The notes under the pieces are model-generated. The model searched no databases, was not told the DNA's origin, and saw nothing but the letters and a program-made list of their open reading frames with translations. A stretch of 59,382 nucleotides of DNA, filler included, from Dimargaris cristalligena (Eukaryota), in NCBI GenBank assembly GCA_003614675.1. It is 5 parts of 5 records of this genome, joined end to end, with 100 filler letters (N's around TTAATTAATTAA, not from the genome) between each part and the next. Parts side by side here need not be neighbours in the genome. Positions count along the whole stretch, not along the records: positions 1 to 11,815 come from ML003083.1; 4 more parts are not named here. One strand, written 5' to 3'. Both the position numbers and the translations under genes were made by a program. Positions 1 through 59,382 of this stretch are shown here, one piece after another (position 1 is the stretch's first letter; every line of letters begins with the position of its first letter).

Positions 1-982
1 ATGTGATCGGGCACCCTTCCTTTGGTGTATATTCCCTCTTATACTACATTTCCCGTACGATTTCAATAATAAGGGTGTCTAAATCCATGGCTGTGCATAC
101 TTATTGACATGCCCCGGGAACGATCAGTTTAGCTGTATTGGGCATTTATAACCATCGCTACTACTTGAGGAATGCATCCTACTTAACTCCTTCCCATCCC
201 CAAAATGCTAGTCTAACTATTATAATCCCTTTAATTACCCCCATCTCTCGTGCTACCACGTCCAGGGGCCTGCGAAGCATCGCTGGCGTGCTCTACTTGC
301 CACATTATTATGGATCCCGAGGACTATGATAAACTGGAAGAACCGAGTGACGAAGAAAACGATATGCTTGACTTGGCCTTTGGTCTAACTGAAACGTAAG
401 TATCATGAAGCACCTGGTAATTTGACTATACATGACTCGCAGCAATTGGTACCCAACAATTACGGATGCCACTGTATAGATCGTATTGACTCCCACACCT
501 TATTAATCCACTATTACATCACTGTCCCCCCTTTTTTTATGTATATTTTCTATTTGTAGGTCGCGTCTCGGATGCCAAGTGGTTATGACTAAAGATCTCG
601 ATGGTCTGGTAGTCCGCATGCCCTCGGCCACACGGAACATGGCTGTGGATGGATTCAAACCCAAGCCTCACTAATTGCGCTTATACGATGTAGCGTTTGT
701 ATAGATTCCAAAGATGAAAAATACACCTTCGCGTCTCTGATGGACTCTAGAAATCATTAAAAGGGTCCGGGGGGGGATTTTGAAGGGTAGTGGTCCCGCT
801 TCTGGGTCGTAGTTAGAGGTGATCAATAAAATAGGTTTGCATTACCACTGTCCAGGTCTCTAAACTATCCCATTTGACTGGCAGAGCCCCAGCGAGGCCA
901 ATTTGCTAGGAAATATAACTATCACACCATTTAATTATTTATATTCTTCAAAACTAAAGCAGAATACAGAAAGTCGGATATT

Positions 983-3203
983 TTAAAGTTCAAGCGACGT
1001 GTAAATAACCGCGGAGAAAGCCTGCAGTTCAGGCACAGCGGTGATCACCTAATAGAAATGCCATGGGAGAAGGGGGTTGGTGGAGAAATGGTGGATATAG
1101 GGTTGTTAATAAAATGAAAACAGGGTTGTTAGTTAGGATTTAGAGGTGTTTTTTTTTGTTGTTGTAGCAGTAGCAATTCAAAGTACCGCTGGCGTGCATG
1201 GTGGTGGTATAACACTGCCATTCTATCTTTGACGTATCACGAGGGGGAAATCCCAGTCACAACTGCAGCAATAGTGATATCAAATCAAAAAGGGGGGACT
1301 ACTTACCTCAAGATAATTGTTCGGGAATCCGTTAAGAATCTGGTGCACCTCACGGGTGACGCGGGGGATAATGGTAGCTACGGCTAGTCGAGATTCCACA
1401 CTGCTGAAATTCTCGAATTCTTGGACCAAGTCGACCGACTGGGTGGCGCTGATATCCGAGGCGGCCGTAGTCGTTATGGTTGGCATCGTGGCACTCGCCT
1501 GGAATGACGCCGTCAAATCCGACGTCGACGGAGCATTTGGCCGGAGGGATTCCGACGGGGCGGTAGAGGAAGTAGAGTGATGGAGTGACTGCTGCTGTTG
1601 TTGAGGGGCGACGGGTTCGGCGGGGAAATACTGGAGCAGGGTATCGAAAAGTACGGCAAAGGTACGGTCGAGGCAGCGCCCGCATACGATACGGAAATCG
1701 GGGGAATCGAGAAAATCCCGGGTTTCGGCCACGATGTGGAGTAGGGTCGGGTCGGTTAGCATCCTGGGGTTGGCTCCCCCTTCCAATAGGGTACGCTCGA
1801 GATCGTCGGGGTCGGTCGGGAGTAGAAGGTCTTCACTGACGATGATCGAGTCCCCGTTAAGGTTAGATGACGTTGAACCCGGGGACATGGTATGGGGATT
1901 GGTATCCGACGGGTGATGAAGGGTAGACCGGTCGGAGGCGGGGCCCGAGGCCGGGTGTTCGACACGCTCGCGCACCTGTCCGATCAAATCGACCAGCTCA
2001 AAATGGGTGAGTTTGGCCTTGAGGGAGACGGTGGAAAAGACGTCGTGGACGGCGGTTTCCACGGCCGCTTGGCATGACTGCCAGCCAATGTGAAGGAACC
2101 ACCAGGTCAGGGTTAGGTAGGCCTGTTCCACCATGAACGGGAGGCGGCGGCTCGTCGGGGCATGGGGGTCGGCCTTCCCGGAGTTCATTGAATCCCCGGC
2201 TGGAGCGCGCTGGGGATTCGTATCATCGGCCGACGGGGACCCACGCACGAGGGAGGCCAACGAGTCGGCGTAGATAAAGCGACCGATCAGGTTCAATTGG
2301 AGGTACACAAACACGGTCAGGTAGTTGAGGCAGTACAGGGAGGTCAGGGTGCGGGTAAAACTGGTCAGTTTGATATCCTCCCACAGCTCCACCTTGGACC
2401 GGGCGGGGTGATGGACGCCCGGGTCGATTAATGTCGTGGTGGCGGCGGGGGAGGGCGATGCCGGGTTGGATAAATTAGCGGATGGGTCATCACCACTACT
2501 ACCACCGCCTTCGACCGCTGGCAATGCGGGGGGGTTGCGTGAGGCGGGATTAATACTGCCGCCCTTGCGGTATTCTTTGAGAGTTTGGACCAGTTTTTCC
2601 ACATTCATGGTGTCCAACAGGGGTTCGGATAGAGTGGGCAGTAGGGACATGATGGTGAAGGTACAGTCCTGTTGGTTCTGTTCGAACCGGCGTTTGAGGC
2701 TGCAGGACAGGGCGGGAAAGAAACACATACGTGTACGCACACACACACACAGTGGGAATAATAATCGTTGTTGGCAATAGAGTGTGAGTGGAGTTGGGGG
2801 GGGGAGGAGCAGGCGTAAATGCTGATATAAACAATCGACCTAGCGGGGGGGCGTGCTTTAGGTGGGCGCCGAAGTATACCACTACCAGCTGTACCTATGT
2901 TGCCCACCCAATCTATACCATAGCTGAGGCAATCGCGCGCCCCGTGTGTGTGTGTGTGTGTGTGTTAGTCGTCGACGCCTGGGAAGCGCGGGAGACATGG
3001 AGAGAGTGAAAAGGAGGGGATTGGTGGAGCGGGTTAGAAACTTACTTTTCCTGGAGGAGCCGGTCGCGGGCCATGGCGGCCTGCATTTCGGTTATTTTCT
3101 TTTTGGCATACTGGCCGACCCAGTATACGCCGCCGAGGACCCCGGCGGATATGAAGAAGGCCTTGCGGTGGCGTTTGGCGAAGCCGTATATCGAAGAGAA
3201 CAT
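983..3203 (-). CDS. PEX3: Peroxin-3, peroxisomal membrane biogenesis factor; 3 exons (3203-3046, 2699-1307, 1048-983)
   Basis: Spliced translation MFSSIYGFAKRHRKAFFISAGVLGGVYWVG...EN|LKRRFEQNQQDC...KVELWEDIKLTSFTR...QLNLIGR...YLTLTWWFLHIGW...FLDSPDF...E|VITAVPELQAFSAVIYTSLEL* matches Pex3 motifs; GTAAGT donors and CAG/TAG acceptors keep the frame. Confidence 0.92.
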
Positions 3204-5218
3204 GGAGAGGTATAGTGTTGGGCTAGGTTGCGGAGGTGATTACTGTACGAAGGGAATTAGTAGAAGCAACGGACGGAAATGCATAGCCAAGAGGGAAATA
3301 TCCAAAGGAGAAGGTACTTCTAAAGACAAAGGGAAGAAAGCAGTCGAGTTGCATAGAGCCAAGCGGGTGGTTTTGAAGGTTAAGAAGTATGTTGGCAGAA
3401 GAGAGTCTCGCACGCTGTCTCTTCCATTCTTTCACTGTCCCCCAGGCCCGCGCTGCCAGTAGAGTGTGGGGAAGGAGAGAACCGTTCTGCTTCTCCGATA
3501 CTCTCCCCGGCATTAAGGGTTTCGCATTAACATATAGTGTTCTCTCTCTCCCATGCACCCAAATATGAATATTCACCAGCCAAACCAACACCGTCATCAT
3601 CCACAAACAGTTTCACATGACCAGCCTGGGCCATTAAGCTGCCCTCTATATAATACGCACCTGCCTTTCCCCCCATCCAGTAGTATCCTATTATGAACAA
3701 GACTCCCCCCTCTACTCGACTCTGGCTTGGTTATATTATATTGGTTTCTCCACTAAGCATCAGTTAGGACAATTAAAGATCAGCCCTAGCCTTCTAACCA
3801 TAAAATGTTAGCTAATTTAGTGTCCCCATTGGGCTGTTTGTTTGAACATCTTGCATACGCTGTAACTTCCGTGGATCATGAAACCACTGCTAGTAGACCT
3901 CAACGTGATATTCACGCACCAATTCTATAGTAATAATGAGAAAGGTGTTGAGGACTGTATCCGTCCAAGATTCTGAGGGCTAGTACGTTATGCGGATTTG
4001 GGCATTTTGACATCGGGCGATTTTCTAGACAACTTAGTCGAGAAAAATATGACAATCTAGGGAGGAAAATCAAAGCTAAGTAGCAGCTATAAAATAATTA
4101 AGCATTTTGCTCCACAAGTGTCAAACAATATATTTTCTACAACTTACCAATTAGATTGCGACATGTCATTTTTATCAACCATACTTCTCGATTGGGTTTT
4201 GTATGTAGTTTAAGAGATTGAGTAAAAAACCTAAGTATCACTCTGAACTTTCCGACAGACCAAATCCAATCCAAGTTCGTCTACAAAAAATATTTCGTTT
4301 AAAATACCTCGGGGACGTCTTCAACGTAGTAACCCAACGCAAATCTATTATGTTTATTTGGGCCCTATTGATTGGAAATACGCTCTCCACATTCCAGCCC
4401 ACAAGTTCTTCATGGCTTCACACAATCAATGCCGTATTTCCATTTATAAGCCTAACTCGGGGAACATTGATAAAGGGCGGGCCGGAGATATACAAAAGAA
4501 AGTAGAACCACCATAAATCAGGCAAATGCTCAGTGTAATATAGTATAGCCAAATTTTCCTATTTTATACTGATGGCCAGTACAATCGAAACAAGTAGGCA
4601 TCGAAAATGTGGGACTGCAGCTTTGAATAGCGGCGACTGGCAATAGGGGCATCAGTACCAACCCAGATAAGTTCAAGCGAGTGGCTTCATTTTTTTATTA
4701 TGTTGATTAGTTAAACTCAGTATGGGGCAAGTTGCGTGTACGTCAATGTATCGATCATTGAAATTCAAGAGAGGACTGCGCGAGAGTTAAATAGGGAATT
4801 TGGTATTTACCTAGCGGTGGGGTCCATACCAACACTGTGCGTTAAACTATACAGCTAGCCAAAACAACGCCCTTATCGGCTAAAGTGAAGCGTGCGCATG
4901 AAATTCGATGAGCCTGGTTATGCACCGAAAGTGGAAGTTTATTTGGTTAGATTTAAGAGCTAAATTGGTTTTATACTGGAATAAGAATGAAGGCAACAGG
5001 GTGTAAATAGTGAGAATATATAGGTATGGAGAGAGAGAGAGAGAGAGAGAGAAAAGTTGTGGAAATAACAATGGTAATACGGGGTATAACACGGTACTAA
5101 AGGCAGAGCCAAGAGATAGAAAAAGAGAGGGTATATTCCACCCCATTTCTTCAGCAAAAAAACAATAATAATATAGTGGTATATAGATATGGATATATAT
5201 ATAATGCATCTAACCTAG

Positions 5219-8033
5219 TTAGTGCATGAAAACATCCAAACGATTGAGTTTTGAATACGTATCGGGGGGCATACGGAACTGGATCATACCCGCCAATACC
5301 ATCACTGAACGACCCTTTTTACGGTACAGGGCCAACTGGGACTGTTTGGTCGCATCCAGGAACTGGGACTGCTTGGTTTGGTTATATAAGTGACTCAGCG
5401 TATCCATGGTAGCAAGCAGGATATCAGGGAAATTCCGGGATACCGCCTCGTCCAAATCGCGGAGTTGTTCGGCGCGCCGGGTAATGACGGCCACATCGGC
5501 GTCCAAGGGGATGAGGTCCAGTTTCTCGATGATGAGGAGGGCGGCATCAAAACGACCCTGTTCGTGGGCGACCATGAAGTCCAGCAGACTCAGGATTTGG
5601 ATGCACGTCTCCCGGTGGTGGGTACTGATTTGGGCTTGGATATGGGGGTACCGCAGATAATGGTCCAGGATATTCTCGCCGAGACGCTTCACTTCGGGCG
5701 CCGTGAGTTGGGTGACCCCGGATGCCGTCAAGCCCAGGGCCCCGGAGGGCGTGGTAAAAGTAGGGGGGGGGATTGTTGGCATCGACGTTGCCCGCACTAG
5801 CAGCTACGGCCAGATGGTTACGTTCGGTCGGGTTGGAAAGAATTTCCCCGAGCTGCAGAATGATCAAGGCAATCACAGTATCATACTCCTCCGCCATGTT
5901 GTATAACAGGATGGCTTCGCCCAACCGACCGTCGCGCCGGCAATTTTCGGCCGCCTGTTTAGTAATAAGCTGCAGCGTATCAGCAGTAGCCGGGTCCGTC
6001 GCCAGTAACGGCTGGTAACGTTCCAGGAAGCCCTCGCTGCGGGACCCGTCGCGCTGCACCTCACCCAGCAGGTGGCCGTAGTCCGCGGTGTCGAGCAATA
6101 TGCCCTGAATGGCCTCGCTGGCCAAGGCGGCCTGGTGTTGGACGCGGGCGGAATCTTTGTCGGGCAAGAGACTGTGGAGACGGAGCAGGAACACGTAGTG
6201 GAGGGCCGATGGGGCGTCGGCGGGTCCGAAACGGTAGACGTAATCGCCCAGGATCTTGTTGAAGTTCAGGCAGTAAATTTCGTGCCCTTCGGCATCCACC
6301 ACCGTCGTCAGATAATCCAACACCCCCATGGGTTGATCCAAGGGAGTGACACGGATCAGTCCGTAGTACGCCAGGGCAATGGCGAAGTGAACCGCTTCGA
6401 TGCGGTAGCTCTCCAGCTGCAGGAGGTAGCCCACGGCCTGCTCAAACTGGGCACTCAGCAGGAGTACCTGGAAGTAAAGGACTGGGTTGTTGCCATTGGG
6501 GTTGAAGTGGTTGGCTCCGAAGCGCAGGAGCAGCTTTTGGAGGTCCCGAAGGGTGTAGCGTTCGTCCGGTACTTCTTCGGAACTGCTCGTTTCCCGGATA
6601 AGCATGAGCTGCAGCCAGATGTAGTCTTCGGTGGTTTGCACAACAGCGGGTACCGATTTACGGGCCAGTTCGCACCGGCCAATCAATTTCAGCATGGCTA
6701 GTTTGTAGGGATCACCCTGGTTGTGGGCGTTATGGGCCACACGTTGGTAGTCGCCTTGGAGGCGGTCCCGCAGGGATTTCGGCAAGCGGTGATCCTGGTC
6801 ATCCAAGTAGGCCTTGAGGTAGGTGAGAAAGTTGCGCTCGTTCTGGACCAAAAAGTTCTCGTGCCGCAGGGCGTATTGCAGAGCCTCCTTCGGATAACCG
6901 GCGCGGAACAGATAGTACATGTGGGCCCAAACGGGCTGACCTTGGTTCTTCTCCAGATTCTCCTGGCTTGAATCCGACCGGGCCAGCTTGACGTTGAGGT
7001 AGGCCTGGATTTTGTTATGAATCGACGGTACCCCACCCATTTGGGCTTCACGCGGGTACTGGGCGAGGATACGTTCCACGTACTGGACGAATTGTTCGTG
7101 TAGGTAATGGCGGGCCCCCCGGATCAGATAGGTACGGACCTGGACCGCCGTGAGGGAATCGTAGTTGCTGTGCAGATACGCGTCGCTGAATTCCGCTTCC
7201 ATTAGGGCACTGCTGGTATCCAATTTGCCGCCCGCCACGATACGCTCGTCGAGGATGGAGGAGAGCAAGTTCCAGCTCGTGATCATTTGCTGGGACCGGT
7301 CGTCACCGGAGAGAGTCCGGGCCACTTCCTCAAACTGCGCTACCACGGTACAGTCGGCATGCTGCAGCCGCTTATCGTTGAGGGTTTCCACCGCCGCAGC
7401 GTACTGTTGCATGCGGGGATTAAGCTGGAGGCTGGACCCCCGGCGCCGGCCGCCCAAATCGGCGGAACGATCGCCCAAACCCGCGAAGAAACGGTCCGAG
7501 TCAATAGTAGCGTCGTTCCCACTGGCCCGGGCGCCCCGCCCACCACCACTACTGCCACTGCCACGGTCGGTCTGGGCCGGGGGCTGACCCAACTCCTCCA
7601 ACAACCGCTGTTTGGCACGCTGCCAATCGGCCTGAAACGCACTTTCGTACGCGACCTCGAAATCCTGGCACGTTTCGCGGTACCCGCTTTCGAGGGCATT
7701 AACGATGAGTTGTTCGCGCTGGTAGTTCAAATACCCTTCCACGTCGGTATCGGGGATCGTTTGTACGGGTTCGAACGTGGTGGCCAGGTTGAAGGATCTA
7801 ATGGCCCGGGAGAGCTTGTCCGGGTCGACTCCCCCGCTAGCAAGAAGGAAATGCCCTTTGGCATCCGAACCAGGGGGCTCCAAAATCGTCCGGGACACCA
7901 GACGACGGGATTCCGATTCAATTTGACCGAGGCCCCGTTGGAGTGCAGGGAGATCGGTGGGGGTTATGTGGCTCGTAAGCTGCTGAGATTCCTCCAGCAG
8001 CTGCTTAAGGCGATTAGGGTTCGACTGGATCAT
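5219..8033 (-). CDS. NIC96: Nuclear pore protein Nic96/Nup93, split across two frames at a G9 run (5763-5771)
   Basis: ORF 5547..8033 has LQRGLGQIE, WAHMYYLFRAG, DPYKLAMLKLIGRC, TTEDYIWLQL, EAVHFAIALAYYGL; ORF 5219..5797 supplies the C-terminal LAGMIQFRMPPDTYSKLNRLD. Removing one base from the homopolymer joins them. Confidence 0.9.
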
Positions 8034-9766
8034 ACCGGGCTAGTCGATGGTAAACAGGTGGGGGGGAAGGACCGTTCTAGCTTCGGTTTCGAATCAAACT
8101 ATACTAGCAACAACAAAAAATAATAATCAAATGGTAACGGCAATGTTATTGGATAAATAAAAAGTGGCTGAAAGGTAATCAGTGCCGTGGAATGCCGAAT
8201 TGCGGAGTTCCAGTGGTGGAAGAAATAAACGCAGTGGATGAAGAAGGAGGCAATGTGGGGCTTGTATCCCTCCTATAAAACTGTGAATGAAGTATAGCCA
8301 ACCGGTGGAAGAGTTATTGCCTGGAACATTTCCTATAGGGCGGAATAGCCAGCGTAGTTTCATTCGGGGCTTATGCTGAGTTGCTTTCAAAGCTAATGCT
8401 CGCCAATGGCCCAACACTAACAGAGCGGTTGCCCACTCATAGATTTCTTATGATGGCCCGTAGCGATATTACCTAACGAGTGGCAAGCGAGTGCGGGATT
8501 TGTCTAACTATTGCTTGACGATGAATTAAGCTGAGTGTCTATAATGTGCTTTAATGTATTAGCAGGACCGACAGGCCCCATGTACATTTACTGAGGGGTA
8601 TACATAAAGACATATCATAATATCAACAAGAACATGTGAGTCCCAGGTGCGAATCCTCTCTTACCCCCATGCTTCTCGCCTTTAGACCGTGTTATACAAC
8701 TGGTCTATAGATACAATTTTCTCTCGTGAACTACTATAGTAATTGAACTTTAAATAAATTGTTGCCCAGACATACATTCTCGTATTTTTACAGGTCGAAT
8801 AATGAGATGCCCTTATACCACCTTCTGATAAGCCAGTACGCCTTGACTTGTGCTATCATTCCAAACAAAACTACAATCCAATAGGTGTATTGTCAGGTTA
8901 GGAATGTACAATAACTCCATACGCCTTTATCACGCACCTTCATAAAGTGACAGTACCTAATGCTCAGGACATTTACAGGTAAAGAACATGGAAACACCAC
9001 TCTCATTATAAATGCCCATGGGCCTTCTCGACTCTGTTTTATAGGGTAAAGAGAGTTGTCTATACATGGCTTGACTAAGATTTCCCCAACATAGTAAACC
9101 ATGCCGCATCGGTTTCCTAAGGGACATTATTCAGTCCTTTCACTATTGCTCCACAGTAGCTCGTCAACCTGAAGATATGGTGGTAATAATTATCGGCAGG
9201 TGGCCTACTCTTTATAATGTTGCTTTATACCGCCGCTTTCTAAGAATTCCAAGCCTCGAATTTGTTAGCATCCGCGTCACTCACGAAAATTTACGGGCCT
9301 TCCACTTGCTTTTTTGAATGGTCTTCCATCTAGCAATCAATCACCGGAAACCAATAGTATACTCATTATCTATGAGCTACTTTATAGTTTTTCTACTTAT
9401 AGCGAGCCCTTTACGTTATTCGTGAAGGTGTATTCATATTTTGCTTTATCAGTCTCCAGGTGTAGGAACTTAAGAGTCTACTGACCTTATATAAATATCC
9501 AATGAGTTTCCATCCCTTTTGATATTCAGATTTACTTGACAATCTATTCTTCAGCGACTGGTTACACTTAATATTTTCACCTTCCACCTCTCATTTCTCT
9601 ATAGGTTTGGTTTGCAAAATTACATTGCTACAACTGCCCCTTAAATATACACATATATATACGTGCTACTCCACCCATTCAAACCATATTCCTACAACCT
9701 GCAAGTTTATCAATATTCGTTCACATTAGCTCCAATATACATTAGTTATCCCATCATTACTACACA

Positions 9767-10768
9767 ATGCCACCCATAAAGCACTCGAAATCCACTGGCA
9801 GCCGGCGTCCGTTTCCCAAGAGCCGCTTTAGTATCACCCGAGCAGCCACCTCCGGTAAGGCTGCTCCCCGCTTCAAAGCGAAGCGTGGAAATAAATCTTC
9901 CACTGGCCAAATGGAGCTACCCAATACGCACCCTGAAGATGACGAGCCTTCGGTGGATATGCCCAAGGACATTTGTCCCGCCCAATCCATGCCGACCTCA
10001 CCGTCGCCATCGGCAACGCTCACTAGCGCCTCGGAAGGCGAATCGCAAGCCTTCTATGGAACCCAGTATACGTTGGATACCTCAGTCAATGGTGAACACC
10101 GACAAGCCCTCCTGGATATGGGGGCCCCTACCACGACCATATCGGAGTCAGATCTCCCTCTGTCCTACCAACTCATTGACACTGGCATGCGTTCCGATAT
10201 CGTTTTGGGGGGCGGAACCAGAGTAACCCCTCTAAAATACGCCATTGTGGAAGTTATTGTGGGCACCATGGCGAATATTTTAGCGGTGGCTGTACTCGCC
10301 CAGGGCCGGTTTCGCCTGGGCTCGGACTGGTTTGACATGGTCCAGCCCGTGCTGGATATACGCAAAAGTATCCTGACGATCGGAGATACCACCGTGCCAC
10401 TCCGGACCAACCACAGCTGGTTTAGAGATGTTAAAGTATCGGTAGTTTGCCGGAACTTGTACGCGAACTTGCCCGTCCATTCCTCGAATCCCCCCGAGTG
10501 TTCCTTTTACACGCATGAGGAGGTCGTTATTCCCCCCCGCGGGATGGTTACTGTGCTCATGGGCTGGGACATCAGTGCTCCGGTGGGTCACTACTGCACG
10601 ATTAAAGAATCCCCGACCCTGAAGCGGTGTCTATCCGTTCGGGAATGGTATACCGGAACTGATGACAAGAGCCAACTTACTATAGTTGTTCGCAACAAAT
10701 CTTCCAAGTTAGTCACCATTAAGAGGGGCACTTGGCTTATTGTTCTAGCGCTAAAACGCTGTTACTAA
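9767..10768 (+). CDS. Retropepsin-like aspartic protease domain fused to a degenerate trimeric-dUTPase-fold domain (333 aa, intronless)
   Basis: VNGEHRQALLDMGAPTTTIS and FRLGSDWF resemble the retropepsin LxD(T/S)GA and ILGxD motifs; EEVVIPPRGMVTVLMGWDISAPVGHYCTI...LTIVVRNKSSKLVTIKRGTWLIVL follows the dUTPase beta-strand pattern. Confidence 0.7.
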   Translation: MPPIKHSKSTGSRRPFPKSRFSITRAATSGKAAPRFKAKRGNKSSTGQMELPNTHPEDDEPSVDMPKDICPAQSMPTSPSPSATLTSASEGESQAFYGTQYTLDTSVNGEHRQALLDMGAPTTTISESDLPLSYQLIDTGMRSDIVLGGGTRVTPLKYAIVEVIVGTMANILAVAVLAQGRFRLGSDWFDMVQPVLDIRKSILTIGDTTVPLRTNHSWFRDVKVSVVCRNLYANLPVHSSNPPECSFYTHEEVVIPPRGMVTVLMGWDISAPVGHYCTIKESPTLKRCLSVREWYTGTDDKSQLTIVVRNKSSKLVTIKRGTWLIVLALKRCY

Positions 10769-11499
10769 ACGCGCCCAACCGAAGACCTAGTAGTGTATTA
10801 CAGCTCATTCGGCGTAAAAAAATATTGCTCCGAAGCGCCAGTTAAATACTCTGCCAAAGAGGGCTGGTGGGTAGGGTGCCTAGAATAAAGCAGTCCTTGA
10901 TTTATCTTCAACCATTTAAAAGTTTCTATGTACTCGGATAAGTATGAGATGTAGATACTATGCACTATCTCCATTTTAAAAATGACATTGCTTCCCTTTC
11001 TGTTTATATTATTTTAACATATTTTGATTAGAATCGCTAAATAAATTATTGGAAAAGGAAAGCGTGCGAAGGCTTTATCGTTATTGGATAATGGACAGGT
11101 TATCTTGGCCATCGGTGAATGGTATTTTTGTGTTACTCAGTTACACCGTCCAACTGTACGAAGTATTGGCAATGGCCAACCCACCCTTGTATTTAGCCAT
11201 GCCGGAAAAACGCTCTAGTCACTATTGGGGCTAAATGTACTCAAAAGGTCCAAGGGTGGTACTCAACCCACTCACATTTTTATTATATATTCGCTCAATA
11301 CTTTTAATGTGACACCTTGATTATACAGCTAAGCCGTGGTGTGGGTATTGGCTATAAGTATGGGACCATCCCCCCCCGTTCCTCCCGACCCCTCGCGTTC
11401 ACCATCTTTCCACCCTCTCGGCGTAGTTTTTTAATTTTGTCTATTACATTACCTTCCTTTCCATTCTTCTAGCAACGATATTTGCAATCACTGACAACC

Positions 11500-11815
11500 A
11501 TGTTTCCCCGGGTTTATTATACTCTGCCAACCCAAATTATGGTTGGGCTACTGGCTGTGTCCGTCCACTCGGCGTGGATAGACAGACCCGGTACCCAGCT
11601 CCCCGCCTATTTGATGGGCAATAGCCATTGGTCCGAATTTCTACCCCATGTCCCCTTTTCTGACCCCTATGATCCCGTCGTAGGGGATGTCGACATGACA
11701 CCTCCCACCGATTGGCCCAGCGACCCGCCGCTCACCAGCGAACAGGTTCGGTCTATGGAAGAGACCTACCTCGACCTCGACCTCGACCTCGACCTCGACC
11801 TCGACCTCGACCTCG
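11500..11815 (+). CDS. Hypothetical protein with signal-peptide-like N-terminus, truncated by contig end
   Basis: ATG at 11500; MFPRVYYTLPTQIMVGLLAVSVHSAW... open to the linker, ending in a (DL)n repeat. Confidence 0.4.
11768..11815. repeat. (ACCTCG)8 hexamer microsatellite at contig end
   Basis: Eight perfect copies running into the N linker. Confidence 0.95.
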
Positions 11816-11915
11816 NNNNNNNNNNNNNNNNNNNNNNNNNNNNNNNNNNNNNNNNNNNNTTAATTAATTAANNNNNNNNNNNNNNNNNNNNNNNNNNNNN
11901 NNNNNNNNNNNNNNN
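11816..11915. other. Artificial contig linker (N44-TTAATTAATTAA-N44)
   Basis: 100-bp spacer with stops in all frames, repeated identically four times in the window. Confidence 0.98.
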
Positions 11916-12206
11916 CTATGGAAAGGATCGACCTCCTCCCTCTGAGTGGTGACGGTCGCCCTTGGTTGCAGTATAAATGGGCCATGTAAAGTGGGGATAT
12001 TGGTTGAACAGGATATCTGATAGGTTGGCTAAATTCAGTCACGCGCGTGACCTAAGACCAGAATAATAGTCCTTGCCACTGCTGGGAAATTGGGTACTTT
12101 GAATAAGAATCGAGTGATTTGAAAAAAAAAAAACAACAACAGTGATATGATAGTGGAGAAGTAGTAGAGCACCTTATCCGTAATATGACCTGGACATGAA
12201 TGAATA

Positions 12207-14706
12207 TTAGTGGGACGGTAGGGTAGGTCGAGACGAGAATGCTTCACTAGTCTTAAAATTGCCAATGATATCCTCTGCTGCATACAGCATTTCCAGCGTC
12301 ATTTGGTACACCTCCGAGTCTTCGCTGTTATACATGAGCGCATTCTGGAGCATCAGTAGAATGTCGCGGTGAAATTCGTCGGTGGTCGTGATTTTCTAAA
12401 TTGGGAGAATATGTTAAACAGCAGGGTAAAATTGGCGGGAAAAAATGGTTAGAGAAAGGCGTAGCATCGGGAAATAGTCGCCTGAGAATGGGCGTATACC
12501 ACACTGGCGGAGAGGCAAAGAAGCTACGGGCGAGGAACTTACATCGTCCCGAATGCGCAAGCGGATGGTCTTCAAATCAATGGGTCGCTTAATTATATCG
12601 TAGTAACCGGGCGCGTCCTGAGCCTTGATTGGAATGGTGAACAGGCTGGCGGAACGGTGGTTGGCAATATCCTGCCAAATCATGAAAATCAGCTTCTTCC
12701 AGTTTTTGAGCTTCTTGTCCCCACGCTGTTCGGTGGCATAGTCGCTGTCTTCGGGAATATCTGCTTCGTCGGCGGACTCGATCCCCTCCGTCTGACCCGG
12801 CGGCTTAGCATCCATGGTAAAATCGGCCGTTTCGGAAGGGGTTTCCTCCAGAAAGGAAGGGGACGTTGGTTCGGGCTTAACATCGGACTCATGGGCTGGG
12901 GATCCGGCGCCCGATTGCGATTCTTCAGCCAAAATGGGAGTTTCTTCTACCAGTGATACGGGCGTTTCCTCAATGATTCGGGCATTAGAATCGGACACAT
13001 CAGTAGGGCTAGTTTCATCCTGGATTGACTGATTGACAGGGCCGCTATCACTGGAGGCGGGCGTATCAGGCTGCATTGCAGGTGTACCATCGTGGGTGCT
13101 GTTCGCTGACCCGTAGCACTCCTCATCTTCGGGTTCGCTTTCTGATTTAACCGACGGGTTATCCACTGAAATCGATTCTTCGAGATCCTCTTGGAGGTTC
13201 TTCATATCCTCGGGGTTGTTCGAAGGCGAACTGGTTGAGGACCGGTCCGAAGCTGATTCGACAGGAGGGGGTGGGGGAGAGTGGGCCGCAGGGGACGATG
13301 GGCTAGTGTCCTCTCGGTCCACATCAGACTGATCCTCCACTGACACCGATTCGGCCAGGGTTGGCTGGACCTCGGGCTCATCAATGTCCATGGCATCTAG
13401 ATTATGGGGTTCTGTCGAATTAGTCGGGTGTTCATTTTGCGAAGGTTTTATAAGTTCGATGGCAGTGTCGGATACCGATGGCTCTAGTTATAAGAAATTG
13501 TTCACATGGTAGTTTCGGCAATATTTTATGGGCGGGGTCGGAACAGGGAGAAGCACAGTCTAGGATATTCTAGTTAAGTCACGAATAGTCAACATGGCAC
13601 CAGGACAGCTCATTTCCTATACATGCCACTATAATATATAGGCAAGCCTAGACAAAACCAATTCGTCCTATAGGTCAACTTACGTGATATAGTGTCTGGA
13701 AATACCTCGTGGATTAGCTTGCGTTTGGTCTGCCGGTCAACAATTTCGGTGATTTTCCGTTTCAGCTGGCTCACTTCGAATTGGCTATTATTGATGGAGT
13801 CTAGGTCGGAGACTAGGCGCCTGATTTGAGTGGGGGAGTAGAAGGGGGATTGAAGTAAGAACCAATACTTAAGTATATATTGAATGATGTCCGGTTTGAC
13901 TGTCTCTGTCGAAGAATAAAGCCGATGGGCCCGAAATTGCGGGTTCTAACTAACCCACTTACTTGAATTCATCGCGGTTTTCCTGCGCCTGGCGCTCTAA
14001 TTCTTCAATGTACTTCTTTCGGATAATGGCTGCTAATTTTTCGGTGACTGAGAGGGTTTAAAAAGAGATGCCAACCATTTAAATTCGGAATTTAGTAAAC
14101 CTGGGTATGGCTTCCAACCAGTATTCTCCTGCGAATTCAAATATTCGAAGCGGCATCATGGACCAAGTGAGTCAATACCGTAGCATCAGCTGTACTGGAC
14201 CAAAACCTGGTTGACAGTGGGGAAATAGTGACAATCCTTACCCGAAACCCCTTCACCTAATTCTTTTCTGTTAACGCACGAGTCGGTTGGAAGTCAGATA
14301 TAGTATAGTTAAGCAGTGTTTAAGCATTAGTACCAGAATCGGTGTTTTGTTAGAATGGGGGGCATTGGGAGAGCAGAGCTCTATAAGAGCAGCCGGCATT
14401 CTGGGGAGTAAGGAGCCAGGGACGTAGTAACCCAACAAAGCAACAATAGACTTACAATGCATCCGCGTATTCGGCTACCAAGGATTCATAGCGTTGTTGG
14501 CATTGGCCGGGGGATAGATTAGTATCCATGAGACACTTAACGAACTTGGCGTCGTTTGCGATCCTGCGCTGGGACGAATGGGTGATGTTAACTAGGGCCT
14601 CTGCAGTAGCTTGGGCGACCTGTTTCCAGCCATTAAGGCCATGTCGAAGGGTGGCATAGAGAAGCAGAAGTGAAATGCGGGTGGTGTAAAAACCGGGCTG
14701 AGTCAT
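12207..14706 (-). CDS. BRD8-like bromodomain protein (N-terminal SANT/Myb-like region, acidic linker, C-terminal bromodomain); 6 exons (14706-14456, 14267-14242, 14047-13963, 13820-13684, 13483-12543, 12395-12207)
   Basis: In-frame splicing through a 26-nt microexon; N-terminal LLLLYATLRHGLNGWKQVA...SPGQCQQRYESL and bromodomain WKKLIFMIWQDIANHRSASLF...APGYYDIIKRPIDLKTIR...EFHRDILLMLQNALMYN. Confidence 0.8.
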
Positions 14707-15859
14707 GGGGAAAAGCCGCTAGGGTGGATGGAGAGGTCTAGGGACTCTTGGGTTTTGGAGCGTAATCAAGGAATCAAATGGGCTGGAAAATGTCAATGGG
14801 AGGTGGATTTCTAGATAGATGGTTGACAGGTAATAAACAAACAAAGCTGGCGAAGAATATAAAATGAGCCGAATTCAAGACCAGGAAACAATCAACCAGG
14901 ACAAAGGGGAGCTCGCAAATTGGCTAATGAGATGTGGCGGAGTGACTTTGACTTGAGTGCACAAGACCAACACAAGAAGCACCTGGTGCCATCCCTACTC
15001 AACCGGTCAAATGACATAAAGGAAATAATGACTAAGCTACACTTGTCACTCTGATCAAGATATGGTGCGTTTTGTGCAGCAATGATATAAACACTCTTCA
15101 CTGAAGGCGCTGGAGTAGCCCCAGTTTCCATATAGTGGCCAGGAAATATTAGCATTACAGTAGAGCGTTAGTAGTGTGGTCAAAAAGAGAGTCACTATGA
15201 TAAGAAAAACTAACCCTCCGTTATTAATCGCATCACACTGGCCATTTTTTAGAAGCGGGGATTGTCAAGAGAGATCGTCTTTTCGTTGGCAGTGGCAGGG
15301 CCGGTTTATTGGTAATATCCAGAAATAGTTAATCGAGGGGTTTATATATTGAGATACAGCAGGGTGAATGGGGAAAACAGTGAAGATGTAGTACACTATA
15401 GAGAGAGGGAAAGGGTAAAGAGAGAAATTCAACAGACATACGAAATACATAGAATAATGTGTAAACAGGGCGTGAAAACAACACCAAAATCGTCGCCAAG
15501 CGGCTGAAGCGTAAATCCCGTTAAATTGAACTACATTGAGGCTGGCAGGGGACGAACCATATCGACCGTATAATAAGCATAGATGGGGGGAGTCTACTCA
15601 ACGCCAGTCTGGTCAGAATGGCCGATCCACCCGCCCCCACTCCCCGCGGAGACAGGGTAGGTGCGGGAAGAGGAGCTCATTGTAATAATAATTAACCGCC
15701 GGGCAGGTTGATGCGGGTCCAGGGGAGCAGGTGGTAAGATTGGGAATGTGGGCATCGTCAGGGAAACGAGAGGGGGAGAGGGGTCACAGACAATCTATTC
15801 AATTCGGGGATTACGATAAGGGAGGGAGACTATTATGAGATGCCCTTGGTGAGGACAGA

Positions 15860-16372
15860 CTAGCAGCCGAAGGTATTTTCACCCGAGTAGGTGATGTAAA
15901 GGAACCCGTCGTCGTCCTTGTACTCCTCGTAGATGGAGGACATGAGAGCAGCAGTAGGGGGCAGCACCTCATTAACGAAGATGAAGATGGCCTTCTCGGG
16001 GCTCAGCTTGATACGCTTGCGGATAACATACACAAACTGGCCCACGGTTAGGTCAGCGGGGACCAGGTACTTCTTCTTATCGATGGTAGGAATGTCGCTT
16101 TTCTCGACCTTTTCGCAAATAACGGGGATACGGTCGGGGTACTTGGTTCGGATACGGTCGGCTTCGGCCTTGCGCTTCTCTGTAGAGTAGAAGGGAGGTT
16201 GGAAAGATGGAATGTACAAATGGAGCCGAAGGTCCTTTAATGAGAGGGGGTATTGGTTAGTGAAAGAGCCATTATAAGCAGGTGCATTCTATAAAAGGGA
16301 CGCCAGTATAGAACTACTAGTAGAGTGGCTGGACATACCAAAGAGATGTTCATCCTTAAACTTGGAACGCAT
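15860..16372 (-). CDS. ATG8: Autophagy ubiquitin-like protein Atg8; 2 exons (16372-16339, 16179-15860)
   Basis: [60 protein letters not shown]...YSGENTFGC*, with the conserved C-terminal Gly. Confidence 0.97.
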
Positions 16373-17531
16373 GGTGACAGGCTGCGTGGGAGAAGGAGAA
16401 AGAGGTTAGATAGGTAAGAGGAGAGGGAAGGGAGGGGGAGGTATAGGCTATATAAGAAGGAGGGAAAGGGCAAGTAAGAAATAAAAGGAGGAAGAAGCAA
16501 AGAATGGAGAAGTATGCAGTATAGGCAATGGTAAAGAGAAGGAAAGAGTGTGGAAGAAGGTATGTGCCGTGCCAAGAACCCTTCGTTGTATGCGATAGTA
16601 ATAAGATGACCAAGCCAGAGGGAGAGAGAGAGAGGGGGGGGATATCATACCAGATAACATAGAGCCAAAAGTGAGTGAGGCGGCTTAGTAGATGGTGGTG
16701 GTTTAAAAGGAATCACATGATGGATCACCGGATGTGTGGGGTAACTGTAAAAAGGGTCCAAGACCCAAACTCCGCAGCTTCTTACAGTAATAACGCTCAT
16801 GCTTAATGTATGGGATTCCCTTATCAAAGGACCCGACTATTTATCCGATCGCACCACCCAAGTAGGACTCCACAGGTAACCAAAGTTAAGAGCGAGCGAA
16901 GGAATATCGAGAATGAGGAATAAGGAATAGGGAATTGCAGAGGAATAAAGGCAAGGAAGGACAAGCGCCGCGGGTATCGGTGATTCTCGTCTAATAATCA
17001 TCCCTATTACTGATTCTCCACGGACTACTTCTCTACTGGCGGTAGTGACCGTGGTAAAATTGCCACCCCACTTTTTATATATTACCATCAATGCCTAAAA
17101 CAGCCTTTTAGACGAGCCGGCCGGACCTGCACAACATAGCGGGGGACCGATGTAGAACTTCTTCGCATACACACAGAAAGGGGGGGCGCCCCCCCAGTTA
17201 TTATAGTCTATTACCTGAGCCTCCCCTCCCAACTTCTTAAATTCGCTGCTTTTGGCTATTTGGGTTTCGTTGTATGCTCTCGCTGGCCTATTTTTGTAAA
17301 CCTTACTCACAACGCATATACCCTTTTACACCTCCATTGTCGTGAACCGGCGTGTCGTTCGACTATTCCTCCTTTCTCTTATCGCCGCTGATTAGTTTTG
17401 TTTTGTTTGGTTCAATCTTAACTTCTCCTAAGCCCGCTTTCTCTTTATAGCGTCAAGTACCCACTAGTTTATCTGCTCCTCTGTCCCGTGATTCGCAATC
17501 CCCTTTCACCCTTCCTCGCTGGTCGGTTGTA

Positions 17532-20500
17532 ATGGCCGTACCTATCGAACCCACCGCGATCCGGGCCCTCACGTACCACCGCCCTGTTGCCCGGACCCTT
17601 GTCGCGGCCAACCTGGTCGTGTCCCTGGTTCAGTTGGGTCGGGCCCCATGCGGCATCTCCCTGGTCCAAACCGTGTGGTGGCTGTTTGGCTGCCACCAGT
17701 GGGATGTCCCCGGTGAACTGGTCCTGTCCCTACCCGTGCTGGACCGCCTAGCCACCTCCCCACTGGGCCCCTTTCTGCGTCACACCACACGCACCGGCCC
17801 CGGCCCCCGTCTGCCTGCGTCTGGCGCCGCCCTCACCTGCCTACTGGTTTCCGGCATCGGCCTCCTGACCTTATTGCTATCGCTGCTAGTGGCCCCGTCC
17901 GTGGCCCTCCTGGAACTATGGTCCCATTGGCTATCTGGCCGGTTGTCCTCAGTGCTTGCTTTTCCATTCACCGCTCTGCTCACCGCGGGACAGTACATGG
18001 CCTGTTGGTGCCTTCCGGGATTCACCCTAAGGTCCACCGATACTGCCGTTCACCTCCACTGGTCCCTCTCATGGCTTTCGCTGGCCCCCATCGCCTCCTA
18101 TCTGGTTCTCTGGGGCGTGGCCCAGATCACCCACAGTCTATACTGCGATGTCCGAGCCTACGGCGAGCACATTATTGGACTACCCACCCCCGCCAGTTCC
18201 CCGTCGCTCTCCAGTGTCAAGGACAACCAAGGCTATGCCGAAGACGATGCTACCCAGGGCATCAACATCCGTAAAGCACTCTTTAGGTCCACCCAGACTC
18301 TAACCTACTTGGAACAGCAGCTCACCCCCACCGTCCTCATGTCCAATCAAAACCGGCCCGAGCTACTGGCCTCTTGTTCCATTCCTATCCCTACGTCGGT
18401 TCTACTAGCCGTCCATTCCTTCATCCAGCACATTCGTTACCTGGGCAAGCTGCTGCCGGACCCCATTCTAAATGCCCAGCTCCATCCCGGCACCGACCCG
18501 GCGCTATTGCAGGACGTCCAGCTCATGGACCACAACTACACTATGCGGGACCACAAATTATGGACCACCTTTGACCTCGTTGATCTTATCCAAGTAGTGG
18601 CCGATATCCATGCCGGATTAAGCGCTGTTCTCGATCAGGAAGTCCTCCTGGGTAATGCCATTCGCGTCCAGACCCAGCTGGCCGTCTCCGAACGGGCATC
18701 AGTCACCTCGAGCACCTACGTCTCGAGCGATCCCTTAGATAGTCCTCACCGGGACATGGCGGCCTGGGTCCATGGTCCGTATGACGGCTGGTACCATATT
18801 CTGTGCGCTACGCTTTGGGCCATCCTAGTATCCTCACCTACGAGTTCATGCGTCGAGTTTGGTTTCTTATTGCAACCCGCCGATCCCAGCAGTCCCAAGA
18901 AGCGGCAGCCTTCACCACGTCCCTCCGGACCCAGCACCACTTTCCAGTGGATACTGCGGCTACGGGACCGCACTACCAAGCAATTGGTTGATCCCACCGA
19001 GGTCGAGGCCTACCAGATTCAGTCGACGCTGCACAGACTATTAACTGACGTCCGCCTCTTTTTACGGGCGGCCCAGATGGGATACTGTACTACGGAATGG
19101 GTTACTCTACCTACCCCCCATACCTGGACTTTGCCGGTCACTCCAACCACCACCCCGGCCACAGTGTACCCGGCTTCCGAGGCCCTCCCCTCTGGCCAAT
19201 TCCTCCGGGCCCTCTGTATCCATATAAACCTTCCCTTTGAGTCGTTCTCCCATACCGACCGCGCTTCTCCCAGCCCATTGGTCGCCACTCCCCGGGCCCG
19301 GGCGGCGTATCCCTCTCACATCGCCGACCCCCTTGACCAGATTCGCTCGCGGCACCACCCGTTTCAACGGTCCCAGTCTGAACCCAGCCCTACCCCAGTG
19401 GACTCGACCGAGGCCTCGGGTTATTTTCCTTCTCCCGGCCAAGCTGTACCCGAGCCCCCTTTGGCACCCAGTTCACCGTCGATTACTGACGTCTCGCATG
19501 ACCACATTGCCTCGTTTCTCCAGAGTCTGCGTGGCTTTACCATGTCGTTGTATTATTCACCCCAGTCCTTGTTCGCTGCCAAAATCATTGACTTCCTAAC
19601 CCACCGGTCCGATGTCAAGTTGAAGCCCTTTATGATTGACGAGCAGTCTTCCCAATCCCCAGGCCAAGCCGCTGTTCAGGTCAAACTAACCCGACCCAGT
19701 GGTAATAAACGAACCAGGGTAGCCGACCTTAATAGCGGAAGCAACCGTAACCGACGTGAATCTCAGGGGAATCCTGCCAAAGATGCGGAGCGGCGCCCCC
19801 ATGCATTCATTATTATCGATGATCACCTGCCCACGCTGGAACACCAGTTTATGCAGCTCCGCAACACCCTATCCTTCGATTATACGGCCAACTCCCGGGG
19901 TTCCCAGGCGTCCCAGTCCAGTATGGCCGGTACCCCCTACGGCTCCTTGTCGGCGGGGTTCCCGTCTCCCTGGTTCAGCACCTCCGGCTCAAACGGAAAT
20001 GGGCCAAATCCCCATGCATCCCCCTCGTTGAACCCACCCGCCCAACACCGTTTGAATGTATCAGCATCCACCATTCGGGCGACGTCTATCATTTACTTTA
20101 CATCCGTCGGCAACTACAAGGAGGTTAAAGCGGTTCTGCATAGACTCCACTCCACTCCACACGCCCTACCGGCCCCCGATGTCCTGGTATTGCCCAAACC
20201 CGCGGGAACCAAGCGGTTTGTCTCCGCCCTCTATGTCGCACTGCACCGACCGGTCCTAGATAGTACAGTTAATTCCACTGCTGTGTCACCGCCAGTGATG
20301 TCTAACCATGGCACTGGTCCGTCGTTCCTAATGGGAGGGGCCCCGACCGCCTCCTACCCGGTGGTTGCAGGTGCCAGCCCACAACAACCACACGAACTTT
20401 ATTCTAATCCTGAACTGGGTTCGGCCAATCATCCGCTAGGGAGTTATTTCCCCCACCATTTCAGCCCAGCCTACCAGAACATGCCGCCCGCTAGCTACTT

Positions 20501-22196
20501 CGCCCCGGAGGTCTTGGCGACGCCCTTCTGGCCCCTGCCAACGGCACCGGTTCCTCATTCTGCCGCCGGTGGGGAACAAGGCAGGCCTACCTCTTTCCCG
20601 GCTACAAGTGCACATGTGGGCCAGTTGGGGGGAATAGTAAACTCCACGGCGCCCCGCATATCTCCTACGAAGCTTGCCTGGGAAACGGCCCACAAACCGC
20701 ACCCTTCGCTAGGCCCGAGACCTCACCCCATCCAGATTCCCGACAACAAAACTGCGACATCTCCTATTTCCCAAGTCCTGGATCACCACAATGGAAAGCT
20801 ACCTCTGGACAAATCCACCGAAGGGATTCCGACTCCGGTAACTCGACCAAGGGCATTACCAACCGAGGCCATCCACCCCCCTACCCCTCCTGCCCCACCG
20901 GTCTTGGACCCGACCACCCCTCCTCAGCCTATTCCTACCAGTCCGGCAGCCGCCCTAGGTACGTCCCCGCAGGGTGGTTCCCACTGGCATGTCGGATCTT
21001 TATCTTCCCCCGACTCGACCAATCCCACCCCTACGGGGTCTCCCAACCCGGCTGAGAAACCCGTCACCAAGACCGGCAGCCGGATGAAGAATCGCCTGGA
21101 TCAGATCCGTAAGAACGCCGCCCGCCGCCGACTGGCCGCGGAGGGTTCAAACGGGCAGTTGGCCCAATCGCCGCTACAAAACGAAGTTAGCCAAATCAAC
21201 TCACCGGTGGTTTCCGGGGAAGCATCCTCGACCACCTCCACCTCGGCGCCTGCCAATTTTGACGCAGGGATGTCTACCACACCTCCGAGCCTCAGTTCCT
21301 CTCCCGTGGACATCTATAAACCGGCCCAGAATGCCGAAACCGCGTACTCCCTATCCGTCCCGGCCCTCCTGCGCGCTCAAACTGAAGGAACTGTGCCTTC
21401 GGCACCGCCTATATTGACCAGTTCGGCCGCCCATTTGTTGTCCAAGACTTATTCGGTCCGAGGGGCCGCGGACTTGGCCAATCGTGCCGATTCTCTGGTC
21501 AGCCTGGATTCGCGCTTCTCTTCTAACCCAGCCCCCACCATCCCACCCATCAAAGTATTGATTGTGGAGGATAGTTTGGTCGACCGGCGGATTATCAACC
21601 GCTTCATGACCAACCATGGAGTGCGCCACGAACTGGCATCAACGGGCAAGGAAGCCATTCGGAAATGGAACCAAGATGTCTACCATCTGGTATTCATGGA
21701 TCTTCAGCTGCCGGATATGAGCGGAATTGAAATTACCCGCGAGATCCGTCGCCTGGAGGAAAAGCGAATGCAAGATATCATTAACCGGCAAAACGGGCTC
21801 GGAGCGGGGGGGCGGGTGACTACCCCGTCGACCTGGTCCGCCAACCAGCTCAAACGGGCCGGAAGTACGGTGTTTGCGGCCGCCGATCTACCACCCGCCA
21901 TGTTACAACATACCTCGAGCGCGTTTCTATCCGCCAGTACCTCCGCCGATGCCGCACCCCGGACTGCCAATTCCCCTGCTATCATCGTGGCCCTGACGGC
22001 CTCGAATTTGGACTCGGATCGTATGGCAGCGTATGCAGCCGGGTGCAACGACTTCTTGATCAAGCCTATTGATACCCATTGGATGCGGCAAAAACTTTTG
22101 GAATGGGGGGCGATGCACGCCCTGATTGATTTCGAAGGGTTTAAAAGCTGGAAGGTCGAAGATGCGAAGCGGCGACAGCAGGCTAAGAAGGCTTGA
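17532..22196 (+). CDS. SSK1: Ssk1/Mcs4-like response regulator, 1554 aa, single exon, hydrophobic N-terminus
   Basis: C-terminal receiver PPIKVLIVED...YHLVFMDLQLPDMSGIEITREIRRLE...IIVALTASNLDSDRMAAYAAGCNDFLIKP...EWGAMHALIDF is diagnostic of Ssk1. Confidence 0.88.
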   Translation: MAVPIEPTAIRALTYHRPVARTLVAANLVVSLVQLGRAPCGISLVQTVWWLFGCHQWDVPGELVLSLPVLDRLATSPLGPFLRHTTRTGPGPRLPASGAALTCLLVSGIGLLTLLLSLLVAPSVALLELWSHWLSGRLSSVLAFPFTALLTAGQYMACWCLPGFTLRSTDTAVHLHWSLSWLSLAPIASYLVLWGVAQITHSLYCDVRAYGEHIIGLPTPASSPSLSSVKDNQGYAEDDATQGINIRKALFRSTQTLTYLEQQLTPTVLMSNQNRPELLASCSIPIPTSVLLAVHSFIQHIRYLGKLLPDPILNAQLHPGTDPALLQDVQLMDHNYTMRDHKLWTTFDLVDLIQVVADIHAGLSAVLDQEVLLGNAIRVQTQLAVSERASVTSSTYVSSDPLDSPHRDMAAWVHGPYDGWYHILCATLWAILVSSPTSSCVEFGFLLQPADPSSPKKRQPSPRPSGPSTTFQWILRLRDRTTKQLVDPTEVEAYQIQSTLHRLLTDVRLFLRAAQMGYCTTEWVTLPTPHTWTLPVTPTTTPATVYPASEALPSGQFLRALCIHINLPFESFSHTDRASPSPLVATPRARAAYPSHIADPLDQIRSRHHPFQRSQSEPSPTPVDSTEASGYFPSPGQAVPEPPLAPSSPSITDVSHDHIASFLQSLRGFTMSLYYSPQSLFAAKIIDFLTHRSDVKLKPFMIDEQSSQSPGQAAVQVKLTRPSGNKRTRVADLNSGSNRNRRESQGNPAKDAERRPHAFIIIDDHLPTLEHQFMQLRNTLSFDYTANSRGSQASQSSMAGTPYGSLSAGFPSPWFSTSGSNGNGPNPHASPSLNPPAQHRLNVSASTIRATSIIYFTSVGNYKEVKAVLHRLHSTPHALPAPDVLVLPKPAGTKRFVSALYVALHRPVLDSTVNSTAVSPPVMSNHGTGPSFLMGGAPTASYPVVAGASPQQPHELYSNPELGSANHPLGSYFPHHFSPAYQNMPPASYFAPEVLATPFWPLPTAPVPHSAAGGEQGRPTSFPATSAHVGQLGGIVNSTAPRISPTKLAWETAHKPHPSLGPRPHPIQIPDNKTATSPISQVLDHHNGKLPLDKSTEGIPTPVTRPRALPTEAIHPPTPPAPPVLDPTTPPQPIPTSPAAALGTSPQGGSHWHVGSLSSPDSTNPTPTGSPNPAEKPVTKTGSRMKNRLDQIRKNAARRRLAAEGSNGQLAQSPLQNEVSQINSPVVSGEASSTTSTSAPANFDAGMSTTPPSLSSSPVDIYKPAQNAETAYSLSVPALLRAQTEGTVPSAPPILTSSAAHLLSKTYSVRGAADLANRADSLVSLDSRFSSNPAPTIPPIKVLIVEDSLVDRRIINRFMTNHGVRHELASTGKEAIRKWNQDVYHLVFMDLQLPDMSGIEITREIRRLEEKRMQDIINRQNGLGAGGRVTTPSTWSANQLKRAGSTVFAAADLPPAMLQHTSSAFLSASTSADAAPRTANSPAIIVALTASNLDSDRMAAYAAGCNDFLIKPIDTHWMRQKLLEWGAMHALIDFEGFKSWKVEDAKRRQQAKKA

Positions 22197-23556
22197 TTCA
22201 CTATGCCTTTATGGGGCGACCTTAGAAAAGGTGGGTGTGAATTCAGTCCATATCTGATACAATAGCTACATTTCTTATGCGAATGCATTTTCAATCTACA
22301 CCACCCATCCAGTCCACTCTAATTGCCGCCTATCCCCTGGATAAGGACGACGCCTCTTATTTCCATCTATTGGATGACTATCATCACCGAATATATCCTT
22401 TGAGTAATGGCCTCACATATTCCGCGTTTCACAACCTCTGTCGTCTATACCCCCGACTATTTTACCCACTCTTGTCGCCCTTTTGGCAATCTTCTCTATT
22501 ACTCTTTCATATATTTTTTGCGAACCACATTGTAATATAGTTCTCATTCCATGACTATGTCCATCATCTAATACTAGATTGTCATTTCTAGAGCACAAAC
22601 CACTGGCGTTTATCATAATATAGTTCAAGTTTTGAGGAGATCCTCTCGATCACCTTGGGTATGGCAGTGGTCCTTTGCTTCAGTGGAGTAATGATACTAT
22701 TTAGGGATTCACTCGATCACCTCGGTTTAAGGCATCTATTACCTCAAGCACAGGTGAATCGCTGTTTACTTTAGGAAGCCCACCAGTGAATGTTTCATCG
22801 CCACCTTATCGTAAGGCCCTAGAGCGATGTTAAGTAGCTCCATTTAGGACAAGTACCCCATTCATTACATGGTCTACATCCCGCCCATGCCTTCCATTTG
22901 AACACTGATACATCCAAGATAAAGAATGAGGCGGTATTGCATATTCCGTATACCCTCGGTAACCAAGGTGAAAACACCCAAAGGCATAGAGGGTTACGTA
23001 ATAGGGATGCAATATCGGAACTGCACATGTAAAATAAAGTATTGTCAGAGGTTTAGAGCCATTTTACTCTAACGGTCGACGTAACATTCGTCTAATTCAA
23101 CTTCAAATTCCACATTAGGAATGGGGTATCAGTGCAATGACCAGAGTCAACTTAAAAGGATTTACGGTCGGCTGTGGATCGTTTTATAATAGAAAAGGAG
23201 TAGTGACGGAGGCGATTTGGAGCAGCCTTTAGTTATAGGGATTATACCCACACCAATTCAAAATGCACTAAATTACATTAGCCTAGCCATTCAACGTATG
23301 GATTTATCTATCTATATATATATATAGTAGTGGGAGGGGGGGTGAGGAAGGTACTCCACTGCTTTCCACCTGACCTACAGCTGCCTTTTACCAGCTAGCT
23401 CGGTTAACCGTACCGGCTTCGTCACCACATAGTACAGGAGGAATATTCCTTAATTGGCGGTTGCGTTGCCGCTGTTTATTTCAGCGTTTCTTCTTACTCC
23501 TGTTATTTTAACCGTTACCTCGTATAGGCTGTTCAACGCCTGGCCATTTTGCTGCT

Positions 23557-23729
23557 ATGCTCGTATTCCTTCTCCAAGCGTGTATCACCACCGGTCTGTT
23601 GGTGACCGGCCTGCTTCTCATACTCTACTTAACCTGCTTGGTACTGATACCCACCGTGCCTGGCATTCAAAAGTACTTTTTCCATTTCTACTGGCTCAAG
23701 TACATTTCCACCGGCCACCTCGCCCACCC
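23557..23729 (+). CDS. 5' fragment of a membrane-anchored protein, possibly an ABHD12-like alpha/beta hydrolase; truncated
   Basis: Hydrophobic N-terminal helix followed by PGIQKYFFHFYWLK, loosely like the ABHD12 juxtamembrane segment; only 57 codons are visible. Confidence 0.3.
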
Positions 23730-23829
23730 NNNNNNNNNNNNNNNNNNNNNNNNNNNNNNNNNNNNNNNNNNNNTTAATTAATTAANNNNNNNNNNNNNNN
23801 NNNNNNNNNNNNNNNNNNNNNNNNNNNNN
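23730..23829. other. Artificial contig linker
   Basis: N44-TTAATTAATTAA-N44. Confidence 0.98.
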
Positions 23830-26550
23830 CCAATTGAAAAAAACTAACATTATGAGCCAATGTTCTCGGTAAGGATATCTAGGGTTTAGCCCAGAGCCTC
23901 CACAAATCGGGCCTCAGCCGGATTCCGTTGACTAATGACAGAGCAGTGGCCGGACATTACGGTTAATTGAGAAAGAAGGTTAACCAAGCCATGTCAATCG
24001 GTCTTTCCATTCGTGGTGCTGGGTAGTTTATTGAGGGAAAATGGGGCATAGATGACCATGTACGGAGGCAAGTAGTTTGGCGAGTGGGCCTTGAGGGGAC
24101 CTATTGAATACATGGCAGTGATGGTCCCAGTCCGCAGCCCCTTAACGGGATAAGGCCTTCTCCGTAGCGATAATCAACCTAAGTTTGGGACACTTGCTAT
24201 GATCCAAGGAAGCCAGTACCGTAGGGGTGGCCGCTAAGCTATCTACTAGAGGCAGGGGTATCTAGGAGGATGGTACGCTAACCAAGCGCAGTTCCCTGCA
24301 CTAACTGATTAAAGTCTCGAAAAGGACGCAGGCCAACCCCAAAGGGTCATATTCTAAGTCAGGCGCAATCTGGCTGCAATTTCAATTTATGATGCAATCT
24401 GTTAGGCTAGAGTAGCCATGACCCAGTGCTCTGACTGGGCATTCCTGAGTCTGTTCCTGGTTCCACACATGTAAATAATACAAGACAAGTCCTTAGAGAG
24501 GATGTTGGGTAGAGAGGGGCCACTCATTAAAGGGGATTTCGAGGGGCGAGGGTCATTCATCGTTGGCCTGGAAATAGACACGGGGAAGGGCCTGGTGAAT
24601 AGCATCAAGGCGGACCTGGTCAATTGGTTTGGGTAAAATTAGGTGATTACCGCAATCCTTCTGCACTTAGTGAACGCAGTCACAGGGGAAGGCCGGGCCA
24701 ATTGGTGCAATAGCTGCGCCAGCCAAACCAACCCCCAAATGGGCAACTATGGTACTGGTAACTTGGCCAATAATTAAGCTAACTGGTGTCTCCCGCCTGG
24801 TCCCCTAGAGCAATATGTGGCTGACTACGCTCACGGATCAGCCGTACAGGCCTTCATAGGACTATTGCAAGATGCTGAATTTGACCAAAATGGTGCCATG
24901 GGCTGAAAGGGCGGTCCGAGTGAATAGTTCTGGTACACCAGTTTCAAATTTAATGGCCATGTGGGAGTGGGCGAGCTGCCCGGTGGCCAGTGCTATTTCG
25001 CTTGTGGAGAGCAATAATAAATGGCCTTTGGTGAATACATGCCCATCTGCATTAGCCAAGGCAGAGGTCAAGCTAGGAAAGAGGGTGGTTAGGTAGCACG
25101 ACTGGGCCCCTATATAGCACCGGTTATACGCGGCTGTGCTCCAGTTTAAATTCACTGCAAGTTGAGTGTATTCTACTTGGACAATGCTAGTCAGAGGGTA
25201 GTTGGTGAACCAAAAAATAAACGGGGTTCAGTGAATGTAGCCAGACGTCCGGGACTCTCCAAACCAGTGTCGGTGTGGTTTTGGTATTCTAGCAATACGT
25301 TAAACATATCACTTGGAGGAAACTCACCATCAACCCACTCGCTAATCTTTGAAAAAAGTATATATTCAAAGGAAACCATATTCTGGGAGCTTTAATCAAT
25401 GATTATGACCAGTCCAATATTTGACATTTCTGCCTTTGGTGTGATTCGGAAAGGCACAGTATCGATAAAGTAGCTGAAAAGGAACTCTATTGCCAGGGTG
25501 TGGCAAGGTCCGCCTAGAAACTGCGTTATCAAACACCACATTGGTCTGGTCGGTGTATTGTCCTATTAAGAGAGGCCAGGGGGGCCTGGTTAGAGTGTAT
25601 AGGCCAATGCTAGCTCGATGGGTCACGTGGTACAGTTGACTGGCGTCGGGGAATAAAATAAGCCAAAATCGGCCCTGCAAGAATCAGTAGTGCCAGGAGG
25701 TTTTGGTAAGAACAGCTCGGCGAGTTGTTCCCGGTCCTGCGTATATTCTCGCCGTAACGAATCGGACCCTGCATTGTCTGGGTTCTGGATATATAATACA
25801 TAGTCCTAAAATGAGGTCGTCGAACTGGAGTTAAAGATGATATTTCTTTAAAAGCCGACGTGGGGATTGATTTGACACACTGCTGATAAATTATCCGGCA
25901 GTAAGCGTATGGTGGGTGGCTGGCACATAACGGAACGAGTCAGCTGCGGTCAGTCACTTGATATATATGAATAGGAGCGGTGCATGCGGTCTGAACCTGT
26001 TATCTAAATTCATAAGTAGGAGGTCCTCCTCGTTATAAGCACCAATATTTATCCACTCACTAACCACATGTCAGCCGAACCAGGGTTTTCGAGCGACACC
26101 CTGGTTGTAGGGATTCCTCTGTGATATCACAAACACGGGGCACAGAGTAGCACATTGACTAACTATAGTCTGAATGGGAGCTGGTCGGAATTCTATACAC
26201 TGGCTACAGTGAAAGCCATTCAAACAAGGTGTTTGGGGATTCTTGGCCGTGGCTATCCACATGTTCTGCTGCATGGGCAGCATGGGGCTATGATCCTCTA
26301 CATGACTGGCAGCCAAGCTAGTCATTAATTCCGGACACAGTATCTAGAGGGCTCAGTTGTGCATGGACAAGGCTCCCCTATTTATTTTATGGTCCAGATA
26401 GTTGAAGTAATTGTCCATCGGAGAGTAGGGCTGTTTAATTAAATCCGTGGTTTGCGGACGGTGTAATGGCTGCTGAAGGCCAGGCTGAGGAATATTACAG
26501 TCTCTAATTCAGCATTCACCGGAGCCCAACAGTGAACCAATAAAGTAAAC
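23830..26550 (-). pseudogene. Decayed non-ribosomal peptide synthetase fragment (E remnant - C - internally deleted A - start of T)
   Basis: Minus-strand frames give, in order, YFNYLD (E-like), VEDHSPMLPMQQNMWIATAK and QYTDQTNVVFDNAVSRR / DMFNVLLEYQN (C), SYEGL, LGVGLAGAAIAPIGPAFP (A2), DLSCIIYMCGT (A3), LPPYM...LPSTTNGKTD (A9/A10), then RNPAEARFVEAL (T), all interrupted by stops and frameshifts. Confidence 0.8.
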
Positions 26551-28112
26551 CAACTGACGGTATGGTAAGAATCGAGATTGAATTGTCACGAACAACAACT
26601 ATGAGATTTATTGAAACCAACCATTACTGGGGTCCTTATAATAGAATACAGGGCCTGGAATAGCCTAGCGAACATAAGCTACAGAGGATAGATGATATTT
26701 GCCGTATCAGGATTAGGAAGGGCATCAAACATATCAGAACCATATGTGACCAGTCGATACTGGGTATTCAAAGCCAGGCAGTATAATCCAGCGCGGGGCC
26801 AAAATGATGATTATGAAGATATTTGCGGGTAATTCGAATTGACATCGGAAATAGCAAGTTGGGCGTTTTCACCCTTCAATACCCTTCTCCTCTCTTATGT
26901 TATTCACCCAATTCACTGTCTCGCCCACCAATCTCGAATAGCATGATATTAATTAACACACTCATGCTGGCATATCTATATACCCATACCAACATTGTCG
27001 GTTATTGATTCCCTTGCTAACAACCCATCAGTCTACGGACCTCTTACCTACGTTATATTCATACCGGTTCAGTTTGCTTCTGGCATTCTTTGTATATATT
27101 TCCTGTTTTAAACTTCAACTCTTCCCTCCCGGCCTTCTGTTTCCTACTCATGGTCCCACGGCCCTCCTCCTCCTCCTTCTACCCTGCCGCATCCCAATAA
27201 TGCCCCGAAATCCTGCCCTTTAGTGTCCTTTGGCATGATTACCGCACTCCTCCAACACAACTTAAGCATGGTCTAAACCACCAGGTGTGACGCTATTTAC
27301 TGTGGGTGGATTTCCGTAATCAGCCGATTTCAATTGGTGTGACTGCAAATGACCGTGGTTCCCATTTGATAAATAACTACCAGGCAGTTCCCGAATACAT
27401 ATACATGCATTACTATTTACTATCTTGCGGTTAAACTTATTTAGACGGCCTTCAATACACTGATGACCACCATCCAATAAAAAGTAGAACAAGGCCCTTA
27501 AACCCAGTTCCGCGGATTCTGCCTACCAGACTCCGTTAGTCGTTCGTACCAACCCCTGACCAACCCACTGCTGTCCAGATTCATATCTAGAAGAATTTTA
27601 TGCGTGCCACCAATGTGCCCCCGAATATCACGGCTGTTAAGACTACACCCCAAACCCGGCGACACCATGGCTTTTATTAGACTAAGCTCCATGAAATCTA
27701 CCACCCAATCTCATCCCACTGCCCAGCCTCAGGTGGCTAACCCAGGTTTCCCCAGCCATCCCATGGCCATACAACTCCGCATTTTGAAACATCCCCTTTG
27801 CATTACCAAGATAGCCCAGACCACGCCAGCATCCGTAGTCGAATTCAAGCCCACCCACGCGGCTCTTATTAAGCCTAGTCCGGTGTACTCTGCCGTCGGG
27901 CCTTACCCTTTCACATTAGCCCCGAGACCATTTAATATTGGACTATAATGACTCGATATGGCGAGGCTAAGGCGGAAACGGAAGAATATGCAGTGCCGTG
28001 AGAACGTCGGCCATCGGCCTTCAGTATCCGGCTTCCAATTCATCCACCGATTCTGATGACAACTTAAGGATGATCAATTATTTCAACGTTTACGATTGAT
28101 TTCATCTGATAT

Positions 28113-28290
28113 GACGAATTCTATGTGAATATTTTCCACGCCTTTCGGGAAGTCAACACCCGATTTGTGCTATTTATTTTCAGAACATGACCATACGCTA
28201 TAACGAGTTTTATGAGAATGTTTTCATGCCTTTCGGGAAGTTAACAGCCGATTAATGATTTGATATTCATGACAATGGCCATGTGCTATG
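28113..28290. repeat. Degenerate tandem duplication, ~89-bp unit x2
   Basis: ...gcctttcgggaagtcaacacccgatt... recurs as ...gcctttcgggaagttaacagccgatt... about 89 bp later, with similar flanks. Confidence 0.7.
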
Positions 28291-29518
28291 GCGACTTGAT
28301 AATGTTATTATGAGTTACGTATAATGGTATTTGGGATACTTAAAAACGATTGCTTCACGTCCTTGATTTGGAGAGCCCTCTTCCTCTCAGGAAAGTAATA
28401 CGTTTACGCATACCTTTCCATTTCTTTCACAATTTTAGGATTCCATTGCAATAATTATCTATAAGTAAATCTTGTAATGATTGAAACGGTTATTTTCTAC
28501 CAGTATATTGACTATTTCTATGGCCCGATTGATATTATGCCACCCCTCTATTTTGTTCCTTCTGGGGTTAACGTTCCTTTCTTGGTCGGCCAGGAGACAC
28601 CCCCATCGACGCCAGCACGCCCTACGCCCGTGGCCGCAATGCCCATGCGCATCTCCAAGCCTGGCAACCGATGGCCGGATCCTGACGGCAATACATATAC
28701 AGCCGAGCTGAGCTTCACCCATATTCACTGTTGGTTTGAAGGCTCTTCCAATCCCCCCTCTCCCGAGTCTTCTTGATTCCAGCGGGGATACCGTACGATG
28801 CCCCTATTACTACTGGCGTATGGCCCTCTGGCCACCTCCTCACATGGGAATATTTACCGTGTTGCAACCTATTTATTCCTTAGCCCACATCTACTTTGTC
28901 TACCCCTAAAATTCCTTATATGTATACTCCCGGCCAGTGTACTTGGGTCCCAGTGGTAATGCCGTACCGACTGCGGCACTGGGCATCGGCCAAGCAGTTC
29001 ATGGCAACGGGCTTACAGCCAGGGTGGAGCCACCTCCAACCGGACAGGACTCTTGTGAAGGAGAACCTGACGCCGTTGCCGGGGCCAACTTTGGAATAGC
29101 TGCGGTAAACCCGCCATCGGCCTCTAACATCCATGTCCCTAACCATAAGGTGCCTAACACCATTGTTAGACTAGACCAGGACGAAGACTCCGACTGAGAC
29201 AACAGGCGCACCTGCGACCGCACCATTCCGACTTAACCCTCTAATTCTCCAATATAAAATGAAGGATGTACTAGGCGATGTAATGTCCCCCACCAGATGA
29301 TTATTACTCCCATTTGCTCATTAAATATTCATTCGCGATTATACTCGTTTACCATTTCCTGTCTCGAACCGATAATAAATCCACTCATCGGTTATTATAT
29401 CTACATACGCTCACCAATTCGCTAAGTATCACTAACACCGTATATCGATATCCTCCCCCTTGGTTCCCCAACTCGAGGTACCAATCAAACTAACTCTTGG
29501 TGCTGTACACTTGGTAAG

Positions 29519-29664
29519 CATATGGGAGTAGTTCAACCAGGCTGTATAACAAAAAATCCATTTGATGAGGCAAATACTACTGGTTGAAAATAAACATCCC
29601 AGCGATTTTCCCATACACATATCAGTTAAACCCTTATACAGCCAAGCTGAACTTCACCCATATA
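29519..29664 (+). mobile_element. ~145-bp MITE-like element, copy 1
   Basis: Imperfect ~30-bp terminal inverted repeats (ATATGGGAGTAGTTCAACCAGGCTGTATAA ... TTATACAGCCAAGCTGAACTTCACCCATAT); very similar to 54549-54694. Confidence 0.8.
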
Positions 29665-30301
29665 CTGGTTCGGACTCTGATTCGGTAATAGAGTGGTTAG
29701 CCACTACAGCGGTACTTCTTGATCCATACTCTCGCATTTGTATTGATATCCTCTGCCCCGCCTGCCAGAATGGTTGCCTGCCCTTGAAATCGCTATGAGC
29801 GGGTGATAGAGCCCAGTCTTATGTCAATATTACCGGTTTCACTACGAGAATATGAAATCCACAATCCTACTGGTCCATCAGGTCTTGATGCAACGACTTT
29901 GCTGTGGACCTGGGCGTCCGGCTGAGCCCCATAATCTCAGAAAGTTGTATCGGATTCATTCCAGTTACAATATCAATCGGCCCCAACTATTCTTAAGGTA
30001 TTAATAAAGTAAGTGCGGGCCTGATGTATTTATTAATTTTGGAAAGGTTTAGTCTAGCTTTATAAAGTAGCGATCATTGATTGAGCCAGGCTTTACTAAT
30101 GAATACCCCCACTTCTCCGCCGATGTTCACCTTTAAACTATATGTAAAATCCTAAATGGTTGAAATGGACACCTCCCATATTGAGAATTTAACATAAATC
30201 AAACTAGGTATATTATATAAAAGTGCAAGACGGGCTACAGTGCAGAGTGTCGTCCTCAATATATTCGTAGTGGTATAAGTGCTATATCAATCGACCTTCC
30301 A

Positions 30302-33300
30302 TCAAAGTACAGTATAGCGCCCAGTAGCCTCGCCTGATGTGCCGTGTCCACTACCCCCCATACCGCCACCACCTCCACCTCCACCTCCACCACCACCCCC
30401 TCGAGCCTCCGACTCCATGACTTGGACCGTGGTATCGGCTAATATACGGCGAATTTCGGTCCGGGCTTTTTCGACCGCTTGTTGTTGATGACTCTCGATG
30501 TATAGGTACAGTTTCCGCTCATCGCTACCGTTGGGGGGCTGCTTACCCGGCGGGAAAAAGGTACCTCGGGTAGTAATTGCTGCTCCGGTCAACTCCGTAA
30601 TTTGGTCGATTTGGTCTTTGTTGGTGACCCGCCAGCGGGCCTTTTGCGGGAAGTCATTGATTTCGATTTCAAAGGAGAATAGTGGGTGTGCGGTTTCCTC
30701 GGTGTTGGTAGCAGGGTCGGCAGTGGCCGCATGATCGGATGGCATACTTTGAGTGCCCCCGTGAGCGGTTCCGGCTCCAGGGCGTTGGGCCGCTACCTCC
30801 AACTGTGCGTTAATCTCTGCCAGAATGTCGCGTGATTTAGATGGTCCATCGACACCCGGGCCAGCGCTGGTAACCGCCTGGGCTGCCACAAGGGCGGCTG
30901 CCTTGCGAGCGGCTTCTAGGGCCGCATTCACAGGCGGGGTAGCCGTGGCTCCTGCTGGGCCATTGGCCGATTTGGCGGATATTGTGCGGCTCGTCTGTCG
31001 GATCGCAGTTTCGCCAGAGGTAAAGGCACCGCCAGAACCTTGCTCACCGTCGGACCGATCACCCGAGTTGGCATCCGCAGCCGCCACGTCGTCGTCGTCG
31101 TCATCATCATCATCATTTGCCCCATAGGCCTTCTTCTGCAGTTGTTTAATCTTGTCCCGGTCCTTGTCCAATTTCTCGAGGCCCTTACCGCCGAAGCCGG
31201 AACCGGAAAAGTGGGCTTCACCGGTTTCGACTTTCTGCCTAAACCGGTCGGCCAGCGCCTGTACCGGTACCGGTATGGGCGCGTTACTTTGCTTGAGGGC
31301 CTTCACGATGTCCACGGCGTACCGCTCTTGGTTAGGCGTCAGGAATGTGTAGGCGTCGCCTTGGTGGCCAGCTCGGCCCGTCCGTCCGACCCGATGGACG
31401 TAGTCCTCTAAGTGGTTAGGGCAATCGTAGTTGATGACATAGTTGAGGTTTTTGACGTCCAATCCGCGGGCCGCCACCGACGTGGCGATTAGAATCCGGG
31501 TTACGCCCTGTTTGAAATCGGTGATGGCACTGTCCCGATCCACCTGATCCTTGCCACCGTGGAGAGACATGCACGGGTAACCACGTCGCATCAGTTCCCG
31601 CAGCAGTTGATCCGCGGCATCCTGCCGGTCGACGAAGATCAGGCAGCGTGTCTGGAGCGAGTCGTCGGCGAAAGCGCGGCCGAGGATTTCGAGCAGACGG
31701 AAACTCTTAGCCCGCTCGTCGTCTAGTACTTCGACATGCTGAGTGACATCGGAGCACACCACACTCCGACCCCCTACGGTGATTTCTAAAGGGCGTCGCA
31801 GAATTTTGCGGGCCAGTGCCTCCATCTGACGCGGGAAGGTAGCCGAGAAGAGGACGGTTTGCCGATCGGGGCGAACATTGTTGACGATTCGCATAACCTG
31901 AGGCTCGAAGCCCATATCGAACATGCGGTCAGCCTCATCCAGAACCAGGTAGGTGACCCGGGCGAGACTCGTGAGTCGCCCGGCATTGGCGCATAGTAGA
32001 TCGATTAAACGCCCGGGAGTGCACACAACTACCTCAGCTCCACGTTTGAGTTCGGCGATATTTTCTTTAATAGGGGACCCGCCGTACGCACACAGGGCTC
32101 GCAGACCCAGGGCCTTGGCAAACCACTTGCACTCCCTGTGGATTTGTACGGCCAGTTCTCGAGTGGGGGTCATAATAAGTGCAATCGGACCCTCTCCGGA
32201 TTCGAGTGGCCGCTGGGACTTGATGTGCCGGAACATAGGCAGGAGAAAGGCCAGTGTTTTGCCACTGCCCGTTTTAGCCACGCCAATAATGTCCCGACCG
32301 GACAAAATGGCGGGGACCGCTTGGGCCTGAATTGGTGTTGGGGCAGCGAAATTCAATTTTTTGATGATCTCGGTACTAGTTAGAGGTAAAAAAAGGAATA
32401 GGTGTTGGAGGGAGGGGGTGTTGGGAAATGGTACCAAAATCGGAAAGTACAAAGCAAAACGGGTCAGAAGGAGTATATAGTTGGTCAATGGAGCACACCT
32501 GGTCGAATGGGAGGATGGTGTGCGGTCGGCCACTAGCTTGGCAAATTTAGGAAAGGGATACACGCCAGTGCGGAACTAATGAATAGGTTATAGGAACAAA
32601 AAAGAGCACTCACCACCGTGCCGGAAGGCCGAATTGAGTCCACTTGCGAACCGGCTTGGGACACTGCACACCCCGAATTTTAATGTCATCCAGCTCACTT
32701 CGGATGGCATCTACGGCCTCGGGTGTCAAGTCACGGAGTTCGGCAGGTTCGATAAAGAAATCCTTTTGAAAGGCCTCGTAGTGCACCGCATTGTGGTCCA
32801 CGATGGCCAGGTCTTTCTTTTTAATCCGTTTTGCCGCCATGCTAATTTGGGGGAAATGGTTTCGGATAATGAGTATATAAATGGAGTGGGTCATAAAGTG
32901 AGTAAGTGAGAATAACCCGGACCCAGTAGCTTGCCCATGCCATGCAGTATAGCCAGCCTATAGAAATGAAACAAGGTGCCGGGGATTGAGCCCGGGAGTG
33001 CAATGGCGCATCCAGGAGTGAAAAGCAGCTAAACATCAATTCCCATCAGGACACAATTAAGAAATAATACTTACGCCAAAATGTCTTCGGCTGATTGTGC
33101 GCCGGATTCTTCAGGCTCTTCTAAGTCCGAGTCAAGCGCCGCAGCTTCAGCGAGGCTGGATACTGGGGCGGAGGAATCCGCAATAGAAACAGGGGTATTG
33201 TCGCGAGCAGAGCCTAGGTCTTGGCGTACCTGGTCCTCTGCCTGGATCTTTTTAACCTCGTCATTAACATCAACCATGAACATATCTAGGCTATCCTCGC

Positions 33301-34178
33301 CAGGTCCATCGATCGCCGGTGTCTCAATATTTGCCGAAGTCGCCCCAGACTCCCCGCTCATATCCGGAGACAGGTTGGTTTCCCCTTGATCTGTATCTGG
33401 TTCGACGGGGGGCAACTCCACCAGGCGGATTTTCTTACGTTTCCCCTGATGGCTGTCGTTATTGTCGTCACTGTCGCTGGCTTTAAACGCGGCCAAAGGT
33501 CGGACTGCTTTGGACCGCGCTTTAAATCCCAGCCGAAGGCTAGTGGATGGACCAGCAGCGAGACCAGGTTTACCTAGAGTGGCCGGAGACGAGGCCGGGG
33601 CGCCTGTGGGTTTGAAATTAAATAGGGTAGTTTTACGGGAATTGGTCAGAGTAGAGAACCCGGTCGAAGCTAATGGGGATTGGACTGGTTTAGTAGTGCT
33701 TGTGGACACGTCTACAGAATTAGGTTGGTCCAATGAGGTTACCTTAGACATATCTGCCGCAGGTAAAGCCCCGGGAAGTGGCTCGGCAGTGGCGGTTGTA
33801 GCTGCTTAGATGGATTAGTAAACGGCAGGTTCAGGTCGGGTTCATAGGGTCGACGGAATACAGTGTGTAAAATAATAAGAGATATGTAAGTTTAGGGATA
33901 GGGGTGGCTATGCGTTTCACTAGCATACGCTTATTGTGCGTTTCTATTGCAGGGTCAGCTTATATGCAGCTAAAGCCATGCTATGCCAATGGACTACCAG
34001 TGTTCGGAAGAGGTGACAGGAACTTACCTATCGGACTGGGCTCGGCCACGGTCGTTGGAGGTGGGGTGGCCGTTCCTTCCTTAGCCTGGTTTTTGGATTC
34101 CCGTTCTTTGCGCCATTTCTCTAGCCGCTCACGCCGGAGCCGGATTTTCTCAGCCGCGTCAGATGTGGTGGAAGTCAT
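30302..34178 (-). CDS. PRP5: DEAD-box pre-mRNA splicing helicase Prp5/DDX46; 4 exons (34178-34028, ~33801-33075, 32841-32614, 32375-30302)
   Basis: RRERLEKWR N-terminus, DSLDMFM motif, AKTGSGKT, PTRELA, DEADRMFDMGFEPQ, SAT, HRVGRTGRAG, GFGGKGL and C-terminal EINDFPQKARWRVT...GRYTVL. Confidence 0.95.
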
Positions 34179-34769
34179 GGAGTCAATGGGAAATGAATTC
34201 GACGGAATGGGAGCGAATCAGCAGTCCTTGGGGTGAAATGCGAAGTAAGAGGTTCTTGGAAGGTTGGATGTAGTTTAGAGCAAAGTCAAGAGAGGAATGG
34301 TGACCCAGAAGATACGTGGGGGCAGCTCAACTACTACAGCTACTGAGGAAGTGAATTCCGCGGCAAATAGGAAGAATGGTGGGGATATTAGGACTTGGTG
34401 GGCTAGCTACAAAAAAGTAGCCAGATTATCCACAATGTGTGTGGTGGCCCTTGCCGGCATGGGGGACCCTCTCCCAAAATCAGTGGCTGGCTAAATAGAG
34501 AAGGACCTCTATATCTCCTACCCATTTAGAAGAGCTTTGGCAATTTGCTTCCGCACCTCTCGATGCTTCCGGCGAACGTGCTATCATCTCCTGTCCAACC
34601 TCCCCTATTTCTTGACCTTGCCTATCCCCCTTGAGGCAGTTTTCCCTTATACCTTACTTACTCTAAACTTCCATTTGATTTACATTGGGCCCTACTACTC
34701 GGACACACTTCCACATTTTCCCGATTATTCACATTACCTTTTCATCCATTTTTCATATAAAACACAACC

Positions 34770-35635
34770 ATGTCGGATCCGTACGACTCTGCCGATCTGT
34801 CCGGCGACGACACCTACTTCCCCGCACAGCGATCGTCGCTTGGCAAAGCTAGTCGGTATGACGTGGACGAGGAGCAGATCGACTACGATGACGACTACGA
34901 CGAAGAGCCTCAAACCAAGGTAAGGGTTTCGTAGTTTCCGGACGCGTCTAATGTATAGTATGGTCCATCTGGGCCGCCCTTCAAGCACACTCACACACAT
35001 GCCTCTCCCCCGTCTATAACCACTGTCCCCTAACCACCGCCACTTGCCTTTGCTATAACTGTACTCGCTATCCACCACACCAGAGGGGACGGAAGAAGAA
35101 CCGGAGCAACATGTTCTTAGACGTGGAGGCCGAAGTCGATGAAGAGGAGGAGGAGGATGAAGAAGAAGAGGAGGATTTCTCAGGGTTCATTCAGGAGGAG
35201 CCCGAGGCCCATGGCGAAGCTACCCGTGGAACCCAGCACCGGGCGTTCGACCGGCGACGGGACCACGACTTCGACGCCGAAGCCGAGGCGGCCCGTCTGT
35301 CCGCCAAATATGGCAAACGCGATACTTACCGACAGGGCGAAGCCTATGCGGACGAAGGGGGGTATATTCCCCAGCGATTCCTTATGCCCGGCGTCAACGA
35401 CCCCTCCCTATGGGTACTCCGGTGCATCCCCGGTAAAGAAAAGGAAATCGTGATGAAGCTGATGCGGAAGTACTTTGATCGGGAATACACCGACAGCCCG
35501 CTGGAAATTATTTCGGTCTTCTGCCGCGACAGCCTTAAAGGCTATATCTATATCGAGGCAACCAAGCAGTCCCACGTGCAGTTCGCCGTGGATGGAGTCC
35601 AGGGCGTTTTCAAATCCAAGTATACCATCGTACCG
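34770..35635 (+). CDS. SPT5: Transcription elongation factor Spt5, 5' part (exons 34770-34919, 35084-35635), truncated
   Basis: Acidic N-terminus, FLDVEAEVDEEEEE, and NGN domain LMPGVNDPSLWVLRCIPGKEKEIV...LKGYIYIEA. Confidence 0.93.
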
Positions 35636-35735
35636 NNNNNNNNNNNNNNNNNNNNNNNNNNNNNNNNNNNNNNNNNNNNTTAATTAATTAANNNNNNNNN
35701 NNNNNNNNNNNNNNNNNNNNNNNNNNNNNNNNNNN
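35636..35735. other. Artificial contig linker
   Basis: N44-TTAATTAATTAA-N44. Confidence 0.98.
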
Positions 35736-37342
35736 GCTTCCCAGTGGATGACTGTGGAGCAAGGGAAGTGGGGGTGTATATATGTAGCCACACAGGAGTT
35801 AAAAATTTGAAATAACCAATTTAATATATACATTACATGTGACTGTAGAAGGATAATATAGCCGTGAACCAAACCTGGTGCATATAATCCATCCCCCATT
35901 GCTCGCCAGGGGTATCAGCAGGGTGGCTTATTAGGGGATTAGTGCTGCTATAGCCGCATGGGAAGAACCTACTTGGCATACGAGGTGTGCTTAATATAGT
36001 CACGGCGCGTGTGCGACTAACTACCCACTAACCATAGCCAAGTGCCTTCTATAGCCCTTATTTAAACCGCCGCCACAGGTATCGCCTGATACGTCATAAA
36101 CGGGTGAACCAATTAGGCGCGTACGAAACCGCAGTGATAAAAATAATCGAACACCACTAGGGTTCTATGGTAGAAGTTCGCTATAGAAGGGCAATCACGC
36201 CCATTGTCAGTGCGGCTTTTTTATGCGACATTGGGCATATTGGCAGGGGGATAGATTAGAGGCCCAGATGGGCTAGGGAATAAATATAGACGGGCCCCTT
36301 TCTTTAGGGGGCAACGACCTGACCCGTCAATCGACGACGAAGGCGCGAGGGTGAGTAAGGGTCATTGGAAGGCCTAACGTTATTCCGGGTCGCAGTGGGT
36401 TTTGGGGGAGGGGCAGAGAAAGGCTTGGCCTGGGCGATTAATTTTTTTAGGTGCAGGCGAAGATAAAAATACCCAACACCACAAGAAGACCAGTTTGGAC
36501 ATCTCTAATGAATGGATCGCCCAGCCGAGCCAGACTGCAAGGATTGGCAGCAGAGGTCGGTCTTGGCTTCGTGTCGCTCACTGGCTGTACCGTATAATAG
36601 AAGAACAAGTGTGCTCGCTTCGCGGTTATCCAAGAATTCAATTACCGTTACCCGCCCTGCCTGTATGCTAACAGCATATACGCTCCAGGCACGCTTCTCT
36701 CTCTTTCTCCCCCCTATTTGAGCCCCGACCGCTACTGCTTCGCTCTTCTTTCCCTTTCAACTCCCTTTTCGCTTATTTTTTTCTCTTTACACTTTGGCAT
36801 TGCCCTGGCTCAGCAACGGGTCCCGTCTTTTACCTGCGCATACTTTAGCTTCTGGCGACCCTCTTCGCACAGCTGCCTTACGCTTCGAAACTCCTCCCGC
36901 TGCTCTGACCTGGCCCATTTCTCTACCCAAGTAAACCCGCCTGTGTTGTCCTAGTCGTCCCTGTCTAGCCCTGCGCTAAAGACTGCACTTGCCGGCCGCC
37001 TTCTATCGGTGTAACTGTATTTTGTCCGGGCCCTTTTATACACTCACCGCTTCTCGAGGTTTACCGGTACATATCTCTATTCCTCTGCTGTGCTGTGGTT
37101 GGACAGTCCGGTGTTTTCTATAGGCAAGCGTTTCCTTGGTCGCTACCGACTGGCTCCTCCCTACTCTTGACCTCCTCCTGCTACTGGTAGACCTTGTTTT
37201 TTTTTCTGTTCCCAGCCACCCTCTCCCCTTATTCCCCACATTGGTCGGACTTATATAATAACAAGTCCCAAAGCCCCGCCGCCTCCAGCCCATACTTGAT
37301 TGGCTCTCGTTCGCCCAATTACCTCATTCTATTTTTGCTCAG

Positions 37343-38461
37343 ATGGCCAACTCTGACTTTACCCTATCTGAGGTGCCGCGGCAACTGGTCGCCCATATGG
37401 CCAAGGCCCCTAAGCAGGTCAACCGGTGGGAGGTCCTGCGTACCCTACTTGCCTTGCTGTACCTCTTTCTCGTGGCCTACTTCATGGTCTTTATGCAGCA
37501 GTTTTCCGACCGCCGCTGGCGCCAGGACGACCCTAAGCTGCGTGACTTGGCCTTCGATTGGTTTCCGTTTGTGGACAAAGTGGATATCGCTGATGCGCTA
37601 GTCACCTCCTCCCTGGCCTTTGTCGTGTTCGGCAACCTGTTCCTCTTGACCAACTGGCGAAACCGTATCATTTTCGTGCGGCGGTGCCTCTGGCTCATCG
37701 GTACCCTCTACTTTTTCCGCGCCTTCACGCTGATTGTCACTACCCTTCCCAGCCCCCGGGACTGCGTACCTCCCATTAGCTACGATACGGCCGAAATGTT
37801 CCGGATCGGTCTAGAAATGATCATTTCCAAAACCAAGGCCTGTACCGATAACATCTATTCGGGCCATACCGTCATTTTGGTCAGCAGCTTTATGTTATGG
37901 CGGATTCACTGCAAATATGCCATCATCATCGGCTACGTCTTCTGTCATACCGTGGCTGGTGTTATCATGGTGCTCTTCACGCACTTGCACTATTTTGTCG
38001 ATATCCTGCTCGCTATTTTCTATACCTACAGTATTTTCAGTATGTACTTCTACGCCTTGGACCTGGCCGTTCATAATTACTATAAGCTCACGCCCCATCG
38101 ACTCCACTGCTCCTGCCAACCGCCCGCTTCAAAGAGTGAGCGGTTCGTGGGTTTTTTCCGTTACCAAGGGGACCCGGAGAAGGCTGATTCGGTCTATGGA
38201 AATGGTGACCGCTACGCCAACCCCGATGCTCCCTCCCAAGTAACCATTAGCCCGGCCCAGATGGTCGACGCCGCCGAATACCGCCGGGTGGCATTTACCC
38301 CCCGCATTCTGAATAACTGGATTCCCCACCTTATTGGCTGGATGGACGGACTCGACCTCCGCACTACCCGCCCTGGACTACCCAGCCCTGGGGGTGGTTG
38401 TCCGGTCCACCCACCCAAATATGCCTCACCTGTTCCCATGAACCAGGTCTATGTTTCATAG
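37343..38461 (+). CDS. Sphingomyelin synthase-family (SMS/SMSr, PAP2-like) multi-pass membrane enzyme, 372 aa
   Basis: About six hydrophobic segments; LRDLAF, R-R...YFFRAFTLIVTTLPSP, CTDNIYSGHT and HLHYFVDILLA correspond to SMS motifs D1-D4 with the catalytic H-H-D. Confidence 0.85.
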   Translation: MANSDFTLSEVPRQLVAHMAKAPKQVNRWEVLRTLLALLYLFLVAYFMVFMQQFSDRRWRQDDPKLRDLAFDWFPFVDKVDIADALVTSSLAFVVFGNLFLLTNWRNRIIFVRRCLWLIGTLYFFRAFTLIVTTLPSPRDCVPPISYDTAEMFRIGLEMIISKTKACTDNIYSGHTVILVSSFMLWRIHCKYAIIIGYVFCHTVAGVIMVLFTHLHYFVDILLAIFYTYSIFSMYFYALDLAVHNYYKLTPHRLHCSCQPPASKSERFVGFFRYQGDPEKADSVYGNGDRYANPDAPSQVTISPAQMVDAAEYRRVAFTPRILNNWIPHLIGWMDGLDLRTTRPGLPSPGGGCPVHPPKYASPVPMNQVYVS

Positions 38462-41400
38462 TATATTCCAGTCTAGTTTATATCTGGCCGTAGTATTTCC
38501 ACGCGAATATTTGTTGAGGGGACTGGGTCGCTCGAAAAATCAACCACCCGAATCAATGTAATTACTCTTGCTTAGCTTTGGAGAATATATGGACCTGCTT
38601 ATTAATTTATCCAGCCCGTGTCTCCCCAATACCACCATTCCCTAAGCTGGTTCTCTTTCAACTTTTCACTATCTATGATTCGTGGTGACCATGGATATAT
38701 TTGTATCGATTTTTCTGGCGGCCATGTACTGTAACCTGATCCTTCTTATTTTCTCTGTTCCCATTCTGTGCATGTACGTTTTTATACTTCTAGTCGTGCC
38801 TTCAATTTGGTTATAGAATTTTTACCCCAGTCCGCTTACTTTATTTATCTAAAAATCAGTGTGATAAATACACTCAGCCATATGTATCTTTTGGATATTT
38901 CAATCCCCACCCACCACTATCCCCCACCTGTCATTACACGCATGCATACTCTTTTCGGGTCCCATTTCCGGCATTGCCACCAGTTTATTTATAGTTGATT
39001 TGATTTCCCATCTATGTTGGTTGCCTCACTATTACTACATTATAACCACCTAATAAACCTTTTTTTTATATATTTTTACTAACGTTGGTTTCATTACGGG
39101 TAATGATTATTTGGTGATACCTATTTCCTTGTGAAACATCTTTTATCCCATTAATTTTTTTCTAGTCATAAGTACGCTTCCTCTATTTTCTGGCCTCATA
39201 TATCACCCGTAGCCATTGGTGTCCCCTAGGGTTGGACACGGCGGATATTTTACCGCCCTTGGTAAGACCAGCATACGGGGGTATCTAACACTAGCAGCCG
39301 GCCGAACACGTTAGATACTATTTAGAGTGCTATTCTCAGCGATGGCCCCCCGTGCCGCCTTTCCCAGACGTCCACTCTACCATTACGAACTGATTGGCGG
39401 CCCTGGTCACTCCCATAAATGTCTACCCCCCTGGCCACAGCACAGCAAGCAACATGCCACCTCCTTCCGCATCTTCAGTCATGAGCTCAATCTCCAAATC
39501 ATTGTATGCAGCCGGCTTTAGTATAAGGGAGTAGACCTGGAGGTCAGTGCAAATATTGTGACTGCCCCTTACCAGGATAGCAGCTAGGAGAGCCCCATTC
39601 ATTACATTTGCATCACTGCCCGGGCTAGATAACGGGGCCAGATGTGATGGTATTTTATGATCAAGTACCCTATGGCAATAGGGGCCGAACGTTGGTCGAC
39701 TCTGCAGTGCCGTGGTGGGACTCCAAGGGCAGGGTGTGACTGGTATTATCACCTTGCATCCGTTCGCTCCGTTGGGGATCTAATGCTAGGGTCTCCAGTG
39801 ACATGCGCCATCCCAGCGTAAGCGAGGCTTGTGCCCATTGGAGCGTTTTCCCTTTGGGTTTAGGAATTAGTTATGGGTGATTTTTGGACCGACCAAGAAA
39901 GGATGCGAATCGGACTACTAGCTGGCGATGGGCTTAGTTCGGCTAGACCCCAAGCTGGTATAATCGGCTGGCCGACCTGCTCTGCAGCGAATTATTCGAC
40001 GATGGCTTCGATAGAGTCCCCGGCAATTTTATACCTGCCACTCGTGCCATTTGTTACCTTTAAATTGCACTAATAGGGGAGTTAGCGAAGACAATACCAA
40101 TCATTGGCCAAGGCCACCTATATAACCAGTGGTTTTGATTTTTAACTAAGTCACTGTAGGGGAACGGGCGAAGCCCCTCTCGCACAGTAGTATATACTGA
40201 CCAACCCCACCTTGAGCATAGCCTACCCCACTGTGAAGCATTATTTCCGGGCCTGCCGTGTTAGTGGCCCGCCGTTTCGTCCTGCAATAGGCCGAGATGC
40301 AGTTAGCCATCAATGGTGACCTTGAACATTTCCCGTCAGATTCGATAATCGTATTTCCATCAAAACAGTCTCGGCCAGAACTACTCACTCCCTATCGCTG
40401 TATGGGGATTATGGCCGAGACCATTTAATGCCTTCCTTTTTAAGGCCGGTATAGCTGGGAGCTGGTGTCACACTTTCTACCATTAATTTGCCGATGACTA
40501 CCACCAGCTACAGATGGGGTATATTATGATACCGACGGACCGTTACGGTGGATCTGCGATGGTGCATTTGGTCAAACACGAACACATGATACCAATCATG
40601 TTCCTAGTGGAATAGTGAGACCTCTTCAGATGTTATCCCTTATTCAACATGTTACAAAATGGGTAACACTGTCTGTATCCATACGTCTATCGCAAAACTT
40701 GAATAGGCGGCTCGTTTGCGTAAAACTCCGAGGAGGGTTAGGCGTGGTGCAAGGGTGTAAATCGGGGACTGAGTTTCACCACCCCTTTGATTGAACCATG
40801 TTCCGGACCACCTTGGTCTGCCCCTCCTGCATAAATTGCACTGATAGGGTAAATCTTTTTTTCGGCGGGGATTGGTTGATTAGATCAGCTCTAAAACGAC
40901 CACCTCCTTCGTATAAACCCATTTTATCGAATCATGCCATTTTCACTCTTGCCTCAATCCAGACGAGGCTAGGGAATTGGGCACCGTTTGTTACGATGAT
41001 CTAAGGCAACCACCACCCACCCACCTATTTTGGGATAATGGTGCAGTGATTCGCTGCGGTTTGGCCTTGATAGTCCTCCACTTTGGGTTCCAGGATATGG
41101 CAGAGGACCTAGCGAAAAGGGATCGGGAAAGTGGTGTGAAACATCCCCCCAGGTGTGGAGAGAGAAAGAGTGGTTTGGTGTTTATTTAGGGTGGGAAGTT
41201 CACGTTGAAGGGGAGAACAGCGAGATGCACCACAATGTGGGACATCCCGCTTTGGCTATTGGTCCATGCAGAGAGCCACTCTGGCGATGACGACAGTAGG
41301 TGGTGTGCATAGAGAGGAGAGAAGGCCAGCAGAGCAGTCGCTCTCCCTTTTGGCCACCCACCCCAATCGAAGCCCGCGAGAGGCGTGCGGAGTATATGCG

Positions 41401-41540
41401 CAAAACTAGTCAAATAGCATTGCATCAGTTGGTTATTCGATTACTTTCCGTTCGGTTCCTTCTTCCCACATTATAGTGTTTCACCCTATTCTGTCGCTAC
41501 TATATAGCCTTGCCCTTCTCCCCTGCCTTGCCTTTTTGCA

Positions 41541-42300
41541 ATGCCCTCGTTCACTCCCAAACAACTCATCACCTTTGTCGTCGCTGCTCTGCTCGTCTTC
41601 CTGAGCTTCCGTTTCATCTTCCGTTCCCCCGAACAAACCATCTCCCCCATCCCCCCTTCTTCTCAGCAGCCTACCATGGGTGTCACTCGCGAGATCCTCA
41701 CCGCTGGCAACGGCCCTAGCCCCCAGCCCGTAAGTCGACCCTAACCCGTTCCCCCTCCGAACTTTAGCCCATCCACCCCATCTGTTCGCCTTCGAGCCCA
41801 GTGGTGTAGTCCTAACTTTTGCTGTACTCTATATTGTTGACCGGTACGATTGATTTCGACTTCCTTAGGGCCAAACCGTCTACATTCACTGTAAGTACTC
41901 TTCCCTTCTGTTGCCGCTCCCCCTTGTCTATATCGGTTCCCTCCTATATTTTGGTATATCCCTCTGGTCAGATTGGCCGTATCTCTTATTGACCGAGTGC
42001 TATTCCACTATTATACCTCTATTGCCAATGCACCGCTATAAACCAACCACAGACACCGGTACTCTCAAAAACGGTTCCAAGTTCGATAGCTCCCGCGACC
42101 GCGGTTCTCCCTTTAGCTTCGTCGTTGGCCGCGGCCAGGTCATCCGTGGCTGGGAAGAGGAGGTCCCTAAGATGAAGCAGGGCGAGAGAGCCAAGCTTAC
42201 CATCTCCCCCGAATACGGCTACGGTGCTCGGGGCTTCCCCCCGGTCATTCCCCCCAACTCCGACCTCATCTTCGACGTTGAGCTTCTCGATATCAAATAA
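41541..42300 (+). CDS. FPR1: FKBP12-type peptidyl-prolyl isomerase; exons 41541(or 41676)-41729, 41869-41890, 42053-42300
   Basis: [13 protein letters not shown]...|[28 protein letters not shown]...GQVIRGWEE...[25 protein letters not shown]; a 22-nt microexon restores the frame. Confidence 0.93.
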
Positions 42301-42914
42301 ATGGGAGACTTCCCCTTTCGCGCGCATTCTTTACCCGCTTGGGCCAACAGTGGCCAGTATATAGCCCGCAAATAGGCGCTTCCTCAGTTTCCCTCACATT
42401 TATTTCTTACTCTAATTGTGTAATAACCGCTACCCGGTATGTCGCCCAACTTATTTTTGAATAAACTTCGTTACGGTATGGTGGCGCTGTTTATAGGCCT
42501 AGGGTGCTCGGCGAGAGCCGCCATGTGATGTATCCCTGTAACCTATTATAGAACTGTGGGAAGCAATCATTCTAAACAACTCCAATGCATGCAGACCCCT
42601 CCATCTCCCCCGGTTAATAGGGCAGCTTCCTACAAACATACAAATGGGCTGTGAAGGCAGGCGGGGGCTTTGTGGATAGATACCCTTGGACAGCTTAACT
42701 CGGCGCTGTTGGATCAATGAGGGGTTTATGGACAACTAGTTTCAAAGGCCAATGAAGTGAAACCTATCCATTCGATTGAGAATGAATATGGATAGCATCA
42801 GACCCTCCTGACTCTGAAGGCCATCCAGTGAAACCCAGTTAGTTACTCAGTATTATTTTACCATGCCTGCTATACTTGGCTCTCCTCTTCCTGAAATATG
42901 GGATATATCCAGTG

Positions 42915-43060
42915 AATATGGGTGAAATTCAAACCAGCTGTATAAGGTTTTACATAATACATGTATGGTTGAATATATGTGAGAATGGCTTTTAACCAGT
43001 AATATTGGCCTCATCCAATGGATTTTTCATTATACCGCCTGAATGAACTTCTCTCATATG
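42915..43060 (-). mobile_element. MITE-like element, copy 2 (diverged, reverse orientation)
   Basis: ATATGGGTGAAATTC...CTGTATAAGG...AACCAGTAATATTGGCCTCATCCAATGGATTTTTC...TGAACTTCTCTCATATG is the reverse complement of copy 1 with substitutions. Confidence 0.75.
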
Positions 43061-43598
43061 CAGCATAATCCCCGCCAACCTTTACAACCCCATGTCCGAT
43101 TATTTTAGTAACCTTGTTGCTTAGTCGCGTCTATATTACTACACCAAAAGGCCTCGTCTCTTCCTCATTTGCTTTGCAGTTCTCGGTCTCGCCCATTTAG
43201 CAAGGTTCCTTTGCATTTCTAGTTCCGCTTGCTCTATTTTGGATTCTTTTCTTTTTGGTATTGCGGCTTTGCATGTCTCCCAATCGACTGCCTTGGGCTA
43301 TTCTATCCTCTATCTACCGTGTTTGAGAATATCCCTGTGCAATAAATACTTTTCCGCGCCCCTCCATTTGTTTAGTCCATTTCTCGAGCCGTTTCCCTTC
43401 ATCCCTTGCCTTAGGAACCCCATTGCGCTGAGCGCATGACTCGCAATAGGCCTCCCTTCGTTTAGCGGCTTCTCCTCTTTTACCTCTATTTTGCATGCAA
43501 TATTCAAGTCCTTAGTACCCTCTCCCCACGCTTACGTTCCCTCCCCCCCTCCCACCTATTCAGTCGACGTCCGGGCCAGTCGCATCCCCTAGGTTACC

Positions 43599-46500
43599 AT
43601 GGACTTCTTTTCACGGGTTCGACCAAAGTCGTTTGCTCGCAAGAAGAAGCAGCAGCAGCATTCCCTCGAAGAGAATGCGGTTCCTGAGCCCGTGTCCGAG
43701 CCAACGACCCCCCTATTACCCAAACTGCCTCCTTCGTCCGAGACCTTACCCCCCTTATCCCATACCACTACCGCCAGCGTATCAAGTGCCCGTAAGGAAC
43801 TCTCCCGTCCGGCTACCCCGGTGGCCATTTCTAAACCTACCCCACCGGCCGCCCGTTCCCTCGCGGGAAAGCACACTCCATCGGCCTCGGTTCCGGCGGT
43901 CCCACCACCCTTTGAAACAGCAGCTGTTCCCCCCTCCCGCCAACCACAACCTCAGCCACCGCCTCATCAAAATCAGCATCATAACAACCCCTTTGCCGGT
44001 TGGTCCAGCGCGTTTACATCCCCATCGAGTCGCTCCAGATCCAATGGTTCCCGGCGGGCCTTTACACCGACCCAGTCGCCCCCAAGGGCCCACGCTTTAA
44101 CCAGTCCGAGTAAAATGCCACCCGGATCCAATCTATCCCACCCCTGGCGGCCCAGCCCCCCTAATTTCATGGGCTACCCGCCCGACCCGACCTACCGTAA
44201 AGTCAGCGACCCCACCCAGGTGGGGAGTGCGGCCCTGCTGCACCCCGGTAATAGTGGTCCACCGCACTCCCACCTGGGGCCCCCCTGGGACTCGTACCCG
44301 GTTCCCCAGGCCGTCTACCCCGGCCCACCCCTAGGCCCGGCCCCTGACCAGAGCGATAAGAGCCACCGGAAAACCAAACCCATCTTCGACGAGCGCCAGA
44401 AATCCAGTGTGCGCTTCTCCCACTTAACCAGCTACCTGGACAGCGTGGAATCGACGGAGAAGACTTGGTTCTTCCAAACCCATGCGGATACTGTGTTCAC
44501 CGTTCTATTCGACACATTTGTGGATCAGCTCGACAAAATCCAGCGGCGGACCGAAGTCCCCGATTCCCCCAACGCCAAGGAAATCATTGCCATCATGCGA
44601 ATATTCGGCATTCTCCGCAAACTACTCTACAATATTCCCGGGTTGGTTCGTGCCGGCTGGCACAGTCAGAAAATGGGTAAGTAAGCGTCGATATCACTTA
44701 TTACTTGATTTCCTATTCGGGATGACACCATTCAATGATATTTAATGGCTGGCAGTGCCTCTACTAAGCCTCTGCTAAGCCCACCAACTTCTAATTATTA
44801 TATTTTGGGTATCTTATAAATACAGCTTGGATGCTGTCTTCGCTGCTAGACCCCCTTAACCACCCACAGATTGTCCGGGAGGGATTTATCCTCCTAATCG
44901 AATGGATGAACCTCCAGGGAAGCTACCACGAGCAAACCTTTTTCCTGTTCCGCGATGCCCTGATCCAACGGATCTTCCTGTCGGAGCTCGCCCTATCCGT
45001 GGGAGGCAAGGGTGCCTCGATTGACCCTCGCCTCCGCAACCGAACCAGTCAGCCTATCCCCCCTCCTTCCCTAGGCCGTCAAGACAGCCCATACCACTCC
45101 ATAATCCCTGGCATGGGGTCCAGTAGAGCCCACCGGGACCGCCCGACCGAATCCGATCCCTCCCCGTTTCCGGCCCTCTCTGGTACCCAACTATCCGGGG
45201 AACTACCCGAAATCACACCCGTTTCTCGTCAAGGTTCATCCACTAGTGGCAAATTCGGCACGTTTGGGGCCATCTCCCAGCACTTTAAACCGGATCAACA
45301 CGTACCGGACAACCACCAATACGACCCCCAGCAGCAACCAGCTGGGCCTATCACGCGGTATAACAAACCCATCACGGCGACGGACGTTCTTGACATGACC
45401 CAGCTTGTGCTAAGTAATATCAAAATGCTGGCCAATGCCTCCGTCGAGTTGGACGGTCGTAAAATTCCGCTAACTACCACTGGTGCGATTCCAGGCGAAC
45501 ATATAGGTATCATTCCCGAAAGCCTTGCCGAATCGCCGTCGTCCGTGTCGGAACCCAGTCTAAACGAGAACGGTTGGAACGGGAGCTATCCGTGGCGGAT
45601 TACGGGCCACGAAGCGCTCACAACTGCCCAATTTATGTTCCAGATGTTCAAACAGGCCTGTCTCTTCCAACTCTTCCCCACTTGGGCCCATCGGTCGGGT
45701 GCCTCCGAAACGACGTCGGCTCCCAAGAGTTTCGGCAATTATCACACTATTTTGCTGAAGCCTCTGGTGCAATTCCTGGTGGATTGTAGTATCCCGCGTC
45801 CGGCTGGTGTTCATCCGGATGCCCGCCCGGCCGATCTCGTTAACAAGGTACGGCGGCACCCCGAGTTGGCCCATCGCCCCTGGGCTTTCAATGACCCCGA
45901 CGGTACCCCCTGGTACACCTACATTACGGTTAACCAGGTGCTGTTCGCCCAGGAGGACAACCTCGATCTCCTCTGCGAGATACTGCGGCAATCGCTACTG
46001 CTGCCTATTCGGAAACCCGAGCACAGCGAGCTAGTCAGTGGTGCCATCGGGGTGATTCGCAACTGGCTGTTCGGGAGTGTTGGCGGTATTCCCATATTCC
46101 TGGCCCATTTGGCCCAGGAAGATTATCCTGCCGGGTCTATTTACGGGGAGGTTGGCCAGGCCGCGGGGCGGCGGCACTCCATGATGGGCCAACCCACCCC
46201 CTTTTACCAACTCCCATCAACTCGGGTGGCCACCCAGTCTAACCCCAATCTGCCCCTTCCTTCCGAGCCACCCACACCAACTTTGGCCTCCACCCCGGGC
46301 GCTCCCCCGTCCCAGACCGGCCATCAACATGGCCAAATGTGTCCCAACGAAACTAGCGACTCGGCTAAATGGTGGGCTCCACTATGCTCCCGTTACGTCA
46401 ACTCCCTACTGCAAATCCTAGCCGAGCCCCTGCGGAGCCTGTTTGCCCTAGGGGACATGATCCCACCCGCTACCGTGGCCTCCTGTCAGAAGATATTCGA

Positions 46501-47517
46501 TCTCTTGCGCAGCTTAGCCACGGAACAGCCTCTTCCTTTGACCGAGGATAATTGGCAACTCCTCATGGCCATACTTATCGGTACCTATGAGACATTGCCC
46601 ATGAATCATGTGTACCGGCAACCACCACCCCCGCCACCGGGCTCTCACTCTATGAGTAGTCCCCCGCGGACGGGCGGGACGATGTATGGATTGGATCAAC
46701 ATGGGCCTGGAACCTCGTCATCTCAACCGCCTCTATCAAGTGGGGGCGGGGCGCCGACTGATTCGTCGGGGCTCCATATAAGCTGTCCGGAACCGAGCAG
46801 TCCCCCCTCACCCACTCCTTCCCCCACTGCTGCCATGCCCCGCCTCCACCACCACCGGCAAAGTTCCACTTTATCGGTATCGAGTGCCACTGGGTCCCAG
46901 GAGCCTTCCCTGATTGTGGAGGACATGGTTGGACAACTAGTGGAAACTCTATTCATTTGCGTCATTTCATCCCGCTCCCAGAACCCGGCCATGTGGCGGC
47001 GGTTTACCACGGCCTTATCCCGCAACCCCAACTGGAAGAACCTGGTAGGGTTCTGGAGTATGGTCATTAGTCGAATCGCGATGGTGGTCTCTCAGCAATT
47101 TTTCACCCACTTCCCGACTATGCCCCAGTTGCCTGACGACGAATTATCCACCAATTCCGGGTCGTCGGAAAACGGTGGTAATTCGGACATTACCAACCCC
47201 CCAACCTCGCTCGATTTAAGTAGTCATAAGGTCCTGACGTCCCTGGCGCGTTCGTGGACCGTATCCCACTTGGGGGATCGCAGGATTCCCTTGATCTCGC
47301 CGCGGCGTTCCCGTTCGTGCTCCGGCCGGATCCAGCGGACCGAAACGACTCCCTCTCTGCCCAAGGACGAACCCTCAGTCCATCACCAATCCTCGCGATC
47401 CGCTCTACCTTTTACCGGGTCCTCAATGGATCGTCCCCGGGCCTATTCAACCCCGGCCCCAACGGGTATGTCTCCTACGTCGTCTGCCCCAGCCCCATTG
47501 GTCCCCAATCGTACTCC
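43599..47517 (+). CDS. Ral GTPase-activating protein alpha-subunit-like protein, N-terminal part (exons 43599-44676, 44826-47517), truncated
   Basis: VRFSHLTSYL...FFQTHADTVFTVLFDTF...ILRKLLYNIPGLVRAGWHSQKM|AWMLSSLLDPLNHPQIVREGFILLIEWM parallels the RALGAPA N-terminal helical region. The GAP domain is not in the contig. Confidence 0.7.
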
Positions 47518-47617
47518 NNNNNNNNNNNNNNNNNNNNNNNNNNNNNNNNNNNNNNNNNNNNTTAATTAATTAANNNNNNNNNNNNNNNNNNNNNNNNNNN
47601 NNNNNNNNNNNNNNNNN
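47518..47617. other. Artificial contig linker
   Basis: N44-TTAATTAATTAA-N44. Confidence 0.98.
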
Positions 47618-47714
47618 TCGGTGGCGTTGCTGGTTTGGATTAAGTTCCGAGCGAGTTTGTTCTAATAAACTTTCCTTTTCACTATTCTCCTGCTATTGCA
47701 CAACAAAAATATAC

Positions 47715-47787
47715 GGTTGAATAGTGTAGTTGGTTATCACACGGGATTCTGATTCCCGTGACCCGAGTTCGAATCTCGGTTCGACCT
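47715..47787 (+). tRNA. tRNA-Gln (anticodon CTG), intronless
   Basis: Acceptor GGTTGAA/TTCGACC, anticodon arm CGGGA-TTCTGAT-TCCCG, T arm CCGAG-TTCGAAT-CTCGG, followed by an oligo-T Pol III terminator. Confidence 0.95.
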
Positions 47788-48034
47788 CATTTTTTCAATT
47801 TTTATTTTATTATATCCCCACAACAGAACCCTCTTTGTTCAATTATATATCATGACATTGCCCTGTTCGTCTACATCATAAATATCCTCATTAATGAGTA
47901 TTACAACTATATCAAAAGCTTTTCCGGAAAATGGCTCAGTTGGCCATCTCTTTCTCTTTACAAGCCAGGTAGAGTGCATTGGGGAATAGCTGGCTACTTG
48001 AAGATGAAGAGTTTTGGGGTTTAGTCTATAACTG

Positions 48035-48180
48035 TATATGGGTGAAATTTGGTCCAGCTGTATAGGGTTTTGACTGATATGTGCACGCGGAGATGGGTGG
48101 GATATTCATGTTCAACCAGTAGTATTCGCCTCATTTAACAGATTTTTCGTTTTACAGCCTGGTTGAATTTCGCCTTAAAC
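48035..48180 (-). mobile_element. MITE-like element, copy 3 (diverged, reverse orientation)
   Basis: TATATGGGTGAAATTT...CTGTATAGGGTTT...TTCAACCAGTAGTATTCGCCTCAT...TACAGCCTGGTTGAA matches the reverse complement of copy 1. Confidence 0.75.
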
Positions 48181-48589
48181 CCAATGATGCCCAAACAGAT
48201 CTAATCACCCTCTCCCTCAATAGTTACACTGTAGCGGGCCTGCAGCGGGGGGGGCACTTAGGCACCCTGCCGGTCACCGTTGACTTCTCGAGTATTTAAA
48301 CATAAATAATATTGGAGAACTACGGGGAAAGCTAGTGAGAAGAATGGTAGAATGATTGACGACTCCAGCCCAGATGACGCGCGTGAGAGGTCAATTAATA
48401 GAATAAGACCGATTTGGCCACTAAAAAAAGTATGTCTGGGGAAGCTTTTCATTTTTAAATATAGTAAGAATAATAAAGAAACTATTTTACGAAACAAACG
48501 TTACATAATAACGCAGGTAGGTGTTAATCTGGAAAAAGAGGGGCGGGCCAAAAGATAAATAAAAATAGAAAAATTGAAGTGAATGGAAT

Positions 48590-50101
<1,512 letters not shown>

Positions 50102-50643
50102 GGTGGGGAATGTGGTGTGGGTTAGGGAGGGGCGGCTATTGTGGTATTCGGAGGCGCAACGGAGCTTGATAAAACACTGGTATTAGAAAGGTAGTGAGAT
50201 AGTCTAGAAAAGATATCCGTTCGGGTAGCACAGGGCCCGGGAGCCGGAGCAGTACTAAATATTTATAAGGTGAGGGGGGATATCCCAGCTTGGAGAAAAA
50301 AAGGACCAGTAGACAGGATTGGCTGGCTTGATTGCCCGAATCAAGGGCCCAACAGGAGAAAGGGGGCTTAATCAGTCACCAAGAAGGGCTACTATAATGC
50401 TGCTGCGTGGCTTGGGGTTGGTTAAGCAAGGGGGGGGGATATAGCCCTTATTCATTATACCCAGCCTCCCTATCGAACAGTTGGGGCACGTGATGCAAGG
50501 GTGGGTTTGTGAAGAGAGAGCCCCTCTCCTTCCATTTGCGCCCATCGAAGCCCCAGGAATATTGCTGTAAAATATAACAGGCAGCTGAAAGAAGCATCCG
50601 TATCTCGAGGACAAAACACCGCGCGAGGTGTGGGTGGGCCATG

Positions 50644-50652
50644 ATGAGTCAT
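50644..50652. promoter_or_regulatory. Gcn4/CpcA (AP-1) type element ATGAGTCAT; further TGA(C/G)TCA cores at 51178-51184 and 51394-51401
   Basis: Perfect 9-bp consensus ~540 bp upstream of the DAHP synthase ATG, in the divergent ARO4-BNA1 spacer. Confidence 0.55.
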
Positions 50653-51656
50653 TTAGGGTGATGTGTCAGTTAATAAATGGGCGAGTATGGCTGTGGTGTG
50701 GATTGGTGAATATTCGAACATGCGCCCCCCTGATGTAGAAAACCAGTATTCCATGTCAAGAAATCCACTTGATTTCCCCTAAACCGCCCCAAACTGCAAA
50801 ATGAACAAACGGCAGAAAGTCCATTCGTCGGTAGCGGCCGACCTGCATACCATTTTACATAACCCTTACGATTTCCCGTGAAGCTCCGCCATCGAGCAAG
50901 TCGCCCCCAATTAGCCTAACCTTCTCCGGACTATACTAGGAAGCCTTTCTTGTTTTACTCGGGTTTACGGGCAAGCCTGCTACGTCGAGCAGGTATAATA
51001 GACAGACACAGATAACAATGATGATGAGCTCATCGCGCAATCTAAAATTAGGGCACCATCAGTCAGCTGCTCCCACCGCGTTTGACCAGTTTAGCCCGGC
51101 CGAGCTCCGAAGGAATGACTGCAGCACATGCCACTAGGCCCCAACCTGCCATTCGTCGGAATAATGGCGTGCAGCGCTGAGTCATTTTGGGGGATTGTGC
51201 TTTACACACCAGTTCCGGCTGCAGGACTATAGTAACCCCAACGGGGCTGACGGAAGATTTCATTTTGATAAGAGAGGCCGTCGCGAGAGTTCCCCATATC
51301 AGTGTCCACATCACCAGCGCTGGATGGGAAATAGAGCCCTGTAACTAACTTATCGCTGGGTTGGGTAGGTCTTACTATCCAGCCACGGATAACATGACTC
51401 ACCCCCCGCGGTTCCACACCGCAACGGCCCAGGGGTTTCGGCGGGCGGCCAAGAAAGAGTAGATCACACAGCCAAGCTCCCTTTTCCGGCCTAGGGGAAT
51501 TAGCCGATTCCATTATTGAAATTGACCCTCATTCTCTATTCCTTTTTTACACTACGGAGTATTTCCGCCCTAACCCCGACTAGCTAACAAACGTGCCCAG
51601 CCCAGACTCGATCAACGCCCCCCACCAAACACTGTCGAAACCAGACAAGCCTCACC

Positions 51657-52838
51657 ATGCCCCTTGCCTCGCCCATTAACTTTCCCCGCTGGCTCGAGGC
51701 CAACAAGCATCGCTTGGTGCCTCCCGTCAACAACGCTCTTCTCCAGCAGGGCGACTTCCTCATTATGATCGTGGGCGGCCCCAACCGTCGCACCGACTAC
51801 CACCTTAACCAAACCGAGGTACGCCTGGGCTGTCTACCACACACCGCTAGAGTGTTTGCTTAAATCATCCATTCCACAATCACCCTATAGTGATTGGCTA
51901 TTCCTGAGTATTTGTGTATGTATAGAGAGGGTATCTTTTACCTATAGGTGCCATACCTATCCCCTATTTCGCCAGCTATTTCCTCTGTAGTTGATCCACT
52001 ACTAATAGTTACTCCCCTATTATCTCCCCAAAATCAACCACGCCCTCGTCGGCTTCTCCCATTATAACTGCCCGTCTCTACCCGAAGGAATGGTTCTACC
52101 AATACCAGGGCAACATGCTCCTAAAAGTGGTAGATGCCGGGAAGTTTGTCGACATTCCAATCAACGAGGGCGACATGTTCTTGCTTCCTGGTAAGTTGAG
52201 TGGTATTCCCAAATCCCATTCACAATAGAGAGTTATATACTACCTGCATTAATTAATCATCGGTCGGTTACTCTCCCGACATCCACTCTTTCCCATCTCA
52301 CCTGTACTCGCATCTGGCATTCCCATTTTCATGGATTATCCCCATCTTTTAAAATACCTAAAATATAGCCAATACACCCCACTGCCCGGTACGTTTCGCC
52401 GACACCGTTGGGATCGTTATCGAGCGCAAGCGACGAGCTGATGAAACCGGTAGGTGATTCTCTGTAATAGATTGCCGATAATGTAGATTCCAGCCGGACG
52501 CCGGGAGGTTTCCTAATCCAAATGAGGTTAACCTTCCGATCCGGAATTTCCGTCTGTAATCCGGGTAGCGACTTTGATTATCCGGGCTATATGGCTAGTA
52601 TATATGGCAGTCTATCCCAACTAACATCGCCCACTGCATTCTTGTGTTTTAATTGGGTTTCTGGAAACCCCCAGATGGACTGCGCTGGTACTGTGACCAA
52701 TGTCGCGAGCTTCTTTACGAAGAGACATTTCACTGCCAAGACTTGGGCAGTGACTTGAAGCCCATCATTGAGCGCTACGCCCAAGACGAGTCCTTGCGAC
52801 TGTGTGCCAAGTGTGGTCACTTAAATGAGGCCAGATAG
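51657..52838 (+). CDS. BNA1: 3-hydroxyanthranilate 3,4-dioxygenase; 4 exons (51657-51818, 52088-52190, 52369-52449, 52675-52838)
   Basis: [11 protein letters not shown]...PPVNN...[24 protein letters not shown]...[25 protein letters not shown]...|[10 protein letters not shown]...DLGSDLK...CAKCG; all junctions are GT-AG and in frame. Confidence 0.95.
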
Positions 52839-53201
52839 TCCGATTCACGCGATTCGGTTTGTCGAAATGTGTCAGGAAGCTTGCCCGTATAGCTTCTACA
52901 CACATAGATATCTATACATGTGTGTATAGATATTGTAGCCCGCTATTTTGAAGGGTATTTTATGGAGATGATTTTTTATTCCAGGCGACTTGTCCGATGG
53001 AATACTGGCCAAAAGGCCAGTCTATTACTATATAAGAGCCCCACCATTTGTCTATTTTGTATATGCATCTCAGTTTATCTTTTTGGATAAATATAGCCGT
53101 TCCTGATACAAGTGGATTGAAGCCTCTGTAGATACACACCCACATACATCGGAAACATACTTATTTACGCTCCACTATATAAGCCCAGTAACTATAAATT
53201 A

Positions 53202-54156
53202 CTAAAGAGCCTCCAAAAGGACAAATTCGTAGCGATGGCCACTTTCCTGCTGGGCCTCAGGGGATACCACAACTGGCGCCACAATTTCCACTAGTCGGCT
53301 ATGCGGCTGGCGTACAAATCGAGTCGGGATGGGTCCAAAGAACGTGTCGTAAGGGGTTGCATCATCGGCCGGTGTATCCATCAGCTCCACCTCCGTTAGG
53401 AAAATCTTCTTACACAGGGGGTGGGCCAGGCAGGCATCGTAGACCTGCCCACCACCGATAATATATGCATCACCCAGTACTACATCGCTGGCCGGGGTGA
53501 CGTTTGATTGCAAAGGTTGTGGGAGTAGTGATGTGAGATAGTCGAGGGCTAAGTCGAGGGATGACACAACCCGGAGGTTCGTACTGGTTTGGTGGCCGGA
53601 CGATCTACATACCGGGCCGAATTACCGCAAAACATAAAGAAAAAAACAAAAGGAAAATCGGGGACATTATATAACAATGTGTATCTAAAATGCTAGGTAT
53701 TGACCAGGGCTAGAGCTCTTCACCCTCTAAACGACGGTCAGAATCCGATTGCCAGCGGCCTTGACCTATTTTACGAACGTTCGTTAAAACTTACGCTAAA
53801 AGGTCGGGGTTGCGCGATATCACGATATTGATGCGGTCTTTGAGGGGTCGAAAGCGGGGGGGAATCGATTCCCAAGTGCGACGGCCCATAATCACCGCAT
53901 TGCGCACGGGGACTGAACCCACCGCCCCTTCAGGCGTGTCCGTATTAGGCAAGCCCCGCCGCGGTTGGGCCGACGCCGCTGCCGCCAACGCTCCGGTCGT
54001 CAATTGCCGGAAAAATTTCATATCCCCCGCCAGGCGCCAAGGCAGGTCCCCCCCTTGCCCAATCCCCCCACCCTCCCGGGCGGCGGCCACCACTATGCGG
54101 AGCTCTAGTGGCAGGGCCGCCGAAGCGGATGTGGTTGGAAGAGTTGAATCGGCCAT
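53202..54156 (-). CDS. DFR1: Dihydrofolate reductase; 2 exons (54156-53795, 53604-53202)
   Basis: IVVAA...GIGQGGDLPWRLAGDMKFFRQLT, NAVIMGRRTWESIP...RPLKDRINIVISR, YIIGGGQVY, DTFF. Confidence 0.95.
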
Positions 54157-54548
54157 AGTGGGTAAGGTAGTGGTGGGTCGGGGACTGTCGAAGCAATGCC
54201 GCAGTGGCTTAAAAAGAAACCCGGGCGGTTAAATAAATGGGATTGTGGGAGGTTTTTACCAAAGTGGAAATGCCCAAAAAGAAACTAAAGCAGATAGTTA
54301 GGAAAAGCGAGATATACGAAGAACGGGGAGAATGAGCGAGTAGAGTTAACGGGAAAGGTAGAGAGAGAGGGTCTTGAGAAATATACAACGTTACCCAATG
54401 GTGGTTCAACTGGCCCTGGGGATACAATGGAGTGGGTGGGAAAGCCCTGGCAGGTTTGACAAATGTAACCATTACTTAGCAGGTTTGACTAGGTTAAAAT
54501 GACAGGGAGGATAACTAACCAGAAGGGAGGATTTGCAACTAAAGGAAA

Positions 54549-54694
54549 CATATGGGAGTAGTTCAACAAGGCTGTATAACGAAAAATTCATTTGATGAGG
54601 CAAGTACTACTGGTTGAAAATAAATCTCCCATACATTATCCCATACACATATCGGTTAAACCCCTATACAACCGAGCTGAACTTTACCCATATA
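54549..54694 (+). mobile_element. MITE-like element, copy 4
   Basis: CATATGGGAGTAGTTCAAC...TGAACTTTACCCATATA, highly similar to 29519-29664 on another contig. Confidence 0.8.
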
Positions 54695-54773
54695 TTGACA
54701 GGAGGCAAGTGAGTGAATGAGAGAAAGGGGTAATTAAAACTACGCCCCTGCCGTAGCCTCTAGATCCTGAAAG

Positions 54774-54916
54774 ACATGGGTGCAATTCGGCCCAACTGTA
54801 TAAGGTTTTAAATGATGTGTATGGGATAATGTATGGGAGATTTATTTTCAACCAGTAAGATTTGCTTCATCCAATGGATTTTTCGCTATTCAGCTCGGTT
54901 GAACCTTTCCCACATG
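54774..54916 (-). mobile_element. MITE-like element, copy 5, inverted relative to copy 4
   Basis: Contains TGTATGGGATAATGTATGGGAGATTTATTTTCAACCAGTA, the exact reverse complement of an internal stretch of copy 4. Confidence 0.78.
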
Positions 54917-55753
54917 TAAATACCAATAATCATTTAAATAATCCCCAACATAGTATCGGTTGATCTGAGGTATCATTTCAACCATAAAAATATGGGACTC
55001 CAACGCTTCCACAAAACTCCAGTTATGCGACCATTAAGTAGTATTCCCCAGACAGTCCCCCATATCCAACACAGTTCGCCCTGGCTTGGAACAACCACTA
55101 ACTGGCAACTGAAGAAGAACAGGCACTCGGAAAGGGAAACAGGGGTCGGGTAAACATCAATTGAAAATGACCGACCTACACTACTTATATTGGCGTAATA
55201 GTATTGAAAATACAAAATATGGGGTAATGGGTCGGGAGGGCGGGAAGCAGAACAATGCCAGCACGCCTTGATGGGGTGTGTATTCGGAAGAAAGGCCAGT
55301 GTATTTTTATCACATTTGCGCTGGACATATGTATGACTGATTGGACATTTTTGAACGAGTGTGCCATACGAGAGAGAACTAGAGTTGACCCGATGGCATA
55401 TGGGAATCAAGGATTGCCCATAAATTGATGTACAACCTTAATGCAAGCAAGAGGAGACGGCGATAACGGTGTTTATCGGGGACCATTCCCATGAAGACAC
55501 CCTTAAATCCCCGTAGTTGTCGTTGTGTGTTTTATATGTAAATTGCTAAGGATTGCCCACTAAACGCAGCAGCAACTTCGTCGTCACTGTGGTTTCTGTC
55601 TATCTTTCTCAATTTCTTAAATATCTCGTCATTTTTTCTCTTAATGCTAGCATAGGCGGTCTTGGGCACCAACAAGCAAATACTAACGTTTTTTTCTTGA
55701 CTTGTTTACACCTCAATAGATCCCCTAGCCCTGCGGCCCAGCTTTTAAATGCA

Positions 55754-57442
55754 ATGCGCTTTAGAACAGAACCCATTTCGTTCTTACTAGGCTTGTTGAC
55801 TTCAAGCCTTGCCTCCATTCAAAATAATATCGCCAGGGGTTTCGCCTGGTATGCAGACAACCAAATTGCCCCCGGTAATTTTCAAAATGCAGCGCAGCAT
55901 CAATACCAAGAGCCTTTATATCCTGGTTTGGTCTCCGATGATGCCCATTTGTACTCATCCGCTCCATTCTATGACAAAGAATTAGACATCTACCAATCTA
56001 TTTTGAAAGACATCTCTGTCGAAGATACGCCGGAATCCCAAGTATTCGGGGCTCCTCCAGCCGTGGTCGTGGCCCAGCCCGATCCCGAATGGGGTTTGGA
56101 CAGTTTTCCAAGCCCTCCCAAAGCTCTGGGTCGTAATGATAAAGAGCCGGCCTGGAACCAACCGGGCTCTGATGACCTACCGCCGGACTACTACAATGCC
56201 TATATTCCGTTCACATTTGACCCCATAGCCATTGAACCGGGCTATATGGAGGATAGTAGTACTAGGAGTAGTGGTGGTGGTGTATTTTCATTCACGGACC
56301 AGCTCGATGTTGATAATTCGCCATCAATCAACTTTTTCGGGTATAATCCGACCGCCTTAGTACCAAAGCCAGTCGAACCGTATCAATCGGAGGATAGCAG
56401 GATCAATGGGGACAACCTTCAATTCACCAACAAATACGGCTCTGATTATCCGTCCCCGCTCTATGGCGGTGGGAGTATTTCGGGCCCTTTGGTGGCGGGT
56501 TCCTTTCAACCATATCCAGTAGAGGCTCGGATTGATCCAACGGGCGGATTGTTATTCCCAAACCCCAGTGAAAACAGCGATTCACCACCGGGCTACTGCC
56601 GCGAGTGTGATATTTTGGCTGCGTCTAACCCAGAATTCAGCGAACCACCCCAATGGGAGGGCTATGATAACCCGGGGAATATCCCCCCATCTTCAGCACA
56701 ACCGTTTATATTCAACTATCCGCTACCGGAATTTTGCCCCCAGTGTATTCCGCCCACGCCACAACCCCCCGCCCCTGTCAACCCGGGTCGCGGTATAGTA
56801 AACCGGGGCCGAGGCCATCTCCGTCGGTATCCTAACCCGAAGGCGACGAACGTGGGCCCGGCTAGCGGTATTCCGGGGGAAGCTGGTGACCCAAATCATG
56901 GCGGGATAAACCGGGGCCGAGGCCATCTCCGTCGGTATCCTAATCCGAAGGCGACGAACGTGGGCCCGGCTAGCGGTATTTCGGGGGAAGCTGGTGACCC
57001 AAATCATGGCAGGATAAACCGGGGCCAGGGCCAACTCCGGCATCACCCTATTCCAGCCGTGGTGACAACATTAGGGCTGACCGATAGTACACCGGGGGAG
57101 ACGGGTGTTGACTCTCCGGTGGCGGACCCCACACCATCACCACCGCCACCGCCACCCCGCCGGGCGGCGCATCCAAGGAAGAAGGCCGCCCGCCTAAGCC
57201 CACCCTATAAATGTCCCTTTTGTGAACGCCAGTTTATTCGTAAGTACGACATGGAGCGACATATCCGTATTCATACCGGCGAGAAACCGTTCATCTGTAA
57301 AACCTGCCTTGAGACTTTTATTCGTAAGGACACCCTTAAAACCCACCGCTGGAGGTCGGGATGCAATCGACGACAGCCGGCTGCCTGTGAACTAGTTGAT
57401 ACAATGTCCCCTTCCTCCTCAAGGCCTGATATTAATCAATAG
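55754..57442 (+). CDS. C2H2 zinc-finger protein with signal-peptide-like N-terminus and internal 36-aa repeats
   Basis: First in-frame ATG at 55754 (MRFRTEPISFLLGLLTSSLAS), preceded by TACTAAC (55681) and TAG (55717-55719) suggesting a 5' UTR intron; YKCPFCERQFIRKYDMERHIRIH-TGEKPF-ICKTCLETFIRKDTLKTHRWRSGC. Confidence 0.8.
   Translation: MRFRTEPISFLLGLLTSSLASIQNNIARGFAWYADNQIAPGNFQNAAQHQYQEPLYPGLVSDDAHLYSSAPFYDKELDIYQSILKDISVEDTPESQVFGAPPAVVVAQPDPEWGLDSFPSPPKALGRNDKEPAWNQPGSDDLPPDYYNAYIPFTFDPIAIEPGYMEDSSTRSSGGGVFSFTDQLDVDNSPSINFFGYNPTALVPKPVEPYQSEDSRINGDNLQFTNKYGSDYPSPLYGGGSISGPLVAGSFQPYPVEARIDPTGGLLFPNPSENSDSPPGYCRECDILAASNPEFSEPPQWEGYDNPGNIPPSSAQPFIFNYPLPEFCPQCIPPTPQPPAPVNPGRGIVNRGRGHLRRYPNPKATNVGPASGIPGEAGDPNHGGINRGRGHLRRYPNPKATNVGPASGISGEAGDPNHGRINRGQGQLRHHPIPAVVTTLGLTDSTPGETGVDSPVADPTPSPPPPPPRRAAHPRKKAARLSPPYKCPFCERQFIRKYDMERHIRIHTGEKPFICKTCLETFIRKDTLKTHRWRSGCNRRQPAACELVDTMSPSSSRPDINQ
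56801..57050 (+). repeat. 108-bp coding tandem repeat (2 full copies plus a partial third)
   Basis: Units begin AACCGGGGCC at 56801, 56909 and 57017 and encode NRGRGHLRRYPNPKATNVGPASGI(P/S)GEAGDPNHG(G/R)I. Confidence 0.93.
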
Positions 57443-57700
57443 TAATGGCAGAGGTGAGTGATATTGCAGCTACCCACCCTTGTTCGTTCCATGGTTTGCA
57501 AATAATAGGTGGGGTTGTTTGGTTGTTTCGTACCTTGTCCGAACTTATCTCAACTTGTCATCTAGAAGGGTTATCACACTGTATTCCCTTTATCTTTTTA
57601 TTGAATATGGAGTATGAAGGGGCTTTCGATTCCTACTGCAGATGGTGGTTACCCCAAATTATTGGCAAAACACTAAGTAATAGTACAATAAAATTGACGG

Positions 57701-59382
57701 AAAATTAATGGTTTATTCTCATGACTTCTGTGGATTAGAACTTTTGTAGAGATCAACCAATTCACATGAAAAGCTATTTTTACCCAAATAAAAAATTGAG
57801 CAACCAATGTGCCAACTCAAAGGTTGTTATAGATATATTGCTTTTGAATAATAAAGTCTGATAAGAAAATACAATAGTGTTTAAGTATAAATGGGGATGC
57901 CAAAGAGTGGTAGTATAAAATTACTGAGAATTAAAGCAGCCATTAGAAAGGGAAGAGTAACCATTCCTACAGGACTGATATATTCTAACATTGGCAAATA
58001 CCTATGTACTGTTATGGTCATATTGACCATCTTTAGTAAGCACTGGGTTATCTTATGGCAGATCCTTCCAAATATAGAATATACTGTATTGGTTAATAGG
58101 AATAGCCTTCAGGATGACTATAGTACCCAGCCTAGAACTGGTAATGGACCTATACCAGAGCTCCCGCCCCCTCCATGGATCTAGGAGGTTTCCTTTATGT
58201 TATATTTTGTTACACACTATTTGATATACTAATAAACCTTTTATAAAAGGTACAGTACCAGTACTGAGGCATGTTAGTTGAATAGCTACTCCAGATGGGG
58301 ATGCTGTCCCCAGGATTTATCAGTAGTTAAGGCAGACTATCCATATATTAAGTACCTAATCATATATTATTAACTGAGGATAGATAGCTAGGTGAGAAAT
58401 GTATAAAAAGTAAAGAGCATATAAGATCTTTATAACTCTAGCTATTGTTACTATCACCTGGGTTATCTACTCTTAGTCCATCAAGAGTCCCTGTCACCTA
58501 GGTTAACCCCTCTTTTTTTATTAAGAGTCCTGAGGATAGGCTTCTAATAGTAGATAGGGCTTAGGCTTGGCTAAGTGGGCTACTAGCATCAGATACAGGA
58601 TACTGTACTCACTAATAAAGGCTAAGTGTAGGTATATGCAAGGGATATACAGCAGGTACACTTGCTAGTCAGTATAAGGGGGAATAAGTATAAATAGAGA
58701 TTATTAGGGTAAACTAAGGGGTAAGAATATGCTAAGGAATCTAACTGGTCCCAATAGGGCCTAGTTATATATATTTAGGGATAGCTCTATAGGGTGGTCC
58801 TAAGGGAAGGATACTACTAAGACTAAGGTATAGACAAATGGGCTGACAAGATAGTCATGGGTATCTGGAAGTCTCTGATGGTATTTTAATCATATTAACT
58901 ACCCTTAGTAGGTACTGGGTTATATAGTAGTAGATCCTTTTATATATGTAATATACTATACTGGCTATTAAGAATAGCCTATAGGGTAACTATGATACCC
59001 AGCCTAGGGCTTGTAATAAATTTATACCTTACCTCCTACTCCCCTCTATAGATCTAGGAGGCACCCTTTCTATTCTATTTAATACTTATTATTTGGTATA
59101 CTAATAAGGCTTTTATAAATATTACAATAGTAATTAGAAGAGTCTATGGATCAGTACATGAGTAAATAGTGTAAATAAGTGGAGTCTGGGTAGGGGAAAG
59201 GTTATATATAGTGAAGGATGATTCCATGGTACTAGGTGTGGATATGGGAAAGCTAATATGGTACAATAGGGCCTAATATAGTCAGGAGTCTAATCAGGCT
59301 AGATTAAGATAGGCTAGAGGGTGTAAAGAACTGAAATCAAATCCTTGAAAACTGAACTTTATTTGAAAAGATAGATAATAAA
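57701..59382. repeat. AT-rich, CpG-purged degenerate repeat region containing a ~230-bp diverged direct repeat (58019-~58247 and 58891-~59119)
   Basis: I counted one CG dinucleotide in ~1.7 kb. Shared anchors CTGGGTTAT, GAATAGCCT, TACCCAGCCTAG, GATCTAGGAGG and TATACTAATAA recur at about 872 bp offset. Confidence 0.75.

What the first reader, a model, noticed from the sequence alone, without database searches (positions are those of the whole stretch)
9767..10768. Stand-alone retropepsin + pseudo-dUTPase fusion gene: candidate domesticated retroelement protein
Seen: an intact, intronless 333-aa ORF with a basic, NLS-like N-terminus (KHSKSTGSRRPFPKSRF...KAKRGNK), a retropepsin-like domain with D-M-G in place of D-T/S-G, and a C-terminal dUTPase-like fold whose catalytic motifs look eroded (no GxDL, RSS/G or GxIDxDY). 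I see no gag, RT, integrase or LTR on the rest of the contig. Known: protease and dUTPase are neighbours in some retroviral and LTR-element polyproteins, and catalytically dead dUTPase folds are reused by herpesviruses and adenovirus E4-ORF1. Inference: an open frame kept after both active sites drifted suggests exaptation as a scaffold or nuclear protein rather than simple decay.
Basis: partly seen in the sequence, partly recalled or inferred. Interest (0 to 1): 0.72.

Follow-up and report, generated by a model that had tools for sequence, protein, structure and literature searches.

The report
Tamed transposon protease–dead dUTPase gene
A fungus appears to have kept a single gene made from two pieces of a jumping gene, a protease and a dUTPase that still fold but have probably lost their enzyme activity, possibly as a decoy against the jumping genes it came from; whether the gene is expressed and what it does are not yet shown.

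Summary
The 333-aa ORF is real and single-copy. Both folds are confirmed: retropepsin (aa 95-216) and dUTPase (aa 217-333). The protease belongs to a resident Ty3/Gypsy family whose intact copy reads CCHC-PR-RT-RH-dUTPase-INT (48 of 120 identical; SH-aLRT 98). No Gag, RT, integrase or LTR trace remains in the flanks. The dUTPase half kept 0 of 12 conserved motif residues but 5 of 5 structural ones and 18 of 19 core hydrophobics; motif 5 is missing. CpG and codon use are host-like, unlike the most decayed element copies. This points to selection for fold without catalysis, so domestication is likely (about 0.7). Against: no orthologue, no dN/dS, no RNA data; D-M-G also arises in 2 of 5 family copies by decay; the dUTPase donor is unresolved; the N-terminal NLS is untested. 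Likeliest mechanism (inferred, about 0.36): a non-catalytic decoy for the elements' oligomeric protease or dUTPase. The scan had not noted this on other DNA. New variant of a known kind.

The parts
9767..10768 (+). Single-copy 333-aa ORF: basic/acidic N-terminus + retropepsin + pseudo-dUTPase
   Evidence: one DNA match in the genome for 8200-11815; one piece in 3 of 4 read assemblies; GC 0.54, GC3 0.60, CpG o/e 0.90 against flank GC 0.40-0.41
9767..10048 (+). N-terminal 94 aa, Lys/Arg-rich then Ser/Pro/Asp/Glu-rich; lies where the Gag end would be, no CCHC knuckle; origin not shown
   Evidence: sequence; similarity to the Gag ends of two relatives no better than shuffles (987 and 129 of 1000 shuffles as good); coding-like GC begins at the ORF start
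10049..10414 (+). Retropepsin domain (aa 95-216) of Gypsy family A type
   Evidence: 48 of 120 identical to the intact element on G000:C272, 42 of 120 to P0003, 25 of 117 to a Ddi1-like host gene; clade support 98; structure
10115..10123 (+). Active-site triad D117-M118-G119 (Asp kept, Thr/Ser replaced)
   Evidence: same triad in decayed copies on G000:C1042 and C1331
10403..10432 (+). Approximate in-frame junction between protease and dUTPase fold
   Evidence: protease alignment to the element ends at aa 216; dUTPase alignment begins near aa 221-226; DNA similarity to family A stops at about ORF base 616
10415..10765 (+). Pseudo-dUTPase (aa 217-333): full beta-fold, motifs 1-4 lost, ends before motif 5

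Best explanation
A host-retained gene derived from a Ty3/Gypsy Pol, encoding a folded two-domain protein without enzyme activity, which most likely acts as a decoy against the resident dUTPase-bearing elements. Shown: folds, source family of the protease, single copy, loss of dUTPase motifs with retention of the core. Inferred origin: one element lost the part between protease and dUTPase in frame (about 0.55; the alternative is capture of a host-type dUTPase, or a parent with PR-dUT order), then lost Gag, integrase and LTRs. Inferred status: kept by purifying selection as a host gene (about 0.7). Inferred mechanism: retropepsins work as dimers and dUTPases as trimers, so a folded dead subunit can join and spoil the elements' enzymes, hindering polyprotein processing or letting uracil into element cDNA. 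The confidence given is for the whole statement, mechanism included.
For: Intact family element with a 1963-aa frame and 55 identical terminal bases at the contig edge, so the family was recently active; 33 dUTPase matches in the genome, 24 of 30 fetched beside PR, RT, RH or INT matches. Of 17 columns conserved among 14 enzyme-type dUTPases, 0 of 12 motif columns and 5 of 5 structural columns are kept (Fisher p 1.6e-4); 18 of 19 core columns stay hydrophobic against 31 of 100 elsewhere. Neutral loss of 12 of 12 implies about 0.9 substitutions per site or more, at which 333 codons stay stop-free with probability near 1e-6 to 1e-7. Protease: 32 of 57 columns shared by two relatives are kept, against 16 and 10 of 63 variable ones. 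CpG o/e 0.90 (11 host genes 0.86-1.15; three decayed family copies 0.00-0.04); host codon use fits better than a neutral model by 30 log units and better than six elements by 25 or more. No element remains in the flanks (17 loci by nhmmer, 23 long frames by tblastn). Precedent for restriction by a domesticated fragment in a fungus: DRT2 (PMC10951436, abstract).
Against: No orthologue among 1.84 billion representatives (3 hits: itself, a Gag-PR-RT fragment, a dUTPase), although relatives' Nic96 is on record at 58-62% identity; so no dN/dS. Three open-frame elements also have CpG o/e 0.84-1.18, two of them GC3 0.65-0.66, so composition does not separate 'host gene' from 'young insertion'. The Thr/Ser that was replaced stabilises the protease dimer (PMC7072860, passages), which works against joining a partner; the protease is only 40% identical to today's element; there is no capsid domain to bring it into particles. 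One change would kill a subunit; 12 of 12 suggests long drift or a new surface instead. The dUTPase half scores higher to host-like dUTPases than to the family's own (25.2 against 7.6 bits). The split into motif and structural columns was made from recalled motif definitions after the alignment was seen.
Confidence: 0.36

Rival explanations
1. Domesticated host gene with a role unrelated to transposon control: the dead dUTPase fold serves as a protein-binding module (as adenovirus E4-ORF1 does), the protease fold as a peptide clamp or weak protease (as Ddi1 or ASPRV1), the basic N-terminus possibly targeting the nucleus.
For: All the selection evidence above applies equally. Identity to the host dUTPase is 0 of 12 at motif columns and 29 of 100 elsewhere (p 0.034), as if the pocket had been remodelled. 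The catalytic Asp117 and the L-G-x-D-W helix motif are kept. E4-ORF1 resembles dUTPase, lacks activity and signals (PMC5622948, passage).
Against: No orthologue, so the role would be lineage-specific. No partner, location or pathway is indicated by any search. Neighbours (Nic96, a bromodomain gene) give no hint.
Confidence: 0.33
2. A fairly recent, functionless fragment of an unsampled Gypsy lineage that already carried a non-catalytic dUTPase fold behind its protease. The selection for fold then happened in the element, not in the host.
For: Family A elements do carry a degenerate dUTPase-like region right after the protease (weak profile matches, E 4e-5 to 5e-3 for a single comparison; hhalign probability 28%). 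The protease branch (0.88) is barely longer than that of a relative with an intact triad (0.73). An element with PR-dUT-RT order is in the genome and aligns across both halves (25% over 213 columns, E 5.5e-4). D-M-G is one CpG-type change from the intact element's triad.
Against: The domain has the N-terminal strands and spacing of enzyme-type dUTPases, which the post-protease relic lacks, and scores 10.7 bits to the relic profile against 22-25 to enzyme profiles. No parent copy: one DNA match in the genome, flat depth. No RT downstream, no Gag or knuckle upstream, and GC falls to 0.35-0.38 just before the start codon.
Confidence: 0.26
3. An old, neutrally decaying element remnant whose frame is open by chance.
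For: Orphan; both catalytic signatures damaged; D-M-G matches the decay pattern of dead copies.
Against: Stop-free probability about 1e-5 at 0.5 and 1e-7 at 1.0 substitutions per site, before frameshifts; GC3 200 of 333 against 0.46 expected (p 1.8e-7); core hydrophobics kept 18 of 19; CpG not stripped.
Confidence: 0.05

Closest known systems
dUTPase-bearing fungal Ty3/Gypsy (Metaviridae) elements of Postia, Phanerochaete and Tuber (PMC2864245, passages); here the element on G000:C272
   Same: Protease of the same family as the resident element; dUTPase fold in the same polypeptide; PR-then-dUT order occurs in such elements
   Different: No Gag, RT, RNase H, integrase or LTR; single copy; dUTPase motifs lost; protease triad D-M-G
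Domesticated retroelement proteases: Ddi1/Ddi2, ASPRV1, PEG10 and RTL3 protease (PMC7072860 and PMC11011659, passages; ASPRV1 and PEG10 from the listing)
   Same: Stand-alone retropepsin fold outside an element; best structural hits are Ddi1 proteases
   Different: Not a Ddi1 (25 of 117 identical to a host Ddi1-like gene, separate clade); Thr/Ser lost; fused to a dead dUTPase. [quoted passage not shown]
DRT2 and Ty1 p22/p18 restriction factors of Saccharomyces (PMC10951436, abstract)
   Same: Element fragment kept by a fungal host; proposed trans-acting inhibition of the parent family
   Different: Those are capsid fragments of Ty1/Copia with shown activity; this is a Pol fragment of a Gypsy element with no activity shown
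Viral pseudo-dUTPases: adenovirus E4-ORF1 (PMC5622948, passage) and herpesvirus dUTPase-related proteins (Pfam Herpes_ORF11; their biology is recalled)
   Same: dUTPase fold kept, catalytic motifs lost; best Pfam hit of the domain is Herpes_ORF11 (E 2e-4, under cut-off)
   Different: Cellular chromosome of a fungus, retrotransposon-linked origin, fused to a protease; the resemblance is most likely convergent

Membership tests
Ty3/Gypsy LTR retrotransposon (element) | LTRs, Gag, RT, RNase H, integrase at the locus | tested here: not met
   No hit in the flanks from 17 element loci (nhmmer) or 23 long element frames (tblastn); no long repeat in 5000-14000; only 1 kb of contig downstream
Ty3/Gypsy LTR retrotransposon (element) | Multiple dispersed copies | tested here: not met
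   1 DNA match; flat depth in 4 runs that may be the source of this DNA; the genome search gives lower bounds
Derived from Gypsy family A Pol | Protease groups with family A proteases | tested here: met
   SH-aLRT 98 in a 16-row quick tree; DNA similarity E 1e-9
Derived from Gypsy family A Pol | dUTPase half groups with family A dUTPases | tested here: inconclusive
   Best tree places it with family A at support 24; host-dUTPase placement not rejected, p-AU 0.31; profiles favour host-like dUTPases; sites shared with the host enzyme 16, with family A 6
Retropepsin (active aspartic protease) | Retropepsin fold | tested here: met
Retropepsin (active aspartic protease) | D-T/S-G motif | tested here: not met
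   D-M-G; PMC6058741 lists DMG motifs as predicted inactive (table passage, a prediction); note D-P-G in open-frame family B elements here
Retropepsin (active aspartic protease) | Dimer formation and proteolysis | not testable with these tools
   needs assay
Trimeric dUTPase (active enzyme) | dUTPase beta-fold | tested here: met
Trimeric dUTPase (active enzyme) | Five conserved motifs | tested here: not met
   0 of 12 motif 1-4 columns kept; frame ends before motif 5, whose loss cut kcat 1e5-fold or more in M-PMV dUTPase (PMC1802613, passages)
Domesticated retroelement gene | Single copy, immobile, open frame | tested here: met
Domesticated retroelement gene | Purifying selection after immobilisation (dN/dS, syntenic orthologues) | tested here: inconclusive
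   No orthologue found; indirect site-pattern and composition evidence only
Domesticated retroelement gene | Expression | not testable with these tools
   no RNA holder listed
Retrotransposon restriction factor (DRT2-like) | Binds element proteins and lowers mobility | not testable with these tools
   needs experiment

The most novel reading that the evidence does not exclude
An early-diverging fungus has domesticated a Gypsy Pol fragment as a two-pronged restriction factor: a dead protease subunit and a dead dUTPase subunit in one chain, poisoning the dimeric protease and the trimeric dUTPase of resident elements. It would be a Pol-derived rather than capsid-derived restriction factor, and the first domesticated retrotransposon pseudo-dUTPase as far as my searches reach.
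Probability: 0.25. Interest if true: 0.85.

Novelty: new variant of a known kind. Interest (0 to 1): 0.56.

Why it matters
Domesticated LTR-element genes are known mostly from capsid, protease, integrase or envelope parts and mostly from animals, plants and yeasts (partly recalled). A retained but catalytically erased dUTPase from a retrotransposon was not found in my literature searches (open-licence library only, so subscription papers are missed). If expressed and selected, it shows a cell reusing the dUTPase fold as viruses do. It also offers a tool for an open question: why fungal Gypsy elements carry dUTPase at all (PMC2864245 calls its role unclear).

Tried and rejected
Homologue searches: near length, 1 hit (itself) among 1542 candidates; longer, 0 of 1264 (weak: it also missed nothing it could be checked on); metagenome and viral contigs, none (close relatives only). 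RNA: no RNA holder listed. Homotrimer prediction of the dUTPase half: no answer, score 0.00, my alignment was not used; no evidence either way. Cluster look-up for P0001-P0003 could not be made, so the organism of P0003 is unknown. A possible paralogue on G000:C664 (E 0.029) was rejected: the match sits in a frame full of stops with no protease or dUTPase around it. Ddi1 origin rejected. N-terminus as Gag or zinc-knuckle relic: not better than shuffles. A trace of motif 5 behind the stop: not significant, 36 to 140 of 200 shuffled tails score as well. Origin from the family's post-protease relic: disfavoured. Atlas feature search: best 0.88 (dUTPase + retroviral protease clusters), a lead only. 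Rows dropped from trees: 3 partial dUTPases; 19 of 31 rows used. Family letters A-H are my own labels.

Full report
Observation. The ORF 9767-10768 (+) is open for 333 codons. It lies between a Nic96 gene and a short ORF running into the contig end at 11815; the rest of the window is N or other contigs. The neighbour Nic96 is identical to a record named Dimargaris cristalligena, and its closest relatives on record are 58-62% identical. Contigs from three of four public DNA runs span the locus in one piece, with flat depth and no difference inside the ORF; these runs may be the source of the assembly. The DNA of 8200-11815 has one match in the genome.

Folds. Residues 95-216 pass the Pfam RVP cut-off narrowly (21.4 against 20.7 bits), model at pLDDT 90.9 and match Ddi1 and HIV proteases. 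Residues 217-333 stay under Pfam cut-offs (Herpes_ORF11 E 2e-4, dUTPase E 0.044), but model at pLDDT 87.3 and match dUTPases at TMq 0.76-0.80. My models leaned on alignments of 9 and 15 rows of the expected families, but the Atlas's own model gives the same two folds.

Source. The best protein match in the genome is an intact LTR element on G000:C272: one 1963-aa frame with CCHC, protease, RT, RNase H, dUTPase and integrase, bounded by a repeat whose 55 assembled bases are identical. I call this family A. The ORF's protease is 48 of 120 identical to it, 42 of 120 to the unnamed relative P0003, and 25 of 117 to a Ddi1-like host gene; it joins family A with SH-aLRT 98. The genome has 33 dUTPase matches; 24 of the 30 fetched lie beside PR, RT, RH or INT matches, in three orders: RH-dUT-INT, dUT-PR-RT and PR-dUT-RT. 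dUTPase in varying positions is known from fungal Gypsy elements (PMC2864245, passages; the two papers it cites for this were not read).

How the fusion arose is not settled. In family A about 570 aa separate protease and dUTPase, so one in-frame deletion would give this ORF; three residues (W267, E281, R292) are shared with family A dUTPases and with none of the other groups, and the best tree puts the domain with family A, at support 24. Against this, identity is highest to the host dUTPase (29 of 112, against 20 of 112), profiles favour host-like enzymes (25.2 against 7.6 bits; the family A profile is diluted by decayed copies), and host placement is not rejected (p-AU 0.31). The branch is very long (2.7). 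I put the deletion at about 0.55.

Flanks. nhmmer with 17 element loci and tblastn with 23 long element frames hit only the ORF, never the 1.57 kb upstream or 1.05 kb downstream. In the element, integrase starts within about 80 codons of the dUTPase, so the short downstream stretch would have held it. GC rises from 0.35-0.38 to 0.55-0.58 at the ORF start. The N-terminal 94 aa have no knuckle and match Gag ends no better than shuffles; the NLS is a reading by eye.

Selection or decay. Of 17 columns conserved in at least 78% of 14 enzyme-type dUTPases, the ORF keeps 5: P257, G266, P272, Y276, N310, all outside the catalytic motifs; the 12 in motifs 1-4 are all changed (Fisher p 1.6e-4; motif boundaries recalled, and assigned after seeing the alignment). 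18 of 19 core columns stay hydrophobic against 31 of 100 elsewhere. The frame ends before motif 5, whose removal cut kcat at least 1e5-fold in M-PMV dUTPase (PMC1802613, passages). If the 12 were lost neutrally, the distance is about 0.9 substitutions per site or more; under an HKY model with GC 0.40, 333 codons then stay free of stops with probability 1e-6 to 1e-7, and GC3 should have sunk to about 0.46, against 0.60 seen. In the protease, 32 of 57 columns shared by two relatives are kept, against 16 and 10 of 63 variable ones. CpG o/e is 0.90, like 11 host genes (0.86-1.15) and unlike three decayed family copies (0.00-0.04) or the intact copy (0.48); earlier notes of this scan describe the same CpG stripping of repeats, which I had measured before reading them. 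Plain decay is therefore very unlikely.

Limits. These tests show selection for fold without catalysis, not that it happened in the host. It did if the dUTPase was still an enzyme when the piece was immobilised, which its enzyme-type length and N-terminal strands suggest. But family A carries a degenerate dUTPase-like region behind its protease (weak matches), so elements can keep such dead folds themselves, and three open-frame elements have host-like CpG too. D-M-G is one CpG-type change from the intact element's codon and is found in 2 of 5 family copies read; it says little about exaptation. No orthologue was found, so the gene is younger than the split from the sequenced relatives, too diverged, or unannotated there. 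Expression could not be tested.

Mechanism. The dUTPase half is almost surely inactive. The protease keeps Asp117; the lost Thr/Ser makes the dimer-stabilising fireman's grip (PMC7072860, passages), and D-M-G motifs are listed as predicted inactive among ERV-K proteases (PMC6058741, table passage), so activity is probably low or nil. A two-domain protein built from obligate oligomers, in a genome where the parent family was recently active, suggests a decoy that joins and spoils element protease dimers or dUTPase trimers; DRT2 is the fungal precedent, for capsid (PMC10951436, abstract). This step is inference only. A weakened dimer contact, 40% identity to today's protease and no capsid domain all count against it, and an unrelated host role in the manner of E4-ORF1 (PMC5622948, passage) is nearly as likely. 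Odds: decoy 0.36, other host role 0.33, fragment of an unsampled element 0.26, neutral relic 0.05.

Novelty. Domesticated retroelement proteases and viral pseudo-dUTPases are both known. A stand-alone protease plus pseudo-dUTPase was not found in searches of the open-licence library (listings seen; passages read as cited; no supplements opened), and PMC11011659 (passage) notes that dUTPase was not retained in the domesticated mammalian genes it studied. The scan holds no look-alike. Verdict: new variant of a known kind, a good but unproven candidate in a single species; interest 0.56.

Noticed in passing
L011:3233-3493 (-), and P0003 aa about 448-535: Family A elements carry an 80-aa region between protease and RT that weakly matches dUTPase profiles (E 4e-5 to 5e-3 for single comparisons; hhalign 28%; no Pfam hit), besides the intact dUTPase between RNase H and integrase: possibly two dUTPase folds in one Pol.
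   Followed up: partly
L052, L054, L035, L037, L038, L086, L087: Several Gypsy families in this genome have D-P-G instead of D-T/S-G in the protease, in long open frames; family B has the order dUTPase-protease-RT.
   Followed up: no
L053 (G000:C1534): Element with PR-dUT-RT-RH-INT order and a host-like dUTPase; a few stops. One genome thus holds dUTPase at three positions in Pol.
   Followed up: partly
L056:5077-5529 (G000:C725): Second host-like dUTPase sequence whose first motif region does not align in frame (intron or damage).
   Followed up: no
L055 (G000:C1902): dUTPase on a short contig with unrelated ORFs and peptide repeats, no RT nearby; may be viral or foreign.
   Followed up: no
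L075 (G000:C149), L076 (G000:C5): Two Ddi1-like protease genes in this genome.
   Followed up: no
window 11500-11815 (+): ORF with a signal-peptide-like start and an Asp-Leu repeat running into the contig end; no Pfam match.
   Followed up: partly
window 8682-8691: Four bases differ from all four read assemblies: probably an assembly error in the window, outside the ORF.
   Followed up: no
window 9760-9772 and 10884-10889: Start context CACAATG and an AATAAA about 115 bases after the stop; seen by eye, chance not assessed.
   Followed up: no
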